From Setoptus koraiensis (taxonomy: Eukaryota; Animalia; Arthropoda), in NCBI GenBank assembly GCA_048013815.1, contig CM106586.1:17670001-17734000 (forward strand): a stretch of 64,000 nt of DNA, given 5' to 3'. How positions within the stretch are numbered: the stretch's first letter is position 1; the number at the start of each line of letters is the position of its first letter. Both the position numbers and the translations under genes were made by a program. Below are positions 1-64,000 of this stretch, in pieces. The notes beneath the pieces are model-generated. The model saw only the letters and a program-made list of their open reading frames with translations, did no database searches and had not been told where the DNA came from.

Positions 1-39
1 TGGTCTGCTTGATTTGTTGATGATGCTAATAAGACTTAC

Positions 40-805
40 CTTTGGGTGTAGTGCCTGGAGGAGGTAGTATTGATTTACATTCATTGCCTTCGGGTTTGTA
101 ATTGCGACAGATCATATCAGGCATACGGGATAGAGCTCGTTTTAGGACTAGATTTACAAAATTGAGCGCTTCTTTTCCGCATTTCTTCTCAACGTGACTG
201 CCAATACACGTCTCAAATCTGCGATATGTACAACAGCCTACTGGTATCCTTTTCTGCCAATTATCACCACCGAGAGTGAGAATCTCAAATGAGGCTTGTA
301 AATCTTTTATACAAGCTTTCTGGTGGTTCTTTTGGGCACTGTTCAGACAAGTGGCATGCTTCAAGTAGGATTGACGAAGCGGTGTACCAGGTTTGCAATA
401 CTCATCAAGTAGATCCATAGATCCTTCAGCCATAAAATTGACCATTTGTCGCTGTAATTGTGTCATACACCTTCCCGTGTAATTCTTCAAACAGTTGTCT
501 GCCTCCCGCAGATAACCACATTGTTTGTTTAGATCGTTGTCACTAATGGCGAGGCCAGAGGGACTTTGAGTAAAGACAACCAATGTGGCGGCACATAAAT
601 CTAGCTCTCTCAGATGGCATGATTGAGCGTCGATGCATGCTAAATAAACTTTGTATTGATGAAAATTTTATAGAATTTATGTAGCGAGACTGGTTAGTAA
701 ACCGAATGATTGGAGGGATTTGAGCTATAATTGATATGCGCAAGATATGTATGACTTACCAATAAAGATGACGCAAACACAACTAAGCCCTAAAATTTTT
801 TTCAT
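40..805 (-). CDS. Secreted cysteine-rich protein (arthropod/chelicerate family with CHLRELDLC-type N-terminus); exons 805-760 and 639-40, gene continues beyond the left edge
   Basis: ATG at 805; exon 1 encodes a signal peptide MKKILGLSCVCVIFI; GTAAG donor at 759, tttatttAG acceptor at 640 (120-nt intron); spliced frame joins the 26..583 ORF (A-CIDAQSCHLRELDLCAATLVVF...). A second GTAAG donor at 39 after PKG means the ORF-track stop at 26 is intronic. Confidence 0.8.
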
Positions 806-1805
806 TATAGTTCGTGGTGGAAAACAAAAATATAATGAATGATCTAACTTAAAACCACTTATAGTATTGAATGCGATCCTTGTTGTAGACTACTTTTTGA
901 AGACTACTCTCAGCGCAAATTCTGATCTTTGGGTTATTCCGATGGCTTGAAAATGTCTCAATTGAACATTTTAAAATAATTTGAAAGTTTCTCTTGTTTC
1001 ATAGATATCTTTTTCTCGAATGACAAAAAGTCAATCTTAATATTAGAACGGAAAGAAACGTATCCTTTCTGGCGTGACTCCATTTCCCGTTTAGACTATA
1101 ACTTGCCTTCTGAGTCGGACTTGTACCACTTTCACTTATCAATATGTGGAAATGGTGCTTGTGCTACTGACCAAGTCTCCACTGTTACGATTGTCGAAGT
1201 TTATAACAAAACTACGAGACATAAACTCTGAGATTGAGTGCGATTAAGTCTCGTTTTAGTACAATTTTTTATCGAGTAGTTAAATACAAAAGGTGCCAAT
1301 GAAGTGAATGGGCGGTGCAAGTGTGAGTGAGCTAGAGGCAACCCACCAAAAGATAATGTCCATGGTTGACTGGACTCCAACTACTCTTTCCACCACTTCT
1401 TTACGGCATCAACTGTGACTAGAATGAATGTGGACTTTATCTGATACAATCAGCCTTTTCTTCAAATAACTTCGCGACTGTTACTGTAGTGTTATGAATA
1501 GAAAGTTAGCTTATGAGAATGCGAAAACAGATTACAATTTACAAGAATTTGATGTCGCAATAATGATACTGTTGATTAGCCCGTTTATACTGTATTAATA
1601 TCAACTAAACAGCAGCCTTGGTGCTAGATTTTGCCAAAATTACTTTGGCCAATCCAAATTTGCCGCCGTAAGGGCGAGTGAAAACATTGAAAATATCATA
1701 TGTTTTCGTATTTGGGAAGCATTCGCATCTCGTTAAACTTTACTGTTCTCTACGTGAAATATTTTATCCAATTATCATTATTCCAATCTATTGTATCTAA
1801 TTCTA

Positions 1806-2456
1806 ATGTCAATTAAAGGATTGGTTGATTATGAGTACAGCGACGATGACGACGAGTACGACCACGAGATCTCACCGAAGAGCCCCACGAAACCTAGCGA
1901 GGAGGCGGTAACTAGTGGTAACTCGAAAGCTATAGAAAAAAACTATGAACCAAAATCTAAATACGATGACGATGATCGCGATGATGAAGATGAAGACGAA
2001 TTAAAAACAAATCTAAGTGCGAAAATTAATTCGAATGAATTGGAAGGAATTCTAAGGGCTATCATGACACAAGGTGTCAAACACAAGCCCGTCACGCCAC
2101 AAGAATATCACGAACTATTAAAATCGAAAGACTCCGTAGATCTACTACCAACCTCAGACAATTTTCCCCACTTGACCTCTATGCGAAAGAAAATGGACAA
2201 AGCTTTTAAAAACAAAGAAGATGTACGCGAAAAAACGGGTCTAGATTTAAACCGTTTTATACAATCAAAAAGGGAGTTTAGAAACCCTAGTATTTATGAG
2301 GAATTGATTGGATTTAAAAACATAGACGAATTTGGTACAAACTTTCCAAAAGATTATTATGACCCACAAGGATGGTCCAAGGAGTCATACTATGACTCTT
2401 CTCTTTATAAACAAACGGATGATAAGAGCAGAAAGCGACATAAGGCATCATCCTAA
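1806..2456 (+). CDS. SAP30BP: SAP30-binding protein (HCNGP family), intronless
   Basis: MSIKGLVDYEYSDDDD acidic N-terminus and the hallmark FRNPSIYEELI...IDEFGTNFPKDYYDPQGWSKESYY motif; first ATG at 1806 (track start 1791 is TTG). Confidence 0.9.
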   Translation: MSIKGLVDYEYSDDDDEYDHEISPKSPTKPSEEAVTSGNSKAIEKNYEPKSKYDDDDRDDEDEDELKTNLSAKINSNELEGILRAIMTQGVKHKPVTPQEYHELLKSKDSVDLLPTSDNFPHLTSMRKKMDKAFKNKEDVREKTGLDLNRFIQSKREFRNPSIYEELIGFKNIDEFGTNFPKDYYDPQGWSKESYYDSSLYKQTDDKSRKRHKASS

Positions 2457-2469
2457 GCGGTCCTCATTG

Positions 2470-2769
2470 TTAGCCTAGTCCACCTCCCGTGAGAAGACTT
2501 CCTTTAATGTAGGCCAAATGTGAAATGGGATCAATTGGTGATATGATCGGTTCATGTTTGTGTATGATAGGTATCGGTAACGGAAGTGGCACTGGGATAG
2601 GGAATAGGAATTTCTTTCTGTTTCCCAGTACAGTTGCTGCGATAGCTACTTTCTTGAGGGCTTTCACATGTTTTTTCCTCAAGTAATGAGGGTGCACATA
2701 ACTGGTCGGTGTCAGAGTTGCCATTAGGAATAATAAAATAAAGAATATACTCAAAATTGTGTGACGCAT
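2470..2769 (-). CDS. Small secreted cationic, Pro-rich peptide (99 aa), function unknown
   Basis: ATG start, hydrophobic signal peptide (ILSIFFILLFLMATL), Lys-rich segment KKHVKALKKVAIAATVLG, and an FPIPVPLPLPIPII motif. Confidence 0.7.
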   Translation of the reverse strand: MRHTILSIFFILLFLMATLTPTSYVHPHYLRKKHVKALKKVAIAATVLGNRKKFLFPIPVPLPLPIPIIHKHEPIISPIDPISHLAYIKGSLLTGGGLG

Positions 2770-5445
2770 GATTCTGAAGTTTGATGTTGACGTAACTTTC
2801 GAAGGTACCTGTAGTTATATTTCTGATATTTTCTTGGTATTTTACGATTGCTACGAATTTGAAGTTTCAGTTTCTTTGGCCGTAAATTGAAGATTAGGTG
2901 TAGTGATCATGAATACTTCTTAACTATAAATGTAGAGAGCGATAATACTGTTCACTTGATGGCCAATCGTCTATCAACTATAACAGTAATCAATGACATC
3001 ATAGATTTTTAAGAATAACAATTGTAATTAAATTTGCGATGATATTACGAAATTGAAAAGTTAGTCCGAACTATTCGAACTACAAGCACTGGAATGTGCA
3101 ACATAGTCGGTGCAAGATTCGATTTGGAAATTCAGAGAACTGAATAAATTGACAGGTTTATTCAACAAAAAGAGAGATATTAGATTACGGGGCTTGTATG
3201 CACCTTGAACCCCTGAGAGGTGTCGCTCTCCACTAAGAGTCAGTTAGCTGTAGTTGTTTGCTCCAGAAGTCACACTGTACTACTAGATTGTATTTTGTTC
3301 AACCTAAATAAACAAATTGTCAAGCAATGACCATTAGCAAGACTGCTGTTGAACTCATTAATAGTATTTACTTTTTTAGATACCAACTTATTGAAGTATT
3401 GTAGTCCGGTATTGAAAGGCTCCATGCCAGCATCCATGACACTGAACGGTTAGTAAACATGATTTCATTGTTACACGGAGCATTATCGTTCAGCTATTCA
3501 TTCTGGTTTAGCAACTAGCTTGCCGTTCGCACATTAGCGATACAGTTTTTAAAGCCAACTTTCTCTTTACCGTAGAAACAATCAAAAGTAGCTAAGATTG
3601 AAAATATTGCGTCTCAGCAAATCGCCAGTTAGGAATTGTTATGGTAAGCAAGAACAATGTGATAGTTGCGTAAAACGAGATCAGAAACTCCTAGAATTGT
3701 TATCTCGCGAACATATTTATCAATGAAGTAACGTTCAATGACCGCACATTATTGCATAAGCATATAATCGAATAACTGTTAGAAAAAAGTATATAACAAT
3801 ATATTGTGGCATGCATGAATAAACGGACCCTTGTTCTTTGCAAAATTTTAAGTTGAGCATTGAATAACTAGAGCAGTGCATCAAAAATTAGCCAGTGGTC
3901 ACTATTTGTTAGTCAGTTGTTACCGGCAGTAGTTTGTTTGTCGCATGTTATATGGAATACGAGTGGACAGAGAATATGAAAGGCGTTATAAAACAATTTG
4001 ATAAGTGTTAGCTGTTGGCCCTATAAATTGCCTCGAGACAAATTCTATGCTTGACCGATCACTTTCTCGTCTCTCAGGCTCATGTGTGACTCGCCCAGTA
4101 GGAAAGGTCGGCTTGTACCGATTCCGGCCAGAACATAGCAATCCCAACAGCAACAACATCAAGTGATACTAGAGATGATAACGAGTTTTGAATGGCAAGT
4201 CCGCCCCCACATTGTGTACTGTACTCGGTTCGGACTTTGGCCGACGTGACTTGGCCCGCTGGCGCCGCAGCAAACCAGGCCAGACCAGTATCATATGTTG
4301 CGTTATCGTCGCGTTGGGTTATCGTCGAAAGTGCAGTTTGCAGTGACCAGAAGGGGCATAGCTGCAGCGAATCGTCGGTGACACGGACAGAATCTATAAT
4401 CAATATATCCGCTGCTGCAAGCCCTGCGAGAATCTCGCAGCGACCAGCGAGGGCCCCTGCAGATGAGTCTGTAGAATAGCAATCACACAATGGAATTGTT
4501 GGCATCCTATGGCCTTAGTGTAGTATTTTGTGTGTAATAGTATATATTAGTATGCGTTTGTTTGCTTGTTTGCGCCAGCCAAGACACACACAAATATGAA
4601 AGAGCAAACGAACAAACAAAAAGAATTTGCCTTATTGGGGCGCATCGTTTGCTGTTGGGCGCCCACAAACTGGCGCACTAATAAAAAGGCCAATATGTTG
4701 CAGTAATACAGGCGGCAATTTGAGCTTCAATGAGAACCGTTCTCAGAGAACGAAAGAGGTAGTGTGACTGACGACTGACTTAAACGAAAGAATATTCTTC
4801 AAAAGAACGCACAGAAAATAACTGTTTTGTGCACAGCAGTGCGCGTTTTGCGCCACAAAATGCACTTGCGTGCCTTTGTCGCTGAAGGCTTTAGAATTTT
4901 CGCTTCTTCTTCTTCGTTGGTTCGTTCGTGTCACATTCGCGTTGCACTGGTCGAGACGTGAATTTACTCGCCCTAGCCATGTTATTATTATTATTTTATC
5001 ATCGTTATTATTATTGTTAATGTTGTAGTCCTCTGTTCGCTGTCTGACTGTCGCCCAATCGGCCCATATCAAATTGCAGCCCACTACTGATCAGTGTAAA
5101 TTTCACCGCTCGCCGAACTGAACATATTTATTTGTTTATTGTTTACTGAATATTCATTTATTTATTTATATCACACGTTCACTGGCCACAATCAACACTG
5201 GTACCCACTGAACAACAGCATGTGAGATACTTGGTCAGTCCACGCAGCCGACACCTTCCGCAGTCTGGGAGCCACTGTTAACCTGACAAATTCGACATTT
5301 AGACAATATCACCCATCAGCTTGCCATTGTGATGCCATACTATTGGAAATCTATCTACTGAATCTAAGAGAGCCAATTTTAATTTAGTATCAAGTTATCT
5401 CAACACGCAGCTAGGAATCAGATCTAAGAAACAAATCTAACAGAG

Positions 5446-7081
5446 ATGGACAACTCCAACGCCAACGCCAGCGCCAACGAACAACAACAGGAGCACCAGC
5501 CCGAGGAGAGGCGTCTCTTCACCTCCATGGCGCACGTCTTCGAGATAGATCCTGTCACGAAACGTAGCTGGACCCCCAAAAGCGAAGAGGCAGTGCCAGT
5601 GTCTTTAGTCATAGACTTGCGCCAAAAAATATTAAGTCTCATTGGCACGGACCCAAAGAAACAACAGACTATTATCAACAGTATTATATTGCCAAGGACA
5701 GTTTTTACACGCACATCACAAAAATTTGGCCAATGGTCAGACAGTAATGCCAATACGGTTTACGGGCTTGGATTTGCCACAGAGAATGAATTAAACAAAT
5801 TTGTAACTAAATTTGGAGAATCTAAAAAATTGTTACCTACTATTACTACTGTTATGCCATCATCATCATCATCATCATTAAATTACCAACAACCCCATTT
5901 GGGCTCATCGGCCTCATCCTCATCGTGGACAAACAACAGTTCAGCTCAGCAACATCAACAACAGCATGTCTACAATGCTAACCAATCATCTTCGGACCTC
6001 AACCAGGTCTGTAATGATTTAGCCAGTGCCCAATTGGGTACACACACCAACACCAATAACCAACAAACTATACAATCTCAATCTCTAGCAAACAACGATC
6101 CAAACATGACTGCAAATAATAGCCAGCTTAACCAGAATAATAATAATAATAACAACAACAATATTGCCCTTGATAGTAATGGCAATAACAGTAGCTTGAT
6201 CTCAGACGCCGGGCCCGATATAGCCATGAACAACAGTGTGGGCTCACATCATAGAAGTCATAGTATGTCGGGAATCAGGGCCAGGATGAACTCCAGTTCG
6301 CCCACAAAAAGTGAACAGCAGTTACAGCAACACGAACAACATCATAGCAACACATTGGGACATAGTGTCAAACATCAGCCATCTTCTCACTCGACTGCAG
6401 GAAGTGTCTCGAAATCCACAAACAACAACAATGATTTGCCACTATCAACTAGAGAGTCTCTGCTTCAATATGAGAATGACCGCTTAAAAATAGCCTTAGC
6501 CGATGTCAACATCGACTTTAATGCAAATATGAAAAAGTGGCAACTTGAAGTACAGAAACTCAAGACAAATATATACAAGCTCACAGGAGCACTGCAAGAA
6601 TCCAACAATAATAGGAGTGAATGGGAACAGCTGTTGAATAAATTGAGAAATGAAAATGCCAAATATCAAATAAGAATACTAGAGTTAGAGGCGGCTAATG
6701 GTGATCCGGAGGCAAGGGCTGGCCTCCAGGAAAAATTTGATCGTTTACGCCATGAGCTTGAAAAAAGTCAAAATGAACTCAAAAATAGAGAGTGCGAAAT
6801 TAGTGTTTTGAGAGAAGATTTGGAGGAGCTTAGAAAGGAGAAAAATTCACACAAGGTAGGTGACAGTTGTAAACTCGTTATCTTTCATTGACTACTAAAA
6901 AGACACAGATTATTCTAATCAGAGAATTTATTTTGTCCTTCCTCACTCACAGGTCAACAATAACACGGACTCTCAGGATATAAATAGACAATTTGAGGTT
7001 GTTTACACTAAGATAGGTTCTAAAGTTCGTGAGCTTGACGAGATACACCAAGAGTTTGGATTGTTGTTGGAATCGAAATAG
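5446..7081 (+). CDS. homer: Homer scaffold protein (EVH1 + coiled coil); exons 5446-6855 and 6953-7081
   Basis: EVH1 motifs AHVFEIDP..K.SW and FTRTSQKFGQWSD..ANTVYGLGF; coiled coil YENDRLKIALA...LTGALQES; phase-0 intron GTAGG 6856..cactcacAG 6952 (97 nt) gives C-terminus VNNN...KVRELDEIHQEFGLLLESK*. Confidence 0.93.
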
Positions 7082-7500
7082 TGATTATCATATATACTTA
7101 TATGTATAGAGTGATTGCTAGCTTTTGTCCTCTCAGTACAGCCACTGATTTGGACTGGTGAAGGTACAGCAGGCGTATTTATTCTATTTGTACGGCCTCT
7201 TTACTTGATTGTACGATTTATATATTCTTATTGACTGTAGAGAACCAAACAGGAATTAAATATGTGCAGAATCGTGCTTTATTTTGAGCGTGGACAAAAG
7301 TTGAAAATCTCCAAAATATATAAAAGTTGACTAATTCACTCAAAATAACTGTTCTATACGACCTACTAATAAACATTCTACTTGCACTGTGAATCAATGT
7401 CGGTTGGTCAACTAAATTACAAGACTAATTGATTAATTGTTCTGCTGATGCTGTAGTTATAGGTTTTGTTTTTATTATTATTTCTATCGCTCATATTTTA

Positions 7501-8388
7501 TTAATATACAGTTGCGACAAAAACCCATTTCTTAAGATTGGAAAATTTACTCTTGATAGATTGTTTCGTTTCTTTTGAGCAATAGGATTGTAGATAAAAG
7601 TTTGAGAATAGATAAATGAATATACAAGAGAATATAATATTTGTCATGAGGAATACTTTTGGGAATTGGCAGGATGGAATAAATAATGGCTGAGCCGAGT
7701 GGGCGATCATTATGAAGAATTGCACGATTTGAGCTAATGTCAAGTATTTTTTCCACCATAGATAGGGTTGTAGTGATTGATAAGTAGCCAAAAAGTAGTA
7801 GGAATACATAACGGTGTGAATGATTGTATTTAAGAATGGGAATATAGCTGAGTTGCCTCCTGGCGCAAATTTCACAAAGAACCAAACTGCTATTGGCACG
7901 GAAAAGTGATGGAATACGTGAAAGGCGCTAACCTGATTGAATTTCTTTCTCAATGTAAAACAGATTGTGTCGAAGAATTCAATGAGACGCGAACTCATAA
8001 ATATGTATCCAAGCTTGATGATGGCCATCGATTTTGGGTCTGTCGATGTGTGATCGATGGGCCTACAACCCCAGATGTCTAGGCCATAGTTGAGTAGGCG
8101 GCACGCTTGAACAACTCCGTAAACATTGAGTAGTACCATAAACAAATTGTAGCATCGGATGGGATTTTTCAAATCGAACGGTTTCCTGTCCATCATGAGG
8201 CGAGGACCTAGTACCTTGACAAAGTACAGATATAGTAGACATAGTCCCACAACGGGCCATGGTCCACCGCCTAGCATGGGGTATGATTTCACTCTGGCGT
8301 CTCCATATTTGTCCCAGAATCCCTGATAGATGTACTCAAATGTGGACTGGACGTTTTCGACTGGTATAACTTCGGCAAGGCCGCTCAT
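7501..8388 (-). CDS. ELOVL: Very-long-chain fatty acid elongase (ELO family), intronless CDS
   Basis: HVFHH histidine box, EFFDTICF.LRKK, NTIIHTVMYSYY and WWKKYLT..QIVQF motifs; multiple TM segments. Confidence 0.95.
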   Translation of the reverse strand: MSGLAEVIPVENVQSTFEYIYQGFWDKYGDARVKSYPMLGGGPWPVVGLCLLYLYFVKVLGPRLMMDRKPFDLKNPIRCYNLFMVLLNVYGVVQACRLLNYGLDIWGCRPIDHTSTDPKSMAIIKLGYIFMSSRLIEFFDTICFTLRKKFNQVSAFHVFHHFSVPIAVWFFVKFAPGGNSAIFPFLNTIIHTVMYSYYFLATYQSLQPYLWWKKYLTLAQIVQFFIMIAHSAQPLFIPSCQFPKVFLMTNIIFSCIFIYLFSNFYLQSYCSKETKQSIKSKFSNLKKWVFVATVY

Positions 8389-9659
8389 TATTGATTATGT
8401 GTAGTAAGTTGCTGTTGATGATGGCTAAAATAATGTCAATTAGTAGACAGTGTTGTTGTTGTTGATGCTGTTGTTGTCTCAATGGGTGATTATGTGGTTG
8501 CTGCTGTGTACCAATAAATCAGACATACATACATATATATAAATCACTATAGTCTAAACTAGCTTTGCGCTTGTTTGTCGTCTGGTCGGTGTCGATCAAT
8601 ATCGAAATGAGTCCTAATGAGCGTGTGTCGTCGATCTTATATACTATCGTGGCTATCGTTGATTGTTGTAAGCGCGATGCTATTGTCTAATTGTCTATTA
8701 ATGTGTGTTATAGTTGTAGAGAGATATTACTATTATTATAATTGTTATTATTATTATTTATGGTGGTAGACGAGTGTTCAAGTGGAGAGCTGATTAACGA
8801 ATTAAATGAAAACTCTTTGATCACTCAAGTTTTATATTGGCAACTGGCGGTGCTGATGATGCGCCGCGCCTAGCTGACAATAATCTCATAGCAGAAATAT
8901 TATCATCGTCATAGTAACAAGTAACTATTGACCGACGACGACGTATAGGACATACCCAAAAACAAACAGCAACAACAACAGCAACAGCAACAACAACAAG
9001 TTAACAAGCAGCAGAGTGAATCAAGGTGAAAGATGGTGGCCAGCTTGTGCAGTTGTTGATCAAACGATGATAGTGTTGCTCATCATGAGCGGTATCAGTG
9101 TTATCAGTGGTGGTTGTGGTGGTTTTGGTGGGGGAAAAGTGCAGCAATTGGCAGTGTATGGCGAAGTTCATATGATATCATGAAACATTGATTACTAACT
9201 AACTAACTAACTAACTAGCGACGATGCTCACCAACTACGACGAAACGACGACGACGACGACGATGATGATGCTGTTTGCTGTTGTGATGATAATGATGAT
9301 GGCGATGATGATGATAGTGGCGATGAAGATGACGATAGTGGTAACTATAGTAACGACGATGCTTACAGGTGGTGAAAAAATGTTCAGAAGGAAGGTATTT
9401 TCCCGATTTATTAGTACGTATGGCTCGAGTATAGCTTATAGTGATCGTATCACGACGTAAGTCATCAGCATCTAGTTTCTACATCGCTACTCCAATCAAC
9501 TAATGCTATTTTGTTTAAGATTGTTCAAGATGCTGTTTTGTGAAAACACACACACAATTATATATATCGATGGGGGAAACACACCAATCCGGATACGACA
9601 CACACACACACACACATGAGGAAGATGTTTGTTTGTATGCAAACAATTTCTGCAAGAGA

Positions 9660-9690
<31 letters not shown>

Positions 9691-10727
9691 CTAAATATTA
9701 TTCTCTGGCAAGACTCCTCCTATATGGAGTCGGTTCGGTAGCTGCGAGAGCGAAGGAGGAGACACATGTAACAAGCTAACAACAACAAGAGATATAAGCG
9801 CAACTGTCACAAGTGTCTTGAGGAAGAACAACAGGGGAAAGCAACGCGTCGTTGCTGCTAAATTTAGCCTGCCTTGGTGGCTGTTGTCAGTGTTGCTCTA
9901 GTATCTTGTTGCTGTTGCCTAGGTGATTTTATCTGCCTGCCGCATTTTATCTGACAAGCAGCAGATAAAATGCGCTGGCTGACTCTTGTCGCTGTCTGGC
10001 CGGCTACTTTGTTGTGTTTTGTCTGGCCGGCCGGCCGGGCGCGCCAATTGATCGTCTGGCCAATAAAATCTAATCTTATGTGTGTAAGATTGTAAGGTTA
10101 CACACAGTGTAAGATCCCGCGGCTTGCGTAATTGATTGGCTGGCCGACTGGCTGGTTCACGGTTGCAAAGGTGAAACGGAAAGGTGAGTGTCGCTGCGAG
10201 CAAAGGTTAATGAACAGCAATCAATTTAGCCAAACGCAATCAAATAGCATTATTGTCGTCGTGCATAATGTGTGAGATGCACACAGTGTGTGTGTGTGTG
10301 TGTGTGTGTGCAAAAACGTGTGTAAAAGTGTGAGCTCGCCAATGGCCAGTCACCTGTTTTCTGTTGCAACTTGCACAAGTCACAATGCGCCGCTTTTTGT
10401 CACACAAGCTTGTCGTTGTTGTTGTTGTTGAGTCGTGTTGTAAAGTGTCAAAAAGTGTCACTTGCCCATGTTGCGCAACGATGCTCGCGAGTGGGCGAGT
10501 TAGCTCACAATTGTCATAACAACAAGACACTGTGTGACACACAAGTGAATTATTCAATAGCGCGTGATTTAACAAATTGATTTTTGTAACAGACAAAGCG
10601 AGCGATTAGACACTCTTTGGCAGCCGGAAGTGTGACTCACAAATGCAGGTGACAAATACGCGCCATCGCTGCAAGTAATCACTGGTTATTAATTAGTGTT
10701 AGCACCAAAAGTGCACCAAAAGTGCAC

Positions 10728-10750
10728 CAACAGCAACAGCAGCAACGACG

Positions 10751-10809
<59 letters not shown>

Positions 10810-10823
10810 GACAACGACAACAA
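10728..10823 (+). repeat. (CAA)n compound microsatellite
   Basis: About 30 CAA/CAG/CGA triplets read directly. Confidence 0.95.
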
Positions 10824-11867
10824 ATAGCAGCGTCAAGCAACAACATGAGAGCGACAGTCGATGGCCGGCATCAATATTTGCAAATTGATGCCGGCGATAG
10901 CTAAACAGTGACACATACGGACTGTGAATGATACAGTGACGGGCGTCATATAATTTTCAAATCATTGTGCTGATACTGTCAACAGATATACTAACTGATT
11001 CTAATTATTTGTCATTATCAGTTATCTCATTGCTGACGGCCGTTGCCACAGTGAGCGGCAGCGTATCCGTTAGATTGACACTTGCAGCGGACACTTGTTG
11101 TTGGTGGCGTTACGGCGACACCGATAGCATCTGGCGTTGATGCTATCAAATCGGGAATGTTGGCAACGTCAGCGCGCATTGATGCAGCCTGACAAATTGT
11201 GAATTGTGAGCAACAATCGGTCAGCCGCAAACAACAGCTCGCATTTGCGGGCGGATTTAATCATGACGCGGACGTCGTAATGCGGATATCGCAGATACGA
11301 CGACAGCGCGCACGAATCGTGATCAGATTGGCACAACGACGACAACAATGGCGAGAATAATGCAAATTATCTGGCTTGAGATCAGCGCGCGCCTGTCGCC
11401 GACGGAATTGCGGGCTCATGGCGAGTGGAGAAAGTAAAGCTGCCAGCGATGGATAAATATTTGCTCTGCAACAAAAGGTGGTTTCGTCCGGTTATTTCCT
11501 CTCTGTTTGTGCGCCACTCACCGTGGCCGCCGCCACAGACAAAACAAGCGGAAAGTGTCTCGCTTTTGGCGTTTCATGAGTCAGTGCCACTTGAGCGATT
11601 ATCGCCGACGAGCGATAATCGCACAATTTTCGCCAAATTGCAAACTATCGTCTGAGACAATTTTGGCAAAATTGTTCCGAACGATGCTCTGACGAGCGAA
11701 GGTGAGCGGCTACAATTTGAACACTGTCAATGGCACATTGTCGGGCTAGCGCCGGGGTTGACTCCGCGAGCGACTAGCAACTGATTTGAACTATTCGAGA
11801 CTAACAACCAATTTGTGGATAGCACACGTTTGAGCGCCATTTGACACAATTTGTCGCTATTTCGCTA

Positions 11868-11939
11868 CTCATTTGCCCAGAATTGTCGCCTCTCATTTGC
11901 CTAGAATTGTCACCTCTCATTTGCTTGTAATTGTCACCT
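11868..11939 (+). repeat. 24-bp tandem repeat x3 (CTCATTTGCCYAGAATTGTCRCCT)
   Basis: Units at 11868, 11892 and 11916. Confidence 0.9.
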
Positions 11940-12161
11940 GAGTGCGCTGAGAAAGACCAAAGTCTAGAACGCCAATTGATTTACTGGCGACACGGCGAGC
12001 TGACTATTGTGACGATTATGAGACGCTCGTCACCCATTGCCGAGCCAGACAGTGTGTGGCTACAACGAGACCAACTGGTAATTTGTGGCCACGAGGCACC
12101 GCCATGTGCCCGGCCATGTGCGCGGCATGCGAGCGGATCGGATGGGTCGGATCGGCTTGCT

Positions 12162-12318
12162 TTTTCGCATTTTCGCATTTTCGGATTCTCGGATTCTCGG
12201 ATTCTCGGATTCTCGGATTCTCGGATTTTCGCATTTTCTGATTCTCGGATTCTCGGATTCTCGGATTCTCGCATCTTCGCATTTTCGCGTTCTCGCAGTT
12301 TCGCATTCGCGCATTTTC
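12162..12318 (+). repeat. 8-bp minisatellite TTYTCGSA x~19
   Basis: Interleaved TTCTCGGA and TTTTCGCA units; explains the spurious RESENPRI / FSDSRIL ORFs. Confidence 0.95.
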
Positions 12319-14019
12319 AAATATCGGATGCGTCCAATCTATCGGCTGAGGCGCGTCGCTTGTTTTTTGCACCACAACGCCGACAGGCTGCGCCGTGTGT
12401 GTGCCGGCGAAACTTCCATAAATTATACAACCATTATGTCACTTGATTATGTAACTAGCTAGCTGGCATTGCGCAACCAGCCCGGTGTTATGTAACAAGC
12501 TGGCTGGCTTTATTGCAGGTTGTGTGGCGGCGCATTAGCTAACCAAGGCAACGCAACGTAATATATATATATATTAGATTGGTTGAACTGGCAAGTGGGT
12601 GCGTGACATGGGCGCTGCGGCGAGTTGCAGCATCGACGCGCTTCTAAAGACTCGAGCGAGCGACTCAAGCGAGCGACGAATGCAAATGTTAGCCCGAAAG
12701 GCAAAAGTCAACAAAAGTTATGTCAGCTCAAGCTCGCTGATGTGACCCTGATTGTGCGACGCTCGCTGTCACTGGTGGCTGGCTGCTGGCTGACAAGTGG
12801 CCGGGTTTGTTCCGTCGACTCGATGCCATCGAGAACGTGTTTTGATTTTCGGGGCAATTCCACACACGAACACATAAACTGTTTGTAATACAAACTTTGT
12901 GTATGATAAACACTCTTACTGTGAGAGTCTCAATTGCCACAGCGACACACAAGCGCCGTCACGACGCGATCACCGAGCTCGTCACAGGCTGACGGTCGCT
13001 AAACAAACAACAGGGTCACCGTTGATACGATACCCAACAACGACAACGACGGCAACAACGACGACAACAACGGCAACAATAACGACAACGGCAACCACGA
13101 CACACTGATACAGAAATAGCACGGCACAACAATGCAAAAGTACGGTACATGTTGAGATACGCAAAGATACAAAAATACCCCGGCTCGCAAGCGAAACTTT
13201 TCGCCGTGATTGATGGTCGCCGATCGATGGCCCTACGAACGCAGCGACAGCCAGCAACATTGTTCAGCCGGGAGCCAGTGAAGACGATGCGCAAACAGTT
13301 GCACTTGTTACGTCACCGGCTCGTCATAATGCTGTAATATGTGTATTTATATAATGGATGGCCGACAATTAGCCGGCTCTGATAATCAGAGTGTGATTTG
13401 CTTGATTGGCTGGCTGCGACAAGATCGAGTGGCGAGCACGCACTCGCTTCGTGTCCGCTCAACTGATGGCGTCTACAGAACCGATCCGATCAAATCGGTT
13501 GTGTGTGTGTGTGTGTGTGTGTTTACCCGGTCGGCTGCTTCAACACTGTTGAATCGACAGGTAAATATGGAAAGATACTGGGCGCAGGGCGCAGAGCGCG
13601 GAGAAAAACCTGTTGAAGCAGCGCTGCCGCTGCGGGCTTGTTTGCGTCGCTGTTGTTGTTTGCCGGCAATTTCCTTCGTCTGCCAGCCTTCGATATTGTT
13701 GTCACCTGTCGGCAGTCGGCAGAGTCGGCAGTCGGCAGAGTCAAGAAGCGCGAGCGCAGAGAAGAAGCTCAATGACTTTCGATGATAATCTTGTCGACGA
13801 CGCTGGCACAACAGGTGAGCCGAGTGGGCGCCGACAAGGCTGTGGCTGGTGAGATCATGTTAGATAATGGCATCGTTTTGTGTGCATGTAAGCTGCAAAA
13901 TACATTGCGCGAACGCAATCACAAGTGTTTGATAATGCGCACCGAGCACACACAGCGCCGAATATGACGCAATGGAAATTTATCAATTATCTCGAATTAT
14001 TCGTTGAGCCAGCGGTGGC

Positions 14020-14134
14020 GCTGCCGCTGTTGTTGCTGTTGTTGCCGCTGTTGCCGCTGTTGTTGTTGCCGCTGTTGTTGCTGCTGCTGTTGTTGCTGCT
14101 GCTGTTGTTGCTGCTGCTGTTGTTGCTGCTGTTG
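14020..14134 (+). repeat. (CTG/TTG/CCG)n compound triplet repeat
   Basis: Direct reading; generates poly-L, poly-C and poly-N ORFs. Confidence 0.9.
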
Positions 14135-16598
14135 TGGTTGCCGGTGCCGCAAAAGACGCTCGACGACACTATTGCTATTAACTAATATCTGGCATTAGTC
14201 AAACAACAACAACAACACACTGTTGCATCATAGCCAGTTGCCAGAACATTCCAGCCGGCGCTGCCAATTTGTTCCGTTTGTCGCTGGCTGCACAGCCAGC
14301 GATTTGTTTTGGTGCGCTGCTTGATTAGCATGTCGTCGGGCTCGAGTGCGCCCGATTGGGCGCGCCGTCACACCGGCCCGACGCCATAATACTGCTTGTA
14401 TCGTGCATAGACAGATGACGGATGCTATGATGATAGGCTCATCGTAGTGTCGACACCGTCGCTGATCGGGCCCTCATCGGCGGCCCGATAAGCGGCCGAT
14501 GAGCGGCCCGATGAGCGGCCCGGTCGGCGCGTCTCGAGCTGTGTGTCAGACAGAGATTTGTCGGATTTTCTGGCGCTTGCCATTTGTACGCCAGCCGGGC
14601 TGCCGATGCGGCAACGAGTCGTCGCAGTGCGGCCACGAGCCGCAAGTCGCAATCGTAAAAACCCCCGCGCTGACGCCACTCGCCGGGCTCAATAACCTGC
14701 CCGCCTGATAACACATTTATTACGCCTGTGACCTCTTGGCGGGGATTTTTTGCCCAGACTTTTTGCCGCAACTTTTCGCCGCAACTTTTTTGCGCAATTT
14801 TTTGCAAGCCGCTTCTCCGGTCACACACACGCCAGACGTCAGTTACCAGCCGGGGTTTAACACGCTGACGTTTGCATCGGATATCGCGAGATTTTTATCC
14901 GTCGAGAGCCCTAAATCGACAAATCGAAAAAACAGCAACAAGTTGCGGCTGGTGTGCGCATCGATGGAGCTCGCTTAACAGCTAATCGGTGATTTAGTGC
15001 CCGTGACACACAGCTCATGCCGAGACGCTAATTAATTGACGATTGTTGTTGCCGCATTGACAACAACGCTAGTTAACATTCAATTAATATGCACCCATCG
15101 AAAACAATTAGCAACAAACTTGCCGAGCGAGCCCCAAATTGGTCAATTAGCATCTTTGCGGGCTGGCTGTTAGTGTTAGTTTTGGCAGCAACAACACTGA
15201 CAATGTCGACATGCAAATCATCTTCGTTATCATCATTAAGTGATCGTTACCAGCGCCAGCAACGCGAGCCCATCATCAGTGCCATCGCCGCTGATCGGGA
15301 GCAGGTGAACTTTAGCGTTTTCTTATATCACACATAATTGTTGAGACCGCTTATTGCGATATTTTTGTTTTTTAGACAAGTTATGCATATGCAAACAACG
15401 ACAACAACAACAACAACAGCAACAATTAGCATGTTTCTGTAGATGACATTTGCCACGAATCACAGAGCCACGAGCAGCGAGCAAGCGAGCAAACCGACAA
15501 ATAACTGGGGGCGATAATTGTTTTTCAAGATTTTGTTCGTTCACACATATCCACTGTTTATTCAAATCCACTGTTTATTCAGATGTTTGTGCCCATGTTA
15601 ATGCAAATGTTTGCGTAAATGTCGCGCCCAATCACCGCAAACAATCCCAATAACAACAATGAAGAAGCGAGCGATGCTTGCGAAAGTAGTCGAACGAAAC
15701 CGACGACGACGACGACGCTAATTATTGGCGAAGCGGCATGCATAATAATGAACAAATCGCTCAACATATCGGCTGTGTCATAATAGTTCAACTGCTTGAC
15801 TGTCACACCCGACGCGAGCATAAAAAACAAAGATGGAAACGCGCGCCGGCAGTTACGGTTAGTCACAAAAACACAAATACACACATTTCAGCCACTTTGC
15901 TGACGGTGCAGCCACGAATCGACGGTGCAGCCACAAATCGGTGGCGCATAGAGGGTGCATCCGGTGCAAGACTTATGCAAGAACGGCAGCCGACGACGAT
16001 GCTGATGCCGATGATGATGCATTACATCAGATCATCATCATCGGCTTGCTTGCCGGCACCGAGCCGGGATACGAGCTAAAGGTGAAGGTGAAGGTGAAAC
16101 GAAACGAGGCGCTCGGGGGAGTCGTGATGACGACGACGACGATAACGAAAATACCGGCTGCCGACTTTCTCAAGCCGATTTCTGGCTCACTGATTCCGAG
16201 TGACACGCCTGAGCAACCGGATAACGGTAGCTTGTCGCGGGTGACACAAGAGGCGCCCGTTAATTTAATCGCACTCGTGACCGCATTGGGGCCCGGCCGC
16301 ACGAGCCGACGAGCGCTGCCAGTTGCGCTGCGAAAATTCGCGAAAATTCACCAGGCAACTGAGCCTTATTAGGCATTGGTTGCCGGGTGACGACGATGTT
16401 CTCGTGAAGCGCCACCACCGCTGAACATTCAGCGAAAAGTATTCTCGAAATTCTCACAATTTGTCGGCGCTGTCGGCTGACAAATGTCGACAATTGTCGG
16501 CTGAGGCAACGTGCACAAATCATGAGCTCGTGCCAACAGTTGGCAGGGCATGAGTCACCCATGACTAACAATGCAAGACAATCAGTGTTTCATAACAC

Positions 16599-16662
16599 CG
16601 AGCGAGCATCGCATTTTTCGAGCGAGCATCTCATTTTCATCGAGCGAGCATTGCATTTTCAT
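16599..16662 (+). repeat. 20-22-bp tandem repeat x3 (CGAGCGAGCATYKCATTTT[CA]T)
   Basis: Units at 16599, 16619 and 16641. Confidence 0.8.
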
Positions 16663-17440
16663 CGGGCGACTGTGTTCGAGCGAGCGATTCCAGAGAATCG
16701 GTCGCAAATCCGCACAGTTTCGCACGAAATTGCCGGCTCCGAGATCAAGTGATCGCTGGCAGCATGTCAGTGATATTTGTGCATGTTGTTTGCCGATTAT
16801 CGACAATTCCCAGTAGTGAGCAAACGGCAAGGCGCGCCCAACAAACAGCGAAGCCCAAACAAGCGGATAAAACAAAAGTTGTTTTGGCTGGCTGGCAAAC
16901 ATTGCGCTGGCATTGGGTTACATTACAAGTGTTCGAGCGAATGGTGCCAGTCGCTGTGATAGTTGGCTCGAACGGTTAACCTGAACAGTTAGCAATAGTC
17001 GTAGACTAGTGGCACTAATTGATTATCTTATCTTTTATTCAATCGGCGCACCTCAAGCTACGACAGCGGATATTTTTGGCTTTCCCGACGGCTTGCCAGA
17101 GACGTGCGTCATTGGCCCATGAGTGAGTCACGAGCTCATTGTTGGCGCCGATTCGCTGAAACTATGCGGCAACCCTCATTCACAACGGCTCTTATTTGGC
17201 ACGGCTCGGCAAGCTATCGATCGGACGCGAGCGCCAGTGCCGGCCGGACGTGAACGGATTAAACCGCCGGCCGGATCAAGTTCATCGTTCTGGCCAGCGC
17301 GAGACCGATGAACTTGGCCTTGCAGCCGAAGAATGCGCGCTCGAGAAAAAGAGCTCGCCAGTGCACGCAAAATGCACTTGTTGCATCGTTCGTTTTCGAC
17401 AGAAACCGCTCCAATCGCTGGCCTGCTCAGCCGAGTGCTG

Positions 17441-17524
17441 GCGAACTCGCGAACTGATGCCGCGAACTTGCGAACTGCCGCAGCGAACTTGCGAACTGAT
17501 GTAGCGAACTTGCGAACTGATGCA
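17441..17524 (+). repeat. 21-bp tandem repeat x4 (GCGAACTTGCGAACTGATGCA)
   Basis: Units at 17441, 17462, 17483 and 17504; each has an internal GCGAACT duplication. Confidence 0.9.
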
Positions 17525-18223
17525 GCGAATTGCCGCAGTGAACAGCGTTGCAAGGCAACGGCCGGTGGCCAGTGGCCAAAGGGATTGGCCAGTGGCCGCC
17601 GAGGACGAGCCCGAACAAACAAAAATCACGCAGGAAACAGGAACTGGCAACGAATAATTGATAACGGATCAATTTGGAGCAACATTAATCAAACCGCTGG
17701 CTTCGTATGATTACATAACAGTTTGAGCGTGTAACAGTTTTTGTGTGTAACAGTTTTGTTACATAACAGTGTCGGCATAATTACAGTAACAGTTTACAGA
17801 TTGTGAACAGGCGCACTGTTACTAACACTGTCTGTTACATAATCACCGTTACATAGTCACTGTTGCCATAACCATTATCGGTATCATCATCAGCAGCATA
17901 ATCAGGGTTAACGCGGTAGTCACAATTGCAGCGTTATCGCATACTGGCAACTTGAAGGAAATTGCGCAACATTTGCATCGGGCGCAATCTCAGCATATCG
18001 CCAATCTAGTTTGCATTTGCAACAACAATAATGATTGCGTAACAGCACAACAAAACTTGCAGCCCAACGGCTAAAACAACAACGATGATTAAAAGTGTAA
18101 ATTGTATCGCAAGGGTTATTGATCTTGGCCAGCCGTGAGCCGGTTCGCCGGTTTGGAATTATCACTAGTCATTAGCATTATGTTGTTATGGTTACGCAAT
18201 GTTGCTGCTACACATGATGCCTC

Positions 18224-18308
18224 GCCACTAATAATGCATCGCCACTAATAATGCTATGCCACTAATAATACCTGGCCACTGATAATACATTGCCGCTAAT
18301 AATGCATC
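18224..18308 (+). repeat. 17-bp tandem repeat x5 (GCCACTAATAATGCATC consensus)
   Basis: Units at 18224, 18241, 18258, 18275 and 18292. Confidence 0.9.
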
Positions 18309-20644
18309 GCGTTGCGTAATCGTTGCAGTGCATCGTTGTTATTAGGCTGCTAGCTGTTCGTGCGAGTTGTTTGCGTTGCAGTGGCCGGCCAATCGAGTCG
18401 AAAATTCAATTCAATGCCAATTCAAGGCATAAATAGAAATGGCTCAATACAGAGACGAGTGCATAAGAGCAGTAATGAGCAGTAATGAGTAGAAATGAAT
18501 GAATGAATGAATACGAAAATAGAGGACGAGGTCAGCAAACGTTGTCCGTTGTCGAAGCCACTCAATATGCCGCTCGTTTTGCGAATACTGATGATGCCAT
18601 GTTAATGACCTGATGCGCTGACCATTGGCCTGATCACGCGCCCGGCTCATGTCCGTTTTTCGGGTTATAAAACTAAATTATATAAATAAAAAATTTCTAT
18701 TTTTTATGCATGGGATTTGGCTCGGATTCAACGGATTGCCGGCCTGGCCGTACAGCTTGTGCCCATCATAATTGCCATTTCGGCCGATTGTCGCCCAACT
18801 GTCAACAGCACAATGCGGCCATCCGACATTCCGATAGTCCGACGATCCGATAGTCCGACGATCCGACCGACAGGCGGCAGGGGGCAGCAAAACGGAAGCG
18901 GCTGCGATTTCGCGGTGGGCAGTTGGCGAAACAATTGCAATTTTGTTTGCATGGCGCCACGTTGTGCTGGCTCGGGGACGGGCGCCCACATTGACGCAAC
19001 GAACCGCGCGACAAATCGCGAAACATTGGAGCGAGTTCGTTTGACTCAAAACATTCGAGCGAGTTTGCTCGGCTTGAATAATTCGAGCGATCGCTCAATG
19101 AGCTCATCGGCAGCCAAATCAAAAGCGCCCCGACGAGATAACACTGACGACGTAGCACTGGCTGTGTGAGGCACCTTGCCGCATGATATAACATAATTTA
19201 AGTTGATATAATATAATATGATATGAAATGATATAATATGATGTAATATAATGTGTGCGAGCAACAAGTGACGTAGCGCAGCATGTGATACGTAATGGTA
19301 GCGATAAACTGATGCTAAAACTGGTTCTATCGCAGCACAACGTGGCCACAACATCAACATATTACATAACCTCGGCAAATCTCGCAGTCAGTGCGTATGT
19401 AATAAATAGTGGCTTCGATCGGCTGTTCGTTTCATTTCGTTTAGTTTCTTTTCTCTTATCTTGTCTTCGGTTCGTGAGTTAGTGAGCTCGTGAGCAAGTG
19501 AGCGAGTGATTAGCATGCGGTCTGATTGCAGAATAGTTAGCTTGGCGCTGGAATGGCGTCGAAATGACACTGCCAGAGCTAACCCTTTTGCCGAGATCCT
19601 TTGCTCTTGGACAGCGGTCTCGATAAGCGGCCCACTTGACGGACCAATGAGCATGAGATATGTGAGTGAGCTCACAATTGTCAGTTTCAGTCAGTTAGGC
19701 CATTGACCAGCGTTCTATCAGTATCACTGTCAGTTACTAACTCACTTAATCTTATTTTTAACACATTTACATTTACTTTTCATGACGCAATCATGCACAT
19801 ACTACAAAAAAAATCAAATATAGGATGATGATGATGATGCAACCATATGCTCACCTGTCGCCCAACTAGCTGACCATATCGATTGGAGTGGCACCTGGCG
19901 GCGGGCACTTCCTGTTGAGCACGAGACACTCTAGCTGTCGGATTTGAGCTGCGAGCGTGGTTGTTGTACAAAAAGAAAGTGAAACGCTCTTGGCTGGCCA
20001 ATTGTTTGTTGAGCGAACAACAGACAAGTTGCGTAACAGTGATAATAATAATAATAAATGTGCTCGCTCTCTTCGATTGAATCGGCTCGCATCAACAATC
20101 AATTTTATCCGCTAATGGCCATAGTAGGCAGGTACAGGTAGAGACAGCCGAGCGACAGCAAATCGGCTCGATAGCCAGAGAGCGATATAGCCAGAGCGAG
20201 TGAGTGAGAGAGAAAGAAAACAAAGTGACAAAGTTTGCGACACACGCAAATTTACAACGCAACGACTTGAGACTATTATTACATCACCTCTTAGCTCTTT
20301 GTTTATATGTTTGTACGTAAGTGGCGCAACACTGGGCCACTTGGCTACCTGGCTTCCTCATTGGCCATACCGAGAGCGACATAACTGTGGCTATTGTTTG
20401 CACTGGCTAAAACATTGATGGTCTCGCTGTCGTTGTTGCTGTCGCTGTTGCCGTCGTTGTTGTCACTGGCTCGGCAAACAATAAACATGCTCATGTTGGC
20501 TTCTGGGCACCTGAGCTGGCCGGCAATCTTTTTCTCCGTTGCTCTTTTGTTTGCTGTCCACACCGAACGCCGATGCCAATGCAAGCAACACAAGTGATGC
20601 AACAGGCGAGCTCGACAAGTGGACAAACGTCATTATTATGAGCG

Positions 20645-20756
20645 CAACAGCAACAGCAGCAACAACGACAACAGCAGCAACAACGACAACAGCAACAACA
20701 ACGACAACAGCAACAACAACAACAGCAACAACAACGACAACAGCAACAACAACAAA
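20645..20756 (+). repeat. (CAA/CAG/CGA)n compound triplet repeat
   Basis: Direct reading. Confidence 0.9.
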
Positions 20757-21420
20757 CGATAAACAATTGCCCATTGAGACTCAACAAGATCATTGCAGCT
20801 GACGGCCTCATTGATGCAGTTAGCGCGCTCTGTCCGTTGCGCAACTGTCTTGGTATGAATGTCTTGGCGTAACTGTCTGGACCGTACACGGCAACGGCAA
20901 CGGCGGCGGCGGCGACGGTGGCCGCGGCCGCGGCTCAATTCGAATGGGCACAATTGCGCAAACAATCGAACGAACAATTAATTTGCATAATACTTTTTGC
21001 ATGCACTCTCCGTCAATTTGTTGTATGTAATTTTTGCCAGCAGCAGTAGCGGCAACAAACAGCCACAATCCGAATCACATCCGATCGGTCGCCATGACAG
21101 CCCGTTCGCTTGAGAGCTTCTAAAACCGAAAGTCAAAACCGAGAGCCAAAATGCGTCATGTGTGTGTGTGCGCCCTGCGTGGGCAAGCGCGAATGTGCGG
21201 CCACTTGTGTCGGTCGGGCCGGCTCCGGGGGCGACGACCAGCCGACGCATTGTCTGCAAATTGCTGGTGTCGGCCAATTGAATCAACGAGTTGCAGTGTG
21301 CAATTTGCAGCTCGCGACTCGCGTCTCGCAGCTTGCAGTTTGGAAATTGGAGGCCAGAGTTCGCGCGCAAATGAGCAGTTGGCTGTGTGACGATGGCACA
21401 ATTGCCAAATGTGCCAAAAC

Positions 21421-21506
21421 TGTCGGAATTGTCGGAATCGTCGGATTAGTGGAAGTTGCCGGAGTTGCCGGAGTTGCCGAAGTTGCCGAAGTTGCCGAAG
21501 TTGCCA
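21421..21506 (+). repeat. 9-bp tandem repeat (GTTGCCGRA / TGTCGGAAT)
   Basis: About 9 units, drifting from TGTCGGAAT to GTTGCCGAA. Confidence 0.85.
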
Positions 21507-21658
21507 GATTCGCTCGATTCGGCGCACAGTGCGCGAGCTAGACACACGTTTGTGTCTGAACGATCGATTCGGTGGCCCGGGCGAGCGCTGTGCGGCGCGA
21601 TTACGAAATGTGCCCGGATAATCATGATTCGGTGGTGATGCGCACGAATTATCCGCAC

Positions 21659-21731
21659 AGAGCCAGATGTTAGAAGAGCCAGATATCAGGAGAGCCAGAT
21701 ATTAGAGGAGCCAGATATCAGAATAGCCAGA
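21659..21731 (+). repeat. 16-bp tandem repeat x4 (AGAGCCAGATATYAGR)
   Basis: Direct reading. Confidence 0.85.
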
Positions 21732-22194
21732 AGCATTTTGGCAGCGAGCGAATCGTTGTAGCGAATGTGTCGCAACGTGTCGGCTGCTCGGTTCACTGGT
21801 TGCAATTGTTAGTTGCGCGTGCTGTGTCTCGTGTGGCGCGCAAAACTTGTTGATTATCTCGACAAATCTCTCGTTTGTGTGTCATGTAATCGCTGTCATG
21901 CCCCATGCGGCGCGCATTAGCTGCTCTCGTCTCGACGAAATTGTCTAGACGTCGCACCATTCTAACCCATTTATGCTCAACCCATTATAAACTGAGCGCC
22001 AGCCACCGGCTGAGCCGTTGCTCAACTCGCGCCGCTCGGCTGTAGCGAGCCTCCGCGAGCCGGGCCTGATACCCGAGCATTGGGCTAATTATAGCTCAAT
22101 AATGTGTCGCGTAACGACAACAACAGCATCTCGTTGTTATTGTCATGTATGTTGTTGCCGATCGCATCGCTACCGACACGGGCATGCCCGCGAG

Positions 22195-22328
22195 CGACAC
22201 CGCCAGAGAGACGACACTGCCAGAGAGACGACACTGCCAGAGAGACGACACTGCCAGAGACGACACTGCCAGAGACGACACTGCCAGAGACGACACTGCC
22301 AGAGACGACACTGCCAGAGAGACGACAG
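22195..22328 (+). repeat. 15/17-bp minisatellite CGACACTGCCAGAGA(GA) x8
   Basis: Unit lengths 17,17,17,15,15,15,15,17; no spacers. Confidence 0.95.
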
Positions 22329-23131
22329 GTGAGAGGCGATTAGTACAAATACATAATGTGTTTATTTATTACACATGTATTCATTGTTTGTTGTGTCAGC
22401 CATTATTACAACTATGTAAATAAAATTGATTCTATTGCTTATACAATGTTAGCTACTGTGCGGCTGTGGCGGGCACAATTAGAAGATTTGGCGCCCCGGC
22501 GGCGGCTGGCACTCGTAATTGCACGAGCGGTCTAGTTATTAGCCAATTAGCGACAATCCGCCAAGTGTCGCAATGCGCTGTTTGGCGCCTATTGACGCAT
22601 GTAATTAAATTGACGCGTGCAATCAAATTGATTGTTAATTGATTATTGCTGCATCATGTGACGCAAGAGTGCCGATAATTGTGACATTAATGAGCCGAGA
22701 CTGTCGCCGCATCTCGTTGTTGTTGGGCGATTTCGGGCCGCGTTGGTGATAATAAAAATTGGTGATAATTAGATAATTAGCTGGATATTTTGGTATTTGA
22801 ATATTAGCAGTTCATTGGGTTATTGTTGTTGCGTTAAATATTTATGCTGTGTTAGTGTGTATGCTGCTTGTGGCAGCTAGATAAAGATAAATGTGAGCTG
22901 TGGCCACCAGAAATGATGACCAGTCAATAATGGGCCAGTTGTTGTAACGGCAGTTGTTCGTCGTTGGGCGCCCCCCAAATTGTTGCGCAAATTTACCGTG
23001 CGCGCCCCCCCCGTGTGAATTTGGTCGGTTCAGTTAGGTTGTAGCTGCCGGCCAGCGGAAGTCACTCAGTGTTCAAGAGAGAGAGAGACTTCAGAGGGGG
23101 GATAAAAAATTGTTCAAAGCTCCATTAATTG

Positions 23132-25044
23132 CTATTGGGGACTGTCGTAGATGTGCGTCACCTGCGGCTTCAGAGGCTCCTTCACCATGATAGAATGCGG
23201 GCGCTGGTCCCACGGCTTCTGGTCCGAAATGACAACCGCGTTCATGGGTAACGTTCCGTACGGCAACGGGTAGTGATTGGGGCCCCCTTGCGAGCCGCCC
23301 ACCGTGGAGCCCTGGTCGCTGCCCGCGGTACCCTTCATCATGTTCTTGTCACTGTTGTAGTCAACGTAGCGTTGCGTTGGGTATCCCGAGCCGGGTTGCA
23401 TCGTTCCGTTGGGTCCCCATGGACCCACTTGCGGTATGGGGCCCGCTGGCTGTGCGGGCCGGTGTTGCATGCGCTTGCTGCAGTAGACGACCAGTGATAT
23501 TATGACGCCCACCATTATTATTGTGCACAATATGGGTATGAGCAAAAACAGTTGATATTGTCTGTTCATGTCTAACATGTTGAATTGTTGCTGCTGACCG
23601 TCAACCAGGCCCGACGGGCCCCCGCCGTTTCCGGCCCGCGCCGACACCGCGTCCACCGAAAACAGCGAGTCTGTTTTGGTGGTGACAATGTTGCTCGGGT
23701 CGCCCAGGCCGAAATTGTTCACCGCAACCACGTAGATCTTGTACGTTTGGCCGGGCTCCAATCCCGTCAGGGTGCATCCGTTGTCGTTGCTGAGCTGCTG
23801 CTGCTGTATGTCTTGATTCACCTGTTGTTGTTGTTGTTGTTGGTTGTTGCCGGCGCCCGCTGTCTTGAATTTGTCGTCCACCGACACGCCCATCTCTAGC
23901 CAACTGTCGTCGCCCGCTCGCTGATAGTAAACCGTGTAGCGCTTTATGGAGCCCGCCGGGGTATTTGAGCGCGACGGGTACGTCCAGCGCAGCGCTATGG
24001 TCGAGGTACTGGTCTGGTGCGAGAACAGTGTCGGCGGCGCGGGTAAATCGCCGTCGTACGTGCGCACAAGCATCAGGTGCGAGTCCGGGCCGGATCCGGC
24101 CTCGTTGAAGGCCTTCACTATGACCTCGTACTCGTAGCCGCGCATCAGATTGGTCAGAAACGACTCGTACACCACTTGATTCTTGATGGCGTCCACGGTG
24201 CGGAACGAGTACGACGAACCCGACGACGACTGCCCCACAACGATCTGCGGCGCAACCGGCTGATGGGTATCAATTGAGTTGGACGCTTGCCGGGCCCGGA
24301 AACCAATGTAAAATCCGCGCAATTTTCCGTTCCACGACTCGCTGGGCGGCACCTTCCAGCTCACCTTGATGGTGGATGGTCCGCGCGCCTCAACAGTGAC
24401 ATCTGTTGGCGGCGACGAGGGCTCCTCTTCGCCCGTTACCGTGACAACATTTTCCGACGGTTCGCTACGTCCAACCTGATTCTCGGCTATTATAGATATT
24501 TCGTATGTGACAGCCGGATTTAGGTTTGTGATGAGAGCCGATGTTTGTGAGCCGCTCACCGTAAACTCCTGACGGCGATGATTCAACGATTGGCCCTGCT
24601 GATCGTTACTTTGACGCTTCCAATATTGTATTATGTAACTAGTGATGGGACTGTTGCCAGCAAACGGCGACGACCACACCAACGAGGCACTCCTAGACCA
24701 AACGTCCTTGACGCGAACATTGAGCGGCTTGCTGGGCACCTCGACAATGACCAATTTAATGAGTTTTTCGTCTTGGCCGAACTCGTTTTCGCCCAAGCAT
24801 TTGTAAATGACCCCGTCGGCTCTGTTTAGCGTTCGCATCACGAGCACCGAATTCAATCCCTGCGATGTCAGTGTCTCGTATATCTCGAAATTGTCACCGC
24901 CTCGCTTGCTCAGCTTTATGTTGTCCTCCTTGAACCAGTTGATGGTCAGTGGTTGATCGCCGGTGGCGTTGCACTCCAATTTGGCACTGTCGCCACTCTT
25001 GGCCTGAACGACGCTGAACTTCTCATTGAATCTGGCTGGTACTA
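23132..25044 (-). CDS. Dscam: Short Dscam (chelicerate sDscam-type) 3' constant exon: Ig + 3 FN3 + TM + cytoplasmic tail; 5' exons not found in window
   Basis: Phase-1 acceptor atccAG at 25045; reads VPARFNEKFSVVQAKSGDSAKLECNATGDQPLTINW...DGVIYKCLGENEFG (Ig), three FN3 repeats (VPSKPLNV, EPSSPPTDV, LPAPPTL), TM LFLLIPILCTIIMVGVIISLVVYC, tail ending HIYDSPQ*. Confidence 0.85.
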
Positions 25045-26579
25045 CTGGATATAACGGTCGGCGGCGTTAGTGTTTCACGGACCGGCCAATGGCAAGATGC
25101 AGGTTGTGTTATATGTGGCATAATGGGGAGAGAAGAGAATTTGATTGAGAGATATCGAGTTGTTTGCGCGACATTGTGTGTCGCAAGTGGGATAATTGAT
25201 CGGGAGTAGATAATTGAGAGAAGGTTTGTGTCGTGTAATTATTATGAGATTATAAGAGATTATTGGATGATTGGCGAGTGATCAGTTGGTGGGAAGAAGA
25301 AAAGATGAGAGAGCAAATGATTAAGTAGGTGAGTTTATGAGTTGTGCTGTTGCAAATCAAGGGCAATCACAGTGCGGGGGTCACAGTCAGAATCTGGCAG
25401 GTTAACCGATCAGGTAATCAAGTTGGTCAGCAGCTGGTCGACACAGTTGGTCTTGCGTTCGCATAGTTTGCGTAACATTTACATTTTACAGTGACAATTT
25501 AGCGACTGACTGCCAATGGGCATCGCACCTCGTCGCCGCCCTAAACTCAAATGGTGGCATGCAGCAACAACGTGACTCGTGCATTAACAATTAATTAATT
25601 GCAATCAATTGTCCACTAATGACTCATTAGTACTGGTTGCTCACTGGCGAGCCAGCTAGCAGCCGACACGAGCTGACCGCACGGACAGACGCTACCGATG
25701 CACGCTACCATGAGAGTTTGGGGCATATGTTCTTGACTAACAAATATATTTTATAATCATGTCGTGGTGATTATAGTACAATTGTGCTCTTCAGTCTGTC
25801 AGTGTGTCCACGAAGACAGTTACAAAATTCTTCATTCCGGTCCTTGGCTCCGCCACAACGCATTCGATCCGGGTTTATTGGGCCACTAGTTGTTGCGACA
25901 CCTGTAAATATTAATAGGTGACGGATACAGTGATTAGAGTGGATTCGTGCATAATCATAGTGATAATTCACCGCACCAGAATAGGCAGAATTAATAGAAT
26001 AGAATAGAGCAATAGTGCGATTTCGTGATCAGCAAGTTGACCACAAAATCAAGCAGACCCAACAAAAGAAAACCTGACAAAAGAACCCGGCAGACAGGAT
26101 TTGTTTGTCGCGGTTTGTGCATATATTTAGCCAGCAAACAGTTGAAACAGAGGCCCTTCACTGGTCGTTCGGTCTCATTCCAGCTATCGACTGAATTCAA
26201 ATAGCAAAGTGTTTTGCAGACGATTCAATGGCTGGAAATGATGGAAGAATCACACAAACTTTTGCCTTCGACAGCAAACAATTAATAGACGACAATTAGA
26301 AAACGACTGCGACATGGAAGCGCTGACATATGATGCAAGCTAGCTTAACTATTTCTCTCTGACTATTTCAAGTTGAGACTCAAGCTCAGCCACAATGGAA
26401 CTTTGTTGCTTTGAGCAATCCTTCTCTCACTATAGTGTTAGCATAATCATTTGTGTATGAAAAAATGATGTTTGCATCGGCAGCGATAACCACTTATCTA
26501 CTTTAAAAGTTATGCCAAGTTTTTATTGGAGATTCGCTCGAGAGATAAGACACAGAAAAGAGAGGTTTGTCGCTACTAA

Positions 26580-26900
26580 TTAATACTGATGCTAAGAGCG
26601 TATATTTTCTGTCAATTATCAGCCAGAGACACTTTGTTGCGTCTCGATGAACAATTTGTAAGTGATGTTTTTAACGTAAGAAAGCAAAAGGTTTCGAAGG
26701 TAACGAATTGGATAAGGCTCGGTGAAAATGGTTGCGAATCGCATTCATATTGGTGCGTGCGCTGTGCCGCGCGCCAAGGCACAACAGACAGATTGTGCGC
26801 AATATGTGCGCGCCCTCGGGCATCCCCAACAACGTGCAAAACATGTGACGAGCACATGTTTTAAAAAATGTGCTCTTTGTGCAAACAAACGTAACGTTTT
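26580..26900 (+). mobile_element. Decayed piggyBac-like transposase C-terminus (remnant)
   Basis: LRAYIF...RDTLLRLDEQFV resembles the late helix of PGBD transposases and is followed by CAIC-x9-CKTCDEHM, like the piggyBac Cys-rich domain; stop/frameshift follows; no TTAA/TIR found. Confidence 0.4.
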
Positions 26901-29174
26901 TTATGAAAACTTGAAAAATATCCGGCCGGGCCCGGTATAATTGACAGAATCACGGCAAATGACATTACTATTATTAGTATTATTATTATTATGTAATTAT
27001 TTCCAAGTCTAGATGTGGCCGGACAACATGCGGACGCCGCCGGTCGCATCGACAAGCGACCGTCACATGGACGGAGTTGATTGACGCCAAGTTCACGCAT
27101 GCCAGCAGATGCTTGCGATCGCAATAACACTCAAACTATCACTATTAATACCGAAAGAGATCATCATGAAGTGGCTTCGTTGATTTACGCGAATTTACGA
27201 GGATTTTGTCATTATTTTGTGTGTTCTTGATTCCTCTATTACCATTTCACTGTCACCATTAGTTAGGCGCTATCGACAATAAACGAATTAACCATGTATC
27301 ATGATGATAACTTGTTTACTTATCGCGCGACACTCACGTTACGAGAAAGGAAAAGAGTGACTGCTACCTGTAGTTAAACACTGCTGCATCCCATATTATT
27401 TGCTTCTATCATATTATAATTGCTATATAACTGGTCTGTGGTTCAATAAATGCATGACTTGTGATGGCAGCATCATACTCACAAAATGTAACCTTTTTTC
27501 TCTGTCTTGGCTCGTTATCTGTTGTTGCTGCTCAGCGAGTTTGCTTGCTCAATGTTACACAAGAGTTAAATCGGCTATTACATAATCAGAGATGATGATG
27601 ATGTAAGGATGTCAGGATGTTGAGATGCCATCCGATGCCAATTCAAAGTGGTTGCCAATTCTAATGGTAGTTGGCAATTCTCATAGTAGGTACAGGTAAT
27701 GTGTGTGATTGCCACAGTAGTCACCTCTAGTGGCGTCAATACACACTGTAGCAACCGGTTGATAGTTTGCTGCAGTGTTGTCATTTGTTTCAGCCATGAA
27801 ATAATGACATCACACCAACCACATACTTATCGTGTTGGTGAAACACACCAGAAGTCAGGCAAACCTGACTTGACAATAACAGCTTGTTGGCTTCGCAGCA
27901 GGCTGTTTGTGTTGTGGCAACCCTAAAACTCTGAGACTTGTTACTTTTACCGCGCTGCTAGATGATGTAATACGATTCAAACATGTAAGTTGTAAGTTTA
28001 CTTTCGAAACAAACCACAGCAGCAAACTTATTTGAGCGGCGACATTATATCACATCGCATCTCATATATCACCTGCGCAACTCATGGCGCTGGACATTGC
28101 ACCGACCCTTGGTCAGCAGAAATGGAACGGTCATCTGTTTCATTCCTCTCGACTGATATATCAAATGGTACACCGAGTGATAATATAACTGCGGCTCTGC
28201 GGGTAGCCGTATCATTATGGCGTGACATTCAACCGTTGAGGATTTGAGGGACACACACGGCTCTCTCAAAGGTCGCATCTCTCTCTCTCTCTCTCTCTCA
28301 CGGCTGACCCCAGTCATGTTGTACGTCACCATCTCATGAATAGCCGGTGTAGCTGTGCAAATTTTCAGCTAATTGCACTAATACGTTAATCTAATTAGTC
28401 GGTCGGCCAATGGATACTGTCATCCAAATGATAATGATGCAGGCCGAAAATTCAAAGTCAGGCGAGTTGCGCTAAACCTAATGAGAGCCGGCCGGGGTTC
28501 ACTCTTTGCTTTTGGCTTGTCTGATTTCTGGCCTTCTATTATTTCATGGCAAGCTAGAATAATTGCTCCGGTGTTGGTTGGAAGCCGGTGGCATCGCTCA
28601 TCGGAATCGCTGATCAAAACGAAACGACAGATCCGCCACCTGCATGACAGCAGAGTAAATACTCAGGTGAGACGCCCAACACCTACACCAATTCAGAATG
28701 GGCTCGACACCGGCAAATTTAGTGCAATGTTCATAGGGCACCAATTGGTATTGACTGGATAATTGGTTTGAACAACAATCAATCCAGAACCACTGTTTGC
28801 TATTGTCTAGCAACTGTTGTTTTGTTTTGCTCGTTGGTTGATTTGATTACGGCAAGCTGGTTGCCGGTGAATCAAGGCCGCAGAAAAACAGCACCAACAG
28901 TATCCGCATGTTTGTTGATACAATCTTTTCATATCAATCTTGCTCCAATGTCAATGTCGGTCAATTTTTTAAGGGTGCCGAATTTTTATTTCTATTATGC
29001 TCCACGCTCACACACTGACTTTTTGACTCATTGGTTGATGAGAGCGCGCGTAATTTTATCTCGGCTAGGAGATACAAGAAATAAATATTCACAAGTAGAT
29101 ATTCAAACAAAATCACGCTAATATCTAAGCTATATAATAATATTGTTTTAAGTAACATATCGCCGATATGCATC

Positions 29175-29217
29175 ATTATTGGGGCCGTATTTGAGCTTGA
29201 CATACGGCCCCAATAAT
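29175..29217. repeat. Perfect 16-bp inverted repeat with 11-nt loop
   Basis: ATTATTGGGGCCGTAT (29175-29190) / ATACGGCCCCAATAAT (29202-29217). Confidence 0.95.
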
Positions 29218-30381
29218 TGAGACGCCAAATTGGATGGTAGCAAGTAAATATGAACTGTTCTTTCAACAGGGAAGTCTCGAAAAAGAATTGCAATCAAGAA
29301 TTGTGAGGTGACCAGTGAAGCTGTTGCCCGTTAACATGGGTTGCATATCGTGCCACTCCAGCTGACCCCATCTCGTGCTGTATGTCTCGACAACAATTGA
29401 CTTGTAGTTGACCGGTCAGTTGTTTATCTGCACACGATGCAGTTGTCGTGGCTGGACAATTCATCTTCACAAAAAGGAATACCATGTGATATACTTAATG
29501 AGCAATTTTAAGCTTGGGAAACGATGGACCTGTCACACAGAACCACAAGCTGAGATATTCATGAGTGAATATCTGAATTGTGCCGCAACTCTTTTGCTCC
29601 GACAACTCGTCTCATTTTGCTTTTTGTGTATTTGTAAATGTGTGTTGGTTGCCAAGATAAGATGTGACTTTAGTAAACATTCACAACACACTTAATGCTA
29701 CGTGGGACCATCGAAACAGTTTTGTTGTGATTCATACTCACCGCATCCTCGCATGTTGCTGGTGTCATGTTGTTGGTTGTTCGGAAATTGTCGGTTTTAT
29801 TCACTGCTGGCGATCGTCGGTTTTATTCTTTTCACCGGTTTGCTTGTTGTCGAGGATATCAACACTAGTCGTGTAAGTAACTACGAGTGTTGTTGTTGTG
29901 CGGCCGACACCGATTGGCCGATTTGTGGATAATATCGGATTTAGCGGCGATTCTGGACGATGATCTGGAAACTTTGATGCGGTCATTGTTGCTGCTTGTC
30001 TGTTCCGTCGAGGCAAGTGCGCCATTAAAAATATATATTAAATAAAGTGCCAAAATGTTGTGATGCAAGCAGCAAGTTTGGTGCCAATATTCACGCCAAT
30101 CTTGCACAATTGTTAATGGTTGTCTCACTTATTATCCGTTCCTCTCAAACCAGCTGAATTGTGACTTGCGTGTTTGTTATGGCTGGCGAGTCTGTGCAAA
30201 ACAGCGACACAAACAATCTCATTGACACATTTTTTCATATTGTGCGGCATTTTCAACTCAAGTTCATTGATACCTCGCACAACATGGCCCCGCTGGCATC
30301 ATTGAGTGAGCGTTGCCATTACGTAATGACGATAGATGCACGCACGGTCTGCGAAGCGCCCCCGCAATGGCAGTGTGGTAT

Positions 30382-30413
<32 letters not shown>

Positions 30414-30682
30414 TTGTATGAGCGCATACACACTGAGAGTGTCAGCGAAATAGAGCACGTTGAACTGTCATTTGCATCAGTGAGAGGGGCCCGCGCCAAT
30501 GCCGTACAGTGGCGTATATTGTTGGCGCTTTTGCAAATCACCGTGGCACTTGAACAATCACAACAGTATATTAGCGATATGTGGACGATATATTAGCAAC
30601 ATATCAACGACATATTGACAACAATCTAGTCGCAGTGCATTCATCGAGGCCCATGACAAGATGACATAGGAAACAAGCCAAA

Positions 30683-32374
30683 ATGAGAGGCCTGGGCCCG
30701 AGAACGACAAATCAGCTGTACACGGCGCTGATATTAACCGTCGGCGTGTGCACGGTGCAAGTGCTGATATTTCAATATGTGGTCAACGTTGGCTTGCTGA
30801 ATCTCGACGACACCATCAGCAACAAGGCTATGCAAATGACTGGCGCCCACAACCGGCATGCCACACGCCAATATGCCCGGCAGTTGTTTTACATCACCAA
30901 CACACTCAACACCGTCTACTCGTTGGCGCACAATCTCAGCATGGATCTGGTGGTGATCGATGCCGATATAAACGAGATTATAGCGCACCAGAGGTCGTTT
31001 ATGAACGACCAACAAGCCGATGGAATGTTGCTGGCGAGCGCGATGCCAAAAAAGAAGCGGCTCGTTCACTTGGCCGTCATCAATGACACTAGCGGTGGAC
31101 AGCCCAACATAAAATTGTTCCATGATTCATTGCGTAAGCTCAATTTTGAAATAATTAAATTCGACAAATATGACAACATTTTGCCCGAGGTTTACATGAG
31201 CTTCCCAAAGCGACCCACGCATAGCGACGAAGACGACGATGGTGCGACAGGAAGCGACGACGAGCACCTGTTTGCTGACCAGTACCGGCATCAACGTCCG
31301 CCACAAGATTTGTACAAACCAGAGGACAATACAAATTCGGCCAACAATAACAACAACGCCAATCAGCATTGCGTGCCAAAGTTATTCACGGACTTTACAA
31401 CGCATATATTCATACTAAACAACACTGTTGTGGTGCAACAAATAGTCATACATATCATGGTGCTGTATAACTTTCAGCTGACTCCCTCAACCCATTGGAT
31501 ACAATCCGGCCTGGACATCGATGAAGTGACCCACCACAAACTGTTGAGTTACAATTTGCGCTCCAACGATTTCAAACTAACACTCAATAATAACTATCTA
31601 TATGAGAAATATCCCGTCGTCACGGCTGCACTGGGCCACATCAATGTTTCCATTTTTGATAACCAAGGTTGGATGCATTTTCGTGAACAAAAAAACAGAT
31701 TCAAGTATTGCAACAAGGCCAATTATAATATTGTTGGCACATACATAACAAACAACAAAAGGCCATTGAATTTCGCCCTGGACAAACTCGAACAACTAAA
31801 CTCATTGACTCCCATACATGACTCTGACAGCTTGACCGCCATCAACGAGGCATTCCAATTCATGGAGGTGTTCTCTAGCGCTTACAACAATTTCACTTAC
31901 TGGTTAACCGGACAATCGTTGCTCGGATACTACAAGTACTGTGAATTGGTATCGCTAAATATAACAGCAGGTGATAGTTGGTACTATCTGCTACAATTTG
32001 GTGTGTCCAGTGATGAATTTACTGTTGAAATGAGACAAGATTTGGCCAATATCGAACACTTAGGTGTCAAAATGTTAACCAATTGGAAAAAGAACACAAG
32101 CTCCATTGATCTTATATTATCTGATAATAACAATCTAGTTATACAATTATATTTGCACAAAGCAAAAACTCAAAATTTGCCACAATCCGTGACAATTTTG
32201 GATAATCTCAACCTTGGCCGCCGGTTGAGATCAAGTGAGAAGTCCACGATGATGTTCAAGTTTGACCCGTTGTCCATGCAAATGTGCTGGACCATTCTCA
32301 AACAAACACGCCAAATAAGAGTGCCTTGCGACACAGCCAGACATTTAGATTTTATATTTGACAACAATAAATAG
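30683..32374 (+). CDS. FKTN: Fukutin-like type II membrane protein (LicD nucleotidyltransferase fold), intronless, catalytic motif degenerate
   Basis: N-terminal TM; IVIHIMVLY...HWIQSG resembles fukutin IHLVVFH...LWHG; YWLTGQSLLGYYKYC resembles FWLSSGTCLGWYRQC; C-terminal MCWTILKQTRQIRVPCDT resembles LCWTEF..MKVHVPCET. Confidence 0.72.
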   Translation: MRGLGPRTTNQLYTALILTVGVCTVQVLIFQYVVNVGLLNLDDTISNKAMQMTGAHNRHATRQYARQLFYITNTLNTVYSLAHNLSMDLVVIDADINEIIAHQRSFMNDQQADGMLLASAMPKKKRLVHLAVINDTSGGQPNIKLFHDSLRKLNFEIIKFDKYDNILPEVYMSFPKRPTHSDEDDDGATGSDDEHLFADQYRHQRPPQDLYKPEDNTNSANNNNNANQHCVPKLFTDFTTHIFILNNTVVVQQIVIHIMVLYNFQLTPSTHWIQSGLDIDEVTHHKLLSYNLRSNDFKLTLNNNYLYEKYPVVTAALGHINVSIFDNQGWMHFREQKNRFKYCNKANYNIVGTYITNNKRPLNFALDKLEQLNSLTPIHDSDSLTAINEAFQFMEVFSSAYNNFTYWLTGQSLLGYYKYCELVSLNITAGDSWYYLLQFGVSSDEFTVEMRQDLANIEHLGVKMLTNWKKNTSSIDLILSDNNNLVIQLYLHKAKTQNLPQSVTILDNLNLGRRLRSSEKSTMMFKFDPLSMQMCWTILKQTRQIRVPCDTARHLDFIFDNNK

Positions 32375-33218
32375 TCTATCGAGCGTCTGTCATGAGACGT
32401 TATCATTATTGATATTGCGCCATTATTTAATTATTACTACTCGCCGCATCTGGCGACTTTAGCTCGTCGCCAGATTCGCATTCAATAAAAAATCTACTTG
32501 TGACAGTGTAGATTACATACTAAAAAACTTTTTCGACTCATTCACTAAACGCGGAAAAAATGTACCAATCGAAAAGCGGCCAGATTTGCTTGAGATTCGA
32601 CACGATTTTTGGGGCCTACACCGATGTAACTAATGATTTCATTGGGCCCCAATGAGCGGTACGAATTGCCCGATGTCGATCGCAAAGTTACCCTTAGGTA
32701 TGGCGCGACTACCGGGCACTGTGAATTGTTACAGCTGTTTTGGCGCATTTGTGTTTAGCAAAACGTGCAGAACATGTGACAAGCAAAAATAATCTGTTTT
32801 CTTTTCACCTCTATTTCACAATGTTACAACTGTGAAACAATGTCGCTAACAAAGCAAAGTCATCCCCGTTTACTTGAGCTAATCTGCGTTTGAGTTTTCG
32901 AAGGAGCCAAGCCAATTATTTATCATTACTCTCACAATTGACTGGAGATTAAAATGAAAACAACAATGGCATAGAAATATACACTCAGTTGAGCGAATAA
33001 AATAGCAAACCAATAATATCATCGGCCCACGACATCGATCACACAACGTCCAACTAATTGGAGCCTCTCGAGAAGGAGTTGGAATAACCAATAGAAACAG
33101 GCAGCAATTGTAGCACGAGAAAATTGTCACATTAACAAGGCGAGACATACGCTCGTACCAGGTCAATATCAAAAGTTATTGTGGTTGTTTACGCGAACAG
33201 AGAATATTATTGGTGAAT

Positions 33219-34783
33219 ATGCCTAAATCTTTGCACGTTCTTGTCGGTGGTGGAACAGGTTTCGTCGGTCGTCATTTGGTGCAATGTTTCAAGTCGAGCG
33301 GAGCCAAAGTTAAAATCATCACAAGGAATCCAAAAGACAAAAGGCCGGATCAAATCTCTTGGGTGAGTTCATGCTTTGTCGGCTTCACCTACAATGGAAT
33401 CCATTTAAGATTCTCTCAACTCTCCAGCCGTCAGTGATTCTGATAGGTATTGTCAGACTAAATTCGTCAAGCAATGTAGTCAAGGAACACATCGATGGTA
33501 TTCATTATTGCGAGAGAAATCCTCCGAGAAGAGCACTCCAAAAAACAGATGATTTGTTCGACACTGCACATCTGAGCATCTTCTGAGTCGTCGACACTAA
33601 TTCATTCATTATTTCTACATTCTGACCCAATTTCTATCTTATTCTATCCTCAACCGGTCTCCTTGTGAATCTACATACTTTCAAACTTTCATTGTCTTGC
33701 GCCATATAATTGCGTTCATGTCAAAGTCTCAAATCAAGTCGGATGGTATACCCAAAGGAACGCAAGCAGTTGTCAACCTTGCAGGCGTCAACATTCTCGA
33801 CCCTTTGAAAAGATGGAACGATGCCTTTATAAAAGAGGTTCATGATAGTGAGCATCCGTTTAATTTTTATCATATATTTTCTGTGAATTATGAGAGCAAT
33901 TTCTTCGGTAGATCAATGTGTAACTTGTTGTTATCTCTACACCATTATTACTAATCCGCAATCACATTCAACACTTTATCACACTCTCAACACTTGATCG
34001 ACGAAAAGGTCGAATTGAAACCAACAAATTACTAGTGAGAGCCATAGATTCTGCCCAAACTGATGTCAACAAACCTAAGTGCTTCGTTACTATTTCCGGC
34101 GTTGGTTACTACAGGCCAAGTGTTAGCGAGGAATACGATGAACAATCTATATCCACTGTCAGAGGTGATAGAAGTCATCCGAGTGATTATTTGATCAAAC
34201 TAGCTCAAGATTGGGAAGATTCTAGCAAGTTGTCGGATGAGTCGCACCTGACCCGCAGAGTTGTGATACGATCGGGCGTCGTTCTTGGTAAGGATGGTGG
34301 AATAATTGAAAGATTACGTCTTCCATTCAGTCTATTTTTGGGCGGCCCCATAGGTAGGTCTCATTGCGATAAACCTACGCAATACTTGACTGTACTATTT
34401 TTAGTTTGACTCCTCTAATTCTTGTTCTCTATTACATTGACTCAACTTTAACAGGCTCGGGAAGACAGTGGTTCCCTTGGATTCATGTAGATGATTTGGT
34501 CAACATGTTTAAATTTTCCATCGAGAACAACCACGTTGAAGGAGTTATAAATGGTGTGGCTCCTCAGCAGATAAACAATTTGCAATTCTCAACGGCATTA
34601 GCTAGAGCCATGAACAGGCCGTCCTTTTTGCCTCTGCCTGAATTTGTTGTTCAAACCTTATTCGGACAGGAACGAGCAGTTATGATGCTTGAAGGTGCAA
34701 AGGTTAAGACCCGTGCTGGACTATTGGGCTTTAGATACAAGTATGCCAACATAGACGAAGCAGTAAAGCAGTGCGTTCAATAG
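33219..34783 (+). CDS. SDR39U1: Epimerase family protein SDR39U1; exons 33219-33362, 33727-33847, 34009-34353, 34455-34783
   Basis: VLVGGGTGFVG Rossmann motif, AVVNLAG.NILDPLKRWN, RRVVIRSGVVLGKDGG and GSGRQWFPWIHVDDL; all three GT-AG introns keep frame (alternative in-frame acceptor at 33739 possible). Confidence 0.93.
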
Positions 34784-35311
34784 TGAACTACGCCAGAAGT
34801 CAAATATTCATATATATTGAACATATATTTAAATAGACCTGAAGTTAGACAGTTTGTTAACAGCTTTTAAAAAGGATTTGTCACCGAATTGACTTTCAAT
34901 TTATGCCGTTCTGTGCCAGTACAGTCATTATTGTATAGTTTTTGACTACTAATACTACAACAGATCTACTACAGGAAATAAGCTATAACAATTCAAACAG
35001 AGCATTGCTATAAGAAGGATCATGCGGAAACTTGTGTTAGTTATAGAGATAGATCACAGTGAACGACATATCATGCAAAGTTTGACTCAAGTTGAAAACC
35101 AAGCACATGCACCAATGCTCCATGGTCAGTGAACCATTGTAAACAGTTAGCTTAGCACACACCTGTATCACTCCTCAATGTTACTAATATATTTGTCATT
35201 ATTAGTCTCATTTATGTTGCAAACGTATGCTGTTATTATAATTATCAGCTAATAATAGAAGGAACAATTGTCCTAGTGAACGTTCAAATTAAAGAATTTA
35301 CTGTGTAGCGC

Positions 35312-35659
35312 TCATACGACAACATTTAACATGTTGCATACAGCGGTTATCAAGGTCAAGAGAAAACTAATCATATCCGAGATCGTTTTTTCTGTCTTGG
35401 TTCGTTGCAATTGCTTGGAACAAATTGCATCGTGTTGACATTTTCGAGGGAGTGATATGTTGATACGTGCCCTGGAAAATGTTTTGTTTTCTATAAGTGC
35501 CAAGTCATCATTGAGGTGGTCGGACTTGACTTTCAGTTTGTTTTCAGTTCTTGAACCGACGAAGAGACTTGCAGAAGACTGTAAAAGAGATAACAGCACC
35601 AACAATATAAACGACACAAGCGATCTTCGTAGCGAGTTGTCAATCCATTCAGCATTCAC
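35312..35659 (-). other. 115-codon ORF head-to-head with CYP4, signal-peptide-like segment but no ATG start
   Basis: Starts at GTG with an in-frame TAG just upstream; SLVSFILLVLLSLLQSSA hydrophobic stretch; interrupted by TAA in the duplicated copy near 42668. Confidence 0.25.
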
Positions 35660-35710
35660 CTCAAAAAGTTTAAAGATCTACGTTCGTAACCTCCCCACGA
35701 TCTAATAAAC

Positions 35711-37694
35711 ATGATAGCATTGTTTGTCGATTGGGCAACCTCAAGCTTGCTGAGGTTTCTCATTGTGACCCTAGCCACCGGATTCATCATTCAACATGTT
35801 TTAAAAAGGGCAAGAAAGTATCAAGAGTTCCGTGAGCGAATCAACAAGTTGCCAGGTCCGCCAGCCGTAAATCCGATGATTGGTAACATTCCCAGCAAGG
35901 TGTTGGGCATGATGCATTCGTGTAGCCGAAGAGAAGCGAGTGACTTTTATACAAGCCAAATCCAATCTGTCTTGGGTCATACTATTATCTACAAAGATGA
36001 ACCATTGTACCGATTGTGGGTGGGTAATCAGCCTGTTATTTGTGTTTGGAAACCCGAGGCAGTTGAACAAATATTAAGTGATAATTTTCTTTTAGAGAAA
36101 TCCTATCACTATGACTTTTTACGACCGTGGTTAGGCGATGGTCTATTAACTAGTCCTGGCAGAATATGGCGACCAAGAAGAAAATTGTTAGTGCCATCAT
36201 TTCATTTCCACATACTCCAAGACTTTGTGCCCATATTTGATCGTAAATCAAGATTACTGGTCACGAGATTGAACAATATGATAGCAGATTTAAACCGAGC
36301 CTCATCTCTTGCGGAAGGAGTCGAACAAACTGAAAAAACAACATCCGTCGTCACAGACATCACCCCAGTAATAACTGCTTGTGCTCTTGATGCCATTTGT
36401 GGTAAGTTGCTGGTCTGTAATAAGAATCGGGACAATTGAGTTACCATATCAATTCTAATTTATATCCTTTTCTAACTCATATCACCTGTGATAATTGATT
36501 CTTATCTATAGAAACCATCATGGGTGTGTCGATAGACGCCCAGAACAACCCAAAGAATGAATATTGTCAATCCGTTTACATGTAAGTTAATCACTTTACA
36601 TTGTGATCAGCAGGTATAACCAATGATCAAGTATCATTAACCGTCGCTTTCTCACCCAAATCACACAAAAATTTCAATTGATGAATGTATTTAGTGTTGG
36701 TGAGACTTTCTTGGAGAGGATCATACAGCCGCGATATTGGTTGGATCCAATCTTCAAACTCACTGATTTAGGTAGACTATATGAGCATCATTTGGGAAAA
36801 CTGCATCGTTTCACTAGAAAAGTCATTTCAGATAGGAAGCTTGAGCGCCAGAAACAATCTGAAGATTCCTTTCGTGAACAAGACACCAGCCCGTCCGGTA
36901 ATGAATCAACCGAGAAAGATCACTCAATCGGTACAACCTTACGGCCTCTTCCTACAACAATTGATAGCAACGAAAGAAAACAACCAAAAGCTTTCTTGGA
37001 TTTGTTGTTGGATAAATTAAACTCATCGGGCGGTCAAACACTAACGGACGAAGAGATAAGAGAGGAGGTTGATACCTTCATGTTTGAGGGGCACGACACA
37101 ACAGCCATGGCTCTTTCATGGGCGATTTTTCTCTTGGGACACCATCAGGACATTCAAAAACGCCTACAAGAGGAAGTAGATCAATACTTTGACAACAATT
37201 CTACAGCCTCTGGCAAAGATGAAGAAGTTCAATTGGACGAGATAAAAAAGCTCAAATATTTAGATTGTGTTGTGAAAGAGGCCCTTCGTCTTTGTCCCTC
37301 TGTACCGTTTATTGGCAGACAAACAACAAAAGACATGGAAATACAAGGTTATGATGTACCTGCTGGAAGTGTTATCTTTGTGCTCATCTACCAATTGCAT
37401 CGGAATAGGGAGATATTTCCCGAACCAGAACGCTTCAATCCAGATAGATTTTTGGATGTCCATACAAATAGACGTCACCCGTTTGCTTACGTGCCCTTCT
37501 CAGCAGGCCCTCGCAATTGCATTGGACAAAAGTTTGCCAAGGCAGAAATGAAGACAATCCTACTACATTTGATGCGCAATTTCAGATTTGAATCGGTAAC
37601 TGATTTAGATAAAGCCAAAGTACAAATGGAGATGGTGCTAAGACCGAAGAACGCTTTAGAAGTGAGAGTGTCATTGAGAGAGAAGACATTCTAG
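35711..37694 (+). CDS. CYP4: Cytochrome P450, CYP4 clan (~586 aa); exons 35711-36401, 36512-36581, 36695-37694
   Basis: N-terminal anchor + LPGPP hinge, EEVDTFMFEGHDTTA (CYP4 I-helix), KEALRL, PERF, FSAGPRNCIG heme ligand; GTAAG...AG introns in phases 1 and 2 join in frame. Confidence 0.95.
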
Positions 37695-38328
37695 GTATAG
37701 GAAGTTGCTTTTCACGACTTTTCAGAGTTACTATTACGACATGTGAGTGTCGTCACTAGGATTTTTAATCATTGACAACGTAATAGTAAAATATTGTGTG
37801 TTCACTTAGGAATTGTTAGATGTATTCGCACTGTTTTCCATTAATTTAATAATTGAAGTGTTTCAGCCGCCATTGGTTGATAGATGAGTTCAATCTTCCA
37901 ATGATGATGTTGTTCTTCGCGAAATCTCAATTATAGCTTGCAATATTCTTTTATCGTGTTACTGAGTAAAAATAAATAGTAGACGTATAAATACTTAACT
38001 TGATAGTGGTTTTATATACTTAACAATTAGATAACTAACCTTTAGTTATTTAACAGCGTTACGCATATCGTTTCTTTTCTTCTTCTTCTTCTTCTTCATG
38101 CTTGTGATTGCATATTATAACTTGCTTGTGTATCTTCAACAATTCTAGGATTCAACAATTATAATTTCTTCAAAAATATATGTGCTTGCATATGTATAGA
38201 TACGATTAAGTATCTTGGCATGTCTTTATATATTTATATATATATAGAGGTATTCAGCTCATTAATATCAACAAAATGTAATCTCCGTTCGTTTGTGAGT
38301 ATTCTAATCTATCCGACAAGATTGACCC

Positions 38329-39431
38329 TCAAGAAACTTTGATGTTCTTAGTAAAGTATCTGGCTTTAAGATGATATATTGCATCTTTGGCATTATTTAA
38401 AACATTGTATTGTTTAATTGCATCCAAAGGGTTTTCAAACTCATTAGGTACCATACCGCCAACGTTTGACTCAAAAAAGTAGAACAACGGGAACCATATC
38501 CTGGTGCGATCACGATTCCTATGGGCTGTCTGATTGTTTTGATTATTAGCTAACGTATGATAATATAGGAAGAGCCTGGTCGATATGTAAAAGGCTATGA
38601 AGACATCAATCGAATAGTGCTCATGTGCAGCTAATATGAAGAAAACTCCAAATAAATTTATCACCCAGGTAACAGTGTGCATTATGTGGACGAAATAGGA
38701 ATTACCGGACGTGTATTCTGTGATGAAGAAATTGAGTAATGTTAGTGTAACAGTATGACCACTGAACATATAATCACCGCATGTTCTTACTCCTTTGATT
38801 GACATTCCAACACCGCGCCATATCATAAATGCCTGATAAAGACGCTCCAACCAAGTTCCATATGGCCTAGCGGTGCATTCAAGATGGCGCCCAGGTACGG
38901 ATAATGATGTGATTAATATTGTAACACAGCGCAATAAAAACACAGAACCAAATAATGAGAATAGTCGTCTCAATATAATGAATCTGTATTTGTGGAAGAC
39001 TAATACTAAACTGAACATTATAAATAATATCATGCCACAGTATTCGCACATGGCAAACGCCCACGGTATAAATGGTACATTATCTAGTACAATATCGGGA
39101 AGTGGTGGGAATACGAGCATATCGGGAACACGGTCGTGCACGATAACCATAACAATAGCTGTAATCCAGGTACTGAATAGAAAATACATCATAGCCACGA
39201 GAGTTTTCCATGGTTCCGAGTTGACAGTATTGGTGTTTCGCCTCCGTCGGCTTCGCTTCTTGCTTGTTGCTGGCTGTGACGGCATGTAAGTGATGCGACT
39301 TAGTTTGAGAAGGTCACTTGGGAAGTCTATAGAGGCGCTACTGTTATTAATGTTGTTGAGGATCAGACTGGCGCTTGACGATGGAGGCGGCGGCGGCGGC
39401 GACGTTGGCGGCGAGTTCTCTCGGCACAACA
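38329..39431 (-). CDS. SAMD8: Sphingomyelin synthase-related protein / CPE synthase (SMSr, SAMD8-like); main coding exon
   Basis: [21 protein letters not shown] and [10 protein letters not shown]...[11 protein letters not shown] motifs; acceptor cccccgtcAG at 39432 with an in-frame TAG upstream, so the GTG start in the track is an artefact. Confidence 0.92.
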
Positions 39432-39963
39432 CTGACGGGGGCTAGATAATCGCTGGCGATGAGACTATTACATTCAATAATGATGGCGTAGATATTCGTG
39501 TGTGTGTATGTGTATATATAGACGATCTTGACCCTTTGATTTCCTAGTCGGAGATAAAGAGATATGCACCCACATTAATTGATGTCAGGTGATACTGCTT
39601 GTGCGCCTGTTGTTTGACGCATAAAATTCGGCGGTGTGCTAGTGTGTGCCGCAGCGCAACTCTGGGGTGTCCAAAGCCAGTGCGTAACATCCAGGGCAGC
39701 GTGTGCGGCGCAAAAGCACACGGCGTACAGCTGGAGCAGGTGTGCCGCTAGCTCTGCCTTTGGTGTGCGGGGCGCAGTGTGCGCCGAGCCGGTGCAGCGT
39801 GACGTGCGCCGGCTGAGCTCAAGAACGAACTGTGCCCCAACAGGCTCCGCAATGCACCGCAGAAAATGCGGTGCAAAAGCCCAAATAGCCCGCTGTGGCG
39901 TAACCAGTGGAGGCGGCATAAAAATGAGAGCTCTCGGGCGAGTGTGTGCATTCCTGCGTATAT

Positions 39964-40003
<40 letters not shown>

Positions 40004-42609
40004 GTGTGTGTGCTTGTTTGCTTTGCAAGTTGGGCAACAGAGTCTGTTGAACAGAGGAGAGACGCACACACTCGCTCATTGGCACTACACAGCCCACAGG
40101 CATTGTGTGACGAAAACAACAATAGTTTACAGAAAAAAATAATGATCTTACCATCAGGGGGCGCTTAAAGGTTAAATGGCAGCCTGATGTCTATGTCAAG
40201 CTTGCTCTTCTAGTAAATAACGTCATACAAACACTGTAATACTGATCAGATTGTCAGTACATAAAGGTTTACAGAAGGTTCATGTAAGCGATTGAGTTTT
40301 CTCCGTTGGTGATTATCCAATCCCGAGCGATTCTCTATCATGTTACGTATGGCGTGTACATGTAGTTTTGTGTAAACTTTGATATACCAGACGCAACAGC
40401 GACAAGGACGCGCGATTTGCTGTTCCATGTTGGCACAGGATTCCCGACAGGAACGAAGCCGATGTGAAACTGTCGAGCCGCACTGTTCGGCAAGGAATGG
40501 GCGTGCAGGGTTTTTGAACGCGGAGTCGGCGTTTTGTGGGATTTTGCGCGTGACTCGGGTAAAATATAAACCGTCAGTTATATTTCACAGGTGGATTGTG
40601 TGGATGAGTTGTTATTATGGTTCTAATCTAAACTCCGCCGGTTCATTAATCAATTATGCGCAGAGATGATGTTATATTTTTGATATTGTTGTTTCTTCTT
40701 TCAATGTATCACTTCGACGCATGGACCATTTCGCGAAACTGAACAAGCGTTTAGTTTGCGCTGAAGATGGGACCATACCGGCGTATCGAAAGCCTGCCTG
40801 CTGAAAACTCGGCTCGGACTAACCGTGGACAGCGATTCGACGGATAGTGATGCAATTATACGCACAGTGCGTAGTATCAGTGACAAACGGATATCTCACT
40901 AGAATTACATAGGACATTTCGGGAATTTCGCTTGAATTATAATCGATGTAGTTGGCGCCCGTCCGGCTCGATTTCGCAGTCAAAGTTGCTCGGGTGTGCG
41001 GATCGCAAGTGGGTGTGTACGAGAGCGGGCCGCTACGGCACGACCGAACACGATGCACAAAATGCACGCACGAAAGCGGCGATATTGTATACCCGATGTG
41101 CACTGGCGCGACTAACAACGGCTCGTAAGGATTATGGCATCGCCATGTAGGTGCAACCAATAAATCTGTTGTAGCCTCACGTTTATATTATCCACATAAA
41201 CAAACGGATGTTTCACGTACTTGACGACCGGCGGACCCACGCACAATTTTGCTATCCAGACAAAGGAATCCATCAAGATTCACAACAAGACTACGAGCAG
41301 CACTATTTTTACTCGTTTGCCCCGTCAATCTCTTCATCCTAGGAAGCCTTTGGTCATCTCAGCCGAGCTCCAGCCTTGACAACATATGTCTATTTTGGCC
41401 TCTTGCTAAAAAGTTATTGTTATCTATTATTTATTTAATAATAACTTTGTTATTTGTTGTTGATCACTAATCCCATCCATGGATTGCGCGCACCGTTAAT
41501 GCAAATGATAACAATAGTCAATATTTGCCATCTCACCAAAATTTCTACACGCCATCACTGATACATTTACTGTGCCTGACACGCAATCCAACACTGCAAT
41601 TATTTAATCTAATCTAAGCTAAAACATTACAGCTCACACCGACAGTAACTCGGCAAACAAACGAGTCACCATAAGCCAGAATCTATTAAGGCCGAACGCG
41701 AATAAACTCCATCTTTCACTATTGACCTTATGACATATAAACACGCTGATGAATAGAGAGGGACATAGAGACACCATTGCCGATGCAGCTGAATATAAAC
41801 GCCGATAGCAGATTATTATATTTGGCAAGTTCAATCGAATGTTGATATTAGCTTGGTGCTGATATCGCCTAGCGAAAGTAACGACAGAAACAATCACTGA
41901 AGATTCATTACGCTTAATGTAATTGCATGGAAAGTTTACTTTCATCCCATCTAATAACACGCAGGCCTGCATACACACACAAACACAATATAATATTGTT
42001 CAGGTGGTAACTGAGGAGTGTCATTTATTTCACATCGATCATATCAGCTAATCGCTACTAGATGATTATATGAAACGAATCAATAAAACAGCAACAACCG
42101 TAATCATCCATTGATCCTGATACCGATAGGGAAATATTAAATACACACTGCACCACAACAATTATTCCAGTCAACCACTGCTGCTTTTTCTGCCGCCTGA
42201 TGCCACTAGCTTCTCAAAGTAGAGTTGTTTACGGGCGTTGCAACATTGAATCTCCTTCTAAAACACATACTCATTTGTTCATATCTCCTCTCCTTCACTC
42301 TCGTCTAATCAGTGGGCTGTATTACTATCATCAGGAGCCTGTCTATCGCAGCAAATAGTTGCTGCTACTCCGTTGTCCCGGTCGAAGTTGTTCATTGCAT
42401 TCGCACCCTTTAAACTCTTTTCGCTTGAGTCTATTGGATTATTTAGAACGCATCGAAGGCGTTTATAGATTAACAGAGGGACAACAAGGCTTCACCGAGG
42501 ATTTGCAATCCACTCGCAAACTTATCGAGGCATTTTTCTTTATTTCAACATTACTAACTATTCGAATTGGTTGAATTGATCTCGATAAATTAATATGATC
42601 TTTGATGTT

Positions 42610-42989
42610 TTTTCTATTAGTGCCAAGTCATCATTGAGGTGGTCGGACTTGACTTTCAGTTTGTTTTAAGTTCTTGAACCGACGAAGAGACTTGCAGAAG
42701 ACTGTAAAAGAGATAACAGCACCAACAATATAAACGACACAAGCGATCTTCGTAGCGAGTTGTCAATCCATTCAGCATACACTTCAAAAAGTTTAAAGAT
42801 CTATGTTCGTAACCTCCCCACGATCTAATAAACTTGATAGCATTGTTTGTCGATTGGGCAACCTCAAGCTTGCTGGGGTTTCTCATTGTGACCCTATCCA
42901 CTGGATTCATCATTCAAATTGTTCTAAAAAGGGCAAGAAAGTATCAAGAGTTCTGTGAGCGAATCAACAAGTTGCCAGGTCCGCCAGCC
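42610..42989 (+). pseudogene. 380-bp duplicate of the CYP4 upstream region + first 52 codons (copy of 35487-35866), start codon lost
   Basis: About 13 substitutions in 380 bp by manual count; ATG->TTG at 42834; homology stops abruptly after LPGPPA. Confidence 0.95.
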
Positions 42990-42992
42990 TTC

Positions 42993-43506
42993 CTAATAAA
43001 AAGTAGTGCTTCGCTATCGACTTCGAGATGAGACTGAGTAGGCTGAGCATCTCTTCTATATTGTTTTGTTTCGACCCAACAATATACGTACATCCGTCGG
43101 GTTCCTTGTGAAGCATTGGTGGGTAGTTTGTCTAGAATTCGTCAATCATCTCTCGTCTATTTTTATCACCAGCCCAAGAGTGTGCTATATAATTCATAGA
43201 TATCTGGTATTCACTTCTTTAATGTCATCGATGGAGTTAGAGCGAGCATATTTTGAGGTGATTATGCATGCTATCGGATTCATGTCGGTGGCAAAAGAGA
43301 CCCCTTTGACAGCATTGTACAACGCTGTCATTGTCGCCCCTGATCCTGAGCCACATTCCACAAATATTTTCATACCATGCCTGAGGATATCTGAATCTTT
43401 CTCCACGACGGCTAACAACAGGAAAGAGTCTTCTGCCGCCTCATAAACATCTTCTAAGTCCTCTCCGAAAATACTTTTATTGGATATTTCAAAGGTTGCT
43501 AGCCAT
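42993..43506 (-). pseudogene. N6AMT1: Decayed N6AMT1/HemK2 (eRF1 glutamine methyltransferase) copy
   Basis: DVYEAAEDSFLLL, FVECGSGSG and ATDMNPIAC motifs; after a frameshift near 43190 continues AHSWAGDKNRREMIDEF*...TYIVGSKQNNIEKML (cf. AAWAGGRNGREVMDRF...FYLVTIKENNPEEIL); NPPY segment absent; stop at 43132-43134; ATG at 43506 out of frame. Confidence 0.8.
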
Positions 43507-45764
43507 ATTTTTTTGGAAAAGAGAAATGAATGTTTCACTGCGAGAATCTGCCCATGTGTGATCAAACGAATATATAGGTGATGTCTCTCTAGCCTACACA
43601 AGTCTCTCGTGAGAAATATTTCGGCGGGCGGCCTCCAAAAATTTTGTTTTGACGCTAGAGGACGCTTTCGGCCAAACCGGCGTCTTGTTCCACGAACAGC
43701 TAGCTCCTCGAGCTTGATATTGCAATGTCGGGTGAGTTTAATGGACTACGCCAGGTTCAGCAACGAACCAAGAGGGCGGCGCTTTCTTGTATCATATAGT
43801 GCAAGACAGTTGCACTTAATTTTGTTTGTATACCTGTATTTGCTACATTCTAGTGAACGTTAACCAACGAGCTCCGTCGAGCGTAAATCAATCGAACTAA
43901 AATTGATAGCATTCGAGTAAACACCCTTGTATCGTATGTGCAGTGTTGAAATACCCTCTTGCAGCGAAATTCTTCTGAACCAAGTGTCGGTACTTCGGAA
44001 AAAACGAACACTATTCTCAAGAGCTACCTCTTCGCATTACAATTTCCATTGAGCGCCTCTTCTCACCTGGTTGCGCACCCTCGCAATCCCACGCAAGGCA
44101 AACACGTGATTTTACCTGGCACTCTCATAAACCAATTCTGTATATTGTAAAGATTTATGCCGCCTTTAGAGACCACGGCTGAAATTTGTTTAATGAGTAG
44201 GAGGATATAGCAATGCCACAAAGCAATGTGCATGTCGGACAGGGACAGTCTCTGTGGATTTTGTGCAACCAAAAAGTGTCATGTGAAGAACGGCTGGCTT
44301 TCGCCCGCGCAAACAATTACACGCTCCCCTTTCTGGCCTAATCTTAGTTATGCATAGTGCGTATCCACTATACCATCATAGGTTTATCGTAGGAGATTTC
44401 ACTGTCTATATTATATTGTTGCCCTATACTCGCAAACGACAAAAGCTTTGCTATGAGATACATGAGTGACAAGCGGATTTCACTAGGTGCCCCGTGTTTA
44501 GTATGTTTGCAATGACAAAACAAGCTCTTTTGCTGGTTGAACGGTTGCGTTTATATAGACGTTCCTGGTGCCATTTAACAGGGGCGCTTCACTCTCATGG
44601 ACAGACGTGTATTTACCTAAACGACAAGTGGTGCCCACCTGAGTACAGTAATATATAAAGCGGACTTATAATAAAAAATGACGATGCGCATGCAGATTAT
44701 TTTGGGCAAACAAAATGGTGTGCATTAGGAGAAAATTGGGCGAACAGAATGGAAAACAAAGGAAATTCAAAGAGTTATATGCAAGGTCTGGTCAATGCAG
44801 CGGCCTGATGATGGTCCGGTAATATTTGAAAAAGGTTTCGTTATCAACACCGATCAATCTTGATGTGCCGCTACTGGCGCACTGAAGGAAAGTTTGTGGC
44901 CTCTTTTTCTATTATTATATGTGGCGCTTATCAGAGAATAGGTAAAATGGAGCGAAAGGCGCGCCATGTTGATATTCATTTGTTTGTCCAGAGTTGAGTA
45001 GATATGTATATGAGGTAATAAATCAATTTATAATGTTAGATTGATCGTCGTAACAATCTATAGGTAGCATAAAGCGCGAGCACGTGAGTGTGTGCGTCTT
45101 ATTAAAGGATGCTCATCCGCCAAGACCGTTCTTTGTAATCTTTGTAATGTGTATTCAGTGGTAGTATAATACTGGCTGTATCTCACTGTCAGTATCATTA
45201 TCATAGACACTAGCTTTAGTATTACTACTAGCAGCATTGTTAACTATCGTTATGATGCTCTCTGGCTAAGCTATGCAACTATGCAGCCACCGACAGTGTT
45301 ATCCTTCTTAGAGGCTTGCGCCTGAAAACTGACCACTACCACTCAGATTGGGACCGCTGGCTAGACACGGTCGGCTAACCAATACGTCTATCGTTGGCTG
45401 TGCGTGTCAATTAGTTGTGTTCATTTTAGTGAAGCTAAGTAATCACACTTGGTTCTGTGTGAGTGTGTGTGTACACTAGAGTATTTCCAACACACAAAGT
45501 TGATTTGATACTATGTCCTATCTAGTGGTATGACTAGAAACTGCCAACTCGGCAATGCTGAATGTGCGTCTGTTCTGTGGTAAAGACATATAAAAGAGTT
45601 TATGATTGTTGTGTATTCGACCCGACCGACTATATGCCGCTAACATTGGTGCGGCGTTGGTGGCAGCGGCGTTGGTGGCAGCGGCAGTTGCAGCGGCGGC
45701 GGCGCATAGCGGCACACCGGAGTAAGGTGCCGTGTAAACTCTCGAGAATCGCGACTAGTCGCGT

Positions 45765-45921
<157 letters not shown>

Positions 45922-47856
45922 CCCACACATATAAATGGTCGCTATGTGCAAGAGGCAAAGAACGCCTCTCCAGAGACAAGACGAAGGCTTCTCGTTGCAT
46001 GAATGCGCCCATGACTCTATGTACACCTTGCTACACAAACAGAGATCGACCTTGTTCTTTAGTATACACTAACACCGCTATGGTGCCAACAACAGAAACA
46101 GCAATAGCAGTAACAGCAGTAGTAGCAACAGCAGCAACAACAGCAGCAGCATCACCAGCAGCGCCCATAGCAGCAGCTCATACAACAACGGCGACAACGA
46201 CAACAACAACAACGGTTTGGCTAGGATTGTTTAATTCTGCCTAGGCTGCAGCCCCTATGTGAATGGTGTGGGAGCATCGTTTTTTTACTTATTTAGTGTT
46301 GATTTTCTATTCTGCACATAAATTCATCATGTATTATTAGATGCAATAGCTAGGAGGGAACCCACCAGACCTTTATTAAATGTGCACACACCCACACACA
46401 CACACACAAAGATCTTTGTAGAAACATATATATATATTCGCAAACAGTGTACGTTCATATATATAATTAAATATATATATATAAAGAATATATACAAAAT
46501 CAAATAATACATGTAGCATGCACGTATCCGCGTATAGTTTTGGATATAGTGACATAATGAACGATAGCAGAACAGATATATACTACAACAATTATTCGCT
46601 CGAGTTTTGCCTTCGCTTCTGTCGCTTGTCATCACCATCATCATCTCGCACTAATAAACATCAGCACGAAGAGAACAAAACAAAGACCAGTTCATCAATC
46701 AATAATACATATTATCCTAACCAACCAAAATAATACTTTCACAAAACAAAATCTCAAATGATACTACAACCATTCTAGTGTAACAGCGACACTATCAAGC
46801 TCAATGTTATGTGTGTCCAAAAATAGTATTTTATTCATTAAGATGAAGCTAGCGACGAGCCAATAAACAGGAGCAAAAATTTTTAGTAGAAAGAAATTAC
46901 GCACAAAATGTTATCCACACACACAAATTCTCTATGTGATACTCTCCACCTAACATTAATAGCAATGAATAATAGCAATAACAACTATTAGCTAGCCAAT
47001 AATAATACTTGCTACTTGCGCATATTCCACAAATGTGTGCATCGACTAGAGTCGGGTATATAAAATATTAATATTAATTACTGTCGTGATTGTCATCAAT
47101 CAACAACAATGAGCATGGCCGCAGTCTGATTGGTATAGCTCAATTTGCCGCCAACGCATTATTGTTACGTGATGGATGTTGCATCTTAGGTGGTGAGTTA
47201 GCGCGCTCAATAATACAATATTGTTATTAAATATTATTATACACTCAAACACACATACATATATATATACATAATTAGTATACCAAGCTAGCCAGTTTGG
47301 CCCCATTAGCAACGGAGTTCTCCAAAAATCGCACACAAGAGTCAATGTGGAACAACAACAACAACAGGAAAATAGAAACAATGAAAGTGAATCAATTGCA
47401 AGGGCATATAAATAGTAGCCATTCGAACAATGGATCCGATAATAATGTTGTAACAATTGCCAGTGAATAACATATAGTAATAATATCGGCAAATAAACAC
47501 ATGTAAACCAATACAACTTGTATAATACAAGTGTGCGTGTGTGTGTGTGTGTGCGTTACAACAAAAAGAGGCTAGAAGCGTGCATCGACAAACTAAATAC
47601 AACCTATAGACCATTGTAATGTGCACAACGGTGTGCGTATATTTGTGATTGCTGGCCCCCCTACCTCATTAGGTGCTGTACCTCAGAAATAAGTTTGATA
47701 CAGCTTGATTAGGTTGAACCGCAAGAAGTGTCTGTGCGTACGAGTTTATGTGTGTGCTAGTGCGTGTTTGAGTGTGTGAGTGAGTGTGTGTGTGCGTGTG
47801 TGTGTGTGTGTGTGTGTGCGTGTGTGTGTACCTAGAGTACAATAGCAGGCACACAG

Positions 47857-50800
47857 ATGCCGAGGTACACAGCCACTCATTATGGGCGCGAATCGAATAC
47901 CCATGTCACGCCCAGCGCCTCAACACCAAATCATCAGGCAGGCAAAGAGTTAATAGTTCGCCTATTGGCCGAGGTATTTCATGTGTCTTCTCGGGCGGGT
48001 CAAGTAAAATGGCAACAAGTATCGAATTCGCTCATACCCATAAGCGTTTATTCTAGAACACCGCGAGCTTGGCTCAGCCATTGGTTGCAGATAATATATC
48101 CATCGTCGTCGTCATATCAACTTAATAGTAATGGCAACCAATTTAATAGTAACACAAATAAACGTGTCAATTCTAGAGATATTATGATATTCCAAATAGT
48201 TGCCCATCAGCCCGCAACGAGCCAAAAATCAACAGCCACGACAAAGTGTCAACAGCATCAGCAGCAGCAATTAGTATCATCCTATACTAATACCAACAAT
48301 AGTAATAATGGAATGGCCAATAATAATTATTTTCGACTGTTAGACGTCAAAATGGTGCAACCTGGAACTAGACTGGGCCAGGCAAGCGAATATTTTATCT
48401 ATTGGAAAGACACATGCCTAGATGAAACATGGGGCCTGAATTTTAGTTCCACTCAGGACGCAAGACAATTTTATGATATCTGTACGCTCAATTTAGTCAA
48501 TTTAAATCCAAATCTAGATTCACAATTCTTCAAGAACATCATCCTCTATCAGCAGCAACAGCAGCAGCAGCAGCAACCCTTTGTGGCAAATTATAATTAT
48601 AATAATCATGATAACGAAAGCAATAATTTTATTATTAACAACCTCAATTCGGGATACAATAGTAATCATCTCAACAACAGTAGGACACGTAATGAAAGCA
48701 TCAACAATGATAAAGATAATAGATTGTTTGCTCAAGAAATGGAATGTACAACATTAAGCACTTATAGGAAAAAGCAACATGGTCAGCCACAACAACAACA
48801 ACAAATATGTAGAACACGCACTACACCCGTGGGTCAACAACTCCGACACAGTCAATCGTATCACGCTCTTTCACATAACCAACAACAACAACAACAACAC
48901 CAGCAGAGTCAACATCAGGCCAGCCACATTAATGGTCCTCAGCAGGGCTGTAGAAGTTACACTAATACTACTACTACTAGCAACGTGAAAACAATAGTCC
49001 CCAAAAAACAGCAACACCAACAGCGAGCTAGATTGCGCTCGCGCTCAGCTTCCCGTCATTCAAGCCAACAGACAAAATTTGAGCTAGATTCACAGGTTGA
49101 CCCCAATAATGGTCCCTCAAGGCTTGGAGTGGGCTCACAATCGATGCCGGTTTCGCCAGCTAGGTGCTACTCAACTAACCAACAACATCAGCACCAGTAT
49201 TCAGACAACGATCTTGAGGGCGACGCAGTCAGGCATCACCCACAATGCTCGTTGTTATTGAAGCACACAAATTGCACCAATAGAGTAGGCTATAGGCAAC
49301 AGCACCAACAACCGGTGCCGGTTCAAGTGAACAATAGTCAACATTCAACATTTCAAAATAACAACAGTAGTAGTAGTGCCCTTACTGCAAATGCTGCGAA
49401 TCGTAAAAAGCAATCAGTAAGCCCCATTGAGTCCACCGTTACACCAGCGAGATTTGCTATGGCGTCCGATGCCGAACAACCACAGTCAATTGGTCATCAG
49501 AGGTCAGCATTGAATGCGGAATTTCACCATCGCAACGACAACAACAGCAACCACAATAATAGTAGTAGTGGCAAAACAAATAATGCACCGCCGCCTATAC
49601 CAGCGCATCAGAGCTCTGTGACATCTTCACAATCGTTGCACAGTAAACGCGAAGGTCGTGTCCGTTACTTGGGTAATGTAAGCCATCATATGGTCCAACA
49701 ACAGACTAGTGCCTCTTCCAATCAATTAAATTCTGCAACTTCATTGAATAACACTGGCGTTGTCAACACCAACAAACAGCAAGCCAGCGGTAAGTGTTCG
49801 AAAGGCTTAATTTCAGACTATCAGACTAATACTTTGAATCTATATAAACAAGGTAGTAGCAGTAGCAGCTGTCCAATTCATCAAAAGCAACAATTAGAGA
49901 AGACATCACAACAAAATCACCAGAGAAGAAATAATAACTTTCATCATGCAATGCAGGAGCAAGTGCAACAACTATTGCCAAAATCGTCTCAAGTTATTTT
50001 TAATTGCAAATGTGCTTGTGAAAACCAAATATTGACAAATGCTCATAGTTCAGTGAAACTTAATCTACAAAAACAACAGTTACTTGGCCATGACGGCGGA
50101 TCAGATTCTGATCAACTCCAATTTCGTCAAAATTGGTTTAATCATGAAACTGGGGATCTATCCATCATGAACGATGAATCTTTACCTCCTCCTGTCAAGC
50201 CTAGATCTACGAGTGAACAAAGAGGCGCAAACGTATCTTCGACAACAGATCAAGAGATAAAACAAGACAATTCACGTCGATCACAAAAGAAATCAATGAT
50301 GCCCGTAGATAGTTCAATCTCATTTTCTAGCATGTCATCGCAAACTAACGCCAGAAATGCGCGCTTAGCCAGAGCTCAATATGCCCGCTCACGTAATCAA
50401 AATGAGTTTCGTAGTTTAGATGTTGGGGGCGTTCAGCCGAGTCAATCACAAATAGACCTGATAAATGAAAATCTGCGCCAGCATCATAAGCAGTTGAACA
50501 AGCAACAACACAAATCGAGAATGAGCAACGGTAAACAAGAGTTTAATACTCTTAATAGAGAATCCACTTTAGATTCGAAAGATAAACAACAGATTATAGC
50601 TAAAAGTAGAAGCACTGACGATATGCGCAATGTAGCTACAACAACTGATGATCTGCCCATAGATCCGCAAACTCTGAAGACGATGCTCATGTTAAGCTCA
50701 CAATCAACTGGACAAGATGTCGACTCGACAATTCAACGTGATTTTGAGAAACAGACAAATATTGAATCTAACAGACAAGCCTACGAGCAACAGATTAGAA

Positions 50801-52575
50801 GTCCCAGAAAAAAGAGGGCCGCCACATTGGCCCTGTTGTCAAATAACAGTCTGATTTGTTCCAGTAACCATCATGACAATCAAATCTTCAACTCGCCTCA
50901 ATCGAATCCAGCAAGTCAGAATAGAGCTCTAAGTTTGGCTTTGGATTTTAGCGATATCAATCGGAGTCGATCGGCAAGATCCGATACGGGACGAAGAAGG
51001 TCTCTAGAGCGTACATCCTGTATTGATTTCGATTCACCAGTGCCAACATTTAACTTAGCCTTCACATCTAGTGGTGGTAAAGTCACAACACCAAGGCATC
51101 ACCAGGGTGATATATTATTGGACGCTCCGTCGTCGTTACCGGCCTATAAAAAGCACTACCGTGAAGATTTATCGGCCACTATTGAAGATCGAAACGACTC
51201 CTTTAGAAAAGGCAGTTACAAGGACGATATTAATAATGAGGTCATCGATAATACGTTCCATGACTATGAAGATCGAATCAGGTGGGCGATAGAAAACAAT
51301 TTTATAGATGCGGATCAACGTCATAAAACGACAAGTTTACGCAAAGTAGTTCATTCTGCTGGAGAATATAATGGTGGAGGCTCAAAATCGTTTCACTCAT
51401 GCCCGAATAGTCTGCGAAAGAAGAAACAAACAATCGATTATTCTTACAATCAACGAGATCGCTCTAATTACTTATCTGAGATAGAGTTGAATCGTTTGTC
51501 ATCGAGGAAACGAAATGACGATATATATGATTACTACAACCAACATGACGATTCTAACGACGGAAATTATAGAGATCTTATATGTAATTCCAAGGCTTAC
51601 TATGATGAAGAGTATGATGAAGCGCTTGGCATAGGCATACTGAATACCTCGTCTTTTGATCTATATGGCAACGGTAGCATATTTGCGACCAATCAACATG
51701 GGCAACATCAAATGAATGACGACAGCGGGGAAGAGGACGACCAACACCAGCAGCTAATGTTTACTCGGGCGTCGTCTCGTCGGTCCAGCACTAATTGTAA
51801 ATATGGGTTATACGATAGCGATGACGAAGAATTAAATGGAGACGACGATATTGATGATGCTAATGATCACGGTGAAGATGATGATAATGACAATATCGCA
51901 GCGTTCGATTTAATTAAGCTCAATCAACACAGTAGAGTAGATCCGAGTCTTCCCTCTGGCCGAGAACTGAGAACTAGACAACCAACAGAGAAAGTGATCG
52001 AGCGCGAAAGAAAGAGAGCGCGTGCGGTAGATGCCTATGATCAAACAATGTTGCGATATTGTAATAGGATATCAGGCGATAATGCACGAGAGAGGAGAGC
52101 GAGAAGTGAGCCGTCTCCTATTGAGATATTGCTCTCGCGATCCATGGACAATGTGCAGAAAAAGATGCAAGAGGTCCAAGCTGAACTGGATGTAATTAAA
52201 CGAGGTGAAGATTATAACCGTCTCAAGGAACGTACACAATCGTTTTTGCAGTCGTGTCTTAAAAAATCAGACAATAAGGAGCATCAAGTTGTCAAATCAA
52301 CGAAAGATGCCAATTTAGATGGATCACGTTTACAGGTACGATTGAATTACAGCGACTCAGAGACGAATGCTGGCAAAAATAACAAGATTAGGCATACAAG
52401 TACACTTGGCGACGGTGGTGATAAGGCTGAAGATGACGAATTCTTTCAACATAAAACTATTTTTCGCAAAATAAAGCAGCCTCTAAGTTCTAGCGACAAC
52501 GAAGTCGAGAAAAATATGAGACCCGTTTGTCAAGCTCAAATGGAAACTAAAGGAGCCGCTGGGAAACATTCGAAG
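47857..52575 (+). CDS. sif: still life (Tiam-family RacGEF) type-1 isoform, giant 5' exon with WH1/EVH1 domain; PH/RBD/PDZ/DH exons expected beyond the window
   Basis: LLAEVFHVSSRAGQVKWQQVS and LLDVKMVQPGTRLGQASEYFIYWKD...TWGLNF match the Sif type-1 N-terminal WH1 domain as recalled; phase-0 AAG|GTAAG donor at 52576; exact start codon uncertain. Confidence 0.8.
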
Positions 52576-53294
52576 GTAAGTAATAAATATATGTGGAACC
52601 TTCAGAGAACCAGATAAATAGATTCCCTACTTCGTGACATGCACAATATGTTTAGCTATCACCATTTGTATGAATTTGCAACAACAGTTCCGCACTCCAG
52701 AGGCCCCTCATTTTTAGAAGCCTCTTTGACAATTGTTTTTGCACCTGATCATCCATCTTTTTCATGTGAATCTTTAAGATAGATTGGTATTGATTAAGAT
52801 TGATCGATTAGTGGAACTATTGGTGCCTGAGAACGATGACAGAAAACATTTTCATCATGCATGCATTGGTTGTGTCAGTCAAGTTAGTATGGTTAGTTAC
52901 ACAATAGCATCGGTTTATCGCTCGCTCGCTCTCTCTCTCTCCCTCTCTCGCTCTTTTCCTCCTGATCATCTATGTCAACATGTCGATAAGTTCTGTCGGT
53001 GTCTGTCTCAAGCTCAAGATTTAATGTCTTTACTATTCTTTATTGGTTATACTTACCAACTTAAGTCAAGTCGCCGAAGCTTAGAGCGCCACGACGAGAG
53101 AAGCTGGATCTTGTTCAGGTCCCGAATCACGTACTGCTGATATAACGATCATCACTATCAACTGAATCGATGCACACCATACAGAGATGAGTTAGCTTCA
53201 TGAAATCATCATATTCATTGGGTTGGACGTCATTGAAATTCCGTCTCTTGAAACGGCCAAGTGTTCCCCCACCCTCTCTCTCTCTCTCTGCGTA

Positions 53295-53299
<5 letters not shown>

Positions 53300-53383
<84 letters not shown>

Positions 53384-53392
53384 GCGTGTGCG
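53300..53392 (+). repeat. (GT)n microsatellite
   Basis: Direct reading, preceded by (CT)n. Confidence 0.97.
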
Positions 53393-54974
53393 CATTTTAT
53401 CCCAAATCTACGAAGACGCCACCAAATCCCAAGTACCCTGGAGCGTAAGTCTAGAAGCAGCTCATCAATCATCTGCTAGACCAGCATAGTCCTTGAGCCC
53501 TATATGTTTACACCCTCGAGTGGAAAACCCTCGCACAACGTCTTTGTTGAGACTACTGAAAATACGCTCAATAATGATATATATATAAATAGCCAAGTTA
53601 TATACGTGGTCTAGCGGCGTCAACAGATGATGTGTGGAGCCAGCACTCACCTGGCGTTTTTAAACGTATCCATGTTCCCACACACAGGCTCTATTGAAAT
53701 CTCTAGTGCCCATTCCCTTAAGGGCCTCAATCTATTCAGACTGGACTCTCCCTCGAGTGTTAGTCTCTTTTTATTATTATTTGTCATATGATACTAACAA
53801 ACTTCATCATTACTCTTGCCAGTTCCTTCAAAAGCTGATGATATATATGTGTCCGGTAGGTAGTGGTAGTGAGATGATTCAGTGTGGAACTTGATTAATC
53901 AGAAAAGTGGGCTTCATTTGTCTGCTTTATATCGAGATTTTGTGTTGAGGGTTCTTTCTTAGAGCCCCCAAGTCTAAGGTGATCTCCCCAAGCTTGCTCC
54001 GTCGTCAGAACCTCACACGAGCATTATTAGATTTTTTTTGTTGACCTTGATCCTGCTAGCTCCTGCCTTGCTCTCAAATTGAGTCTCGATTGTCAACCAA
54101 CGACTGTGCTTCAACTGTAGCGAAACTGTGTAAGTGCACAGCTTCGTGACAGATGGTTTGTGTCGTGAGATTGAGTAAGCAACCGATAATATACATATAT
54201 ATGATATATATATATATATAAATTTCTTGAATTGTTGACACACTGCAGATTGCTGCCAAGCCGGAAAGATTATGGTGGATAAAGAAGAAAATGATGATTC
54301 TCAGAGTGGATAGAGGGTTGCTAGAGCCTGACAGCTCATATTTTAGTGCAAGGAATATATCTTGTTTCCACCAAAATTCCTCGTGTGCGAGCTGGGGGGA
54401 TTCGATAAAGCAGCTTGATTGATCGCTATTTTCTCAATCGACCAGACTCGAGCTACTACCGAAATGAGCGAGAGGCCTCTCTCTTTTTACGTCTATATAT
54501 CTTGCTCTTTGCACTAGTTGTATATATTCGTGTATATACATACATAGCGATGATAAAGACAGGAGGATATATCACTTTTTAGTTTCTGAATTTCGAGAGA
54601 TCGTTGCATGAGCCTCTCAATTTTTCATGTCATCAAGTGGCCGTCCAAACGAATTGTTTCTATTACTTATAAATATTTGTGGCGAGAATGGACTGCTCGA
54701 ATCCAAATGTCTGGCCTAGTCAACTTGACGATTTCATCATCTGGATTCTTTCGCTTGCCATTCTTGCCAATGTGTAGACAATCGGCTGATTATCAAGTTT
54801 AGTTTGTATCGTCGGTTGAGAGATAGATCAAAAAGCCCAGGTTGTAGTAGAAGAACTTGCCCGCCTTTACTCGTGATCCTCGTTCTCTTCAAAATATGAC
54901 GGTCTAAAACTAAGAGAGGGCGAATAGCAATCGCCAATTCTAGTCGAGCATGTGGCACCGGAAATTGCAAAAAA

Positions 54975-55130
54975 TCGCCTTAACTTTCAATAAGAGCGGA
55001 GTTTGTTGCTTCTGGCGTGTCCCTATAGCAATTATTTGTGTGAGTCAGAAAGGAGAAAACTAGGGTTTTTGCTATTATTAATCTTAATATAAGGACTCAG
55101 ACGCAATAGAAAAAGACAGCGAGCGACTAG
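54975..55130 (+). mobile_element. 156-bp segment present only in unit A with Helitron-like ends (A|TC...CTAG|T, no TSD)
   Basis: Removing 54975-55130 restores the unit B sequence GCAAAAAA|TCATTG exactly; no convincing subterminal hairpin seen. Confidence 0.4.
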
Positions 55131-55349
55131 TCATTGTTCTCTTTAATGGAAATGGAATCGGACCATCTCGTATGGTAGACACTTTCCGAGCATATACGAT
55201 ATGTATCGTAGTTGAGTGTGTATAAATCTCTACTTATGCTCCTCTCTGGCGTGCTCCGTCGTGTCACTTTGTCTTGCCTAGTCCCAAAAACGACCAAGGC
55301 CTGGCTCGTCACTTGCCACTTCTCTTTTGTCTCCTTTGTTTCAGCCTTT

Positions 55350-55754
55350 TTATGGATAGCTCACAAGCCTGATGGTCAATCCTCTTGGTCCTACGCGATT
55401 CGACTGGTTTGCACAATTAGAGAGATTTGAACAGTTTGTGCAATTTGTGCAATTTGTGCAATCCCTGCAACTCACACAGTTGGTGCATTCTCTGCAATCC
55501 CTAGAACTCACACAGTTGGTGCAGTCCCCGCAATTTGAACATTTGGTGCAATCGCTGCAATCGGAACAGTTCCTGCTCGATGTACAATTCTTACAATCTG
55601 CACAGTTGTTACAGTTCAAACTAGATGTACAATCTCGGCAATCTTTGCAGTTTTTACAGCTTGCACAGTCTGTACAACATTCACAATCTGTGCAATTTAT
55701 GCAGTCTCTGTTCGGATATGGCCTGTGAGGGTTTTGAGCCTCTGGGTTCAACAT
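55350..55754 (-). CDS. (Cxx)n cysteine-repeat protein, copy A (134 aa, 30 Cys)
   Basis: ATG in ACAATG context; strict 3-residue Cys periodicity; paralog in unit B with internal indels in frame; upstream TATA box conserved. Confidence 0.75.
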   Translation of the reverse strand: MLNPEAQNPHRPYPNRDCINCTDCECCTDCASCKNCKDCRDCTSSLNCNNCADCKNCTSSRNCSDCSDCTKCSNCGDCTNCVSSRDCRECTNCVSCRDCTNCTNCTNCSNLSNCANQSNRVGPRGLTIRLVSYP

Positions 55755-56110
55755 TGTCTGTCACGCTACAACGCAAATGTATGACCACCTTTGCGAATCT
55801 ATGTCAAGGAGATGGTTGGCCGCTGCTTAGTTAGCCGCGCTATCGTGTTTGTTGCGAGCGTCGGAACTAATGTCTGATGGTGTGTTGTTCTTAGGGGCCC
55901 AAACTCTTCTTTTCTTTGACTCTTGAGCTTTTAGCGTGACACAAGATGGTTGTTTGCTGTGTGAATTATTGCCGCTGGTTATACTCTGCTTGCTTGTAAA
56001 TTCTAACGTCGTAATTCTATCGTCGAAGCACTACGATGTTGCTGATGGAAAATACATTTGACTTTTTATTTAGCTATTGGGAACAATCAATATTTCAGGA
56101 AGTCGCAACC

Positions 56111-56118
56111 CTTATATA
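56111..56118 (-). promoter_or_regulatory. Candidate TATA box (TATATAAG) of Cys-repeat gene A
   Basis: About 360 nt upstream of the ATG; conserved in both duplicate units. Confidence 0.45.
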
Positions 56119-57167
56119 CTAAACTGCAAATGTGAGTGCACTAGCATAAACACATAGATAAATACAAATTAAGCACGCTTTCAGACTGTTCCTCTAATAC
56201 GCCATACAATCGCTTGCAGAAACACTGATACAGGGGAAAGCACTTTTACCCACGATAGAGGGGCGCTATTTTCGAAACAACTACTTCCAGCGGTCTAAAT
56301 TCAGGCTGATTATCTAGGTGCAAACAGTCTTGCCACAGCGACACATGAACAACAAACAGAGAATCACAACAACATCTGGATTGTTGATGCTCCGAAAGAA
56401 AGAAAAGCGAGTACATGCATGCCACTACAGAGCTGTTCAGTTGGATTTCATGATGAGGGCACTAGCTGATTAAATGGCTAGCTGATAGGCGGGAATTCTG
56501 GTTTGGGACCCGTCCGAGCGATGTGTAAGCGGAATCACACGCAGAGCTCGAGAGTGGTTGCTTATTTTGGCAAAGAACAGCGATTGACAGGCTGCATTTT
56601 GGCGGCATTACATGCTGTCGGTTCACGTCTCAAGTAACGGTTTGCGCAACTGTTGGCAAAGGCCAGAAAGAAGAGGTGAATTTGTTGCCAGTTACAATCA
56701 TTATGGCTGGATTCTTTCGCTTAACATTCTCGCCAATGTGCAGACAATCGGCTGATTATAGAGTTTAGTTTGTATTGTTGTTTGCGAAATAGATCAGAAA
56801 GCTCAGATTGTAGTAGAAAAACTCGCCCGCCTTTGCTCGTGATGCTCGTTCTCTTCAAAATATGGCGGTCTAAAATTAAGAGAGGGCGAATAGCAATCGC
56901 CATTTCTAGTAGAGCATGTGGCACCGGAAATTGCAAAAAATCATTGTTCTCTTTAATGGAAATGGAATCGGATTGTCTCGTATGGTGACGGATACAATAT
57001 GTATCGTAGTTGAGTGTGTATAAATCTCTTTTTATGCTCCTCTCTGGCGTGCTCCGTCGTGTCACCTTGTCTGGCCTGGCCCCAAAAACGACCAAGGCCT
57101 GGCTCGTCACTTGCCACTTCTCTTTTGCCTCCGTTGTTTCTGCCTTTTTCTGGATCGCTCACAATGA

Positions 57168-57539
57168 TCAATCCTCTTGGTCCAATGGTAGACCTACGCG
57201 ATTAGACTCGTTTGCGCAATTTGCGAGATTCGAACAGTTTGTGCAATTTATGCAATCCCTGCAACTCACACAGTTGGTGCAATCTGTGCAATTTTGACAG
57301 CTAGTGCAAGCCTTGCAATTGGAACAGTTTCTGCTCGATGAACAATTCTTACAATTTGTGCAGTTGGCACAGTTTGTGCAAAATGTAGTATCACTACAAT
57401 TCTGGCTAAATGTACAATTTCGGCAATCTTTGCAGTTTGAACAGCTTACACAGTCTGTACAACATTCACAATTTGTGCAATTTATGCAATCTTTGTTTGG
57501 ACATGGCCCGTCCGGGTTTTGAGCCTCTTGGTTCGACAT
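57168..57539 (-). CDS. (Cxx)n cysteine-repeat protein, copy B (123 aa, 29 Cys)
   Basis: ATG in ACAATG context; same N-terminus (EAQNP..P.PN.DCINC) and C-terminus (CSNL.NCAN.SNRVG) as copy A. Confidence 0.78.
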   Translation of the reverse strand: MSNQEAQNPDGPCPNKDCINCTNCECCTDCVSCSNCKDCRNCTFSQNCSDTTFCTNCANCTNCKNCSSSRNCSNCKACTSCQNCTDCTNCVSCRDCINCTNCSNLANCANESNRVGLPLDQED

Positions 57540-57844
57540 TGTCTGTCACGTTACGATACAAATGTATGACCACCTTCGCGAATCTACGTCAGGGAGATTG
57601 TACTAATGCACTAATGTCTGATGGTGTGTTGTTCTTAGGTGCCCAAGCTCTTCTTTTCTTTGACTTTTGAGCTCTCAGGCTGTCTCGAAATGGTTGTTTG
57701 TTGTGTGAATTATTGCCGCTGGTTATACTTGTAAATTCTAACGTCGTAATTTATCGTCGAAACACTACGATGTTGCTGATGGAAAATATATTCGACTTTT
57801 CATCTAGCTACTAGAAACAATCAATATTTCAAGAAGTGGCAACC

Positions 57845-57852
57845 CTTATATA
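57845..57852 (-). promoter_or_regulatory. Candidate TATA box (TATATAAG) of Cys-repeat gene B
   Basis: Homologous position to 56111-56118; about 306 nt upstream of the ATG. Confidence 0.45.
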
Positions 57853-60800
57853 CTGAACTGTAAATGTGAGTGCACTAGCATAAACATATAGCCGAATACC
57901 GATTAAGCACGCTTTTAGGCCGTCCCTCTGATACGCAGCATAGCTGTTCAAGCTGATTATCTAGGTGCAAACAATCTTGCCACAGTGAACAACAAACGAA
58001 TAAACACAACAACAAACAGAGAAACACAACAACATCCGCCCTAGCCTGTCGACGCTGGGACAAAAGGAAAAGTGAGTGCATGCCACCACAGAGTTGTTCG
58101 TGAATCTCATGATGAGGGCACTAGCTGATTAAATGGGTAGCTGGTAGGCCGGCAATTCTGGACGGCGGCCCATCTGAGCGATGTGTAAGCGAAATCACAC
58201 GCAGAGCTCAAAAGTGGTTGTTTGTTTTGGCAAATGACAACCACTGGCCGGCTCCATTTCGGTACACGTTGTCGGTTGACGTCGCAAGTAACCCTCAGTG
58301 CAACTAATCGCAAGCGCCAGAAGGAAGAGGTGAATTTTGCTGCCAGTGACAGTCATTATGGCTGGATAGATAAAAAGATTAGTAGTGCGCACACATACAC
58401 ACAAATGTTCGGTTAGATATTGTTTTGGCTACTGTGGACCGTGTTGATACGTGCTAGAAATGGACCAACACCAGCCGAATCAACTCAAGCGAAAGATTCA
58501 AATCAACATTTATCTGGCTGGCAATCTCAAATCAAGGATGACGTGATAGCGCCAGCGCCAGAGTCTAGATGCTATTATTTGATTGTCCTTTCTGCATCCT
58601 CTCACCCAAGATACCATCTCATATGTATGGGACAGCATCGATGTGAAACCAATGTGTGTAACCATTGGTATCAACCATGGCCACCAATGGCTGGCCAGCG
58701 AAGCCGCCATAGCCGAGCTGACCTTCGATCGATGGTGTTGCCGCGAGAACAGAGTTCGTTATTACCCCCTCGCCACACTACTTGTAGATAATTTCGGCCA
58801 GAACCCCGAGCACCCGCTCAACCGACCGAATGGTTCGAGCGCTACCGGCTAAACACTGCACTCCCACGCTCGCCGGGGTGCCCCTACATGCGAGCCGACG
58901 GGATGCCTGCGAGCGTTTGGCCTTGTCAGCTGGCCCACATTTCACTTGGGGCTCTGACCAGAGGGCCGAGAGAGCCAGCGAGATATAATATAATATATAT
59001 ATATATATTTGTGCCGTGCATGAATCAGTAGTCTGGCTGTGCTCTCTATGGATACTTATTTTGTCGGATAATAGTTTGATTCAAACAGACGACCTTATTG
59101 CTGGCCACTGTGACATCTTGCGGTGCCCACACAAACTGCGACCAGCGACGCAAAAAAAAACGTGAACCGTGTCGACGAAATGCTCGAGGCTCCGCCGGCT
59201 ATGCCTATTTCCATCGTCAATCTTTTTACTCTGGGGCACACACACAATTGAAAAACGATGTGGCTCGCATTATTGGTTCGCTAGGAACGCAAACATGCGA
59301 CCAACGGCGCCCAATAAAACAAGAGAGACGGAGAGTTAATCAATATTTAAGTAATGATAATCACATAATACGATTCATAACTGACCTCTGCAGAGCCAGT
59401 AGCAAAAAATGCGTTGTCACCAGTTAGCAGAGCTGTTATCTGGCCATTGGTTGGACGAGCTGTCGGCCATCCATTGGCCGTGTTTCGCCTTTAGACGATG
59501 GCAATTGCGAACTGGCTCGCAGAGAATTCCGAGCGGTCAATTTATCGGCCTCCCATTGTCTTATCGGTCGTCACTTATCACTATTTGGCTTGAGGCAAGT
59601 GACAAAAGTATGTGGAGGGCGCCAGTACAACTCTATTTTCGTCGATTCCATCCAGTTGGCAGTTTGTCAAAAAGATAACGCATAAATCCATCGTGTGGCG
59701 CTGCCCACCCGTCCATTGTGGACAAACTACTACTGCCACCATCGACAGTGTTTTATTTTTTCCCTTCTGTAATTCTTGCATGCCGAGCCTAGAAATGGGC
59801 ATCCGAGCAGAATTGTCTTACTTGACTGTCAGCGCCTTGCTGGACCTCTGTTCACAATGTCACTTTGTACGATGAACTCTCTAAAGTGAAATTAAAAGGT
59901 CCTCCCCTCTGCGTCAGCCAAGACCAGCTTGAGATCTCGGCAAGCAAGTGGGCTCGTTGTAGGCTCTGAACCTTGTTTTGTTCTGTTCACCATTCGATCA
60001 GCGGGCACCAACTGCCTGTGGTTACATCATATAGTATATTGTCATTTGTGCGCCATCTAGCTGATTAGTGGGGCACCAACAATCGATGGGAGCCCGCTAG
60101 GGATAAAAGAGTGAAGAGTTTATGTCTCACGTTTCTATATAGGTACAGTTGGCTCATTGCAGCAATAGTAGTCCTGATTTGTGTGAGAGGGCGCCTTATA
60201 CTGTGATCTCAACCTAACGAACGAGCCAATAAATCAATTAGCTAAGACTACTTGCACCATATCTAATACAACTAGCTGGCAACCAACTGTTCAGTCTCAA
60301 TGTGGAGCTGTAACAAATTCCCAATATTACAAGAACACACATTTTCGCTGTTTATAGAAACTGTATCTGAGCTGCATTGTTACCCTTTCTTCAAACACAC
60401 AGACACAATCAGAATAAATATCGTCGGCGATCAGGCCGGCGATATCATAACCGTTACATATTAGTTACTAAATCTTTGCTCAATCGTTCCGTGTTTCCCT
60501 AGGCCCCAATAGCCCCGACGCCTCTAAGACACTTCTTGTGGTGTATGTGTGTGTGTGTGTTAATCATCGCGGTTATAGGATCGCTGCTGGCTGGGCTTTA
60601 GGCTGAAAGCTGATAGTGAGCTGATCAGATTTCCCAAATCAAGAGGTTTAACGGATCGGCAAACTGAATTGTTCGATTCAGTTGGCCAAGATCGGGCTAG
60701 AACTAATCAGGGCTAAATAGTCGAGTTAGAGCTTGGAAGCTATTAGTGTGCCGTCAAGTAACAAGGCGGACCTTTGTTCAGTTTCTTGTATATCTAGAGA

Positions 60801-62630
60801 GCCTTCGGCAAATACTGACAGCCAATATAACTTTCTATTTTAGACTCTGTCTTTCTATCGTCCATGTTTCTCTGCACCGTTATCTCTTCCACTCATAACC
60901 TTGAATGAAACAATGATCGGTCACGCATCTTATACAATTTGTTGGAGGTAAAATTGGAATGGATGAAATCAATTGGCATCTCCCAATTAAGATACTCTAT
61001 CGCTTTCGGCTTTATTTCGGCCAGCTTGCATATCGCGTGACCTGATTCATTAGTTTGCGGTTCTTCATTCGAGTCAATTTCGATTATTTGTATGGTGGCG
61101 AGCGTGGTTACTGTTGACCTAGTGCTTTTTGCCCAATGATCCACAATTAAAGACTCTCTTTGACACTCCTGTGGCCGAATCGCATACAAATTGAAGCCCT
61201 CTATGAGATGGATGCATGCTTTCTGCGGCACAGTCTGAGATTGTGATACCCTCAGCTATATTTTCAGCGAAGAACGAATGGATATTCTGATAGCCTTCGA
61301 TATGACGGTTCAAACCATATAGCAGCCCTCATATAATCTTAACTATGGCAATAATAGGCTTGAGTTCAAATTATTCAGCGTATGCCTCCTCGAAATAAGA
61401 AGACGAATTTTCGGGAGTTCGGGCAGCAATAAATGTGCTGTGTTCTCGCTAGAGCACGTCGGACAAAGAAGCTGGGGAGCAATATCTCAAAATTATTCGT
61501 ATTGTCACTCTAAAGTTTAAAATAGACTGGAGAACTCTGCCCATCATCATTGTGTTTGTTGAACAAACTTTAGCCGCCCACATAGATATCGGTTCTGAAT
61601 ACTACTCATGATTTCAGCCGAAAAGCGGTTAGAGCTGATTCGTGCAAATCGCGCGTGCAACCGCCGAAATGCGTTTACTTGAGGGCGCCCTTTCAAAAGC
61701 CCTCGCCATTGAATCCAATCTTCGAACCCGAGCACTCACATAACTATATTGTTGATCGGGATGGAGGTGGAGAGAGCGAGAGGAAGAGAGAGAGAGAGAG
61801 AGAGAGAGAGACGTGCTTGGAGAGATTCTTGGAAAATCTGGAGGGCCTCAATCAATTGTTAGTTGTTGCGACATCGGCAAGCGCAAGCATGGCGCTTGCC
61901 GCGTGATAATTTTGATCCAGATCCAATAGTATGTGCAAGCAATTGATGGGCACATATGTGTGTGTTCGGTTTTAAGTGGTATTGCATTCCGAATGGACGG
62001 GCTCGAAGAAAATTCAAGGCGACAGTCTCTAGGTTTTTGCTCGCAATGCAGTTTCTCGCTGCAAACCAGGCCAGTAATTGTCTTTTGCAGCCTACACTAC
62101 AAGCTTCTGTTGTGGAGTCTTGCTCCTTGATCTGATATTGTGAATTTAAGCGGAGTTCACAAGTGGTCTAGCTAATGGCGAGGCCCTCAAGTGCGGAGCC
62201 CGTGCACTTTCCCAATGTGAGTGGCCGCAAGCGCTCGATTTACCTGATACGGTTGTACAGGGGGATCGCTTGTGTGCGCATTTCGTAAGCCGGATATGAT
62301 TGAACATTTTCAATCGTAGTCCGTTTGCAAAGTGGTTGTGCTCGAGTGCCGTTTAATATATGAAAGCGGGCCACTAATTTAACTCGTTAAATGTCGCCTG
62401 CTTGTGTGTCATGTTGTAATTGTCTATGTGTCTAGTGTGTGTCTGGCGCAATCGATCAGATTCGCTGGGTTGCACAATTTGGAATTTTCTCCGACGCGAT
62501 CTCTCACTCTGAATTCTTTCGCCTGTCACTTGCATGTTGATGTTGATCGACCTCCACTGATGGCAACAACAACAGCCTAGCCTTATGAGCGCCTAATAGC
62601 GCGCCCCATTGTCGTTGTCGTTGTTGTTGT

Positions 62631-62679
<49 letters not shown>

Positions 62680-64000
62680 GGTGGTGCGCTCTCTGTCGCG
62701 CAAACAACGAAGCAATGGGGCGAGCGTTGGGTGGTGTGTTTGTGATAGCCATGTTTTGAGCCTGCTCCGCTCTTGGCCTTGTTCCTATATCACTGCACAT
62801 CACCGCACATCACTGTACATCGCTGTATGTCGCTGTACATCACTGGGTGCTCTTGAATAACTTCGCGCATCTCTCACTGGGTGCTATTCGCTGCTTACTT
62901 TTGCACACACGGTGCCAGCGCACTGTGACCAGCAGCGTGTGTGTGTGTGTGTGTGTGTACAAGGAAAATAAGAAGGTGCCCCAGTGTGGGTCGAACTAAT
63001 GCCGCCGCCATCTCCGACAAGCCGCCCACGTTAGATTAGGCTGCGTTGCGTTAGTGCGCCTAGTGCTGAGCGTATAGCGTGCACCAATAGTGTGTTGCGC
63101 CATTCACATGAGCGGCTATTGAATAATGAGAGCAGACTGGTTGAGGTTGTGCACCCAATGCACACAGCCACTGGGCTGCGACAATATAGTGCACACACAC
63201 TGTTGGAGCTGCACCAGCAGCACTGCTGACCATGCCCCGCTGTGCCCTCTACCAAGATAAATGGGTGCACACACACACACACACGCACCGCATATACATT
63301 GTAGTGCATTGTAGAAAACGTTCTAATGGTGGTGAGGCGCTGGCAGTTCGATTTGTTGTGCTATTATTATTAGATTCGATGTTGGTTGGTGCTGCTGCTG
63401 CTGGTTTGAGACACACAGACGCACAAAAATCGAATTTTGGCGCACAAGCGGGTTAAAATAGACATCTCGCACGCAGATGACACGGCAAGGTTCGTTCGAT
63501 TCTGCCATTTTGCTGCTATTCCGTTGCTATTCCGCTGCTATTTCGCTGCTATTTCGCTGGTGCTGCTGGCCAGGCCATCGCAGTGTACAGTGTATAGAGT
63601 GGTAGCAGCGCACAATAATAATTTATGGCGGACTGGCGAAAATGCTGAAACGATGACGGTGCAGCCGCGACAAAACAGCAAGGATTGCGCAAGAAAATGA
63701 GAATGAAAATAATTTAAAAATAATATTAGTCATACAAGCAAGTGTTACAAGCATAGCGCTTTTTAGATGAAGTGAAATGATGAATATTCAATGAATAACG
63801 ACGACATCGACAACAGTTTAACATTTAACTCGCTGCGCTTCGTGCCAAAATAGGTGCCAAAACGGATGAAACGGCCACAATGAGCGCCCAGGCCACCCAT
63901 TGAACACACATTCACAAATTCTATCATTTTATGTACCGAAATAGTTACGTTATGTAACGCCCTTGTAACGCCACACCCGCAACACTGACCATTCGACAGC

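Follow-up and report, generated by a model that had tools for sequence, protein, structure and literature searches.

Two open reading frames (ORFs) in an eriophyoid mite genome encode small proteins in which cysteine recurs at every third residue. The question raised by this locus is whether such a pair belongs to a recognizable protein family, whether it is maintained as a gene, and what its product might do. The best reading is that the ORFs are new members, probably under selection, of a family of Cys-core solenoids that has been catalogued but lacks functional characterisation. Family membership and fold class, taken jointly, are held with good confidence. That the mite pair is a gene under selection is somewhat probable. 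The overall reading, in which a solenoid family member with selected Cys residues serves as an intracellular thiolate-core scaffold, has about an even chance of being correct.

The two ORFs are located on the minus strand within a tandem duplication (Table 1). The window, meaning the whole stretch of DNA that was analysed, is 64,000 nt long. Unit boundaries were called from a blastn self-comparison and a MAFFT alignment of both units. The duplicated unit is ~1.8 kb and is arranged as an exact two-copy tandem; the self-comparison found no third copy elsewhere in the window. The junction at 56706/56707 is spanned in independent assemblies by contigs covering 56230-56941 (run X1) and 56238-56935 (run X2), and the mite flanks are continuous with the locus in three runs (X1-X3). 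The flanks of the two units are 85-91% identical, the tandem pair has diverged by ~13-15%, and the duplication is recent. At 7501-8388 lies the neighbouring ELO gene, which shares 82% identity with its counterpart in Fragariocoptes setiger. An Rfam scan of 52.6-59.5 kb gave zero matches. With regard to a possible position of the pair in a sif intron, a 1586-aa ORF at 47857-52617 is without a Pfam match, and no exons were seen between 58.3 and 64 kb.

Table 1. Features of the duplicated locus (positions in the window; strand is given as a point where none applies)
Feature	Positions	Strand	Description
Tandem duplication unit 1	54741-56706	.	1966 nt; ORF copy 1 with 5' and 3' flanks
Tandem duplication unit 2	56707-58367	.	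1661 nt; bears ORF copy 2
ORF copy 1	55350-55754	-	134 aa, 30 Cys; stand-alone (CxxCxx)n domain
ORF copy 2	57168-57539	-	123 aa, 29 Cys
Repeat region, copy 1	55398-55703	-	34 tripeptide units from C18; DNA unit TGY-NNN-RAY
Repeat region, copy 2	57201-57488	-	32 tripeptide units
Internal 36-nt (12-residue) tandem duplication, copy 1	55447-55534	.	CTNCVSSRDCRE / CTNCVSCRDCTN
Antisense ORF	55372-55728	+	118 aa, Gln at every third residue; wobble positions shared with the Cys frame
TATATAA, unit 1	56112-56118	-	364 nt upstream of copy 1 ATG; motif in both units
TATATAA, unit 2	57846-57852	-	313 nt upstream of copy 2 ATG
MRE-core match TGCACTC, unit 1	56134-56140	-	~15 nt upstream of TATA box
MRE-core match, unit 2 twin	57868-57874	-	Before unit 2 TATA box
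ATTAAA, poly(A)-signal-like hexamer, unit 1	55142-55147	-	202 nt past copy 1 stop
ATTAAA twin, unit 2	56952-56957	-	210 nt past copy 2 stop

An earlier note on this DNA, made from the sequence alone, had described two paralogous ORFs with Cys at every third residue, a register that persists where Cys is replaced, and ACAATG starts. All three descriptions hold. The lengths and Cys counts are as it gave them, and the two proteins share 62% identity (E 5e-43). Cys makes up 22-24% of both proteins, and aromatic residues are scarce. Units that have lost Cys and leave the register intact are SLN, SRN, SRD, LSN, and QSN in copy 1 and SQN, TTF, SRN, LAN, and ESN in copy 2. The repeat of copy 1 is capped by D-C-I-N-C at its N-terminal end and by C-S-N-L-S-N at its C-terminal end; copy 2 starts with DCINC and ends with CSN-L-AN. 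Outward residues of the repeat are N/D/S and T/K/R/S/A. The x residues show a weak 12-residue periodicity (0.33 vs ~0.2 in copy 1; 0.22 vs 0.20 family-wide). The ACAATG context is present in both copies, preceded in frame by a TGA 3 codons 5' of the ATG.

Alignment of the copies also confirmed that an 11-nt indel shifts the frame and alters the tail only. Two further indels, of 27 and 45 nt, fall inside the repeat. They preserve the frame, as the earlier note had said, but both are multiples of the 9-nt unit, so the preserved frame is no evidence of selection. The 45-nt indel corresponds to the 36-nt duplication internal to copy 1 (TRF: period 36, 2.4 copies, 84% matches), which is missing in copy 2. 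The N-termini, MLNPEAQNPHRPYPNRD / MSNQEAQNPDGPCPNKD, are polar and, judged by eye, without a hydrophobic stretch, in agreement with the reported lack of a signal peptide. A hydrophobic ORF at 57875-58081 on the minus strand was considered as an upstream signal-peptide exon and rejected: it is broken in unit 1 by 5- and 13-nt indels and is also located 5' of the TATA box.

The family had been regarded as unrecognised, and this part of the earlier account does not stand. Both ORFs match the phrog_15341 HMM (copy 1, E 1.8e-15; copy 2, E 4.1e-13), covering profile positions 37-139 of 276, which is the repeat part only. An exhaustive HMMER search returned 846 relatives at E<=1e-3 from phages, bacteria, and fungi-like and other eukaryotes; relatives of more or less equal length number 274. 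Giant-virus proteins are also among the carriers of the (CxxCxx)n domain, whose repeat unit is C-x-[N/D/S]. Phage homologues found by tblastn comprise 22 records (Campylobacter 17, Vibrio 3). One of these relatives, YP_010093418.1 of Vibrio phage 1.238.A, is 42% identical and is annotated as an 'insect antifreeze protein' under InterPro IPR016133. Family members start the repeat with [DN]-C-[IW]-N-C and end it with C-x-[NDG]-L-x-[NDG], and the mite proteins fit both caps. In 72/253 family members the last Cys run is followed by Leu, more often than by any other residue, as in the mite CSN-L-SN and CSN-L-AN. The mite tail N-Q-S-N-R-V-G resembles those of two relatives (P0030 and P0070); among the 150 matches listed, no counterpart of the mite N-terminus and tail was found. 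One AFDB relative bears the automatic name 'Metallothionein'.

Neither ORF matches any family by Pfam-A hmmscan at E<=10, including PF02420 and the metallothioneins, or in NCBIfam at E<=1. The ORFs and close orthologues were not found in a collection of 15 billion proteins, exact look-ups of the full and contig-truncated ORFs in protein collections found none, and a word-based protein search gave 6 weak matches. Scans of JGI metagenome contigs and GTDB contigs produced only 4 loci (38-40% identity) and 1 locus (33% identity), respectively, and no close orthologue. Literature searches on CXX-repeat/Cys-solenoid proteins, on antifreeze in mites, and on antifreeze-like proteins of phages did not turn up the repeat family, and the Aculops lycopersici genome paper makes no mention of it.

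The domain is predicted to be a narrow right-handed beta-solenoid with 12-residue coils, similar to the Tenebrio molitor antifreeze protein (TmAFP). AlphaFold models of copy 1 (pLDDT 75.9; >90 for residues 20-70) and copy 2 (pLDDT 67.9) both have a bridge residue at each third position. VIA-align places the models on 82/82 residues of 1EZG, with Z 7.6 and rmsd 3.1 A for copy 1 and Z 6.5 and rmsd 2.7 A for copy 2; Z values of 6.5-7.6 are within the range that the tool terms common. By sequence, 1EZG is also matched by the family profile (E 1.6e-7) and by the mite pair on its own (E 0.0066). The Cys-ladder beta-solenoid and the likeness to beetle antifreeze proteins that had been proposed earlier are thus borne out at the level of models and profiles. 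The resemblance to TmAFP comes from VIA-align and sequence profiles only; Foldseek found no significant match in PDB or Swiss-Prot. Shape matches in the ESM Atlas reach TM 0.70 and are hypothetical phage and Bacillota clusters. The 12-residue internal duplication of copy 1 agrees in length with one coil of the TmAFP-like model.

Preferential retention of Cys, which the earlier note had put forward as a check, is present between the copies. The dN/dS ratio over all codons is 0.36; for Cys codons it is 0.07 and for the others 0.49. A neutral simulation run with the substitution spectrum of the flanks predicts ~8 Cys losses since the duplication, whereas the copies show 2 at most (P ~0.002). Codons with an amino-acid change total 25, compared with a neutral expectation of 31 (P ~0.02). 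The Cys codons are under purifying selection after the duplication. The coding sequence has diverged by 14.7% and the flanks by 13.0%, and substitutions over codon positions 1/2/3 are 14/15/17, so that only Cys shows constraint. For one neutral copy alone, only ~4 Cys losses would be expected, so that one of the two copies may be dead.

Upstream and downstream elements are shared by the units. The conserved TATA box of the earlier note exists as TATATAA in both, but at a distance of 313-364 nt from the ATG and with a short uORF in between; it may act as the promoter of the ORFs. A scan for metal-response elements (MRE), also proposed there, found one core before each TATA box but no enrichment across the window (75 found vs 87 expected), and a single MRE core per promoter is a weak lead as a regulatory element. 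The ATTAAA hexamer is conserved between both units and may be used as a poly(A) signal.

The flank-like pace of divergence and the even codon positions also suit a different origin of the pair, namely an unexpressed relic of an old insertion or transfer of a (CxxCxx)n gene of phage or bacterial type, which was later duplicated and is now silent or decaying. Such ORFs would stay open because the TGY-NNN-RAY repeat seldom yields stop codons; under neutrality, a stop would still fail to arise with a probability of 0.22-0.29, and the repeat is open in several frames. The frameshifted tail, the distant TATA box with its intervening uORF, and the absence of the ORFs from annotation and protein collections point the same way. 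So does the run survey: depth over the locus in X1-X3 is flat and DNA-like, and none of the runs that contain the control gene ELO (14 'RNA?' runs, X18-X20) is listed for this locus. What opposes decay is the shortage of Cys losses and of amino-acid changes relative to neutrality; in addition, both copies retain the start codon with its context and have both caps in full. A relic is possible but rather unlikely. If the pair is unexpressed, it amounts to a duplicated low-complexity sequence in ordinary decay. The Cys frame might also be non-coding altogether, the stretch being a 9-nt minisatellite or the antisense (Q-x-x)n ORF being the real product. Repeat dynamics are visible in the DNA (periods 9, 18, 27, and 36; three near-identical TGCACAAAY units), and the antisense frame is open in copy 1. 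In copy 2, however, a stop codon at 57295-57297 interrupts the antisense frame and the 11-nt indel displaces its ATG from that frame, and on these grounds it was rejected as a coding frame. The base composition of the unit also argues for the Cys frame. In copy 1, position 1 is T in 30/34 units, position 2 is G in 31/34, and position 3 is C/T at 16:17. Over both copies position 3 is C/T at 34:31 with a purine in 0 Cys units, and positions 1 and 2 are almost invariant while the remaining six vary freely. Moreover, the translation matches an independent protein family, caps included. A non-coding Cys frame is extremely unlikely.

A third alternative accepts the protein but gives it another role, that of a secreted, disulfide-laddered, beetle-type antifreeze or ice-binding protein for overwintering. 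The predicted fold superposes on the entire TmAFP, there is sequence-level likeness to 1EZG, and some family members are clearly extracellular, such as P0133 (signal peptide and lipocalin part) and P0088 (lipoprotein-like). However, the mite proteins have no signal peptide, and the upstream hydrophobic ORF is not in frame in unit 1. The T-C-T/TxT ladder is absent in both, their outward residues being of the kinds given above, and the Pfam AFP family PF02420 is unmatched. Ice binding, which the earlier note had entertained, is without sequence support because both the ladder and the signal peptide are lacking. This role is very unlikely.

The preferred reading is that the product would be an intracellular thiolate-core scaffold, since a signal peptide and a Thr-x-Thr ladder are both lacking and the relatives are mostly cytoplasmic proteins of phages or bacteria. 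Each coil would provide CxxC-xx-CxxC, the classic tetrathiolate ligand set. The solenoid might fold around or buffer metal ions (Zn, Cu, Cd), not ice. A metal-binding function of the mite proteins is a tentative suggestion that we regard as doubtful; AlphaFold leaves metals unmodelled. A horizontal origin of the mite pair is plausible because the nearest relatives are phage or bacterial. A bolder and improbable version describes an all-Cys (CxxCxx)n solenoid with a linear stack of metal ions, of which the beetle antifreeze proteins would be a derived secreted offshoot and the mite pair a domesticated cytosolic metal/redox buffer. One tetrathiolate CxxC-xx-CxxC site per 12-residue coil would then form a continuous column. 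The family would be much older than the beetle antifreeze proteins and mostly phage-borne, and the mite copy would have been horizontally acquired.

If expressed, the pair would, within the scope of the searches, be the first solenoid of the 'insect cysteine-rich antifreeze-like' kind to be reported from an eriophyoid mite. It would represent the all-Cys form, which is uncharacterised despite its presence in hundreds of proteins of phages, bacteria, fungi, and giant viruses. Expression would make three matters testable: the role of a solenoid with four Cys per coil in a reducing cytoplasm (metal column versus disulfide ladder), the origin of the beetle antifreeze proteins, and whether a streamlined eriophyoid genome retains a foreign-looking gene pair.

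Among the closest known systems are the antifreeze proteins of Tenebrio molitor and Dendroides (1EZG, PF02420, IPR016133). In these, every third residue points inward, as is predicted for the mite proteins, and Ser is the usual replacement of core Cys in the mite proteins, as in the beetle TCTxSxxCxxAx repeat. The inward positions of TmAFP are Cys, Ser, Cys, and Ala, whereas the mite proteins have Cys at all four per coil. The core of TmAFP is very tight, which counts against a metal in the core. TmAFP carries a Thr-Cys-Thr ice-binding face that the mite proteins do not have. The beetle proteins possess a signal peptide and are secreted into the haemolymph, unlike the mite ORFs, and the host here is a mite rather than a beetle.

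Metallothioneins, like the mite proteins, are small, Cys-rich, and aromatic-poor and have no signal peptide, and the CxxC spacing of the mite proteins, as in metallothioneins, suits thiolate metal ligation. Metallothioneins use CxC/CC clusters, whereas the mite proteins contain one CC only and their Cys spacing is nearly all CxxC. The mite proteins are longer than classic metallothioneins, and their predicted rigid repeat fold contrasts with metal-induced clusters.

Cys-Xaa-Xaa repeats are also found in the heterocycloanthracin/sonorensin bacteriocin precursors (Haft 2009, PMC2674419). These are bacterial RiPP (TOMM) precursors matured by a cyclodehydratase, with other x residues and other caps, whereas the mite pair is in a eukaryote. 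Identity with the CXX bacteriocins was excluded by the lack of an NCBIfam match.

Another of the closest known systems is the group of phrog_15341 and its phage homologues (Campylobacter, Vibrio, Flavobacterium, Aeromonas), which have the same (C-x-[ND])n repeat, N-cap, and C-cap as the mite ORFs. The phage proteins add an N-terminal 'GYW.D.NGN.W' module and a C-terminal domain, both of which the mite ORFs lack. The mite ORFs, in turn, reside in a eukaryotic genome and have host-like codon use (GC3 0.43 vs 0.47).

The two minus-strand Cys-rich ORFs, copy 1 and copy 2, lie in a tandem duplication of exactly two units, with no third copy of the unit within the window. Cysteine occupies every third residue from C18, over 34 tripeptide units in copy 1 and 32 in copy 2. 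The register persists at substituted positions in both copies, where the usual replacement is Ser. The proteins share 62% identity (E 5e-43); the paralogous pair described in the earlier note is real. The boundary between the units is spanned by contigs of independent runs, which excludes an assembly artefact as the source of this arrangement.

Window coordinates of the Cys-rich ORFs, their duplication units and other features
Feature	Position	Strand	Remarks
ORF copy 1	55350-55754	-	134 aa, 30 Cys
ORF copy 2	57168-57539	-	123 aa, 29 Cys
Duplication unit 1	54741-56706		
Duplication unit 2	56707-58367		
Leader uORFs	56057; 57803	-	8 and 12 codons
MRE cores (TGCACTC)	56134-56140; 57868-57874	-	one per unit
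ELO elongase	7501-8388	-	single exon
Poly-Cys ORF	20491-20889	-	CCCCCCRCCCC…
Q/N-rich ORF	47857-52617	+	1586 aa

Each start codon is embedded in GACAGACAATG and preceded, three codons before it, by a TGA in the same frame. The conserved TATA box is present as TATATAA in both units, as claimed earlier, though 364 nt (copy 1) and 313 nt (copy 2) from the ATG. ATTAAA lies 202 nt (copy 1) and 210 nt (copy 2) past the stop. Between TATATAA and ATG, each putative 5' leader holds one short uORF, in frame with the main ATG; the two share a common stop (…YFPSATS, then stop).

The array is built from a 9-nt unit, TGY-NNN-RAY, in which positions 1 and 2 are nearly invariant and the middle codon is free to vary. 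Position 3 is C or T (34:31) and a purine in none of the Cys units, a pattern that fits coding. One antisense frame with the same wobble positions would encode (Q-x-x)n, and in copy 1 it runs 118 aa without a stop. It was rejected, as in copy 2 it meets a stop at 57295-57297 and its ATG is out of frame, while both copies preserve the Cys frame. The copies diverge by 14.7% in the CDS vs 13.0% in the flanks, and substitutions fall 14/15/17 by codon position. This similarity and near-even spread therefore indicate little general constraint.

Selection is visible on the cysteines only. The dN/dS between copies (Nei-Gojobori), a comparison proposed in the earlier note, is 0.36 overall, 0.07 at Cys codons and 0.49 elsewhere, that is, cysteine is preferentially retained. 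A neutral simulation, using the transition share from the flanks and the observed number of changes, predicts about 8 Cys codon losses, and at most 2 are observed (P about 0.002). Amino-acid changes affect 25 codons, where neutrality predicts 31 (P about 0.02). The lack of stop codons in either copy has a neutral P of 0.22-0.29 and is hence uninformative. Frame-preserving indels of 27 and 45 nt do occur in the repeat; as both lengths are whole numbers of repeat units, they are no evidence of selection. The 11-nt indel was confirmed and puts the two tails in different frames.

The ORF pair is thus probably, though not certainly, under selection. One of the two copies may be dead, and both may be silent relics, though this is less likely than not. 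The Cys locus is present in three runs, whose even depth across genic and intergenic stretches marks them as DNA-like. When ELO, an elongase gene, was searched as a control, the runs listed were 14 'RNA?' runs and X18-X20 (organism E, share 1.00), none of them listed for the Cys locus, and also four 2026 poly(A) RNA runs. These listings argue weakly against strong expression of the Cys ORFs. For X18-X20 there are two readings: RNA-type runs without expression of the Cys genes, or samples that lack the locus, which may reflect a presence/absence polymorphism.

ELO, with 82% identity to a protein from Fragariocoptes setiger and 97% to a Logan protein, identifies the host as an eriophyoid mite. 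Many window genes are long single exons. No Pfam domain was found at E<=0.01 in the Q/N-rich ORF, 'sif' in the earlier note. No clear exon was seen in the 11 kb downstream of it (52.6-64 kb, including 58.3-64 kb), an odd finding in a streamlined genome. The nearest relatives of the ORF pair are phage and bacterial proteins (40-50% identity), and protein and contig searches found no close orthologue. In codon use and GC3 the pair resembles the host, and the TATA and poly(A) motifs of the locus are of eukaryotic style. The pair may plausibly have been acquired horizontally; if so, the event is not recent.

Pfam and NCBIfam searches gave no family for either ORF. The PHROG family phrog_15341, listed as 'function unknown', matches the copies at E 1.8e-15 and 4.1e-13, within the repeat part of its profile. 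The family is therefore not unrecognised, as first proposed, but already catalogued, and automatic annotation ties it to beetle antifreeze proteins. Literature searches found no paper on the family. The pair is best placed, as new members, in a Cys-core solenoid family resembling the Tenebrio molitor antifreeze protein (TmAFP), one that is catalogued but uncharacterised. The window also holds an ORF with long poly-Cys runs, which is apparently a TGC/GCA trinucleotide repeat and unrelated to the Cxx genes.

Against 1.84 billion representatives, exhaustive HMMER searching returned 846 hits at E<=1e-3. Most are of phage or bacterial origin and carry a (C-x-[DN])n block flanked by other modules. 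The hits include fungus-like proteins (P0013, P0014, P0065, P0085, P0122) and P0018, which joins a RING domain to the repeat. P0133 (L003, GCA_023614345.1), from a eukaryotic multi-exon gene, is a signal-peptide lipocalin with an inserted (CxxCxx)n block and the family's C-x-N-L-x-N cap; this predicted protein shows that the domain occurs in secreted animal proteins too. A further 274 relatives, nearly all unnamed, came from profile searching within the same range of lengths. The likeness exceeds composition because caps and tail also match: the mite proteins share with family members the N-cap D-C-I-N-C (cf. NINCINC in many members) and a C-cap with Leu in place of Cys (CSN-L-SN; in 72/253 members Leu comes after the final run of Cys), and the tail N-Q-S-N-R-V-G is similar to those of P0030 and P0070.

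Among GenBank phages, tblastn found 22 records (Campylobacter 17, Vibrio 3, Flavobacterium 1, Aeromonas 1). The homologue in Vibrio phage 1.238.A (42% identity, pairwise E 2e-15) bears the annotation 'insect antifreeze protein' (InterPro IPR016133), and weak hits to PF02420, the Pfam AFP family, were recorded by the annotators of Campylobacter phage CPt10. AFDB clusters include Dothideomycete-type entries auto-named 'CXXC-type domain' and 'Metallothionein', and T1KV81 (153 aa, 42% identity), presumably from Tetranychus urticae by its accession series, which would put the domain in a second mite lineage.

The beta-solenoid suggested earlier is supported by modeling and by sequence. AlphaFold2, given family alignments of 56 (copy 1) and 62 (copy 2) sequences, predicts a bridge residue at every third position in both proteins, with mean pLDDT 75.9 for copy 1 (>90 over residues 20-70) and 67.9 for copy 2. 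Foldseek matched no solved structure. TmAFP (PDB 1EZG) is among the top VIA-align matches of both models, with all 82 of its residues aligned (copy 1, Z 7.6, rmsd 3.1 A, 24% identity; copy 2, Z 6.5, rmsd 2.7 A); because best scores of Z 7-8 are common, according to the tool itself, this match is supportive, not decisive. Larger right-handed beta-helices (TibA, Ag43) are also returned, and left-handed helices align only at 9-10 A. Agreement with the models comes from three sources that support a TmAFP-like fold: the profile of A2, an alignment of phage, bacterial, fungal and mite members, matches 1EZG over its whole length (E 1.6e-7; mite pair alone, E 0.0066); a 36-nt internal duplication in copy 1 equals 12 residues, the coil length; and hypothetical clusters from phages and Bacillota, as modelled in ESM Atlas, are matched at TM 0.70.

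Ice binding, an option in the earlier note, is very improbable on sequence grounds, as neither ORF or unit has a T-C-T ladder, a signal peptide or a conserved upstream signal-peptide exon. Full disulfide bonding is unlikely because there are ~30 Cys and no secretion signal, and the closest relatives are cytoplasmic phage proteins. Each coil would present CxxC-xx-CxxC, a tetrathiolate set, and the thiolate core may be metal-stabilised or metal-buffering. Metal-thiolate binding is the leading putative function, held only tentatively. The proposed promoter scan for metal-response elements (MREs) found one core per unit, ~15 nt before the TATA box, and no enrichment in the window (75 found vs 87 expected); the cores may stand there by chance.

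In TmAFP, residues 2, 5, 8 and 11 of the 12-mer TCTxSxxCxxAx face inward and are Cys, Ser, Cys and Ala. In the predicted fold the mite repeat has identical geometry, with every third residue inward, but has Cys at all four inward positions, with Ser the usual stand-in, hence the every-third-residue register. The A2 match to 1EZG is relevant to how insect antifreeze proteins arose: it suggests that those of beetles branched off from a far broader repeat family, carried mostly by phages.
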